In this document: positions 1 through 64,000 of the stretch, in pieces
Position numbering within the stretch: the first letter of the stretch is position 1
Layout: every line of letters begins with the position of its first letter
DNA from: Schmidtea polychroa
Taxonomy: Eukaryota
Assembly: GCA_044892525.1 (NCBI GenBank)
Contig: JBJFYX010000019.1
Span: forward strand, 186,001-250,000
Direction: 5' to 3'
DNA length: 64,000 nucleotides
The notes under the pieces: model-generated
Databases searched by the model: none
The model's input: the letters and a program-made list of their open reading frames with translations, nothing else
What the model was told of the DNA's origin: nothing
Position numbers and translations under genes: made by a program

Positions 1-9186: not shown

Positions 9187-11759
9187 ATGGCTAAATGCTC
9201 TTATCAGATCCAACGATTATATGCCATCAATCCTGGAAGAGCTATTAATGAAATAAACAAAGCCACTGATTCTACTCCAGAACTACAAACAGAAGTAATG
9301 AACATCTACTTCACCAGACAAAAACCACAAACAAATCCAGAAAATATTCTAATATCGAAAAGAACCGCTGACTGGATAACCGACAAAAAGATCAAAAACA
9401 AGGAAATCACAATAACAATCAAAAGAATGGAAGATAAAGCACCAGGAGCAGACAAAATTCCTATACGACAATGGAAAACCTGGAACAAAGATAGGGCATT
9501 AAAAGTGCTATTTAACCATATCATAAAACAAAAGAAGATACCAATAAACTGGAAAACATTTATGACAAAACTAATTATAAAACCAGGAAAAGCCGAAGAA
9601 GCATCCAATCCATCTAACTGGAGACCGATAGCACTAATGCCAACGGCCTATAGAATCCTAATGAAACTACTAAATAAAAGATTATTAAAATGGATCCATG
9701 ACGGAAAGCTACTATCTCCATGGCAAAAAGCATTTTAGAAAAAGAAAACGGATGCGATGAGCACAATTTCATAATCAATTGCCTTATGGAAAAAGCAAAC
9801 AGAACAAGATACAAAGGCGAACAGATACACCTAGTATTCTTGGACCTCGCAGACGCCTTTGGCAGTATGCCACACGAGGTGATTTGGTACACATTAGAGA
9901 GAATGGGGTTAAATAAAAACACCATTGAACTAATTAAAAATAGCTACCAAGACTGCTTCTCAATATACGAAAGCGGCGAATCCAAATCAGACAAAATTAA
10001 AATTGATAAAGGGGTCAAACAGGGATGCCCCTTGTCCATGACGCTATTTAGTCTATGTATAGAATTCCTCATAAAAGCTGTAGAGGATCTAAACAAAGGT
10101 GCCAAAATAGCAGAAACAAAAATAAGTATTCTAGCCTACGCAGACGATTTGGTACTAATCGCAAATAACAAAGAGGACATCCAAATAATGCTTAACACCA
10201 TATTCGAAGAGGCAAATAAAGCATGTCTAACCTCTAAACCTGCCAAATGTGGATATTTCAGTGAACAAGAAAACAATGATATCCCAATAATGATCAACAA
10301 CCAGACAATTAGGAAAATCAACAACAATGAACTGTACACATACCTAGGAGTCAGAATAGGAGGACCTAAAAAAAGGAACTTAGACCAACTATTCAAGGAA
10401 GCAATCACCTACTCTGAAAAGATATTCAAATCAAAACTTAAAGCATGTCAAAAAATAGAAGCATACCAAACATTTATACACTCCAAATTCGTATTCCCTC
10501 TCCAAGGAGAAGACATAAACAAAGGAAACATCGAAGAATACGATAACCAAATCCGAACAAGAATCAAAAAAGATGTTATTGACCTACCTACAAATAGTCC
10601 ATTTATGGATGCAATAATCTATTCCCCAAGAGCAAAAGGAGGTCTAGGAATAACAAAAGTCGCAGACGAGCAACTTATCCAGACCATCGCTAGATACCTA
10701 AGGCTATTTAACAGTAGCCACATGGACATCAGAAGAATCCTAACAGAAGAAACAATTGATATTGCCAAGATCAGAACAAACCAGACAATCTATACCATTA
10801 AAGACGCAATAAAATGGCTAGATAATACGCATACCAACTCAAAAAGGAACGACACAAAATACAGTTGGATCACTAGAATCAAAACAGCAATAATGGGAAT
10901 CATGAGAACCCATAAAATTGAGATAAAACTGTCCATTAATGAGGATGACCAACAAGAAGCAAGAGTCAAATGTGCTACTGAAGAAACACCAGTAGTGGTC
11001 AAAGAAACGAATAAAATTTCAGCAACACTACACTGGATGATCAAAGAAAGCTATTTCAATAAATGGAAAGCAGCTAAATGCCAAGGCTACATCATAAGCC
11101 TCCCATATTCCAAGAAAATGGAATGGGAACTCCCACGGAACTTAGATGATTCAGATTGGCAATTCATAATAAAAGCACGTGCCAACATGCTTGACCTAAG
11201 GAACAAGCAAGCAAACCAAGGAGGAAGACTAGCAGCAATAAACTGCAGGAAATGCGACTACCCAAGAGAATGCCAAGCACATGCCATCAACCACTGTGAC
11301 TATGGTAAAAACAGTAGAGTAACAAAACACAACGAAATCCAAAGATTGCTTACCGAATTACTCGAAACAAAAAAGTTAAATTACGAGACAGAAGCAATAC
11401 CAAAAGAATCATCTGTGAACCTAAAACCAGACATCCTAATCAGAGGAGAATCAAAAAATACCATCATTGACATTAAATGTCCTTTCGATGACTAGGATAC
11501 CATTGAACTGGCAAGAAACAAAAACCAAGACAAATATCGAAACTTGGCCACAGAGATCCAAACCAAGTCTGAAAAACCTACCACTGTAGAAACATTTGTG
11601 GTGTGTTCCCTTGGAACCCGGGATAAGAGAAATAACGAAATCCTCAGAAAACTTCAATTCAAATTTGACGAATATTCAAAAACAAAAGACAAAATGATCA
11701 AAGCCGTAATCAAAGGATCCAGATACACATTCGACCAGCACAGGGGCTTCATGACCTGA
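9187..11759 (+). pseudogene. el2 reverse transcriptase plus restriction-like endonuclease (also 28468-31040, 47749-50321)
   Basis: ORFs 9187..9738, 9720..11495 and 11544..11759 join through one frameshift (GCATTTTAGAAA) and one in-frame TAG (KCPFDD*DTIEL). Confidence 0.93.
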
Positions 11760-11883
11760 TGCTTTAAATATACCAGTGACTAGTTCACTCAAGAATCCAG
11801 ATATCCCACCTATTCTGTTTACAGAAAGGTTCTTAACTCATCCTTGTGATGACACTTTTTGTTATATTAATAAATATTTTGTA

Positions 11884-11934
11884 TTTCTGACACCTCTTGC
11901 TACAAACTCTGTAAAAATCAAAAGGATCGATAGG
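11884..11934 (-). rRNA. 28S: 51-nt 28S remnant at the el2 3' junction (also 31165-31215, 50446-50496)
   Basis: TTTCTGACACCTCTTGCTACAAACTCTGTAAAAATCAAAAGGATCGATAGG matches the sequence that follows ...CCTGTGGTAACT on the antisense strand of eukaryotic LSU rDNA. Confidence 0.85.
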
Positions 11935-13833
11935 GAACAAAACCAATCAATGAATAAAACCATCAAATACATTGAAGCAAGACTGGCAAACTTGCTTATC
12001 AATCGAAACTTGAGAACATTTCATAATGAAATCAAGATAGACTCCTTGATTGGATGGGAACTAATAATCTGGCTTATACACTGGAACAACTGCCATTGGA
12101 TTGTCTACCTTGCTAATTTCGAGGATAAAACCTCCATTATCTTGGATTCAGACAATCAGATGACAACATTGCAAAAGTGTTATATAAAAGACAGACTAGA
12201 TAAATTCCTAGAAAATACAGTGGAAGAAAGAACCATCTTTAAATCACTTGAAAACAGATTAATTCCTCAACAATCAAACGACTATGATTGTGGAACATAT
12301 GTCCTTCAATTCATAGAGGACTTTGTGAATGAACCTGAAAGACTAAATTATCAGACTCCAGACTCAATTAGAATTAGAAACATAATCGGGAAGCAGATTA
12401 TGGAAGAATTAAAAGATGCCAAAAAGAATACACCAAAGAAGTCAAATAAAGAAATAGACGAATTAATTCTCAAATTGAAGTTACTACAGATAGACATTCA
12501 TTCAGTACTTCAATGGTTCACGAACAAATATAATGAATCAATCCCTAAACAAAAGAACAAAAGAGGTGCAAAGATCAACATCTCAAAATGCTCATATCAA
12601 ATGCAAAGATTATTTGCATAGCTCCAAAAAGAGCAATAAAGGAAATATATAAAAATGAGTCAGCCCCAGCAGACCTTCCGAAAAGCATCTTAGATGCTTA
12701 CTTCATAAAAGAAAATTGATCTCGGAATGGCAGTAGGCAGTAATGGCTGTGATGAGCACAATTACATCATCCAGGCACTGATTGAGAAATCGAACAGAAT
12801 TAAATACAAACACGAACAATGTCTCCTGGCTTTCTTGGACTTGGCTGATGCATTCGGAAGCATCCCATTTTCTGTCATTTGGCATACAATGAGCATAATG
12901 GGACTCGATAAAACAACTATCGACCTATTAAAAGAATTGTATAAAGATAATGTCACAAGATACAAAAGTGGAAAAACTGAATCGGAAAGGATAAACATTG
13001 TAAAAGGCGTGAAACAGGGTTGCCCACTATCAATGACCCTATTCAGCCTATGCATTCAATTCATTCTAAAAGAGATCATCAATATGAATAAAGGAGCAAC
13101 AATGGCAGCACAAGATATTAACATCCTTGCCTATGCAGACGACTTAGTAATTGTGGCCGATTCTGCTAAAAACCTACAAATTCTACTAGGAAGAATTGAA
13201 GATCTAGCAAATAAAGCATGCCTAAAGTTCAAACCGGCAAAATGCGGATACTACAGAGATCCAAAAGACAATACATCACGAGTTATGATCTATAAAGAAC
13301 AAATCAGATTAGTAAGTGAGGAAAACATATACACCTATCTTGGAGTCAGAATAGGTGATAAAAAGAAAAAGAACCTAAATAAGCTTTTCGAAAAGGTTAA
13401 AGATCATACTAAATCGATTTTCACTTCAAAACTCAGAAATGACCAAAAACTGGGGGCTTATAACACCTTTGGCTAATCAAAATTTGTATATATACTACAA
13501 GGAGAAGATATCTCAAAAATAAATATTGAAAAATACGATAATGATATAAAAGCCATAATAAAAAAGCACGTGCTAGATCTCCAAGATAACAGCCCATTCA
13601 CAGACTCAGTGATTTACTCACCACGAGAAAAGGGAGGCTTAGGAATCACAAAAGTGTTCGATGAGCAGATAATCCAAACAATAAATAGAGCTCTGAAACT
13701 CCTAACAAGTAACCACAAACTGATCCAAGAAAAGATTGAAGATTTGGAAAATGCATTGAAATGGTTGGATGGATCAATAAAATACAAGAAAAACACAAAC
13801 GCCAAGACAACGTGGATAACACGAGTAAGAGAA
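11935..13833 (+). mobile_element. el3: 5'-truncated, internally deleted NeSL/R5-like copy (protease, RT core, thumb)
   Basis: Motifs WLIHWNNCHW, QSNDYDCG, GCDEH, FLDLADAFGS, YADD and SPREKGGLG. The NWRPIAL region is missing (jump near 12715). Stops at 12619 and 13474. Confidence 0.9.
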
Positions 13834-13896
13834 AAATTTTTTAGACGACCATCTGAAATAGTCCAAAAAATTAGACTAAGTATTTTGGCTAGTGTA

Positions 13897-16800
13897 CAAA
13901 TGCTACTGCAAAAACATTTTCAAAAAATGTGGTAATGAAGAGATTTTGACAATTGGAGGAGATGAAATTCAGATTGCAGATCTTACAAAGTCAGAAATCA
14001 GCCAAAACAAACCAGATAATCAGAATACTTCAACAATTTCTGAATTAAAGAATGAGAATCGTCAATTACGTTTGGAAATGAAAAACATGAAGAAAATGAT
14101 GGAACAAATGATAAAATCAATTGAAACTTTAGAACAAATTATCAAAGACTCTGCCAAAATTTCTACAGAAAATAGAAAAACACAACCAAATTCAGATCAG
14201 ATTGTGAAAATTCGAGAAAAAGAGCATTATTTAAACAAAGTGTGTGTTACACATTAATTGTATACAAGATTGTAGATGCAGTCATTGAGGAACCAGTCCA
14301 AGATACTGTGGACCTGCCAATACCAATAGAGCCCACAGTTGTCGAAGAACCACAGATAACCACAAACAACGAAAATATAGAAATTAGTGAAACAGATAGA
14401 GATTTGGTAGAGAAACACACAACACCTGCACCAACATCAGTCAGCAAATCAAAACAACAACCAAAAAATATCCGGTCCAAGAGCATAAAGAAAAGAAGAC
14501 AAGTGGATGACACCGAATACCAAGAAAACACAAAGGATAACAAAAAAATACGTACCGGTGGAGGACCGTCAACGGCAAATACTCCACTGACCAATCTTAT
14601 TATACCAAATATGAAAATCAACGATGAACTAAAAATCCAATGCAATTGCAAAAAAAATAGATACTCGTACTCAACAGATACCAATGCCACCAAACACTTC
14701 AAAGAGTTACATCCACAATCCGGAGATCCAATAATAGAGTGCGGAATATGCAAAGCCATCATCACTATCAATGAAGCAATAGAACATATAGCAGTCCATA
14801 GAGAGAACAATACAAAAGAAAGGAACATACAGCAGCCCGCAATCAAACCAACAGAGGAGGACATCCCTACGGAGACCAGCTGACTATCACAGACAGCGAT
14901 AGAATATTACATAAAATTTCTATCGCTCAGTATACCTACTCCAAACACCGTGGCCTATATCAAACCAACATGTGCCACGGACCTGATAGAGAATAATAAG
15001 GCTGGTCTCTACAGTAACATCCATTTGGATACAATCGTGGGCTCTGATAGGGTCGTATGGCTGATCCATTGGAAACTCTGTCACTGGTCAATATACCTAG
15101 CGGACAAAGAAAATAGGGAGTCGGTAATTCTTGATACTGATGACCAAATATCCGAATCAGAGAAAAGTACAATAAAGGCCAAAATGGATGAAATACTAAG
15201 GATGACTACACAGGATCAAGCCCCATTCAACAGAATATCAATTGACGAATACCCCAAACAAGATAACGATTATGATTGTGGAGTGTTCGTTCTTCAATAT
15301 ATAATGGACTTCTTAGAAAATCCAGAGAGACCCTTATTCAATATGCCTGATTCAGATAAAATAAGAACACAAATTACAACGAGCATACTAGAAGATATCA
15401 AAAAATACAAAAAATGCAACAATGAAACAAAGAATGAAGACATAGAAGACGCCATAAATCAATTTAGACTACACCAATTATCAATAAATGACATACTTAA
15501 TTGGTTCAAGAACAGATTCCTAAAAGATCAAAAGCCGAGAAGAGCATGCAGAAGCGAAAATAAAAAACTCAAGCTATGCTCATACCAAATACAGAGATTA
15601 TATACAATAAACTCGGGCAAAGCAATAATACAAATTCACAATGAAACATGCAAAGTTATTGACCTAACATCAACGGCAATGGACCTGCATTTTATAAGAA
15701 CAAAGCCTCCAAAGATACAAAATATGATTAATATTACGGATAAAAGACCAGAATGGGAATCATCAAAGCCATTTACAGAGAAAGATGTATCCATTGGAAT
15801 AAAAAACAGCAAAGATGCAGCACCAGGAGAGGATGGAATTCCAATAAGAGCATGGAAAGAATGGATGCCTGAAGACCCATTAACTCCAATATTCAACAAA
15901 ATAATAGAATCCAAAAACATCCCAGATTCATGGAAAACTTATGTTACAAAGTTAATTAAAAAACTAGGCAAAAGTAACCAAGCACACAATCCGGCAAATT
16001 GGAGACCAATAGCATTAATGCCCACAAGTTATAGAATTTTTATGAAAATCCTTAACAAAAGAATTCTCCAATGGATCCACGAACACAGGTTAATTTCGAA
16101 ATGGCAAAAGGCAGTGAATATATCCAATGGGTGTGATGAACATAATTACATCATCACTGTTCAAAAAGAAAAGCCCAACAGAAAAAGATACAAAGGATGT
16201 GAATGCCACCTAGTGTTCTTGGATCTTGCGGATGCCTTCGGCAGCATTCCACACGAAGTGATCTGGCATACTTTAGAACAGAAAGGCCTAAATAAAAACA
16301 CCATAAGCCTATTGCAAGAATGCTATAAAGACTGTCACACTATATATCAAAGTGGTGACACCAGATCAAGCCAAATCAAACAAGTAAAAGGTGTTAGACA
16401 AGGATGCCCACTATCAATGACCATCTTCAGCCTCTGTATTGAATATCTAATACAAGCTGCAATAAATAGTGGGAAAGGAGTCGAGATAGCTGGAGAGAAA
16501 ATAAGCATTTTAGCATATGCGGACGATCTCGTTCTTATGGCACCACAACACTATCAAATCCAAGAAATGCTCAACATAATAGTGGAACAAGCAAAGATGG
16601 CTCACCTTATATTTAAACCCGAAAAGTGTGGTTACTACCTAAATAAAAAAGATGCTATTGGATGGGAAAACAACATCTTTCTCGACGGAACAAAGATCAA
16701 ACATATAAATGAGGAAAATCTTTACACTTACCTTGGTGTCACAGTTGGTAGCACAAAGAAAAACGATCTAAATCAAATTTTCAAAGAAGTTGAAGACAAA

Positions 16801-17443
16801 GCAATCAGCATTTTCAGATCTTCGTTGAGGGCTCACCAGAAAATCGAGGCATATAACATCTTTTGCCATTCAAAATTCATATTCATCTTGCAAGCCGAAG
16901 AAATAGCTAAAAGCGAAGCTGGAAAATTTGATGACAAAATTAGAATGCTAATAAAGGATAAAGAGGTGCTTGACCTACAACATAAAAGCCCTCTAATGGA
17001 CGCAATTTTTTACTCCCCGACCGAAAAAGGAGGCATTGGTATTACAAAGATAGTAGACGAACAGATCATACAAACAATTTCTCGTTTCCTAAAGTTGATA
17101 AACAGCAGTCATTCGGCAATAGTAAACATATTAACGGAAGAATTAATAGATGTAGCCGAAACAAGAACCGATTCCCCCATCAACTCATTGTCAGATTCGT
17201 TAAAATGGTTAGATGAAACATATGCCCATAAAAGAACAAATTCGGCAAAAAAATCATGGTTAGATAGAGTAAAGAATGCAATAACTCAATTATACAACGA
17301 TCATGATATCAAATTGACTTTCCTATCACGAAATATTGGCACTGGATGTAACATCAAATCCTACAATCAAGAAAAACCTGAGGAAGTCTTTCCTCCATTC
17401 TTAGACGAAGCCTCAAAAAAGCTACACAAAATGATCAGAGAAG
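13897..17443 (+). mobile_element. el4: NeSL/R5-like element (ORF1 with coiled-coil and 2 C2H2, UGA, then protease-RT); endonuclease end lost
   Basis: ORFs 13892..14257 and 14242..14883, then an uninterrupted frame from 14884 to 17443. Homology to el2 stops at HKMIREG (el2 HWMIKES), just before the CCHC/REL. Confidence 0.92.
14242..14883 (+). CDS. el4 ORF1 C-terminal part: acidic/basic linker plus two C2H2 zinc fingers (also 33523-34164, 52805-53446)
   Basis: CNCKK..HFKELH and CGIC..HIAVH. In frame with ORF2 across a single TGA. Confidence 0.7.
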   Translation: MCYTLIVYKIVDAVIEEPVQDTVDLPIPIEPTVVEEPQITTNNENIEISETDRDLVEKHTTPAPTSVSKSKQQPKNIRSKSIKKRRQVDDTEYQENTKDNKKIRTGGGPSTANTPLTNLIIPNMKINDELKIQCNCKKNRYSYSTDTNATKHFKELHPQSGDPIIECGICKAIITINEAIEHIAVHRENNTKERNIQQPAIKPTEEDIPTETS

Positions 17444-17487
17444 GCCTATATCAAACCAACATGTGCCACGGACCTGATAGAGAATAA
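14950..17487 (+). CDS. el4 ORF2: Ulp1-like protease plus non-LTR reverse transcriptase, 845 aa, C-terminally truncated
   Basis: LIHWKLCHW, ILD, QDNDYDCG, NWRPIAL, FLDLADAFGS, GVRQGCPLS, YADD, YTYLGV, SPTEKGGIG. The last ~14 codons come from the internal duplication. Confidence 0.9.
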   Translation: MAYIKPTCATDLIENNKAGLYSNIHLDTIVGSDRVVWLIHWKLCHWSIYLADKENRESVILDTDDQISESEKSTIKAKMDEILRMTTQDQAPFNRISIDEYPKQDNDYDCGVFVLQYIMDFLENPERPLFNMPDSDKIRTQITTSILEDIKKYKKCNNETKNEDIEDAINQFRLHQLSINDILNWFKNRFLKDQKPRRACRSENKKLKLCSYQIQRLYTINSGKAIIQIHNETCKVIDLTSTAMDLHFIRTKPPKIQNMINITDKRPEWESSKPFTEKDVSIGIKNSKDAAPGEDGIPIRAWKEWMPEDPLTPIFNKIIESKNIPDSWKTYVTKLIKKLGKSNQAHNPANWRPIALMPTSYRIFMKILNKRILQWIHEHRLISKWQKAVNISNGCDEHNYIITVQKEKPNRKRYKGCECHLVFLDLADAFGSIPHEVIWHTLEQKGLNKNTISLLQECYKDCHTIYQSGDTRSSQIKQVKGVRQGCPLSMTIFSLCIEYLIQAAINSGKGVEIAGEKISILAYADDLVLMAPQHYQIQEMLNIIVEQAKMAHLIFKPEKCGYYLNKKDAIGWENNIFLDGTKIKHINEENLYTYLGVTVGSTKKNDLNQIFKEVEDKAISIFRSSLRAHQKIEAYNIFCHSKFIFILQAEEIAKSEAGKFDDKIRMLIKDKEVLDLQHKSPLMDAIFYSPTEKGGIGITKIVDEQIIQTISRFLKLINSSHSAIVNILTEELIDVAETRTDSPINSLSDSLKWLDETYAHKRTNSAKKSWLDRVKNAITQLYNDHDIKLTFLSRNIGTGCNIKSYNQEKPEEVFPPFLDEASKKLHKMIREGLYQTNMCHGPDRE

Positions 17488-17763
17488 TAAGGCTGGTCTC
17501 TACAGAAACATCCATTTGGATACAATCGTGGGCTCTGATAGGGTCGTATGGCTGATCCATTGGAAACTCTGTCACTGGTCAATATACCTAGCGGACAAAG
17601 AAAATAGGGAGTCGGTAATTCTTGATCCTGATGACCAAATATCCGAATCAGAGAAAAGTACAATAAAGGCCAAAATGGATGAAATACTAAGGATGACTAC
17701 ACAGGATCAAGCCCCATTCAACAGAATATCAATTGACGAATACCCCAAACAAGATAACGATTA
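17443..17763 (+). repeat. 321-bp direct duplication of el4 protease segment 14952-15272 (also 36724-37044, 56006-56326)
   Basis: Starts GGCCTATATCAAACCAAC and ends GATAACGATTA. Only a few substitutions. Confidence 0.93.
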
Positions 17764-18374
17764 AGAAGTTTTTGCAAATGAGTAGTCAAACAAAAATTTG
17801 GAAGAAATGAAAGCTTGGGCCGCCACAACCAGTTATCCCTGTGGTAAACACACAAATTCAACAATCGAAGAGGATGAAAACATCGCAAAGGAATCAGAAA
17901 TACAGAAAATTCACGAAAAAACCAATAAATTAGAGTCTGGAATACTGATGATGATGAAATGGATACAAACTCTAACCAATGAAATAAAAACTCTATCGGA
18001 AAAATTGGACAAATCGCAAAATGGGAATGAATCAGACGGAGGAATTCAAAGGAAAAGCTATGCCAAAATTGCCAAAAAATCAAATACAAATTTAAATCTC
18101 AAAGAAAATAACAAAAATTTAAATTTTACGAATTATAAAAATTCAGAAAATCCAGAAAATCCAGATAATAATTTAACTTTCAAAGAAAATAATTAAAATT
18201 TAAATTCTACGAATTATAAAAATCCAGAAAACCCAGAAAATTCTGATAATAATTTAATTTTCAAAGAAAATAATGAAAATTTAAATTCTACGAATTATAA
18301 AAATTCAGAAAATCCAGAAAATTTAAAAGATTTTAAAAATTTAAAAAATGGAAAATCAATTAAAAATTTTAAAA
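17764..18374 (+). mobile_element. el5a: ORF1 5' end of an el1-related subfamily (also 37045-37655, 56327-56937)
   Basis: MKAWAATTSYPCGKHTNSTIEEDENI..LESGILMMMK aligns with el1 MNAWPPQASYPCGNSTNSKIGEDENI..LESGMQIMMK. Confidence 0.85.
18115..18324 (+). repeat. 81-bp in-frame tandem repeat, ~2.6 copies (27-aa Asn-rich unit)
   Basis: AAATTTAAAT..TACGAATTATAAAAAT starts at 18115, 18196 and 18277. Confidence 0.9.
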
Positions 18375-19366
18375 CTCAGTATACCTACTCCAAACACCGT
18401 GGCCTATATCAAACCAACATGCGCCACGGACTTAATAGAAAATAATAAGGCTGGTCTCTACAGAAACATCCATATGGATACAATCGTGGGCTCTGATAGG
18501 GTCGTATGGCTGATCCATTGGAATCTCTGTCACTGGTCAATATACCTAGCGGATAAAGAAAATAGGGAGTCGGTAATCCTTGATCCTGATGACCAAATAT
18601 CCGAATCAGAAAAAAACACAATAAAAGCCAAAATGGACGAAATTCTAAGAATGACCACACAAGAATACCAATTGACGAATACCCCAAACTATGACTGTGG
18701 GGTGTTCGTACTCCAATACATATCCGACTTCCTATCCAGTGACAGAGGGATCAGATTTACGACCCCAAACTCAATGGAAATCAGAGAGCAAATTAAAAAT
18801 ATCTTAATGGAAAATATAGACAAATATGATAGCCTAGCCTCAATCAAGAAAAATGAGGCTATTGAGGCTATCATAACCAGCTTCCGCCTACACAAGACAA
18901 ACATCGACCAATTCCTCAAATGGTTCACTGATTTATTCAATAAAGATCGAAAGCCACAAAGGAATCATAGAGATAAAACATATACAATTACCAAATGCTC
19001 CTACCAGATACAGAGAATATTCACAGTGGCACCTGGTAGGGCTATCAAAGAGATAGACAGAATCCTGGAACCGGCTACCGATTTAACAACAGCGGTGATA
19101 GACACATACTTCGAAAGACCCACTCCTCCAAAAATGAGAGAAAAACCAGCACCCATTAAAAGTGCTCCGGAGTGGGAAACAAATAAACCAATAACCAGGG
19201 CAGACATCGATGAAGCAATAATAAACAGCAAAGATGCTGCACCTGGTATGGACCAAATCCCACTTCGACAATGGAGGGAGTGGATGGCATTTGATGCGCT
19301 AACACCAATCTTCAACAAAATCCTGGAGACGCATCAAATTCCCGAAGTATGGAGAAAATATTTATT
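18375..19366 (+). mobile_element. el5b: protease plus RT N-extension fragment (also 37656-38647, 56938-57929)
   Basis: 18375-18690 is ~95% like el4 from 14926 (by eye). Downstream is a distinct subfamily: KCSYQIQRIF..APGMDQIP..IPEVWRKY. Confidence 0.88.
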
Positions 19367-22300
19367 TGAATTAAAGAATGAGAATCGTCAATTAAGTTTG
19401 GAAATGAAAAACATGAAGAAAATGATGGAACAAAAGATAAAATCAATTGAAACTTTAGAACAAATTATCAAAGACTCTGCCAAAATTTCTACAGAAAATA
19501 GGAAAACACAACCAAATTCAGATCAGATTGTGAAAATTCGAGAAAAAGAGCATTATTTAAACAAAGTGTGTGTTACACATTACAAGATTGTTATCACAAG
19601 ATTGCTTGTTTTTATTAATAAATTTTTGACTCTGACACCTCATGCTGGTGTTCCTCATCTGGGAAAAGTTTGCTGACTTATCTAAGATTTTTTAATTTTT
19701 AATTGAGCTTAATTCTGAATTTATTTCTTTTTGTAATTTTTCTATTGGTTTAAAAATATTTTAAATTGATTTTAAATTTTTTAAATGATTTTTATTATTA
19801 CTTTTAAAATTTCTTGGATTAATTTTATTATTTTTTGTATTTTTAATATTTAAATTTAAATCATGGGTATTTCCTTGAAAGTTTTTAAATTTTCTTGGAT
19901 ATTTATTTGAAAATTTAATTTCATGTTTAAATTTTTATTGTTTTCTTGAAATATTTTATTATTCTTTGAAATTAATTTTTCTTGTATTTTCTTGTATATA
20001 TAATAAAATTCATGTTTTTATCCAAATTTAACATTATTTCCAAGCTTTTTTCTTGATAAATAAATTTGTCTTGGATATTTTCTTGAAGATTTGACATATT
20101 GTGTATCACTTTTATTATTTCCATCTGTAATTTTCAAATTGAAGTTTTGTTTTTAGTATTTTTTATCTGGGAAAGGTTTAAAAAAATATCGAAAATATTA
20201 AAACAATACCATTTAATATTTATAATTTTATTGAAAATTTAGATCAAGATGATATTAAAAAAACTAGAATGTAAAAATTATATTTATAGAAAATTTATCT
20301 AAAAATTTATATAAGAATTTTGATAAAAAATAAATGATTAAACTACAAATGCTTAAAAATTATATATAACATTAAAAATATATCTAAACATTTAAACTTT
20401 AAAGAAATATATATTAAAATATAATTTTAAAGATAAAAAATCTTTAAATTTAAAAGAAATATGTTACCAAAGAATATTGAACTATCAACAGAAAATAATA
20501 AAAACTCTGAATGATAATTGAATAATAATTTTTAAAATGTTACTTATTCAATTAAAAACAAAAAACGAATCCAGATAATATTCAGGGAAGCAATAACAAT
20601 GCCAAAAAACCAAGATCCAATAATGAAAAACGCAGCAACTCTGCCCAAAAAAATGAAATCAAAAATTCAGAGACTCCCATAAAACCACTAAACTTTGACA
20701 ATAATGTCAAATCTAATGATATAAATATATTTCTATTCCATGAAAATACCAGATTATCAAAAACATATATAGAAATAGAATATTATAAGAAGAAATTTGT
20801 AAAAATCTGTCAAAAATGATAAAAAATAGTGAATGTTATAAAAACGATAAATTTGTCGTTTAAATTATCGTTTTTATTGCAGTTTTAATTTTTAATGTTT
20901 TGAGTATGATTTAATTATTTCAAGATTCATTAATAATAAAAATCAAGATTAAATTAATTTTTGAAATATTAAATTTATCACAGAAAATATCTCAAAGTTA
21001 GAGGATATGGGTCTTTTATTAGAAATAAAATATAAAAATATCTATTGAATAAAATAAGCATTTTTAGAAATAAAAATGTAAACAATTTTAAAAATTCAAT
21101 ATTTATTTGAAATTTGGAAGTTCAAATATTAAATTAAAAAAAATCTTTTTTGGCAGAATAGGTTTATTTAATTATAGTTGAATTATTTGTATTTTTTTAA
21201 AGTTAAAAATGTAAGTGTGTAAAATATTATTGATATAAATAAAAAAAATATCATAAGAAAATTTAAATGATAAAAATTAATTTATTATTAAAAATAATTG
21301 AAAATATACAAAAAACAAATCAAATTTAAAAATATCAATAATAAAAATTAAGATTGAATTAATTGTTGAAATATTAAATTTATCACAGAAAATATCTCGA
21401 TGTTAGAGGATATGGGTCTTTTATTAGAAAGTTAATTTATTAATAAAAATAATTTAAAATATACAAAAAACAAATAAAATATAAAAATATCTATTGCCTA
21501 AGATAAATATCTCAAAATTAGAGTATATGGGTCTTTTATTAGAAAGTTAATTTATTATTAAAAATAATTTAAAATATACAAAAATTAAATAAAATATAAA
21601 AATATCTTTTGGCTAAGATAAACATTTTTAGAAATTAAAATGTAAACAATAATTATTTAAAATTGAAAGTTCAAATATTGAATTAAAAAAAATTTTTTTG
21701 GCAGAATGGGTTTATTTAATTATAGTTGAATTATTTGTATTTTTTTAAAGTTAAAAATGTAAGTGTGTATGTAAGTCATAAATATCATAAGAAAATTTAA
21801 ATGATAAAAATTAATTTATTATTAAAAATAATTGAAAATATACAAAAAACAAATCAAATTTAAAAATATCAATAAAAATATTTAGAAATAAAAGTTAAAA
21901 CAATTTTTAAAATTTAATATTTTTTTTTAAAAATGGAAGGTCAAATATCGAATTTAAAAATATTTTAATCCAAATTTAAAAAAAACATTTAATTATAATA
22001 ATAATATTGAAATTTTAGATCAAGATGATAATAAACAATTAGAATGTTACAATTATATTTATGAAAAATATATATAAAATATCAAACTTTAAAGAAAATT
22101 ATATCAGAATATGATTTTAAAGATAAAAAATATATTAAAATTTCAAATATATTTTAACAAAAAATATTGAAGTACCAACAGATTTATAATAACTCTAACA
22201 GTTATATAAATACATTTTTTTAGTTTAACTAATTCAATGAAAAAGAATTTTAAAACAATGAAAAATTCGAAATTCAGAACAATTCAGAACCTCGTCCAAA

Positions 22301-23334
22301 TGAAATTGGAAAAAGCCCTAAATAACTTTCCACCAGCATCCAAGATGAAAAACAACGATAACTAAATGCCAATTAATAGTAAAAAAAATAATTAACAGTT
22401 TAATCAATAACTTATATATAATTAAAAATAAATAAAAAAATTAAAAAAATTAAATCATTAAATTATATTATATTTCTGATTATTCTTGAATGAAGATTTT
22501 GAACTTTTTGAATTCTATGATTGTTGAGTTCTCAGTTTCTGGTTGTTTGGTAGTGGAAATCTCTCTGTCTTTGGCGGCCAATGCGTTCATATTTTCTTTT
22601 GAAATTTTGTTTTCGGTATTTCTTATCTGGGAAAGGTTGGCAGAGGTTTATATTATTTTCTTTATGTTCTTTGAGGTTTTATATAAAATATATTTATCAT
22701 TTATTTGTTCTTTGATAAAATTTTATAATTTGGTAACCACTATCATTGAGTAGCCTACAGATGTCACAAGAGACTCAGACACTGTAGAGCTGTCAAATCC
22801 AATAGAACTCACAACTATCGAGCAACCATGTAGAAGCATGGAAAATAATGAGACCGCAATCTCTACAGTAAACAACGAAAACATAGAAATTGACGGAACA
22901 AGTCGGGGAATAATAATAAAACCCATTGCACCTGTACTCAAAGAAAATATATCAAATAACGAAACAAGAAGGCAATCAAGACAAGATAAAAATATCAGAT
23001 CCAAGAGTCAGAAGAAAGAAAGACAAATAATTGACTCCGATAGCCATTGATACCACAAAACAAAACAAAAAACTACGTACCGGTGGAGACCATCAACGGC
23101 AAATAATTGGCTTATGGTAGTTAAAAAACATCCAATAGCCAGTTAACCGAATGGAAAAATGCCTTGAAAATATTTTTAGCATAAAAGCCCACATAATATA
23201 GTTAATAAACTATAATATGCAGGCAATTAGTTAATCTAAATTTCAATCTAGAAATTTAAAGTTAATTTTAAAAACGACATGAATGAATCATAAAGACTCA
23301 ATACATATCTACACAATGAATGATTCATAAAGAA

Positions 23335-23746
23335 TCAAATCATCGCGCATGGGGATGAAGTTCAAAATCTCGCAGTTTACACCACTCGAATTCTTACGCT
23401 TCCCCGACCGTAAAGTAAGTCGTCTACAAACGATTTAATGCCAACACGTAAATCATTAAAAATGATTCAAACATCCAAACTATTTTCATAGAATGGTTAG
23501 AGTTTAAATATATGGCTAAGCCACATCCACTAACTTGCGTTAATGAATAATAATATTGCCTCATTACGAGGATGGCACAAAATATCATGATTTTTAGGCG
23601 AGATTCAGACTTAGAGGCGTTCAGTCTTAATCTCTCGGATGGTAGCTTCGTGCCACTGACCTTTTGATCAAGCACATTTACCAGTGATCCGAATCTGCGG
23701 TTCCTCTCGTACTGACCAGAATTACTATTATCATGACAAATTATAT

Positions 23747-23800
<54 letters not shown>

Positions 23801-23930
23801 ATTAGTGAGTGAACAATCCAACGCTTTGCGAAATCTGCTTCGCAATGATAGGAAGAGCCGACAACGAAGGATCAAAAAGCGACGTCGCTATGAACGCTTG
23901 GCCGCCACAAGCCAGTTATCCCTGTGGTAA
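23335..23930 (-). rRNA. 28S: 28S rRNA 3' fragment, unit B
   Basis: Same sequence as 4053-4648. Confidence 0.95.
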
Positions 23931-25960
23931 TAGCACAAATTCGAAAATCGGAGAAGATGAAAACATCACAACAATATCAGAAATACAAAAATTACATCAA
24001 AAAAACAGTCATTTGGAATCAGGAATGCAGATAATGATGAAAATGATGCAATCATTGACTGAAGAAATAAATACTCTAAAAAAATGATGGACAAATCACA
24101 AAATGGGAATGAAACAGATAAAAATAATCAAAGAAACAGTTATGCCCAAATTGCCAAAAAATCAAATAGCAATTTAAATTTCCAAGAAAATGATAAAAAT
24201 TTGAATTTTACAAATTGTAAAAAAAATTCAAATTCGGAAGAAAATAATAAAAATTTAAATTTAAATTCAAATTTAAATACAGAAAATCAAGAGAATTTAA
24301 ATATTTCAAAATCAAATATTAATGATTTTAAAATTTCGAAGAATACATCATTTAAAAATTTTAAAAATAAGAAAGATTTTATAAATAATAAAAATGATTT
24401 TAAGCCAATAATCAATCAACACTGAAATCCAGATCTGCGCTGAGAAAATTAATACTACAACACTGAATTCTCAACCAGTAGAATCAAACAGAAAGAGAAG
24501 AAAGGCAATCTTAGCAAGTGATGAAGAGCAAAATCTTCCAAAAAAGACTAATAATCATAAAGAGCAACCCATATTCGACCAACCTGAAAAATTGATTGGA
24601 GGAGGACCAAGTGATAATGAGAACTTCCAGATCCACGTTACTAATGAACTAACCTACAAATGTGCTCTGATTGGATGCCAATCCAAATCTGAATCATTAG
24701 CCGGGATTAAACAGCATGTATCAAGAGCCCATAAAATCAGGACAACATACACTAAATGCCATCAATGACCAAACAATATTCAACAACATGAAATTGAAGA
24801 ACATGTCAAATATCATAAAGAGTTGACAAATAAATATAAAGATGCGAAAATGGATGTCATAATTCCAACAAAAAATGACATTCCTTCAAACATCGCATGA
24901 CTAGCACAGTCAGCTATCGAGGCTCAAATAAGATCAATCATAAAAGAGCCTAAGAACAAAGATAGCATAATCTGTTACTTAAATCCCCAGTGCGCTAATG
25001 ACCTAATATCAAACAACAGGAATGGCCTCTTTAAAAAGTTAAAAATGGATGCCCTTGTTGGATGTGAGCTTACTATTTGGCTAATCCATTGGAATAAAAG
25101 TCATTGAACTGTATACCTTGCAGAAAGGAAAAACAGGACGTCAGTAATTATGGACCCTGACAATCAAATGTCTCAAGAACTTAAGATTTCCATCAAAAAG
25201 AAAATAGATGATATACTGAGAATAACTTCCTCCGAGCAAGACAATGAAATGCAATTAATGAACATCCCAATCTATCCAACTCAGACAAACAAATATGATT
25301 GTGGAGTGTTCGTTATTCAATATATAATGGACTTCCTAGAAAATCCGGAGAGGCCCATATTCAATATGCCCGACTCCGATAAAATAAGAACCCAAATAAC
25401 ATCAAGCATATTAGAGGATATCAAAAGATACAAAAAATGCTCAAATGAATCAAAGAAAGAAGATATAGAAGATGCTATAAACCAATTTAGATTACACCAG
25501 CTATCAATAAACGATATACTAAATTGGCTCAAACACAGATTTCTAAAAGATCCTAAACCGAGAAGGGCATGCAGAAGCGAAAATAAAAAACCCAATCTAT
25601 GCTCATACCAAATACAGAGATTATACTCAATAAACTCTGGCAAAGCGATAATGCAAATACATAATGAATCATGCAAGGTTATTGACCTAACATCAACGTC
25701 AATGGACCTGCATTTTACAAAACCAAAGCCACCAAAAATACAGAACATGATTAATATTGCGGACAAAAGACCAGAATGGGAATCCTCAAAGCCAATTTCA
25801 GAGAAAGATGTATTCTTTGCAATAAAAAATAGCAAAGATACAGCGCCAGGAGAGGACGGAATTCCGGTCAGAGCATAGAAAGAATGGATGCCTGAGGACC
25901 CATTGACTCCAATATTCAATAGAATAATCGAATCCAAAACTATCCCTGATTCTTGGAAAA
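23931..25960 (+). mobile_element. el1 copy, unit B
   Basis: ORFs 23809, 24084 and 25150 match those of unit A. Confidence 0.9.
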
Positions 25961-26969
25961 ATAATATAATTTAATGATTTAATTTTTTTAATTTTTTTAT
26001 TTATTTTTAATTATATATAAGTTATTGATTAAACTGTTAATTATTTTTTTTACTATTAATTGGCATTTAGTTATCGTTGTTTTTCATCTTGGATGCTGGT
26101 GGAAAGTTATTTAGGGCTTTTTCCAATTTCATTTGGACGAGGTTCTGAATTGTTCTGAATTTCGAATTTTTCATTGTTTTAAAATTCTTTTTCATTGAAT
26201 TAGTTAAACTAAAAAAATGTATTTATATAACTGTTAGAGTTATTATAAATCTGTTGGTACTTCAATATTTTTTGTTAAAATATATTTGAAATTTTAATAT
26301 ATTTTTTATCTTTAAAATCATATTCTGATATAATTTTCTTTAAAGTTTGATATTTTAGATATATTTTTCATAAATATAATTGTAACATTCTAATTGTTTA
26401 TTATCATCTTGATCTAAAATTTCAATATTATTATTATAATTAAATGTTTTTTTTAAATTTGGATTAAAATATTTTTAAATTCGATATTTGACCTTCCATT
26501 TTCAAAAAAAATAATTAAATTTTAAAAATTGTTTTAACTTTTATTTCTAATTATTTTTATTGATATTTTTAAATTTAAATTTTTTTTGTATATTTTCAAT
26601 TATTTTTAATAATAAATTAATTTTTATCATTTAAATTTTCTTATGATATTTATGACTTACATACACACTTACATTTTTAACTTTAAAAAAATACAAATAA
26701 TTCAACTATAATTAAATAAACCCATTCTGCCAAAAAAAATTTTTTTAATTCAATATTTGAACTTTCAATTTTAAATAATTATTGTTTACATTTTAATTTC
26801 TAAAAATGTTTATCTTAGCCAAAAGATATTTTTATATTTTATTTGATTTTTGTATATTTTAAATTATTTTTAATAATAAATTAACTTTCTAATAAAAGAC
26901 CCATATACTCTAATTTTGAGATATTTATCTTAGGCAATAGATATTTTTATATTTTATTTGTTTTTTGTA

Positions 26970-29900
26970 ATTGCAATCATTTTTCTGGATGGAAGTTATG
27001 AATTCCAAAAACCTATTGACCAGCATAATGCAATACACTGGTTCAACTTCTTTATCAAAAGAATGATAGTCGGAGTACCAAGATCCTTCAATCTAAGGAA
27101 AAGTATACCATATCTTAATAAAAGCCAAACAGTTCCGCAGACCAATGTGGAAACAAATGGAGACATAACCAACCACTCTAACCTGAAAGGTCTACAATGC
27201 CGAGATATTAGTAGAAAAAGGAGAAAATGCTCAACTAATGAATCCGTAGAACATCAATCAAAGAGAAAAAATAATGAGGAAAATACTGAACAACCAGTAA
27301 ATCAGGAAGAAGAAACACATGTAACTCATCAAACCACAACAAGTCCCAATCAATCATTAAATGAACAAGCATGACGGGATGGGGAAAGGACAACAAGTGC
27401 AGTCCTACCCCCACAAGAAAATACTATCATTTCAACACTCCAAAACCCTGACAACCGTCTAATAGGAGGAACAATGCAAATCAAACAAATTGAAGCTTCA
27501 ATCGATCTAATAATTGACAATGAATGCAGAATAGTTTGTGCAAAAGAAGGTTGCAACAAAACCTATACTGATATCTTCCATGCTGAGCACCATTCCAGAA
27601 ATAAACATAATCTACCTTCTGGAACAAGAACAAAGGTCAAATGTGTACAATGTGAGAACCCAATCGAAGGAGATCAAGTAAATGACCATATCAACAACCA
27701 CAAAGACGAAAGAAAAGAAGACCTGATTAGACAAATGAATATCATCCTACCAAATAAAAGAGATACGCCTTACGGACCATATGATCTACTATCACAAGCG
27801 GCGTTGGAAATATATATTAGGAATCTAATAATGTATGACAAAAGGGAAATAGCATACATTGGCCCCAGAGCATCAATATACCTTAACAACAACAATAAAC
27901 ACGCTCTGCTCAAAGAAATACAACTGCACAACCTTGTCGGCTGGAAACTGGCAATCTGGCTCATCCACTGGAATGGTAACCACTGGGCAGTGTACCTAGC
28001 TAATAAAAACACTAGACAATCCATAATCCTGGATTCAGCTAACTCATTTACAATCAACCAAGAATTTTTAATGAAAAAGAATATGGATTCAATTCTTAAT
28101 ACCGCATCAGAAGAGGATAAACCCTTCCTGAGATTGCAGATTGAGCATAAACCTACCCAATCTAACCAATATGACTGCGGCCCATATGTACTACAATTCA
28201 TAAAGGACTTTCTAAATAATCCTGAAAGAACTAGATACAACGAGCCAAACACGAAAGAAATTAGAGAAAAAATATGCGAATTAATAACGGAAGAATGAAA
28301 AAAATAAAGATAATGGAATAAAACAAATCAATGATCCTGAAATCGCAGAGCTACTGAAAAAATTCTCACTACATCAATACACAATTGAACAGATCCTAGA
28401 AAATTTCAGAAGAATATACGAAAGAGACAATCTAAAACCAAAAAGAAATTCTAAACTAAAGATTCCAATGGCTAAATGCTCTTATCAGATCCAACGATTA
28501 TATGCCATCAATCCTGGAAGAGCTATTAATGAAATAAACAAAGCCACTGATTCTACTCCAGAACTACAAACAGAAGTAATGAACATCTACTTCACCAGAC
28601 AAAAACCACAAACAAATCCAGAAAATATTCTAATATCGAAAAGAACCGCTGACTGGATAACCGACAAAAAGATCAAAAACAAGGAAATCACAATAACAAT
28701 CAAAAGAATGGAAGATAAAGCACCAGGAGCAGACAAAATTCCTATACGACAATGGAAAACCTGGAACAAAGATAGGGCATTAAAAGTGCTATTTAACCAT
28801 ATCATAAAACAAAAGAAGATACCAATAAACTGGAAAACATTTATGACAAAACTAATTATAAAACCAGGAAAAGCCGAAGAAGCATCCAATCCATCTAACT
28901 GGAGACCGATAGCACTAATGCCAACGGCCTATAGAATCCTAATGAAACTACTAAATAAAAGATTATTAAAATGGATCCATGACGGAAAGCTACTATCTCC
29001 ATGGCAAAAAGCATTTTAGAAAAAGAAAACGGATGCGATGAGCACAATTTCATAATCAATTGCCTTATGGAAAAAGCAAACAGAACAAGATACAAAGGCG
29101 AACAGATACACCTAGTATTCTTGGACCTCGCAGACGCCTTTGGCAGTATGCCACACGAGGTGATTTGGTACACATTAGAGAGAATGGGGTTAAATAAAAA
29201 CACCATTGAACTAATTAAAAATAGCTACCAAGACTGCTTCTCAATATACGAAAGCGGCGAATCCAAATCAGACAAAATTAAAATTGATAAAGGGGTCAAA
29301 CAGGGATGCCCCTTGTCCATGACGCTATTTAGTCTATGTATAGAATTCCTCATAAAAGCTGTAGAGGATCTAAACAAAGGTGCCAAAATAGCAGAAACAA
29401 AAATAAGTATTCTAGCCTACGCAGACGATTTGGTACTAATCGCAAATAACAAAGAGGACATCCAAATAATGCTTAACACCATATTCGAAGAGGCAAATAA
29501 AGCATGTCTAACCTCTAAACCTGCCAAATGTGGATATTTCAGTGAACAAGAAAACAATGATATCCCAATAATGATCAACAACCAGACAATTAGGAAAATC
29601 AACAACAATGAACTGTACACATACCTAGGAGTCAGAATAGGAGGACCTAAAAAAAGGAACTTAGACCAACTATTCAAGGAAGCAATCACCTACTCTGAAA
29701 AGATATTCAAATCAAAACTTAAAGCATGTCAAAAAATAGAAGCATACCAAACATTTATACACTCCAAATTCGTATTCCCTCTCCAAGGAGAAGACATAAA
29801 CAAAGGAAACATCGAAGAATACGATAACCAAATCCGAACAAGAATCAAAAAAGATGTTATTGACCTACCTACAAATAGTCCATTTATGGATGCAATAATC

Positions 29901-31164
29901 TATTCCCCAAGAGCAAAAGGAGGTCTAGGAATAACAAAAGTCGCAGACGAGCAACTTATCCAGACCATCGCTAGATACCTAAGGCTATTTAACAGTAGCC
30001 ACATGGACATCAGAAGAATCCTAACAGAAGAAACAATTGATATTGCCAAGATCAGAACAAACCAGACAATCTATACCATTAAAGACGCAATAAAATGGCT
30101 AGATAATACGCATACCAACTCAAAAAGGAACGACACAAAATACAGTTGGATCACTAGAATCAAAACAGCAATAATGGGAATCATGAGAACCCATAAAATT
30201 GAGATAAAACTGTCCATTAATGAGGATGACCAACAAGAAGCAAGAGTCAAATGTGCTACTGAAGAAACACCAGTAGTGGTCAAAGAAACGAATAAAATTT
30301 CAGCAACACTACACTGGATGATCAAAGAAAGCTATTTCAATAAATGGAAAGCAGCTAAATGCCAAGGCTACATCATAAGCCTCCCATATTCCAAGAAAAT
30401 GGAATGGGAACTCCCACGGAACTTAGATGATTCAGATTGGCAATTCATAATAAAAGCACGTGCCAACATGCTTGACCTAAGGAACAAGCAAGCAAACCAA
30501 GGAGGAAGACTAGCAGCAATAAACTGCAGGAAATGCGACTACCCAAGAGAATGCCAAGCACATGCCATCAACCACTGTGACTATGGTAAAAACAGTAGAG
30601 TAACAAAACACAACGAAATCCAAAGATTGCTTACCGAATTACTCGAAACAAAAAAGTTAAATTACGAGACAGAAGCAATACCAAAAGAATCATCTGTGAA
30701 CCTAAAACCAGACATCCTAATCAGAGGAGAATCAAAAAATACCATCATTGACATTAAATGTCCTTTCGATGACTAGGATACCATTGAACTGGCAAGAAAC
30801 AAAAACCAAGACAAATATCGAAACTTGGCCACAGAGATCCAAACCAAGTCTGAAAAACCTACCACTGTAGAAACATTTGTGGTGTGTTCCCTTGGAACCC
30901 GGGATAAGAGAAATAACGAAATCCTCAGAAAACTTCAATTCAAATTTGACGAATATTCAAAAACAAAAGACAAAATGATCAAAGCCGTAATCAAAGGATC
31001 CAGATACACATTCGACCAGCACAGGGGCTTCATGACCTGATGCTTTAAATATACCAGTGACTAGTTCACTCAAGAATCCAGATATCCCACCTATTCTGTT
31101 TACAGAAAGGTTCTTAACTCATCCTTGTGATGACACTTTTTGTTATATTAATAAATATTTTGTA
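26970..31164 (+). mobile_element. el2 copy, unit B
   Basis: ORFs 26958, 27474, 28468, 29001, 30825. Confidence 0.95.
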
Positions 31165-31215
31165 TTTCTGACACCTCTTGCTACAAACTCTGTAAAAATC
31201 AAAAGGATCGATAGG

Positions 31216-33114
31216 GAACAAAACCAATCAATGAATAAAACCATCAAATACATTGAAGCAAGACTGGCAAACTTGCTTATCAATCGAAACTTGAGAACAT
31301 TTCATAATGAAATCAAGATAGACTCCTTGATTGGATGGGAACTAATAATCTGGCTTATACACTGGAACAACTGCCATTGGATTGTCTACCTTGCTAATTT
31401 CGAGGATAAAACCTCCATTATCTTGGATTCAGACAATCAGATGACAACATTGCAAAAGTGTTATATAAAAGACAGACTAGATAAATTCCTAGAAAATACA
31501 GTGGAAGAAAGAACCATCTTTAAATCACTTGAAAACAGATTAATTCCTCAACAATCAAACGACTATGATTGTGGAACATATGTCCTTCAATTCATAGAGG
31601 ACTTTGTGAATGAACCTGAAAGACTAAATTATCAGACTCCAGACTCAATTAGAATTAGAAACATAATCGGGAAGCAGATTATGGAAGAATTAAAAGATGC
31701 CAAAAAGAATACACCAAAGAAGTCAAATAAAGAAATAGACGAATTAATTCTCAAATTGAAGTTACTACAGATAGACATTCATTCAGTACTTCAATGGTTC
31801 ACGAACAAATATAATGAATCAATCCCTAAACAAAAGAACAAAAGAGGTGCAAAGATCAACATCTCAAAATGCTCATATCAAATGCAAAGATTATTTGCAT
31901 AGCTCCAAAAAGAGCAATAAAGGAAATATATAAAAATGAGTCAGCCCCAGCAGACCTTCCGAAAAGCATCTTAGATGCTTACTTCATAAAAGAAAATTGA
32001 TCTCGGAATGGCAGTAGGCAGTAATGGCTGTGATGAGCACAATTACATCATCCAGGCACTGATTGAGAAATCGAACAGAATTAAATACAAACACGAACAA
32101 TGTCTCCTGGCTTTCTTGGACTTGGCTGATGCATTCGGAAGCATCCCATTTTCTGTCATTTGGCATACAATGAGCATAATGGGACTCGATAAAACAACTA
32201 TCGACCTATTAAAAGAATTGTATAAAGATAATGTCACAAGATACAAAAGTGGAAAAACTGAATCGGAAAGGATAAACATTGTAAAAGGCGTGAAACAGGG
32301 TTGCCCACTATCAATGACCCTATTCAGCCTATGCATTCAATTCATTCTAAAAGAGATCATCAATATGAATAAAGGAGCAACAATGGCAGCACAAGATATT
32401 AACATCCTTGCCTATGCAGACGACTTAGTAATTGTGGCCGATTCTGCTAAAAACCTACAAATTCTACTAGGAAGAATTGAAGATCTAGCAAATAAAGCAT
32501 GCCTAAAGTTCAAACCGGCAAAATGCGGATACTACAGAGATCCAAAAGACAATACATCACGAGTTATGATCTATAAAGAACAAATCAGATTAGTAAGTGA
32601 GGAAAACATATACACCTATCTTGGAGTCAGAATAGGTGATAAAAAGAAAAAGAACCTAAATAAGCTTTTCGAAAAGGTTAAAGATCATACTAAATCGATT
32701 TTCACTTCAAAACTCAGAAATGACCAAAAACTGGGGGCTTATAACACCTTTGGCTAATCAAAATTTGTATATATACTACAAGGAGAAGATATCTCAAAAA
32801 TAAATATTGAAAAATACGATAATGATATAAAAGCCATAATAAAAAAGCACGTGCTAGATCTCCAAGATAACAGCCCATTCACAGACTCAGTGATTTACTC
32901 ACCACGAGAAAAGGGAGGCTTAGGAATCACAAAAGTGTTCGATGAGCAGATAATCCAAACAATAAATAGAGCTCTGAAACTCCTAACAAGTAACCACAAA
33001 CTGATCCAAGAAAAGATTGAAGATTTGGAAAATGCATTGAAATGGTTGGATGGATCAATAAAATACAAGAAAAACACAAACGCCAAGACAACGTGGATAA
33101 CACGAGTAAGAGAA
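31216..33114 (+). mobile_element. el3 copy, unit B
   Basis: ORFs 31057, 32008, 32851. Confidence 0.9.
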
Positions 33115-33177
33115 AAATTTTTTAGACGACCATCTGAAATAGTCCAAAAAATTAGACTAAGTATTTTGGCTAGTGTA

Positions 33178-36100
33178 CAAATGCTACTGCAAAAACATTT
33201 TCAAAAAATGTGGTAATGAAGAGATTTTGACAATTGGAGGAGATGAAATTCAGATTGCAGATCTTACAAAGTCAGAAATCAGCCAAAACAAACCAGATAA
33301 TCAGAATACTTCAACAATTTCTGAATTAAAGAATGAGAATCGTCAATTACGTTTGGAAATGAAAAACATGAAGAAAATGATGGAACAAATGATAAAATCA
33401 ATTGAAACTTTAGAACAAATTATCAAAGACTCTGCCAAAATTTCTACAGAAAATAGAAAAACACAACCAAATTCAGATCAGATTGTGAAAATTCGAGAAA
33501 AAGAGCATTATTTAAACAAAGTGTGTGTTACACATTAATTGTATACAAGATTGTAGATGCAGTCATTGAGGAACCAGTCCAAGATACTGTGGACCTGCCA
33601 ATACCAATAGAGCCCACAGTTGTCGAAGAACCACAGATAACCACAAACAACGAAAATATAGAAATTAGTGAAACAGATAGAGATTTGGTAGAGAAACACA
33701 CAACACCTGCACCAACATCAGTCAGCAAATCAAAACAACAACCAAAAAATATCCGGTCCAAGAGCATAAAGAAAAGAAGACAAGTGGATGACACCGAATA
33801 CCAAGAAAACACAAAGGATAACAAAAAAATACGTACCGGTGGAGGACCGTCAACGGCAAATACTCCACTGACCAATCTTATTATACCAAATATGAAAATC
33901 AACGATGAACTAAAAATCCAATGCAATTGCAAAAAAAATAGATACTCGTACTCAACAGATACCAATGCCACCAAACACTTCAAAGAGTTACATCCACAAT
34001 CCGGAGATCCAATAATAGAGTGCGGAATATGCAAAGCCATCATCACTATCAATGAAGCAATAGAACATATAGCAGTCCATAGAGAGAACAATACAAAAGA
34101 AAGGAACATACAGCAGCCCGCAATCAAACCAACAGAGGAGGACATCCCTACGGAGACCAGCTGACTATCACAGACAGCGATAGAATATTACATAAAATTT
34201 CTATCGCTCAGTATACCTACTCCAAACACCGTGGCCTATATCAAACCAACATGTGCCACGGACCTGATAGAGAATAATAAGGCTGGTCTCTACAGTAACA
34301 TCCATTTGGATACAATCGTGGGCTCTGATAGGGTCGTATGGCTGATCCATTGGAAACTCTGTCACTGGTCAATATACCTAGCGGACAAAGAAAATAGGGA
34401 GTCGGTAATTCTTGATACTGATGACCAAATATCCGAATCAGAGAAAAGTACAATAAAGGCCAAAATGGATGAAATACTAAGGATGACTACACAGGATCAA
34501 GCCCCATTCAACAGAATATCAATTGACGAATACCCCAAACAAGATAACGATTATGATTGTGGAGTGTTCGTTCTTCAATATATAATGGACTTCTTAGAAA
34601 ATCCAGAGAGACCCTTATTCAATATGCCTGATTCAGATAAAATAAGAACACAAATTACAACGAGCATACTAGAAGATATCAAAAAATACAAAAAATGCAA
34701 CAATGAAACAAAGAATGAAGACATAGAAGACGCCATAAATCAATTTAGACTACACCAATTATCAATAAATGACATACTTAATTGGTTCAAGAACAGATTC
34801 CTAAAAGATCAAAAGCCGAGAAGAGCATGCAGAAGCGAAAATAAAAAACTCAAGCTATGCTCATACCAAATACAGAGATTATATACAATAAACTCGGGCA
34901 AAGCAATAATACAAATTCACAATGAAACATGCAAAGTTATTGACCTAACATCAACGGCAATGGACCTGCATTTTATAAGAACAAAGCCTCCAAAGATACA
35001 AAATATGATTAATATTACGGATAAAAGACCAGAATGGGAATCATCAAAGCCATTTACAGAGAAAGATGTATCCATTGGAATAAAAAACAGCAAAGATGCA
35101 GCACCAGGAGAGGATGGAATTCCAATAAGAGCATGGAAAGAATGGATGCCTGAAGACCCATTAACTCCAATATTCAACAAAATAATAGAATCCAAAAACA
35201 TCCCAGATTCATGGAAAACTTATGTTACAAAGTTAATTAAAAAACTAGGCAAAAGTAACCAAGCACACAATCCGGCAAATTGGAGACCAATAGCATTAAT
35301 GCCCACAAGTTATAGAATTTTTATGAAAATCCTTAACAAAAGAATTCTCCAATGGATCCACGAACACAGGTTAATTTCGAAATGGCAAAAGGCAGTGAAT
35401 ATATCCAATGGGTGTGATGAACATAATTACATCATCACTGTTCAAAAAGAAAAGCCCAACAGAAAAAGATACAAAGGATGTGAATGCCACCTAGTGTTCT
35501 TGGATCTTGCGGATGCCTTCGGCAGCATTCCACACGAAGTGATCTGGCATACTTTAGAACAGAAAGGCCTAAATAAAAACACCATAAGCCTATTGCAAGA
35601 ATGCTATAAAGACTGTCACACTATATATCAAAGTGGTGACACCAGATCAAGCCAAATCAAACAAGTAAAAGGTGTTAGACAAGGATGCCCACTATCAATG
35701 ACCATCTTCAGCCTCTGTATTGAATATCTAATACAAGCTGCAATAAATAGTGGGAAAGGAGTCGAGATAGCTGGAGAGAAAATAAGCATTTTAGCATATG
35801 CGGACGATCTCGTTCTTATGGCACCACAACACTATCAAATCCAAGAAATGCTCAACATAATAGTGGAACAAGCAAAGATGGCTCACCTTATATTTAAACC
35901 CGAAAAGTGTGGTTACTACCTAAATAAAAAAGATGCTATTGGATGGGAAAACAACATCTTTCTCGACGGAACAAAGATCAAACATATAAATGAGGAAAAT
36001 CTTTACACTTACCTTGGTGTCACAGTTGGTAGCACAAAGAAAAACGATCTAAATCAAATTTTCAAAGAAGTTGAAGACAAAGCAATCAGCATTTTCAGAT

Positions 36101-36724
36101 CTTCGTTGAGGGCTCACCAGAAAATCGAGGCATATAACATCTTTTGCCATTCAAAATTCATATTCATCTTGCAAGCCGAAGAAATAGCTAAAAGCGAAGC
36201 TGGAAAATTTGATGACAAAATTAGAATGCTAATAAAGGATAAAGAGGTGCTTGACCTACAACATAAAAGCCCTCTAATGGACGCAATTTTTTACTCCCCG
36301 ACCGAAAAAGGAGGCATTGGTATTACAAAGATAGTAGACGAACAGATCATACAAACAATTTCTCGTTTCCTAAAGTTGATAAACAGCAGTCATTCGGCAA
36401 TAGTAAACATATTAACGGAAGAATTAATAGATGTAGCCGAAACAAGAACCGATTCCCCCATCAACTCATTGTCAGATTCGTTAAAATGGTTAGATGAAAC
36501 ATATGCCCATAAAAGAACAAATTCGGCAAAAAAATCATGGTTAGATAGAGTAAAGAATGCAATAACTCAATTATACAACGATCATGATATCAAATTGACT
36601 TTCCTATCACGAAATATTGGCACTGGATGTAACATCAAATCCTACAATCAAGAAAAACCTGAGGAAGTCTTTCCTCCATTCTTAGACGAAGCCTCAAAAA
36701 AGCTACACAAAATGATCAGAGAAG
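33178..36724 (+). mobile_element. el4 copy, unit B
   Basis: ORFs 33173, 33523, 34231. Confidence 0.92.
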
Positions 36725-36768
36725 GCCTATATCAAACCAACATGTGCCACGGACCTGATAGAGAATAA
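34231..36768 (+). CDS. el4 ORF2, unit B
   Basis: Same translation as 14950..17487. Confidence 0.9.
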   Translation: MAYIKPTCATDLIENNKAGLYSNIHLDTIVGSDRVVWLIHWKLCHWSIYLADKENRESVILDTDDQISESEKSTIKAKMDEILRMTTQDQAPFNRISIDEYPKQDNDYDCGVFVLQYIMDFLENPERPLFNMPDSDKIRTQITTSILEDIKKYKKCNNETKNEDIEDAINQFRLHQLSINDILNWFKNRFLKDQKPRRACRSENKKLKLCSYQIQRLYTINSGKAIIQIHNETCKVIDLTSTAMDLHFIRTKPPKIQNMINITDKRPEWESSKPFTEKDVSIGIKNSKDAAPGEDGIPIRAWKEWMPEDPLTPIFNKIIESKNIPDSWKTYVTKLIKKLGKSNQAHNPANWRPIALMPTSYRIFMKILNKRILQWIHEHRLISKWQKAVNISNGCDEHNYIITVQKEKPNRKRYKGCECHLVFLDLADAFGSIPHEVIWHTLEQKGLNKNTISLLQECYKDCHTIYQSGDTRSSQIKQVKGVRQGCPLSMTIFSLCIEYLIQAAINSGKGVEIAGEKISILAYADDLVLMAPQHYQIQEMLNIIVEQAKMAHLIFKPEKCGYYLNKKDAIGWENNIFLDGTKIKHINEENLYTYLGVTVGSTKKNDLNQIFKEVEDKAISIFRSSLRAHQKIEAYNIFCHSKFIFILQAEEIAKSEAGKFDDKIRMLIKDKEVLDLQHKSPLMDAIFYSPTEKGGIGITKIVDEQIIQTISRFLKLINSSHSAIVNILTEELIDVAETRTDSPINSLSDSLKWLDETYAHKRTNSAKKSWLDRVKNAITQLYNDHDIKLTFLSRNIGTGCNIKSYNQEKPEEVFPPFLDEASKKLHKMIREGLYQTNMCHGPDRE

Positions 36769-39700
36769 TAAGGCTGGTCTCTACAGAAACATCCATTTGG
36801 ATACAATCGTGGGCTCTGATAGGGTCGTATGGCTGATCCATTGGAAACTCTGTCACTGGTCAATATACCTAGCGGACAAAGAAAATAGGGAGTCGGTAAT
36901 TCTTGATCCTGATGACCAAATATCCGAATCAGAGAAAAGTACAATAAAGGCCAAAATGGATGAAATACTAAGGATGACTACACAGGATCAAGCCCCATTC
37001 AACAGAATATCAATTGACGAATACCCCAAACAAGATAACGATTAAGAAGTTTTTGCAAATGAGTAGTCAAACAAAAATTTGGAAGAAATGAAAGCTTGGG
37101 CCGCCACAACCAGTTATCCCTGTGGTAAACACACAAATTCAACAATCGAAGAGGATGAAAACATCGCAAAGGAATCAGAAATACAGAAAATTCACGAAAA
37201 AACCAATAAATTAGAGTCTGGAATACTGATGATGATGAAATGGATACAAACTCTAACCAATGAAATAAAAACTCTATCGGAAAAATTGGACAAATCGCAA
37301 AATGGGAATGAATCAGACGGAGGAATTCAAAGGAAAAGCTATGCCAAAATTGCCAAAAAATCAAATACAAATTTAAATCTCAAAGAAAATAACAAAAATT
37401 TAAATTTTACGAATTATAAAAATTCAGAAAATCCAGAAAATCCAGATAATAATTTAACTTTCAAAGAAAATAATTAAAATTTAAATTCTACGAATTATAA
37501 AAATCCAGAAAACCCAGAAAATTCTGATAATAATTTAATTTTCAAAGAAAATAATGAAAATTTAAATTCTACGAATTATAAAAATTCAGAAAATCCAGAA
37601 AATTTAAAAGATTTTAAAAATTTAAAAAATGGAAAATCAATTAAAAATTTTAAAACTCAGTATACCTACTCCAAACACCGTGGCCTATATCAAACCAACA
37701 TGCGCCACGGACTTAATAGAAAATAATAAGGCTGGTCTCTACAGAAACATCCATATGGATACAATCGTGGGCTCTGATAGGGTCGTATGGCTGATCCATT
37801 GGAATCTCTGTCACTGGTCAATATACCTAGCGGATAAAGAAAATAGGGAGTCGGTAATCCTTGATCCTGATGACCAAATATCCGAATCAGAAAAAAACAC
37901 AATAAAAGCCAAAATGGACGAAATTCTAAGAATGACCACACAAGAATACCAATTGACGAATACCCCAAACTATGACTGTGGGGTGTTCGTACTCCAATAC
38001 ATATCCGACTTCCTATCCAGTGACAGAGGGATCAGATTTACGACCCCAAACTCAATGGAAATCAGAGAGCAAATTAAAAATATCTTAATGGAAAATATAG
38101 ACAAATATGATAGCCTAGCCTCAATCAAGAAAAATGAGGCTATTGAGGCTATCATAACCAGCTTCCGCCTACACAAGACAAACATCGACCAATTCCTCAA
38201 ATGGTTCACTGATTTATTCAATAAAGATCGAAAGCCACAAAGGAATCATAGAGATAAAACATATACAATTACCAAATGCTCCTACCAGATACAGAGAATA
38301 TTCACAGTGGCACCTGGTAGGGCTATCAAAGAGATAGACAGAATCCTGGAACCGGCTACCGATTTAACAACAGCGGTGATAGACACATACTTCGAAAGAC
38401 CCACTCCTCCAAAAATGAGAGAAAAACCAGCACCCATTAAAAGTGCTCCGGAGTGGGAAACAAATAAACCAATAACCAGGGCAGACATCGATGAAGCAAT
38501 AATAAACAGCAAAGATGCTGCACCTGGTATGGACCAAATCCCACTTCGACAATGGAGGGAGTGGATGGCATTTGATGCGCTAACACCAATCTTCAACAAA
38601 ATCCTGGAGACGCATCAAATTCCCGAAGTATGGAGAAAATATTTATTTGAATTAAAGAATGAGAATCGTCAATTAAGTTTGGAAATGAAAAACATGAAGA
38701 AAATGATGGAACAAAAGATAAAATCAATTGAAACTTTAGAACAAATTATCAAAGACTCTGCCAAAATTTCTACAGAAAATAGGAAAACACAACCAAATTC
38801 AGATCAGATTGTGAAAATTCGAGAAAAAGAGCATTATTTAAACAAAGTGTGTGTTACACATTACAAGATTGTTATCACAAGATTGCTTGTTTTTATTAAT
38901 AAATTTTTGACTCTGACACCTCATGCTGGTGTTCCTCATCTGGGAAAAGTTTGCTGACTTATCTAAGATTTTTTAATTTTTAATTGAGCTTAATTCTGAA
39001 TTTATTTCTTTTTGTAATTTTTCTATTGGTTTAAAAATATTTTAAATTGATTTTAAATTTTTTAAATGATTTTTATTATTACTTTTAAAATTTCTTGGAT
39101 TAATTTTATTATTTTTTGTATTTTTAATATTTAAATTTAAATCATGGGTATTTCCTTGAAAGTTTTTAAATTTTCTTGGATATTTATTTGAAAATTTAAT
39201 TTCATGTTTAAATTTTTATTGTTTTCTTGAAATATTTTATTATTCTTTGAAATTAATTTTTCTTGTATTTTCTTGTATATATAATAAAATTCATGTTTTT
39301 ATCCAAATTTAACATTATTTCCAAGCTTTTTTCTTGATAAATAAATTTGTCTTGGATATTTTCTTGAAGATTTGACATATTGTGTATCACTTTTATTATT
39401 TCCATCTGTAATTTTCAAATTGAAGTTTTGTTTTTAGTATTTTTTATCTGGGAAAGGTTTAAAAAAATATCGAAAATATTAAAACAATACCATTTAATAT
39501 TTATAATTTTATTGAAAATTTAGATCAAGATGATATTAAAAAAACTAGAATGTAAAAATTATATTTATAGAAAATTTATCTAAAAATTTATATAAGAATT
39601 TTGATAAAAAATAAATGATTAAACTACAAATGCTTAAAAATTATATATAACATTAAAAATATATCTAAACATTTAAACTTTAAAGAAATATATATTAAAA

Positions 39701-42615
39701 TATAATTTTAAAGATAAAAAATCTTTAAATTTAAAAGAAATATGTTACCAAAGAATATTGAACTATCAACAGAAAATAATAAAAACTCTGAATGATAATT
39801 GAATAATAATTTTTAAAATGTTACTTATTCAATTAAAAACAAAAAACGAATCCAGATAATATTCAGGGAAGCAATAACAATGCCAAAAAACCAAGATCCA
39901 ATAATGAAAAACGCAGCAACTCTGCCCAAAAAAATGAAATCAAAAATTCAGAGACTCCCATAAAACCACTAAACTTTGACAATAATGTCAAATCTAATGA
40001 TATAAATATATTTCTATTCCATGAAAATACCAGATTATCAAAAACATATATAGAAATAGAATATTATAAGAAGAAATTTGTAAAAATCTGTCAAAAATGA
40101 TAAAAAATAGTGAATGTTATAAAAACGATAAATTTGTCGTTTAAATTATCGTTTTTATTGCAGTTTTAATTTTTAATGTTTTGAGTATGATTTAATTATT
40201 TCAAGATTCATTAATAATAAAAATCAAGATTAAATTAATTTTTGAAATATTAAATTTATCACAGAAAATATCTCAAAGTTAGAGGATATGGGTCTTTTAT
40301 TAGAAATAAAATATAAAAATATCTATTGAATAAAATAAGCATTTTTAGAAATAAAAATGTAAACAATTTTAAAAATTCAATATTTATTTGAAATTTGGAA
40401 GTTCAAATATTAAATTAAAAAAAATCTTTTTTGGCAGAATAGGTTTATTTAATTATAGTTGAATTATTTGTATTTTTTTAAAGTTAAAAATGTAAGTGTG
40501 TAAAATATTATTGATATAAATAAAAAAAATATCATAAGAAAATTTAAATGATAAAAATTAATTTATTATTAAAAATAATTGAAAATATACAAAAAACAAA
40601 TCAAATTTAAAAATATCAATAATAAAAATTAAGATTGAATTAATTGTTGAAATATTAAATTTATCACAGAAAATATCTCGATGTTAGAGGATATGGGTCT
40701 TTTATTAGAAAGTTAATTTATTAATAAAAATAATTTAAAATATACAAAAAACAAATAAAATATAAAAATATCTATTGCCTAAGATAAATATCTCAAAATT
40801 AGAGTATATGGGTCTTTTATTAGAAAGTTAATTTATTATTAAAAATAATTTAAAATATACAAAAATTAAATAAAATATAAAAATATCTTTTGGCTAAGAT
40901 AAACATTTTTAGAAATTAAAATGTAAACAATAATTATTTAAAATTGAAAGTTCAAATATTGAATTAAAAAAAATTTTTTTGGCAGAATGGGTTTATTTAA
41001 TTATAGTTGAATTATTTGTATTTTTTTAAAGTTAAAAATGTAAGTGTGTATGTAAGTCATAAATATCATAAGAAAATTTAAATGATAAAAATTAATTTAT
41101 TATTAAAAATAATTGAAAATATACAAAAAACAAATCAAATTTAAAAATATCAATAAAAATATTTAGAAATAAAAGTTAAAACAATTTTTAAAATTTAATA
41201 TTTTTTTTTAAAAATGGAAGGTCAAATATCGAATTTAAAAATATTTTAATCCAAATTTAAAAAAAACATTTAATTATAATAATAATATTGAAATTTTAGA
41301 TCAAGATGATAATAAACAATTAGAATGTTACAATTATATTTATGAAAAATATATATAAAATATCAAACTTTAAAGAAAATTATATCAGAATATGATTTTA
41401 AAGATAAAAAATATATTAAAATTTCAAATATATTTTAACAAAAAATATTGAAGTACCAACAGATTTATAATAACTCTAACAGTTATATAAATACATTTTT
41501 TTAGTTTAACTAATTCAATGAAAAAGAATTTTAAAACAATGAAAAATTCGAAATTCAGAACAATTCAGAACCTCGTCCAAATGAAATTGGAAAAAGCCCT
41601 AAATAACTTTCCACCAGCATCCAAGATGAAAAACAACGATAACTAAATGCCAATTAATAGTAAAAAAAATAATTAACAGTTTAATCAATAACTTATATAT
41701 AATTAAAAATAAATAAAAAAATTAAAAAAATTAAATCATTAAATTATATTATATTTCTGATTATTCTTGAATGAAGATTTTGAACTTTTTGAATTCTATG
41801 ATTGTTGAGTTCTCAGTTTCTGGTTGTTTGGTAGTGGAAATCTCTCTGTCTTTGGCGGCCAATGCGTTCATATTTTCTTTTGAAATTTTGTTTTCGGTAT
41901 TTCTTATCTGGGAAAGGTTGGCAGAGGTTTATATTATTTTCTTTATGTTCTTTGAGGTTTTATATAAAATATATTTATCATTTATTTGTTCTTTGATAAA
42001 ATTTTATAATTTGGTAACCACTATCATTGAGTAGCCTACAGATGTCACAAGAGACTCAGACACTGTAGAGCTGTCAAATCCAATAGAACTCACAACTATC
42101 GAGCAACCATGTAGAAGCATGGAAAATAATGAGACCGCAATCTCTACAGTAAACAACGAAAACATAGAAATTGACGGAACAAGTCGGGGAATAATAATAA
42201 AACCCATTGCACCTGTACTCAAAGAAAATATATCAAATAACGAAACAAGAAGGCAATCAAGACAAGATAAAAATATCAGATCCAAGAGTCAGAAGAAAGA
42301 AAGACAAATAATTGACTCCGATAGCCATTGATACCACAAAACAAAACAAAAAACTACGTACCGGTGGAGACCATCAACGGCAAATAATTGGCTTATGGTA
42401 GTTAAAAAACATCCAATAGCCAGTTAACCGAATGGAAAAATGCCTTGAAAATATTTTTAGCATAAAAGCCCACATAATATAGTTAATAAACTATAATATG
42501 CAGGCAATTAGTTAATCTAAATTTCAATCTAGAAATTTAAAGTTAATTTTAAAAACGACATGAATGAATCATAAAGACTCAATACATATCTACACAATGA
42601 ATGATTCATAAAGAA

Positions 42616-43027
42616 TCAAATCATCGCGCATGGGGATGAAGTTCAAAATCTCGCAGTTTACACCACTCGAATTCTTACGCTTCCCCGACCGTAAAGTAAG
42701 TCGTCTACAAACGATTTAATGCCAACACGTAAATCATTAAAAATGATTCAAACATCCAAACTATTTTCATAGAATGGTTAGAGTTTAAATATATGGCTAA
42801 GCCACATCCACTAACTTGCGTTAATGAATAATAATATTGCCTCATTACGAGGATGGCACAAAATATCATGATTTTTAGGCGAGATTCAGACTTAGAGGCG
42901 TTCAGTCTTAATCTCTCGGATGGTAGCTTCGTGCCACTGACCTTTTGATCAAGCACATTTACCAGTGATCCGAATCTGCGGTTCCTCTCGTACTGACCAG
43001 AATTACTATTATCATGACAAATTATAT

Positions 43028-43081
<54 letters not shown>

Positions 43082-43211
43082 ATTAGTGAGTGAACAATCC
43101 AACGCTTTGCGAAATCTGCTTCGCAATGATAGGAAGAGCCGACAACGAAGGATCAAAAAGCGACGTCGCTATGAACGCTTGGCCGCCACAAGCCAGTTAT
43201 CCCTGTGGTAA
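42616..43211 (-). rRNA. 28S: 28S rRNA 3' fragment, unit C
   Basis: Same sequence as 4053-4648. Confidence 0.95.
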
Positions 43212-45241
43212 TAGCACAAATTCGAAAATCGGAGAAGATGAAAACATCACAACAATATCAGAAATACAAAAATTACAGCAAAAAAACAGTCATTTGGAAT
43301 CAGGAATGCAGATAATGATGAAAATGATGCAATCATTGACTGAAGAAATAAATACTCTAAAAAAATGATGGACAAATCACAAAATGGGAATGAAACAGAT
43401 AAAAATAATCAAAGAAACAGTTATGCCCAAATTGCCAAAAAATCAAATAGCAATTTAAATTTCCAAGAAAATGATAAAAATTTGAATTTTACAAATTGTA
43501 AAAAAAATTCAAATTCGGAAGAAAATAATAAAAATTTAAATTTAAATTCAAATTTAAATACAGAAAATCAAGAGAATTTAAATATTTCAAAATCAAATAT
43601 TAATGATTTTAAAATTTCGAAGAATACATCATTTAAAAATTTTAAAAATAAGAAAGATTTTATAAATAATAAAAATGATTTTAAGCCAATAATCAATCAA
43701 CACTGAAATCCAGATCTGCGCTGAGAAAATTAATACTACAACACTGAATTCTCAACCAGTAGAATCAAACAGAAAGAGAAGAAAGGCAATCTTAGCAAGT
43801 GATGAAGAGCAAAATCTTCCAAAAAAGACTAATAATCATAAAGAGCAACCCATATTCGACCAACCTGAAAAATTGATTGGAGGAGGACCAAGTGATAATG
43901 AGAACTTCCAGATCCACGTTACTAATGAACTAACCTACAAATGTGCTCTGATTGGATGCCAATCCAAATCTGAATCATTAGCCGGGATTAAACAGCATGT
44001 ATCAAGAGCCCATAAAATCAGGACAACATACACTAAATGCCATCAATGACCAAACAATATTCAACAACATGAAATTGAAGAACATGTCAAATATCATAAA
44101 GAGTTGACAAATAAATATAAAGATGCGAAAATGGATGTCATAATTCCAACAAAAAATGACATTCCTTCAAACATCGCATGACTAGCACAGTCAGCTATCG
44201 AGGCTCAAATAAGATCAATCATAAAAGAGCCTAAGAACAAAGATAGCATAATCTGTTACTTAAATCCCCAGTGCGCTAATGACCTAATATCAAACAACAG
44301 GAATGGCCTCTTTAAAAAGTTAAAAATGAATGCCCTTGTTGGATGTGAGCTTACTATTTGGCTAATCCATTGGAATAAAAGTCATTGAACTGTATACCTT
44401 GCAGAAAGGAAAAACAGGACGTCAGTAATTATGGACCCTGACAATCAAATGTCTCAAGAACTTAAGATTTCCATCAAAAAGAAAATAGATGATATACTGA
44501 GAATAACTTCCTCCGAGCAAGACAATGAAATGCAATTAATGAACATCCCAATCTATCCAACTCAGACAAACAAATATGATTGTGGAGTGTTCGTTATTCA
44601 ATATATAATGGACTTCCTAGAAAATCCGGAGAGGCCCATATTCAATATGCCCGACTCCGATAAAATAAGAACCCAAATAACATCAAGCATATTAGAGGAT
44701 ATCAAAAGATACAAAAAATGCTCAAATGAATCAAAGAAAGAAGACATAGAAGATGCTATAAACCAATTTAGATTACACCAGCTATCAATAAACGATATAC
44801 TAAATTGGCTCAAACACAGATTTCTAAAAGATCCTAAACCGAGAAGGGCATGCAGAAGCGAAAATAAAAAACCCAATCTATGCTCATACCAAATACAGAG
44901 ATTATACTCAATAAACTCTGGCAAAGCGATAATGCAAATACATAATGAATCATGCAAGGTTATTGACCTAACATCAACGTCAATGGACCTCCATTTTACA
45001 AAACCAAAGCCACCAAAAATACAGAACATGATTAATATTGCGGACAAAAGACCAGAATGGGAATCCTCAAAGCCAATTTCAGAGAAAGATGTATTCTTTG
45101 CAATAAAAAATAGCAAAGATACAGCGCCAGGAGAGGACGGAATTCTGGTCAGAGCATAGAAAGAATGGATGCCTGAGGACCCATTGACTCCAATATTCAA
45201 TAGAATAATCGAATCCAAAACTATCCCTGATTCTTGGAAAA
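43212..45241 (+). mobile_element. el1 copy, unit C
   Basis: ORFs 43090, 43365 and 44431. Confidence 0.9.
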
Positions 45242-46250
45242 ATAATATAATTTAATGATTTAATTTTTTTAATTTTTTTATTTATTTTTAATTATATATA
45301 AGTTATTGATTAAACTGTTAATTATTTTTTTTACTATTAATTGGCATTTAGTTATCGTTGTTTTTCATCTTGGATGCTGGTGGAAAGTTATTTAGGGCTT
45401 TTTCCAATTTCATTTGGACGAGGTTCTGAATTGTTCTGAATTTCGAATTTTTCATTGTTTTAAAATTCTTTTTCATTGAATTAGTTAAACTAAAAAAATG
45501 TATTTATATAACTGTTAGAGTTATTATAAATCTGTTGGTACTTCAATATTTTTTGTTAAAATATATTTGAAATTTTAATATATTTTTTATCTTTAAAATC
45601 ATATTCTGATATAATTTTCTTTAAAGTTTGATATTTTAGATATATTTTTCATAAATATAATTGTAACATTCTAATTGTTTATTATCATCTTGATCTAAAA
45701 TTTCAATATTATTATTATAATTAAATGTTTTTTTTAAATTTGGATTAAAATATTTTTAAATTCGATATTTGACCTTCCATTTTCAAAAAAAATAATTAAA
45801 TTTTAAAAATTGTTTTAACTTTTATTTCTAATTATTTTTATTGATATTTTTAAATTTAAATTTTTTTTGTATATTTTCAATTATTTTTAATAATAAATTA
45901 ATTTTTATCATTTAAATTTTCTTATGATATTTATGACTTACATACACACTTACATTTTTAACTTTAAAAAAATACAAATAATTCAACTATAATTAAATAA
46001 ACCCATTCTGCCAAAAAAAATTTTTTTAATTCAATATTTGAACTTTCAATTTTAAATAATTATTGTTTACATTTTAATTTCTAAAAATGTTTATCTTAGC
46101 CAAAAGATATTTTTATATTTTATTTGATTTTTGTATATTTTAAATTATTTTTAATAATAAATTAACTTTCTAATAAAAGACCCATATACTCTAATTTTGA
46201 GATATTTATCTTAGGCAATAGATATTTTTATATTTTATTTGTTTTTTGTA

Positions 46251-49200
46251 ATTGCAATCATTTTTCTGGATGGAAGTTATGAATTCCAAAAACCTATTGA
46301 CCAGCATAATGCAATACACTGGTTCAACTTCTTTATCAAAAGAATGATAGTCGGAGTACCAAGATCCTTCAATCTAAGGAAAAGTATACCATATCTTAAT
46401 AAAAGCCAAACAGTTCCGCAGACCAATGTGGAAACAAATGGAGACATAACCAACCACTCTAACCTGAAAGGTCTACAATGCCGAGATATTAGTAGAAAAA
46501 GGAGAAAATGCTCAACTAATGAATCCGTAGAACATCAATCAAAGAGAAAAAATAATGAGGAAAATACTGAACAACCAGTAAATCAGGAAGAAGAAACACA
46601 TGTAACTCATCAAACCACAACAAGTCCCAATCAATCATTAAATGAACAAGCATGACGGGATGGGGAAAGGACAACAAGTGCAGTCCTACCCCCACAAGAA
46701 AATACTATCATTTCAACACTCCAAAACCCTGACAACCGTCTAATAGGAGGAACAATGCAAATCAAACAAATTGAAGCTTCAATCGATCTAATAATTGACA
46801 ATGAATGCAGAATAGTTTGTGCAAAAGAAGGTTGCAACAAAACCTATACTGATATCTTCCATGCTGAGCACCATTCCAGAAATAAACATAATCTACCTTC
46901 TGGAACAAGAACAAAGGTCAAATGTGTACAATGTGAGAACCCAATCGAAGGAGATCAAGTAAATGACCATATCAACAACCACAAAGACGAAAGAAAAGAA
47001 GACCTGATTAGACAAATGAATATCATCCTACCAAATAAAAGAGATACGCCTTACGGACCATATGATCTACTATCACAAGCGGCGTTGGAAATATATATTA
47101 GGAATCTAATAATGTATGACAAAAGGGAAATAGCATACATTGGCCCCAGAGCATCAATATACCTTAACAACAACAATAAACACGCTCTGCTCAAAGAAAT
47201 ACAACTGCACAACCTTGTCGGCTGGAAACTGGCAATCTGGCTCATCCACTGGAATGGTAACCACTGGGCAGTGTACCTAGCTAATAAAAACACTAGACAA
47301 TCCATAATCCTGGATTCAGCTAACTCATTTACAATCAACCAAGAATTTTTAATGAAAAAGAATATGGATTCAATTCTTAATACCGCATCAGAAGAGGATA
47401 AACCCTTCCTGAGATTGCAGATTGAGCATAAACCTACCCAATCTAACCAATATGACTGCGGCCCATATGTACTACAATTCATAAAGGACTTTCTAAATAA
47501 TCCTGAAAGAACTAGATACAACGAGCCAAACACGAAAGAAATTAGAGAAAAAATATGCGAATTAATAACGGAAGAATGAAAAAAATAAAGATAATGGAAT
47601 AAAACAAATCAATGATCCTGAAATCGCAGAGCTACTGAAAAAATTCTCACTACATCAATACACAATTGAACAGATCCTAGAAAATTTCAGAAGAATATAC
47701 GAAAGAGACAATCTAAAACCAAAAAGAAATTCTAAACTAAAGATTCCAATGGCTAAATGCTCTTATCAGATCCAACGATTATATGCCATCAATCCTGGAA
47801 GAGCTATTAATGAAATAAACAAAGCCACTGATTCTACTCCAGAACTACAAACAGAAGTAATGAACATCTACTTCACCAGACAAAAACCACAAACAAATCC
47901 AGAAAATATTCTAATATCGAAAAGAACCGCTGACTGGATAACCGACAAAAAGATCAAAAACAAGGAAATCACAATAACAATCAAAAGAATGGAAGATAAA
48001 GCACCAGGAGCAGACAAAATTCCTATACGACAATGGAAAACCTGGAACAAAGATAGGGCATTAAAAGTGCTATTTAACCATATCATAAAACAAAAGAAGA
48101 TACCAATAAACTGGAAAACATTTATGACAAAACTAATTATAAAACCAGGAAAAGCCGAAGAAGCATCCAATCCATCTAACTGGAGACCGATAGCACTAAT
48201 GCCAACGGCCTATAGAATCCTAATGAAACTACTAAATAAAAGATTATTAAAATGGATCCATGACGGAAAGCTACTATCTCCATGGCAAAAAGCATTTTAG
48301 AAAAAGAAAACGGATGCGATGAGCACAATTTCATAATCAATTGCCTTATGGAAAAAGCAAACAGAACAAGATACAAAGGCGAACAGATACACCTAGTATT
48401 CTTGGACCTCGCAGACGCCTTTGGCAGTATGCCACACGAGGTGATTTGGTACACATTAGAGAGAATGGGGTTAAATAAAAACACCATTGAACTAATTAAA
48501 AATAGCTACCAAGACTGCTTCTCAATATACGAAAGCGGCGAATCCAAATCAGACAAAATTAAAATTGATAAAGGGGTCAAACAGGGATGCCCCTTGTCCA
48601 TGACGCTATTTAGTCTATGTATAGAATTCCTCATAAAAGCTGTAGAGGATCTAAACAAAGGTGCCAAAATAGCAGAAACAAAAATAAGTATTCTAGCCTA
48701 CGCAGACGATTTGGTACTAATCGCAAATAACAAAGAGGACATCCAAATAATGCTTAACACCATATTCGAAGAGGCAAATAAAGCATGTCTAACCTCTAAA
48801 CCTGCCAAATGTGGATATTTCAGTGAACAAGAAAACAATGATATCCCAATAATGATCAACAACCAGACAATTAGGAAAATCAACAACAATGAACTGTACA
48901 CATACCTAGGAGTCAGAATAGGAGGACCTAAAAAAAGGAACTTAGACCAACTATTCAAGGAAGCAATCACCTACTCTGAAAAGATATTCAAATCAAAACT
49001 TAAAGCATGTCAAAAAATAGAAGCATACCAAACATTTATACACTCCAAATTCGTATTCCCTCTCCAAGGAGAAGACATAAACAAAGGAAACATCGAAGAA
49101 TACGATAACCAAATCCGAACAAGAATCAAAAAAGATGTTATTGACCTACCTACAAATAGTCCATTTATGGATGCAATAATCTATTCCCCAAGAGCAAAAG

Positions 49201-50445
49201 GAGGTCTAGGAATAACAAAAGTCGCAGACGAGCAACTTATCCAGACCATCGCTAGATACCTAAGGCTATTTAACAGTAGCCACATGGACATCAGAAGAAT
49301 CCTAACAGAAGAAACAATTGATATTGCCAAGATCAGAACAAACCAGACAATCTATACCATTAAAGACGCAATAAAATGGCTAGATAATACGCATACCAAC
49401 TCAAAAAGGAACGACACAAAATACAGTTGGATCACTAGAATCAAAACAGCAATAATGGGAATCATGAGAACCCATAAAATTGAGATAAAACTGTCCATTA
49501 ATGAGGATGACCAACAAGAAGCAAGAGTCAAATGTGCTACTGAAGAAACACCAGTAGTGGTCAAAGAAACGAATAAAATTTCAGCAACACTACACTGGAT
49601 GATCAAAGAAAGCTATTTCAATAAATGGAAAGCAGCTAAATGCCAAGGCTACATCATAAGCCTCCCATATTCCAAGAAAATGGAATGGGAACTCCCACGG
49701 AACTTAGATGATTCAGATTGGCAATTCATAATAAAAGCACGTGCCAACATGCTTGACCTAAGGAACAAGCAAGCAAACCAAGGAGGAAGACTAGCAGCAA
49801 TAAACTGCAGGAAATGCGACTACCCAAGAGAATGCCAAGCACATGCCATCAACCACTGTGACTATGGTAAAAACAGTAGAGTAACAAAACACAACGAAAT
49901 CCAAAGATTGCTTACCGAATTACTCGAAACAAAAAAGTTAAATTACGAGACAGAAGCAATACCAAAAGAATCATCTGTGAACCTAAAACCAGACATCCTA
50001 ATCAGAGGAGAATCAAAAAATACCATCATTGACATTAAATGTCCTTTCGATGACTAGGATACCATTGAACTGGCAAGAAACAAAAACCAAGACAAATATC
50101 GAAACTTGGCCACAGAGATCCAAACCAAGTCTGAAAAACCTACCACTGTAGAAACATTTGTGGTGTGTTCCCTTGGAACCCGGGATAAGAGAAATAACGA
50201 AATCCTCAGAAAACTTCAATTCAAATTTGACGAATATTCAAAAACAAAAGACAAAATGATCAAAGCCGTAATCAAAGGATCCAGATACACATTCGACCAG
50301 CACAGGGGCTTCATGACCTGATGCTTTAAATATACCAGTGACTAGTTCACTCAAGAATCCAGATATCCCACCTATTCTGTTTACAGAAAGGTTCTTAACT
50401 CATCCTTGTGATGACACTTTTTGTTATATTAATAAATATTTTGTA
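46251..50445 (+). mobile_element. el2 copy, unit C
   Basis: ORFs 46239, 46755, 47749, 48282, 50106. Confidence 0.95.
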
Positions 50446-50496
50446 TTTCTGACACCTCTTGCTACAAACTCTGTAAAAATCAAAAGGATCGATAGG

Positions 50497-52396
50497 GAAC
50501 AAAACCAATCAATGAATAAAACCATCAAATACATTGAAGCAAGACTGGCAAACTTGCTTATCAATCGAAACTTGAGAACATTTCATAATGAAATCAAGAT
50601 AGACTCCTTGATTGGATGGGAACTAATAATCTGGCTTATACACTGGAACAACTGCCATTGGATTGTCTACCTTGCTAATTTCGAGGATAAAACCTCCATT
50701 ATCTTGGATTCAGACAATCAGATGACAACATTGCAAAAGTGTTATATAAAAGACAGACTAGATAAATTCCTAGAAAATACAGTGGAAGAAAGAACCATCT
50801 TTAAATCACTTGAAAACAGATTAATTCCTCAACAATCAAACGACTATGATTGTGGAACATATGTCCTTCAATTCATAGAGGACTTTGTGAATGAACCTGA
50901 AAGACTAAATTATCAGACTCCAGACTCAATTAGAATTAGAAACATAATCGGGAAGCAGATTATGGAAGAATTAAAAGATGCCAAAAAGAATACACCAAAG
51001 AAGTCAAATAAAGAAATAGACGAATTAATTCTCAAATTGAAGTTACTACAGATAGACATTCATTCAGTACTTCAATGGTTCACGAACAAATATAATGAAT
51101 CAATCCCTAAACAAAAGAACAAAAGAGGTGCAAAGATCAACATCTCAAAATGCTCATATCAAATACAAAGATTATTTGCATAGCTCCAAAAAGAGCAATA
51201 AAGGAAATATATAAAAATGAGTCAGCCCCAGCAGACCTTCCGAAAAGCATCTTAGATGCTTACTTCATAAAAGAAAATTGATCTCGGAATGGCAGTAGGC
51301 AGTAATGGCTGTGATGAGCACAATTACATCATCCAGGCACTGATTGAGAAATCGAACAGAATTAAATACAAACACGAACAATGTCACCTGGCTTTCTTGG
51401 ACTTGGCTGATGCATTCGGAAGCATCCCATTTTCTGTCATTTGGCATACAATGAGCATAATGGGACTCGATAAAACAACTATCGACCTATTAAAAGAATT
51501 GTATAAAGATAATGTCACAAGATACAAAAGTGGAAAAACTGAATCGGAAAGGATAAACATTGTAAAAGGCGTGAAACAGGGTTGCCCACTATCAATGACC
51601 CTATTCAGCCTATGCATTCAATTCATTCTAAAAGAGATCATCAATATGAATAAAGGAGCAACAATGGCAGCACAAGATATTAACATCCTTGCCTATGCAG
51701 ACGACTTAGTAATTGTGGCCGATTCTGCTAAAAACCTACAAATTCTACTAGGAAGAATTGAAGATCTAGCAAATAAAGCATGCCTAAAGTTCAAACCGGC
51801 AAAATGCGGATACTACAGAGATCCAAAAGACAATACATCACGAGTTATGATCTATAAAGAACAAATCAGATTAGTAAGTGAGGAAAACATATACACCTAT
51901 CTTGGAGTCAGAATAGGTGATAAAAAGAAAAAGAACCTAAATAAGCTTTTCGATAAGGTTAAAGATCATACTAAATCGATTTTCACTTCAAAACTCAGAA
52001 ATGACCAAAAACTGGGGGCTTATAACACCTTTGGCTAATCAAAATTTGTATATATACTACAAGGAGAAGATATCTCAAAAATAAATATTGAAAAATACGA
52101 TAATGATATAAAAGCCATAATAAAAAAGCACGTGCTAGATCTCCAAGATAACAGCCCATTCACAGACTCAGTGATTTACTCACCACGAGAAAAGGGAGGC
52201 TTAGGAATCACAAAAGTGTTCGATGAGCAGATAATCCAAACAATAAATAGAGCTCTGAAACTCCTAACAAGTAACCACAAACTGATCCAAGAAAAGATTG
52301 AAGATTTGGAAAAATGCATTGAAATGGTTGGATGGATCAATAAAATACAAGAAAAACACAAACGCCAAGACAACGTGGATAACACGAGTAAGAGAA
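50497..52396 (+). mobile_element. el3 copy, unit C (extra 1-nt insertion near 52312)
   Basis: ORFs 50338, 51289, and split 52132/52298. Confidence 0.9.
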
Positions 52397-52459
52397 AAAT
52401 TTTTTAGACGACCATCTGAAATAGTCCAAAAAATTAGACTAAGTATTTTGGCTAGTGTA

Positions 52460-55400
52460 CAAATGCTACTGCAAAAACATTTTCAAAAAATGTGGTAATG
52501 AAGAGATTTTGACAATTGGAGGAGATGAAATTCAGATTGCAGATCTTACAAAGTCAGAAATCAGCCAAAACAAACCAGATAATCAGAATACTTCAACAAT
52601 TTCTGAATTAAAGAATGAGAATCGTCAATTACGTTTGGAAATGAAAAACATGAAGAAAATGATGGAACAAATGATAAAATCAATTGAAACTTTAGAACAA
52701 ATTATCAAAGACTCTGCCAAAATTTCTACAGAAAATAGAAAAACACAACCAAATTCAGATCAGATTGTGAAAATTCGAGAAAAAGAGCATTATTTAAACA
52801 AAGTGTGTGTTACACATTAATTGTATACAAGATTGTAGATGCAGTCATTGAGGAACCAGTCCAAGATACTGTGGACCTGCCAATACCAATAGAGCCCACA
52901 GTTGTCGAAGAACCACAGATAACCACAAACAACAAAAATATAGAAATTAGTGAAACAGATAGAGATTTGGTAGAGAAACACACAACACCTGCACCAACAT
53001 CAGTCAGCAAATCAAAACAACAACCAAAAAATATCCGGTCCAAGAGCATAAAGAAAAGAAGACAAGTGGATGACACCGAATACCAAGAAAACACAAAGGA
53101 TAACAAAAAAATACGTACCGGTGGAGGACCGTCAACGGCAAATACTCCACTGACCAATCTTATTATACCAAATATGAAAATCAACGATGAACTAAAAATC
53201 CAATGCAATTGCAAAAAAAATAGATACTCGTACTCAACAGATACCAATGCCACCAAACACTTCAAAGAGTTACATCCACAATCCGGAGATCCAATAATAG
53301 AGTGCGGAATATGCAAAGCCATCATCACTATCAATGAAGCAATAGAACATATAGCAGTCCATAGAGAGAACAATACAAAAGAAAGGAACATACAGCAGCC
53401 CGCAATCAAACCAACAGAGGAGGACATCCCTACGGAGACCAGCTGACTATCACAGACAGCGATAGAATATTACATAAAATTTCTATCGCTCAGTATACCT
53501 ACTCCAAACACCGTGGCCTATATCAAACCAACATGTGCCACGGACCTGATAGAGAATAATAAGGCTGGTCTCTACAGTAACATCCATTTGGATACAATCG
53601 TGGGCTCTGATAGGGTCGTATGGCTGATCCATTGGAAACTCTGTCACTGGTCAATATACCTAGCGGACAAAGAAAATAGGGAGTCGGTAATTCTTGATAC
53701 TGATGACCAAATATCCGAATCAGAGAAAAGTACAATAAAGGCCAAAATGGATGAAATACTAAGGATGACTACACAGGATCAAGCCCCATTCAACAGAATA
53801 TCAATTGACGAATACCCCAAACAAGATAACGATTATGATTGTGGAGTGTTCGTTCTTCAATATATAATGGACTTCTTAGAAAATCCAGAGAGACCCTTAT
53901 TCAATATGCCTGATTCAGATAAAATAAGAACACAAATTACAACGAGCATACTAGAAGATATCAAAAAATACAAAAAATGCAACAATGAAACAAAGAATGA
54001 AGACATAGAAGACGCCATAAATCAATTTAGACTACACCAATTATCAATAAATGACATACTTAATTGGTTCAAGAACAGATTCCTAAAAGATCAAAAGCCG
54101 AGAAGAGCATGCAGAAGCGAAAATAAAAAACCCAAGCTATGCTCATACCAAATACAGAGATTATATACAATAAACTCGGGCAAAGCAATAATACAAATTC
54201 ACAATGAAACATGCAAAGTTATTGACCTAACATCAACGGCAATGGACCTGCATTTTATAAGAACAAAGCCTCCAAAGATACAAAATATGATTAATATTAC
54301 GGATAAAAGACCAGAATGGGAATCATCAAAGCCATTTACAGAGAAAGATGTATCCATTGGAATAAAAAACAGCAAAGATGCAGCACCAGGAGAGGATGGA
54401 ATTCCAATAAGAGCATGGAAAGAATGGATGCCTGAAGACCCATTAACTCCAATATTCAACAAAATAATAGAATCCAAAAACATCCCAGATTCATGGAAAA
54501 CTTATGTTACAAAGTTAATTAAAAAACTAGGCAAAAGTAACCAAGCACACAATCCGGCAAATTGGAGACCAATAGCATTAATGCCCACAAGTTATAGAAT
54601 TTTTATGAAAATCCTTAACAAAAGAATTCTCCAATGGATCCACGAACACAGGTTAATTTCGAAATGGCAAAAGGCAGTGAATATATCCAATGGGTGTGAT
54701 GAACATAATTACATCATCACTGTTCAAAAAGAAAAGCCCAACAGAAAAAGATACAAAGGATGTGAATGCCACCTAGTGTTCTTGGATCTTGCGGATGCCT
54801 TCGGCAGCATTCCACACGAAGTGATCTGGCATACTTTAGAACAGAAAGGCCTAAATAAAAACACCATAAGCCTATTGCAAGAATGCTATAAAGACTGTCA
54901 CACTATATATCAAAGTGGTGACACCAGATCAAGCCAAATCAAACAAGTAAAAGGTGTTAGACAAGGATGCCCACTATCAATGACCATCTTCAGCCTCTGT
55001 ATTGAATATCTAATACAAGCTGCAATAAATAGTGGGAAAGGAGTCGAGATAGCTGGAGAGAAAATAAGCATTTTAGCATATGCGGACGATCTCGTTCTTA
55101 TGGCACCACAACACTATCAAATCCAAAAAATGCTCAACATAATAGTGGAACAAGCAAAGATGGCTCACCTTATATTTAAACCCGAAAAGTGTGGTTACTA
55201 CCTAAATAAAAAAGATGCTATTGGATGGGAAAACAACATCTTTCTCGACGGAACAAAGATCAAACATATAAATGAGGAAAATCTTTACACTTACCTTGGT
55301 GTCACAGTTGGTAGCACAAAGAAAAACGATCTAAATCAAATTTTCAAAGAAGTTGAAGACAAAGCAATCAGCATTTTCAGATCTTCGTTGAGGGCTCACC

Positions 55401-56006
55401 AGAAAATCGAGGCATATAACATCTTTTGCCATTCAAAATTCATATTCATCTTGCAAGCCGAAGAAATAGCTAAAAGCGAAGCTGGAAAATTTGATGACAA
55501 AATTAGAATGCTAATAAAGGATAAAGAGGTGCTTGACCTACAACATAAAAGCCCTCTAATGGACGCAATTTTTTACTCCCCGACCGAAAAAGGAGGCATT
55601 GGTATTACAAAGATGGTAGACGAACAGATCATACAAACAATTTCTCGTTTCCTAAAGTTGATAAACAGCAGTCATTCGGCAATAGTAAACATATTAACGG
55701 AAGAATTAATAGATGTAGCCGAAACAAGAACCGATTCCCCCATCAACTCATTGTCAGATTCGTTAAAATGGTTAGATGAAACATATGCCCATAAAAGAAC
55801 AAATTCGGCAAAAAAATCATGGTTAGATAGAGTAAAGAATGCAATAACTCAATTATACAACGATCATGATATCAAATTGACTTTCCTATCACGAAATATT
55901 GGCACTGGATGTAACATCAAATCCTACAATCAAGAAAAACCTGAGGAAGTCTTTCCTCCATTCTTAGACGAAGCCTCAAAAAAGCTACAGAAAATGATCA
56001 GAGAAG
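52460..56006 (+). mobile_element. el4 copy, unit C
   Basis: ORFs 52455, 52805, 53513. Confidence 0.92.
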
Positions 56007-56050
56007 GCCTATATCAAACCAACATGTGCCACGGACCTGATAGAGAATAA
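53513..56050 (+). CDS. el4 ORF2, unit C
   Basis: A few substitutions (KLK to KPK, E to K, I to M, H to Q). Confidence 0.9.
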   Translation: MAYIKPTCATDLIENNKAGLYSNIHLDTIVGSDRVVWLIHWKLCHWSIYLADKENRESVILDTDDQISESEKSTIKAKMDEILRMTTQDQAPFNRISIDEYPKQDNDYDCGVFVLQYIMDFLENPERPLFNMPDSDKIRTQITTSILEDIKKYKKCNNETKNEDIEDAINQFRLHQLSINDILNWFKNRFLKDQKPRRACRSENKKPKLCSYQIQRLYTINSGKAIIQIHNETCKVIDLTSTAMDLHFIRTKPPKIQNMINITDKRPEWESSKPFTEKDVSIGIKNSKDAAPGEDGIPIRAWKEWMPEDPLTPIFNKIIESKNIPDSWKTYVTKLIKKLGKSNQAHNPANWRPIALMPTSYRIFMKILNKRILQWIHEHRLISKWQKAVNISNGCDEHNYIITVQKEKPNRKRYKGCECHLVFLDLADAFGSIPHEVIWHTLEQKGLNKNTISLLQECYKDCHTIYQSGDTRSSQIKQVKGVRQGCPLSMTIFSLCIEYLIQAAINSGKGVEIAGEKISILAYADDLVLMAPQHYQIQKMLNIIVEQAKMAHLIFKPEKCGYYLNKKDAIGWENNIFLDGTKIKHINEENLYTYLGVTVGSTKKNDLNQIFKEVEDKAISIFRSSLRAHQKIEAYNIFCHSKFIFILQAEEIAKSEAGKFDDKIRMLIKDKEVLDLQHKSPLMDAIFYSPTEKGGIGITKMVDEQIIQTISRFLKLINSSHSAIVNILTEELIDVAETRTDSPINSLSDSLKWLDETYAHKRTNSAKKSWLDRVKNAITQLYNDHDIKLTFLSRNIGTGCNIKSYNQEKPEEVFPPFLDEASKKLQKMIREGLYQTNMCHGPDRE

Positions 56051-59000
56051 TAAGGCTGGTCTCTACAGAAACATCCATTTGGATACAATCGTGGGCTTTG
56101 ATAGGGTCGTATGGCTGATCCATTGGAAACTCTGTCACTGGTCAATATACCTAGCGGACAAAGAAAATAGGGAGTCGGTAATTCTTGATCCTGATGACCA
56201 AATATCCGAATCAGAGAAAAGTACAATAAAGGCCAAAATGGATGAAATACTAAGGATGACTACACAGGATCAAGCCCCATTCAACAGAATATCAATTGAC
56301 GAATACCCCAAACAAGATAACGATTAAGAAGTTTTTGCAAATGAGTAGTCAAACAAAAATTTGGAAGAAATGAAAGCTTGGGCCGCCACAACCAGTTATC
56401 CCTGTGGTAAACACACAAATTCAACAATCGAAGAGGATGAAAACATCGCAAAGGAATCAGAAATACAGAAAATTCACGAAAAAACCAATAAATTAGAGTC
56501 TGGAATACTGATGATGATGAAATGGATACAAACTCTAACCAATGAAATAAAAACTCTATCGGAAAAATTGGACAAATCGCAAAATGGGAATGAATCAGAC
56601 GGAGGAATTCAAAGGAAAAGCTATGCCAAAATTGCCAAAAAATCAAATACAAATTTAAATCTCAAAGAAAATAACAAAAATTTAAATTTTACGAATTATA
56701 AAAATTCAGAAAATCCAGAAAATCCAGATAATAATTTAACTTTCAAAGAAAATAATGAAAATTTAAATTCTACGAATTATAAAAATCCAGAAAACCCAGA
56801 AAATTCTGATAATAATTTAATTTTCAAAGAAAATAATGAAAATTTAAATTCTACGAATTATAAAAATTCAGAAAATCCAGAAAATTTAAAAGATTTTAAA
56901 AATTTAAAAAATGGAAAATCAATTAAAAATTTTAAAACTCAGTATACCTACTCCAAACACCGTGGCCTATATCAAACCAACATGCGCCACGGACTTAATA
57001 GAAAATAATAAGGCTGGTCTCTACAGAAACATCCATATGGATACAATCGTGGGCTCTGATAGGGTCGTATGGCTGATCCATTGGAATCTCTGTCACTGGT
57101 CAATATACCTAGCGGATAAAGAAAATAGGGAGTCGGTAATCCTTGATCCTGATGACCAAATATCCGAATCAGAAAAAAACACAATAAAAGCCAAAATGGA
57201 CGAAATTCTAAGAATGACCACACAAGAATACCAATTGACGAATACCCCAAACTATGACTGTGGGGTGTTCGTACTCCAATACATATCCGACTTCCTATCC
57301 AGTGACAGAGGGATCAGATTTACGACCCCAAACTCAATGGAAATCAGAGAGCAAATTAAAAATATCTTAATGGAAAATATAGACAAATATGATAGCCTAG
57401 CCTCAATCAAGAAAAATGAGGCTATTGAGGCTATCATAACCAGCTTCCGCCTACACAAGACAAACATCGACCAATTCCTCAAATGGTTCACTGATTTATT
57501 CAATAAAGATCGAAAGCCACAAAGGAATCATAGAGATAAAACATATACAATTACCAAATGCTCCTACCAGATACAGAGAATATTCACAGTGGCACCTGGT
57601 AGGGCTATCAAAGAGATAGACAGAATCCTGGAACCGGCTACCGATTTAACAACAGCGGTGATAGACACATACTTCGAAAGACCCACTCCTCCAAAAATGA
57701 GAGAAAAACCAGCACCCATTAAAAGTGCTCCGGAGTGGGAAACAAATAAACCAATAACCAGGGCAGACATCGATGAAGCAATAATAAACAGCAAAGATGC
57801 TGCACCTGGTATGGACCAAATCCCACTTCGACAATGGAGGGAGTGGATGGCATTTGATGCGCTAACACCAATCTTCAACAAAATCCTGGAGACGCATCAA
57901 ATTCCCGAAGTATGGAGAAAATATTTATTTTAATTAAAGAATGAGAATCGTCAATTAAGTTTGGAAATGAAAAACATGAAGAAAATGATGGAACAAAAGA
58001 TAAAATCAATTGAAACTTTAGAACAAATTATCAAAGACTCTGCCAAAATTTCTACAGAAAATAGGAAAACACAACCAAATTCAGATCAGATTGTGAAAAT
58101 TCGAGAAAAAGAGCATTATTTAAACAAAGTGTGTGTTACACATTAATTGTATACAAGATTGTTATCACAAGATTGCTTGTTTTTATTAATAAATTTTTGA
58201 CTCTGACACCTCATGCTGGTGTTCCTCATCTGGGAAAAGTTTGCTGACTTATCTAAGATTTTTTAATTTTTAATTGAGCTTAATTCTGAATTTATTTCTT
58301 TTTGTAATTTTTCTATTGGTTTAAAAATATTTTAAATTGATTTTAAATTTTTTAAATGATTTTTATTATTACTTTTAAAATTTCTTGGATTAATTTTATT
58401 ATTTTTTGTATTTTTAATATTTAAATTTAAATCATGGGTATTTCCTTGAAAGTTTTTAAATTTTCTTGGATATTTATTTGAAAATTTAATTTCATGTTTA
58501 AATTTTTATTGTTTTCTTGAAATATTTTATTATTCTTTGAAATTAATTTTTCTTGTATTTTCTTGTATATATAATAAAATTCATGTTTTTATCCAAATTT
58601 AACATTATTTCCAAGCTTTTTTCTTGATAAATAAATTTGTCTTGGATATTTTCTTGAAGATTTGACATATTGTGTATCACTTTTATTATTTCCATCTGTA
58701 ATTTTCAAATTGAAGTTTTGTTTTTAGTATTTTTTATCTGGGAAAGGTTTAAAAAAATATCGAAAATATTAAAACAATACCATTTAATATTTATAATTTT
58801 ATTGAAAATTTAGATCAAGATGATATTAAAAAAACTAGAATGTAAAAATTATATTTATAGAAAATTTATCTAAAAATTTATATAAGAATTTTGATAAAAA
58901 ATAAATGATTAAACTACAAATGCTTAAAAATTATATATAACATTAAAAATATATCTAAACATTTAAACTTTAAAGAAATATATATTAAAATATAATTTTA

Positions 59001-61050
59001 AAGATAAAAAATCTTTAAATTTAAAAGAAATATGTTACCAAAGAATATTGAACTATCAACAGAAAATAATAAAAACTCTGAATGATAATTGAATAATAAT
59101 TTTTAAAATGTTACTTATTCAATTAAAAACAAAAAACGAATCCAGATAATATTCAGGGAAGCAATAACAATGCCAAAAAACCAAGATCCAATAATGAAAA
59201 ACGCAGCAACTCTGCCCAAAAAAATGAAATCAAAAATTCAGAGACTCCCATAAAACCATTAAACTTTGACAATAATGTCAAATCTAATGATATAAATATA
59301 TTTCTATTCCATGAAAATACCAGATTATCAAAAACATATATAGAAATAGAATATTATAAGAAGAAATTTGTAAAAATCTGTCAAAAATGATAAAAAATAG
59401 TGAATGTTATAAAAACGATAAATTTGTCGTTTAAATTATCGTTTTTATTGCAGTTTTAATTTTTAATGTTTTGAGTATGATTTAATTATTTCAAGATTCA
59501 TTAATAATAAAAATCAAGATTAAATTAATTTTTGAAATATTAAATTTATCACAGAAAATATCTCAAAGTTAGAGGATATGGGTCTTTTATTAGAAATAAA
59601 ATATAAAAATATCTATTGAATAAAATAAGCATTTTTAGAAATAAAAATGTAAACAATTTTAAAAATTCAATATTTATTTGAAATTTGGAAGTTCAAATAT
59701 TAAATTAAAAAAAATCTTTTTTGGCAGAATAGGTTTATTTAATTATAGTTGAATTATTTGTATTTTTTTAAAGTTAAAAATGTAAGTGTGTAAAATATTA
59801 TTGATATAAATAAAAAAAATATCATAAGAAAATTTAAATGATAAAAATTAATTTATTATTAAAAATAATTGAAAATATACAAAAAACAAATCAAATTTAA
59901 AAATATCAATAAAAATATTTAGAAATAAAAGTTAAAACAATTTTTAAAATTTAATATTTTTTTTTAAAAATGGAAGGTCAAATATCGAATTTAAAAATAT
60001 TTTAATCCAAATTTAAAAGAAACATTTAATTATAATAATAATATTGAAATTTTAGATCAAGTTGATATTAAAAAATTAGAATGTTACAATTATATTTATG
60101 AAAAATATATCTAAAATATCAAACTTTAAAGAAAATTATATCAGAATATGATTTTAAAGATAAAAAATATATTAAAAGTTCAAAAATATTTTTACAAAAA
60201 ATATTGAAGTACCAACAGATTTATAATAACTCTAACAGTTATATAAATAGTTTTTTTAAATTTAACTAATTCAATGAAAAAGAATTTTAAAACAATGAAA
60301 AATTCGAAATTCAGAACAATTCAGAACCTCGTCGAAATGAAATTGGAAAAAGCCCTAAATAACTTTCCACCAGCATCCAAGATGAAAAACAACGATAACT
60401 AAATGCCAATTAATAGTAAAATAAATAATTTACAGTTTAATCAATAACTTATATATAATTAAAAATTAAAAAAATTAAATCATTAAATTATATTATATTT
60501 CTCATTATTCTTGAATGAAGAGTTTGAACTTTTTGAATTCTATGATTGTTGAGTTCTCAATTTCAAAATTAGAGTATATGGGTCTTTTATTAGAAAGTTA
60601 ATTTATTATTAAAAATAATTTAAAATATACAAAAAACAAATAAAATATAAAAATATCTATTGAAGAAGATATGAAAATATTTGGAAATAAAAATATATAC
60701 AATTTTCAAAAATTTATTATTTATTTAAAAAGTTCAAATATTGAATAGAAAAATATTTTATTCAAAATTCTAAAAAAATATCGAAAATATTAAAAAACCA
60801 TTTAATTTTTATATAATTATTGAAAATTTAGATCAAGTTGATATTTAAAAAATTAGAATGTAAAAATTATATTTATAGAAAATATATCTAAAAAGAATTT
60901 TAAATCAATGAAAAATCAAAATTCAGAACAATTCAGAACCTCGTCCAAATAAAATTGGAAAAACCCCTTATAACCTTCCACCAGTATCCAAGATAAAGTA
61001 CAACAAAAACGAAATGCCAAATTATAGTAAAATAATCAATTAACAGTTTA

Positions 61051-61076
61051 ATATATATATATATATATATATATAT
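61051..61076. repeat. (AT)13 microsatellite
   Basis: Read directly from the sequence. Confidence 0.97.
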
Positions 61077-61260
61077 TTCATTTCTTATTCCTTGTGATCT
61101 CCAATGCTTCGAATTGAAACAGTTTTTCTCGTATGTCTTGTGATGACATTTAGATAAAAACTTTCGTTTCTTGGAATCTGGATGTTAGTGGGCTGATAAT
61201 ATCTGGTTGGTAATTGGTTGTTATTATCTAGTTATTATCTAGTTATATTCGATAACTAAC

Positions 61261-61498
61261 AGCTTCTACAAAATCCAAAGAATCTACTAGGTCATCCTGG
61301 AAGACTAATCCGAGAAATTGATAACGTGTTTAGTCTTTTATCAAAAGGTGAATGCATTTAAAATTAGGACAGGATATGTTATCAGATTACACAAAAATCC
61401 ATCATAATTTAATATCAAATAAAATAAGTAGATTATTTAACAAAATTAAATTATTTTTAGATAAAGAAATACCAATCGAAACAAGAAGAAAATATGTC
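61261..61498 (+). pseudogene. Highly decayed relic of another NeSL/R5-like copy (RT N-terminal extension)
   Basis: Y-IQRIY..HPGRLIREIDN resembles YQIQRLYAINPGRAINEIN. LFNKIKLFLDKEIPIETRRKYV resembles IFNKILETHQIPEVWRKYL. Confidence 0.55.
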
Positions 61499-63540
61499 GT
61501 TTGTATTATGTTTTGAGTATGATTTAATTATTGGAGATTCAATAATAATAAAAATTAAGATTGAATTAATTGTTGAAATATTAAATTTATCACAGAAAAT
61601 ATCTCGATGTTAGAGGATATGGGTCTTTTATTAGAAAGTTAATTTATTAATAAAAATAATTTAAAATATACAAAAAACAAATAAAATATAAAAATATCTA
61701 TTGCCTAAGATAAATATCTCAAAATTAGAGTATATGGGTCTTTTATTAGAAAGTTAATTTATTATTAAAAATAATTTAAAATATACAAAAATTAAATAAA
61801 ATATAAAAATATCTTTTGGCTAAGATAAACATTTTTAGAAATTAAAATGTAAACAATAATTATTTAAAATTGAAAGTTCAAATATTGAATTAAAAAAATT
61901 TTTTTGGCAGAATGGGTTTATTTAATTATAGTTGAATTATTTGTATTTTTTTAAAGTTAAAAATGTAAGTGTGTATGTAAGTCATAAATATCATAAGAAA
62001 ATTTAAATGATAAAAATTAATTTATTATTAAAAATAATTGAAAATATACAAAAAACAAATCAAATTTAAAAATATCAATAAAAATATTTAGAAATAAAAG
62101 TTAAAACAATTTTTAAAATTTAATATTTTTTTTTAAAAATGGAAGGTCAAATATCGAATTTAAAAATATTTTAATCCAAATTTAAAAAAAACATTTAATT
62201 ATAATAATAATATTGAAATTTTAGATCAAGATGATAATAAACAATTAGAATGTTACAATTATATTTATGAAAAATATATATAAAATATCAAACTTTAAAG
62301 AAAATTATATCAGAATATGATTTTAAAGATAAAAAATATATTAAAATTTCAAATATATTTTAACAAAAAATATTGAAGTACCAACAGATTTATAATAACT
62401 CTAACAGTTATATAAATACATTTTTTTAGTTTAACTAATTCAATGAAAAAGAATTTTAAAACAATGAAAAATTCGAAATTCAGAACAATTCAGAACCTCG
62501 TCCAAATGAAATTGGAAAAAGCCCTAAATAACTTTCCACCAGCATCCAAGATGAAAAACAACGATAACTAAATGCCAATTAATAGTAAAAAAAATAATTA
62601 ACAGTTTAATCAATAACTTATATATAATTAAAAATAAATAAAAAAATTAAAAAAATTAAATCATTAAATTATATTATATTTCTGATTATTCTTGAATGAA
62701 GATTTTGAACTTTTTGAATTCTATGATTGTTGAGTTCTCAGTTTCTGGTTGTTTGGTAGTGGAAATCTCTCTGTCTTTGGCGGCCAATGCGTTCATATTT
62801 TCTTTTGAAATTTTGTTTTCGGTATTTCTTATCTGGGAAAGGTTGGCAGAGGTTTATATTATTTTCTTTATGTTCTTTGAGGTTTTATATAAAATATATT
62901 TATCATTTATTTGTTCTTTGATAAAATTTTATAATTTGGTAACCACTATCATTGAGTAGCCTACAGATGTCACAAGAGACTCAGACACTGTAGAGCTGTC
63001 AAATCCAATAGAACTCACAACTATCGAGCAACCATGTAGAAGCATGGAAAATAATGAGACCGCAATCTCTACAGTAAACAACGAAAACATAGAAATTGAC
63101 GGAACAAGTCGGGGAATAATAATAAAACCCATTGCACCTGTACTCAAAGAAAATATATCAAATAACGAAACAAGAAGGCAATCAAGACAAGATAAAAATA
63201 TCAGATCCAAGAGTCAGAAGAAAGAAAGACAAATAATTGACTCCGATAGCCATTGATACCACAAAACAAAACAAAAAACTACGTACCGGTGGAGACCATC
63301 AACGGCAAATAATTGGCTTATGGTAGTTAAAAAACATCCAATAGCCAGTTAACCGAATGGAAAAATGCCTTGAAAATATTTTTAGCATAAAAGCCCACAT
63401 AATATAGTTAATAAACTATAATATGCAGGCAATTAGTTAATCTAAATTTCAATCTAGAAATTTAAAGTTAATTTTAAAAACGACATGAATGAATCATAAA
63501 GACTCAATACATATCTACACAATGAATGATTCATAAAGAA

Positions 63541-63952
63541 TCAAATCATCGCGCATGGGGATGAAGTTCAAAATCTCGCAGTTTACACCACTCGAATTCT
63601 TACGCTTCCCCGACCGTAAAGTAAGTCGTCTACAAACGATTTAATGCCAACACGTAAATCATTAAAAATGATTCAAACATCCAAACTATTTTCATAGAAT
63701 GGTTAGAGTTTAAATATATGGCTAAGCCACATCCACTAACTTGCGTTAATGAATAATAATATTGCCTCATTACGAGGATGGCACAAAATATCATGATTTT
63801 TAGGCGAGATTCAGACTTAGAGGCGTTCAGTCTTAATCTCTCGGATGGTAGCTTCGTGCCACTGACCTTTTGATCAAGCACATTTACCAGTGATCCGAAT
63901 CTGCGGTTCCTCTCGTACTGACCAGAATTACTATTATCATGACAAATTATAT

Positions 63953-64000
<48 letters not shown>
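63541..64000 (-). rRNA. 28S: 28S rRNA 3' fragment, unit D (cut by the window end)
   Basis: Same sequence as 4053-4512. Confidence 0.95.

What the first reader, a model, noticed from the sequence alone, without database searches (positions are those of the whole stretch)
14875..14931. Candidate programmed UGA readthrough (UGA-CUA plus 3' stem-loop) joining ORF1 to protease-RT in el4, shared with el1
Seen: in el4 the zinc-finger ORF and the ~850-codon protease-RT frame are in frame, separated only by TGA-CTA at 14881-14886. A perfect 10-bp stem starts 11 nt later (AGCGATAGAA 14895-14904 / TTCTATCGCT 14918-14927). el1 differs from el4 at most flanking codons here yet has TGA-CTAG at the same codon (5616-5622; NIA*LAQSAIE vs ETS*LSQTAIE). 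Established: UGA-CUA(G) with a 3' hairpin is the type II readthrough signal of alphaviruses (Sindbis nsP3/4) and of several animal genes, and UGA readthrough often inserts Trp. The position aligns with the Trp of the Ulp1 'WLND.IIE' motif (recalled from memory as yeast W448). Inference: these elements make abundant ORF1 and a rarer readthrough polyprotein. I know of no such description for NeSL/R5. Caveat: el1 also has ordinary TGG-to-stop decay (5823, 6594).
Basis: partly seen in the sequence, partly recalled or inferred. Interest (0 to 1): 0.85.

Follow-up and report, generated by a model that had tools for sequence, protein, structure and literature searches.

The report
Conserved leaky UGA stop in retrotransposons
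A family of jumping genes (NeSL/R5-like non-LTR retrotransposons of a planarian-like genome and of unidentified organisms in other assemblies) keeps one in-frame UGA stop, always followed by C, between its zinc-finger part and its protease/reverse-transcriptase part. This suggests the ribosome must read through the stop to make the enzymes, a trick known from retroviruses and alphaviruses that I could not find described for this class of element.

Summary
TGA is at 14881-3, CTA at 14884-6, and a perfect 10-bp stem lies 11 nt downstream. el1 has TGA-CTAG at the same codon.

The window's el4 and el1 are copies inside a 19.3-kb tandem array, so their many identical copies are not independent. el1 is decayed and el4 is 3'-truncated and chimeric. 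Dispersed copies on all four large contigs settle the matter. In the genome, 289 of 291 junction motifs carry TGA and none carries TGG. Full-length copies read about 300-690 codons, then TGA, then about 1090 codons, with no other stop.

Lineages with saturated synonymous divergence keep the stop. So do eight further lineages from other public assemblies, at 21-35% amino-acid identity to the window's el4 or el2. All are in frame, all have TGA plus C, and none has a conserved AUG in ORF2. On a quick tree they form one clade. The nested el2 family has a sense codon here but a conserved TGA-CGG upstream.

The stop aligns with the tunnel Trp of Ulp1. The 3' stem is lineage-specific, not conserved.

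Best reading: programmed UGA readthrough, inferred from comparison only and not shown experimentally. The scan's first readers noted the same on other DNA of this genome.

The parts
14176..14880 (+). el4 ORF1 open frame (5'-truncated): GGG motif, C2H2-like zinc finger, linker ending ...DIPTETS
   Evidence: dN/dS 0.28-0.45 in related copies
14881..14883 (+). in-frame TGA, the candidate readthrough codon; aligns with the tunnel Trp of Ulp1/SENP
   Evidence: conserved in 289 of 291 genomic copies and in 8 lineages from other assemblies
14884..14886 (+). CTA (Leu), +4..+6 context. C at +4 is invariant in 10 of 10 lineages; CTA is found in the 5 nearest lineages
14895..14904 (+). 5' arm of the perfect 10-bp stem (covers the Ala-Ile-Glu codons)
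   Evidence: kept only in the 'ETS' sublineage
14918..14927 (+). 3' arm of the 10-bp stem
14884..17484 (+). el4 ORF2 open frame, 867 codons, no start codon of its own near the 5' end. It is cut short at 17443 by a duplicated piece of the same element; full-length relatives have about 1090 codons ending in CCHC plus a restriction-like endonuclease
15046..15399 (+). Peptidase_C48 (Ulp1-like) Pfam match; catalytic His-Asp-Cys and Gln conserved
15976..16746 (+). RVT_1 reverse transcriptase
5616..5622 (+). el1 TGA-CTAG at the homologous codon (decayed array copy; further stops at 5823 and 6594)
8505..8510 (+). el2 comparator: CTA-CTA (Leu-Leu), a sense codon where el4 and el1 have TGA; the frame is continuous
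   Evidence: same in L058/P0083
8091..8096 (+). el2 TGA-CGG, in frame, 139 codons upstream of the el4-type site; candidate relocated leaky stop
   Evidence: in this genome found only in array copies
34162..34208 (+). second array copy of the el4 junction plus stem (identical)
53444..53490 (+). third array copy of the el4 junction plus stem (identical)

Best explanation
The TGA is a programmed recoding site of a whole clade of NeSL/R5-like (planarian 'LIN') non-LTR retrotransposons. Most ribosomes stop there and make ORF1p (N-terminal region plus zinc finger). A minority decode UGA, helped by the leaky UGA-C(UA) context, and continue in frame to make ORF1-protease-RT-endonuclease. This sets a structural-to-enzymatic protein ratio, as gag/gag-pol readthrough does in gammaretroviruses. 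Shown here: the stop, its position, its identity (always TGA) and the +4 C are conserved under purifying selection in otherwise intact elements, and ORF2 has no start codon of its own. Inferred: that the decoding event is ribosomal readthrough, its efficiency, and the residue inserted. Trp is attractive because the codon sits at the Gly-Gly-tunnel Trp of Ulp1 and is one transition from TGG. The el4 hairpin may boost readthrough in that sublineage but is not part of the conserved signal.
For: (1) Intact dispersed copies: L034 has 689 open codons, TGA, then 1089 codons; L032 has 306/TGA/1087; L045 has 445/TGA/1091. None has another stop. (2) 289 of 291 junction motifs in the genome carry TGA. 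The two exceptions are a decayed copy (TGC) and a 5'-truncated copy. None has TGG. (3) The el4-like and el1-like lineages differ at 83% of synonymous sites (saturated), yet ORF2 dN/dS is about 0.1 and ORF1 about 0.3 within lineages. (4) Eight further lineages from other assemblies (21-35% aa identity to the window's el4 or el2) have an in-frame TGA at the same alignment column, followed by CTA x3, CTT x2, CTG, CTC or CAA. That makes 10 of 10 in frame and 10 of 10 TGA-C, whereas the ORF2 terminal stops of the same elements are TAA 6, TGA 3, TAG 1. (5) CTA in all five nearest lineages has a chance of 3.8e-4 given their own Leu codon usage. (6) The first Met of ORF2 varies from residue 14 to 362 and often lies after the catalytic His, while L1, I6 and E7 right after the stop are invariant. 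(7) On a quick ML tree the TGA elements form one clade (aLRT 96) apart from relatives with continuous ORFs. el2, which has a sense codon, is nested inside (99) and has its own TGA-CGG, also seen in a diverged copy from another assembly. (8) All other Trp codons are TGG (13-24 per element), so the code is standard. There are no SECIS or other Rfam matches apart from the 28S rRNA fragments in the window. (9) UGA followed by C, and UGA-CUA(G), are established leaky contexts (Sindbis virus, plant viruses, mammalian genes; from my own knowledge).
Against: There is no direct evidence of translation across the stop. The one RNA run with raw reads gave no reads. A run guessed to be RNA did not cover the junction when reads were laid on el4. 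It holds 56% of the sampled words of the el1-like junction, but its kind is unknown. The 3' structure expected for efficient readthrough is not conserved. The closest relatives without the stop have Leu (el2) or unclear residues, not Trp, at the site. The hosts of the non-planarian contigs are unknown. The tree is a quick search only.
Confidence: 0.78

Rival explanations
1. The UGA is a true terminator and ORF2 is translated separately, by termination-reinitiation, non-AUG initiation or an internal entry site, as proposed for L1 and SART1.
For: Non-LTR elements with two ORFs are known to use such coupling (review PMC5972666). Some lineages have 3' structure near the stop, as SART1 needs.
Against: ORF1 and ORF2 share a frame in 10 of 10 lineages, which reinitiation does not require. 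The stop is always TGA-C, the leakiest context, although terminal stops are mostly TAA. There is no conserved AUG. Residues immediately after the stop are invariant and belong to the protease fold. The nested el2 family reads straight through this position as one ORF.
Confidence: 0.07
2. The stop is removed at the RNA level, for example by A-to-I editing of UGA to UGG, so the mRNA encodes Trp and one long ORF.
For: Editing would give Trp exactly where Ulp1 has Trp. It could not be tested because no RNA reads covered the codon.
Against: The edited A would follow a G, the neighbour ADARs disfavour (my own knowledge). The stop is not inside the el4 stem, and no conserved duplex exists around it. 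Editing does not explain the invariant +4 C.
Confidence: 0.05
3. The TGA is an inactivating mutation of a founder copy that was spread by array amplification or trans-mobilisation; active masters have a sense codon.
For: The window's copies are array copies and el1 shows ordinary TGG-to-stop decay. TGA is one transition from TGG.
Against: No sense-codon copy exists among 291 copies, apart from one decayed copy with TGC. Full-length copies are intact on both sides. The stop persists across saturated dS and in 8 lineages from other assemblies, with dN/dS about 0.1.
Confidence: 0.02
4. UGA encodes selenocysteine here.
For: UGA is the Sec codon.
Against: No SECIS match in the window or in 10 related loci. 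The position is Trp or Leu in relatives, never Cys.
Confidence: 0.01

Closest known systems
Gammaretrovirus (MuLV) gag-pol readthrough
   Same: A retroelement uses an in-frame stop between a nucleic-acid-binding protein and protease-RT, so a minority of ribosomes make the enzymatic fusion.
   Different: MuLV uses UAG-G plus an obligatory conserved pseudoknot and inserts Gln. Here the stop is UGA-C with no conserved 3' structure, the element is a non-LTR (target-primed) retrotransposon, the protease is a Ulp1/C48 cysteine protease, and the stop lies at a fold residue of that protease.
Alphavirus nsP3/nsP4 UGA-C (Sindbis) and UGA-CUA(G) readthrough genes and plant-virus type II signals
   Same: The same stop and the same +4 C (often CUA, and CUAG in el1-like copies). 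In some alphaviruses there is a 3' stem about 10 nt downstream, like that of el4.
   Different: Those are RNA viruses or cellular genes. Activity of the present sites is not measured. The resemblance to these signals is recalled from memory, not tested here.
NeSL-1 (C. elegans), R5 (Girardia) and LIN_SM families of planaria (NeSL clade)
   Same: N-terminal zinc finger(s), Ulp1-like protease, RT, C-terminal CCHC plus restriction-like endonuclease. The planarian LIN9/24/26_SM families target 28S rDNA (PMC4640811), and 28S fragments flank the elements here.
   Different: These are described as encoding one protein. I found no mention of an in-frame stop or readthrough. I could not read Burke et al. 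2003 or the Repbase entries.
L1 and SART1 ORF1-ORF2 translation (termination-reinitiation)
   Same: Non-LTR elements that must translate a second ORF from one RNA.
   Different: Those ORFs are separated or overlapping and not obligatorily in frame, and ORF2 has its own AUG.

Membership tests
NeSL-clade non-LTR retrotransposon (RLE type) | Reverse transcriptase domain | tested here: met
   RVT_1 E 2e-29 to 2e-32
NeSL-clade non-LTR retrotransposon (RLE type) | Ulp1-like cysteine protease N-terminal to RT | tested here: met
   Peptidase_C48. Fold match to SENP5/Ulp1 with Z 18. His, Asp and Gln are invariant and Cys nearly invariant.
NeSL-clade non-LTR retrotransposon (RLE type) | C-terminal CCHC plus restriction-like endonuclease (PD...D/ExK) | tested here: inconclusive
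   Motifs are seen by eye in full-length copies (CRxC...H...C; KPDIV...IIDIKCP) but there is no Pfam hit. el4 in the window lacks this part.
NeSL-clade non-LTR retrotransposon (RLE type) | Site-specific insertion (28S rDNA for LIN9/24/26_SM) | tested here: inconclusive
   28S 3' fragments lie on the minus strand beside the element pile-up. Target junctions were not mapped. Dispersed copies also exist on C1-C4.
Context-driven (type II-like) UGA readthrough signal | UGA stop with C at +4 (UGA-CUA / UGA-CGG) | tested here: met
   10 of 10 lineages have TGA-C. CTA is found in the 5 nearest lineages. el2 has TGA-CGG.
Context-driven (type II-like) UGA readthrough signal | In-frame downstream ORF under purifying selection without its own start | tested here: met
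Context-driven (type II-like) UGA readthrough signal | Measured readthrough above background | not testable with these tools
   No reporter, Ribo-seq or proteomic data were available; RNA reads were uninformative.
Structure-stimulated readthrough (3' stem or pseudoknot about 8-11 nt downstream) | Stable 3' structure at the right spacing | tested here: met
   In el4 and the ETS sublineage only: 10-bp stem, 11-nt spacer, -13 kcal/mol, 2.5th percentile of windows taken from the same ORF2.
Structure-stimulated readthrough (3' stem or pseudoknot about 8-11 nt downstream) | Structure conserved or covarying across the family | tested here: not met
   The stem is lost without compensation in the sister EIS lineage. 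Other lineages have different stems or none (L051, L053, L057). There is only a weak overall excess of stability (Fisher p 0.002 for 50 nt, 0.03 for 70 nt).

The most novel reading that the evidence does not exclude
The leaky UGA replaced the TGG of the substrate-tunnel Trp of the element's own Ulp1-like protease. The partner Trp after the catalytic His is invariant, and a GG(G) motif lies upstream in ORF1. Near-cognate decoding by tRNA-Trp would therefore both extend the protein and restore the active-site residue, tying protease competence to the recoding event. The device would be ancient (one clade, more than one substitution per site between lineages) and evolvable: the el2 family converted this codon to Leu and acquired a new UGA-CGG upstream of the zinc finger.
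Probability: 0.35. Interest if true: 0.85.

Novelty: new variant of a known kind. Interest (0 to 1): 0.72.

Why it matters
Programmed readthrough is a textbook strategy of retroviruses and RNA viruses. For non-LTR retrotransposons the known solutions are reinitiation, 2A peptides, frameshifts or a single ORF. A clade-wide, deeply conserved UGA-C inside the coding region would add stop-codon readthrough to that list. It would give a natural series of at least 10 divergent readthrough cassettes, with and without 3' hairpins, for dissecting context rules in invertebrates. It would also change how these elements are annotated: gene callers currently split them into two genes or start ORF2 at arbitrary codons. 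Finally, it makes testable how the ORF1 to enzyme ratio, and possibly protease activation, is set in an RLE-type retrotransposon related to R2, a family now used for genome engineering.

Tried and rejected
- Counting the identical el4 copies as independent support was rejected. They are units of a 19,282-bp tandem array holding 28S fragments.
- RNA test of expression and editing: read laying on 13600-17700 gave 0 reads from the only raw RNA run (a different organism label). The run guessed to be RNA did not cover the junction. Other runs look like DNA and show no variant at the stop. A second run search was inconclusive.
- Conserved 3' hairpin: folding 50-90 nt after the stop in 10 lineages, compared with windows from the same ORF2, showed no common structure.
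- Metagenome contig scan: it returned only one locus, the same element as L049 in another sample.
- Aligning ORF1 C-terminal pieces as extra rows for structure prediction failed, because MAFFT misplaced them. The el2-based model has low confidence just upstream of the site (pLDDT below 50 for residues 89-103). So it is not settled whether the roughly 15 residues before the stop belong to the fold, although VIA alignments to Ulp1/SENP start at model residues 87-92.
- el2's TGA-CGG within this genome: all 67 hits are identical array copies. Independence rests on one diverged Logan contig.
- Spliced-leader trans-splicing supplying an AUG: considered and rejected. No conserved acceptor exists, and it would not explain TGA-C or the frame conservation.
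- Literature: Burke et al. 2003 is not held. Six text searches found no report of readthrough in NeSL, R5, LIN or other non-LTR elements.

Full report
**1. What is in the window**

The sequence at 14875-14931 is as described. TGA is at 14881-3 and CTA at 14884-6. A perfect 10-bp inverted repeat follows (14895-14904 / 14918-14927, 13-nt loop), starting 11 nt after the stop.

- Upstream, the same frame is open for 235 codons and encodes a GGG motif and a C2H2-like zinc finger.
- Downstream, the frame is open for 867 codons with Peptidase_C48 and RVT_1.
- el1 has TGA-CTAG at 5616-5622 in the homologous codon, plus genuine TGG-to-stop decay at 5823 and 6594.
- Perfect 10-bp hairpins with at least 3 G/C per arm occur only twice per repeat unit.

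**2. Context that changes the weight of the local evidence**

The window is G000:C19:186001-250000 of a 781-Mb, 30% GC genome with four very large contigs. The window holds three copies of a 19,282-bp tandem unit. Each unit carries 3' fragments of 28S rRNA on the minus strand and a pile-up of NeSL/R5-like elements on the plus strand.

The more than 40 copies identical to el4 are units of such arrays on C19, C23, C37, C82, C94, C99 and two regions of C1. They are not independent insertions. el4 itself is 5'- and 3'-truncated. It is also chimeric: its ORF1 is close to L034 (pS 0.20), but its ORF2 groups with el1-like copies (pS 0.74 to L034).

**3. Independent copies in the same genome**

A pattern for the 20 nt after the stop finds 291 exact matches, and 289 are preceded by TGA. 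The two exceptions are a heavily decayed copy (TGC) and a copy 5'-truncated at that point. None has TGG.

Eighteen dispersed loci on C1-C4 were fetched. They fall into at least four sublineages (ETS*LSQT, EIS*LSQT, NIA*LAQA, NIA*LSQS), and every one that reaches the codon, except the decayed L036, has TGA-CTA.

Full-length copies have no other stop:

| Copy | Open codons before TGA | Open codons after TGA |
|---|---|---|
| L034 | 689 | 1089 |
| L032 | 306 | 1087 |
| L045 | 445 | 1091 |

Their C-termini carry CCHC and PD-(D/E)xK-like motifs.

Between the el4-like and el1-like lineages, synonymous sites are saturated (pS 0.83) while pN is 0.26. Within lineages ORF2 dN/dS is 0.10-0.13 and ORF1 is 0.28-0.45. 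So both frames are translated and constrained, and the stop has survived far more time than a neutral codon would.

**4. Other assemblies**

A protein search and a profile search of 1.84 billion representatives gave a telling result. The best hits all begin a few residues after the first position of the profile (which starts just after the stop), which is what a gene caller produces when it restarts after a stop.

The DNA of eight such elements from six different assemblies was fetched (L049 (=L052), L050, L051, L053-L057). They share 21-35% amino-acid identity with the window's el4 or el2. Every one shows an in-frame TGA at the same alignment column, with a zinc-finger ORF upstream. The next codon is CTA (x3), CTT (x2), CTG, CTC or CAA.

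Taking these eight plus one el4-like and one el1-like planarian lineage:

- 10 of 10 lineages are in frame.
- 10 of 10 use TGA.
- 10 of 10 have C at +4.
- The terminal stops of the same ORF2s are TAA 6, TGA 3, TAG 1.
- CTA in the five nearest lineages has a probability of 3.8e-4 given their own Leu codon usage.
- All other Trp codons are TGG, so the genetic code is standard.
- No SECIS or other Rfam family matches, apart from the 28S rRNA fragments in the window.
- The first Met of ORF2 lies anywhere from residue 14 to 362, often beyond the catalytic His.
- Leu1, Ile6 and Glu7 directly after the stop are invariant.

**5. Phylogeny**

On a quick ML tree (the careful search was not finished), the TGA-bearing elements plus el2 form one clade (aLRT 96). 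They are separate from relatives whose ORF runs continuously through the region (P0039, P0048, P0053, P0057, P0071, P0045, P0073, P0109, P0016).

el2 is nested among the planarian lineages (aLRT 99). It has CTA (Leu) at the site, and its frame is continuous across it. This implies one ancient gain of the stop and one loss.

The el2 family has another in-frame stop, TGA-CGG, 139 codons upstream, before the GG motif and zinc finger. The same TGA-CGG is present in a diverged el2-like contig from another run (L058). In this genome it is seen only in array copies.

**6. Relation to the protease**

phmmer aligns ORF2 residue 1 to position 49 of Ulp1 chain 1euv_A, the L of LNDTIIEFF (E 1e-5). In an X-joined alignment the stop of all ten lineages falls in the column of the Trp in WVND of P0016, a distant retroelement protease with a continuous ORF. 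From memory, this is Ulp1 W448, which together with W515 clamps the Gly-Gly of SUMO. The partner Trp (the HW motif) is invariant here, as are the catalytic His, Asp and Gln; the catalytic Cys is conserved in all lineages but L056, which has Ser.

An AlphaFold model of the continuous el2 protein (mean pLDDT 76, above 90 from the site onward) matches SENP5 and Ulp1 at Z 18. The alignments begin about 15 residues before the site, but those residues are modelled at low confidence. So the stop lies at the N-terminal edge of the protease core, at a canonical fold residue. Whether Trp is inserted is untested. el2 has Leu there, and the alignment of more distant continuous relatives is ambiguous at this column.

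**7. The hairpin**

The 10-bp stem is kept in the ETS sublineage (L034, L037; one mismatch in L040). It is destroyed without compensation in the sister EIS lineage and absent from el1-like copies, which have a different and weaker two-helix fold. Across ten lineages, stability of the 50-70 nt after the stop is only weakly enriched against windows from the same ORF2 (Fisher p 0.002 for 50 nt and 0.03 for 70 nt, uncorrected). Three lineages show nothing. The stem may be a lineage-specific enhancer. It is not part of the conserved signal.

**8. Mechanism and rivals**

The most economical reading is programmed readthrough of UGA in a leaky UGA-C(UA) context. That would yield abundant ORF1p and a rarer ORF1-protease-RT-endonuclease fusion. 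That step is inference only.

- **Reinitiation or non-AUG initiation** does not explain the obligatory shared frame, the exclusive TGA-C, or the invariant residues right after the stop.
- **A-to-I editing** could not be tested because no RNA reads covered the codon. It is disfavoured by the 5' G neighbour and the lack of a conserved duplex.
- **Shared decay** is excluded by points 3-5.
- **Selenocysteine** is unsupported.

**9. Novelty**

Six full-text searches found no description of stop-codon readthrough in NeSL, R5, LIN or any other non-LTR retrotransposon. Kojima and Jurka (PMC4640811) describe the related Utopia families as generally encoding one protein, place the planarian LIN families among NeSL relatives, and do not mention a stop codon. 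The review PMC5972666 lists reinitiation and 2A for non-LTR elements. Burke et al. 2003 and the Repbase entries could not be read, so prior notice there cannot be excluded.

First readers of this scan flagged the same kind of site on other pieces of this genome (s1-223899, s1-196392, s1-217237). I did not test those notes.

All evidence here is comparative.

Noticed in passing
window 1-64000 (period 19,282 bp; 28S fragments at 4055-4696, 23337-23978, 42618-43259, 63541-64000, minus strand): The window is a higher-order tandem array. Each unit holds only the 3' part of 28S rRNA and four or more nested or adjacent NeSL-like elements on the opposite strand. The same array occurs on at least 7 small contigs, at C1:29.65-29.97 Mb and at the very end of C1 (271.06-271.60 Mb of 271.60 Mb).
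   Followed up: partly
window 8091-8096; L058 273-278: The el2 family has a sense codon at the el4-type site but an in-frame TGA-CGG 139 codons upstream. This is conserved in a diverged copy from another public run, and may be a relocated leaky stop.
   Followed up: partly
window 14176-17766: el4 is chimeric. Its ORF1 is of the L034 (ETS) type but its ORF2 groups with el1-like elements, so the exchange lies at or near the stop. Its 3' end is replaced at 17443 by a 99% identical duplicate of 14952-15275 in another frame.
   Followed up: partly
window ~14560-14575 (KIRTGGGPS); L045, L050, L053, P0048, P0053, P0071: A hydrophobic-x-GG(G) motif about 100 residues before the stop recurs in most lineages and in the relatives with continuous ORFs.
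   Followed up: partly
L049-L057 and hits: Public gene calls split these elements into two genes, or start ORF2 at arbitrary GTG/ATG codons just after the stop. This is a systematic annotation artefact that could be used to find more such recoding sites.
   Followed up: no
L056 (ORF2 residue about 130): In this one lineage the catalytic Cys of the protease is Ser (DIDSGI instead of DCG), although the in-frame TGA-C is kept.
   Followed up: no
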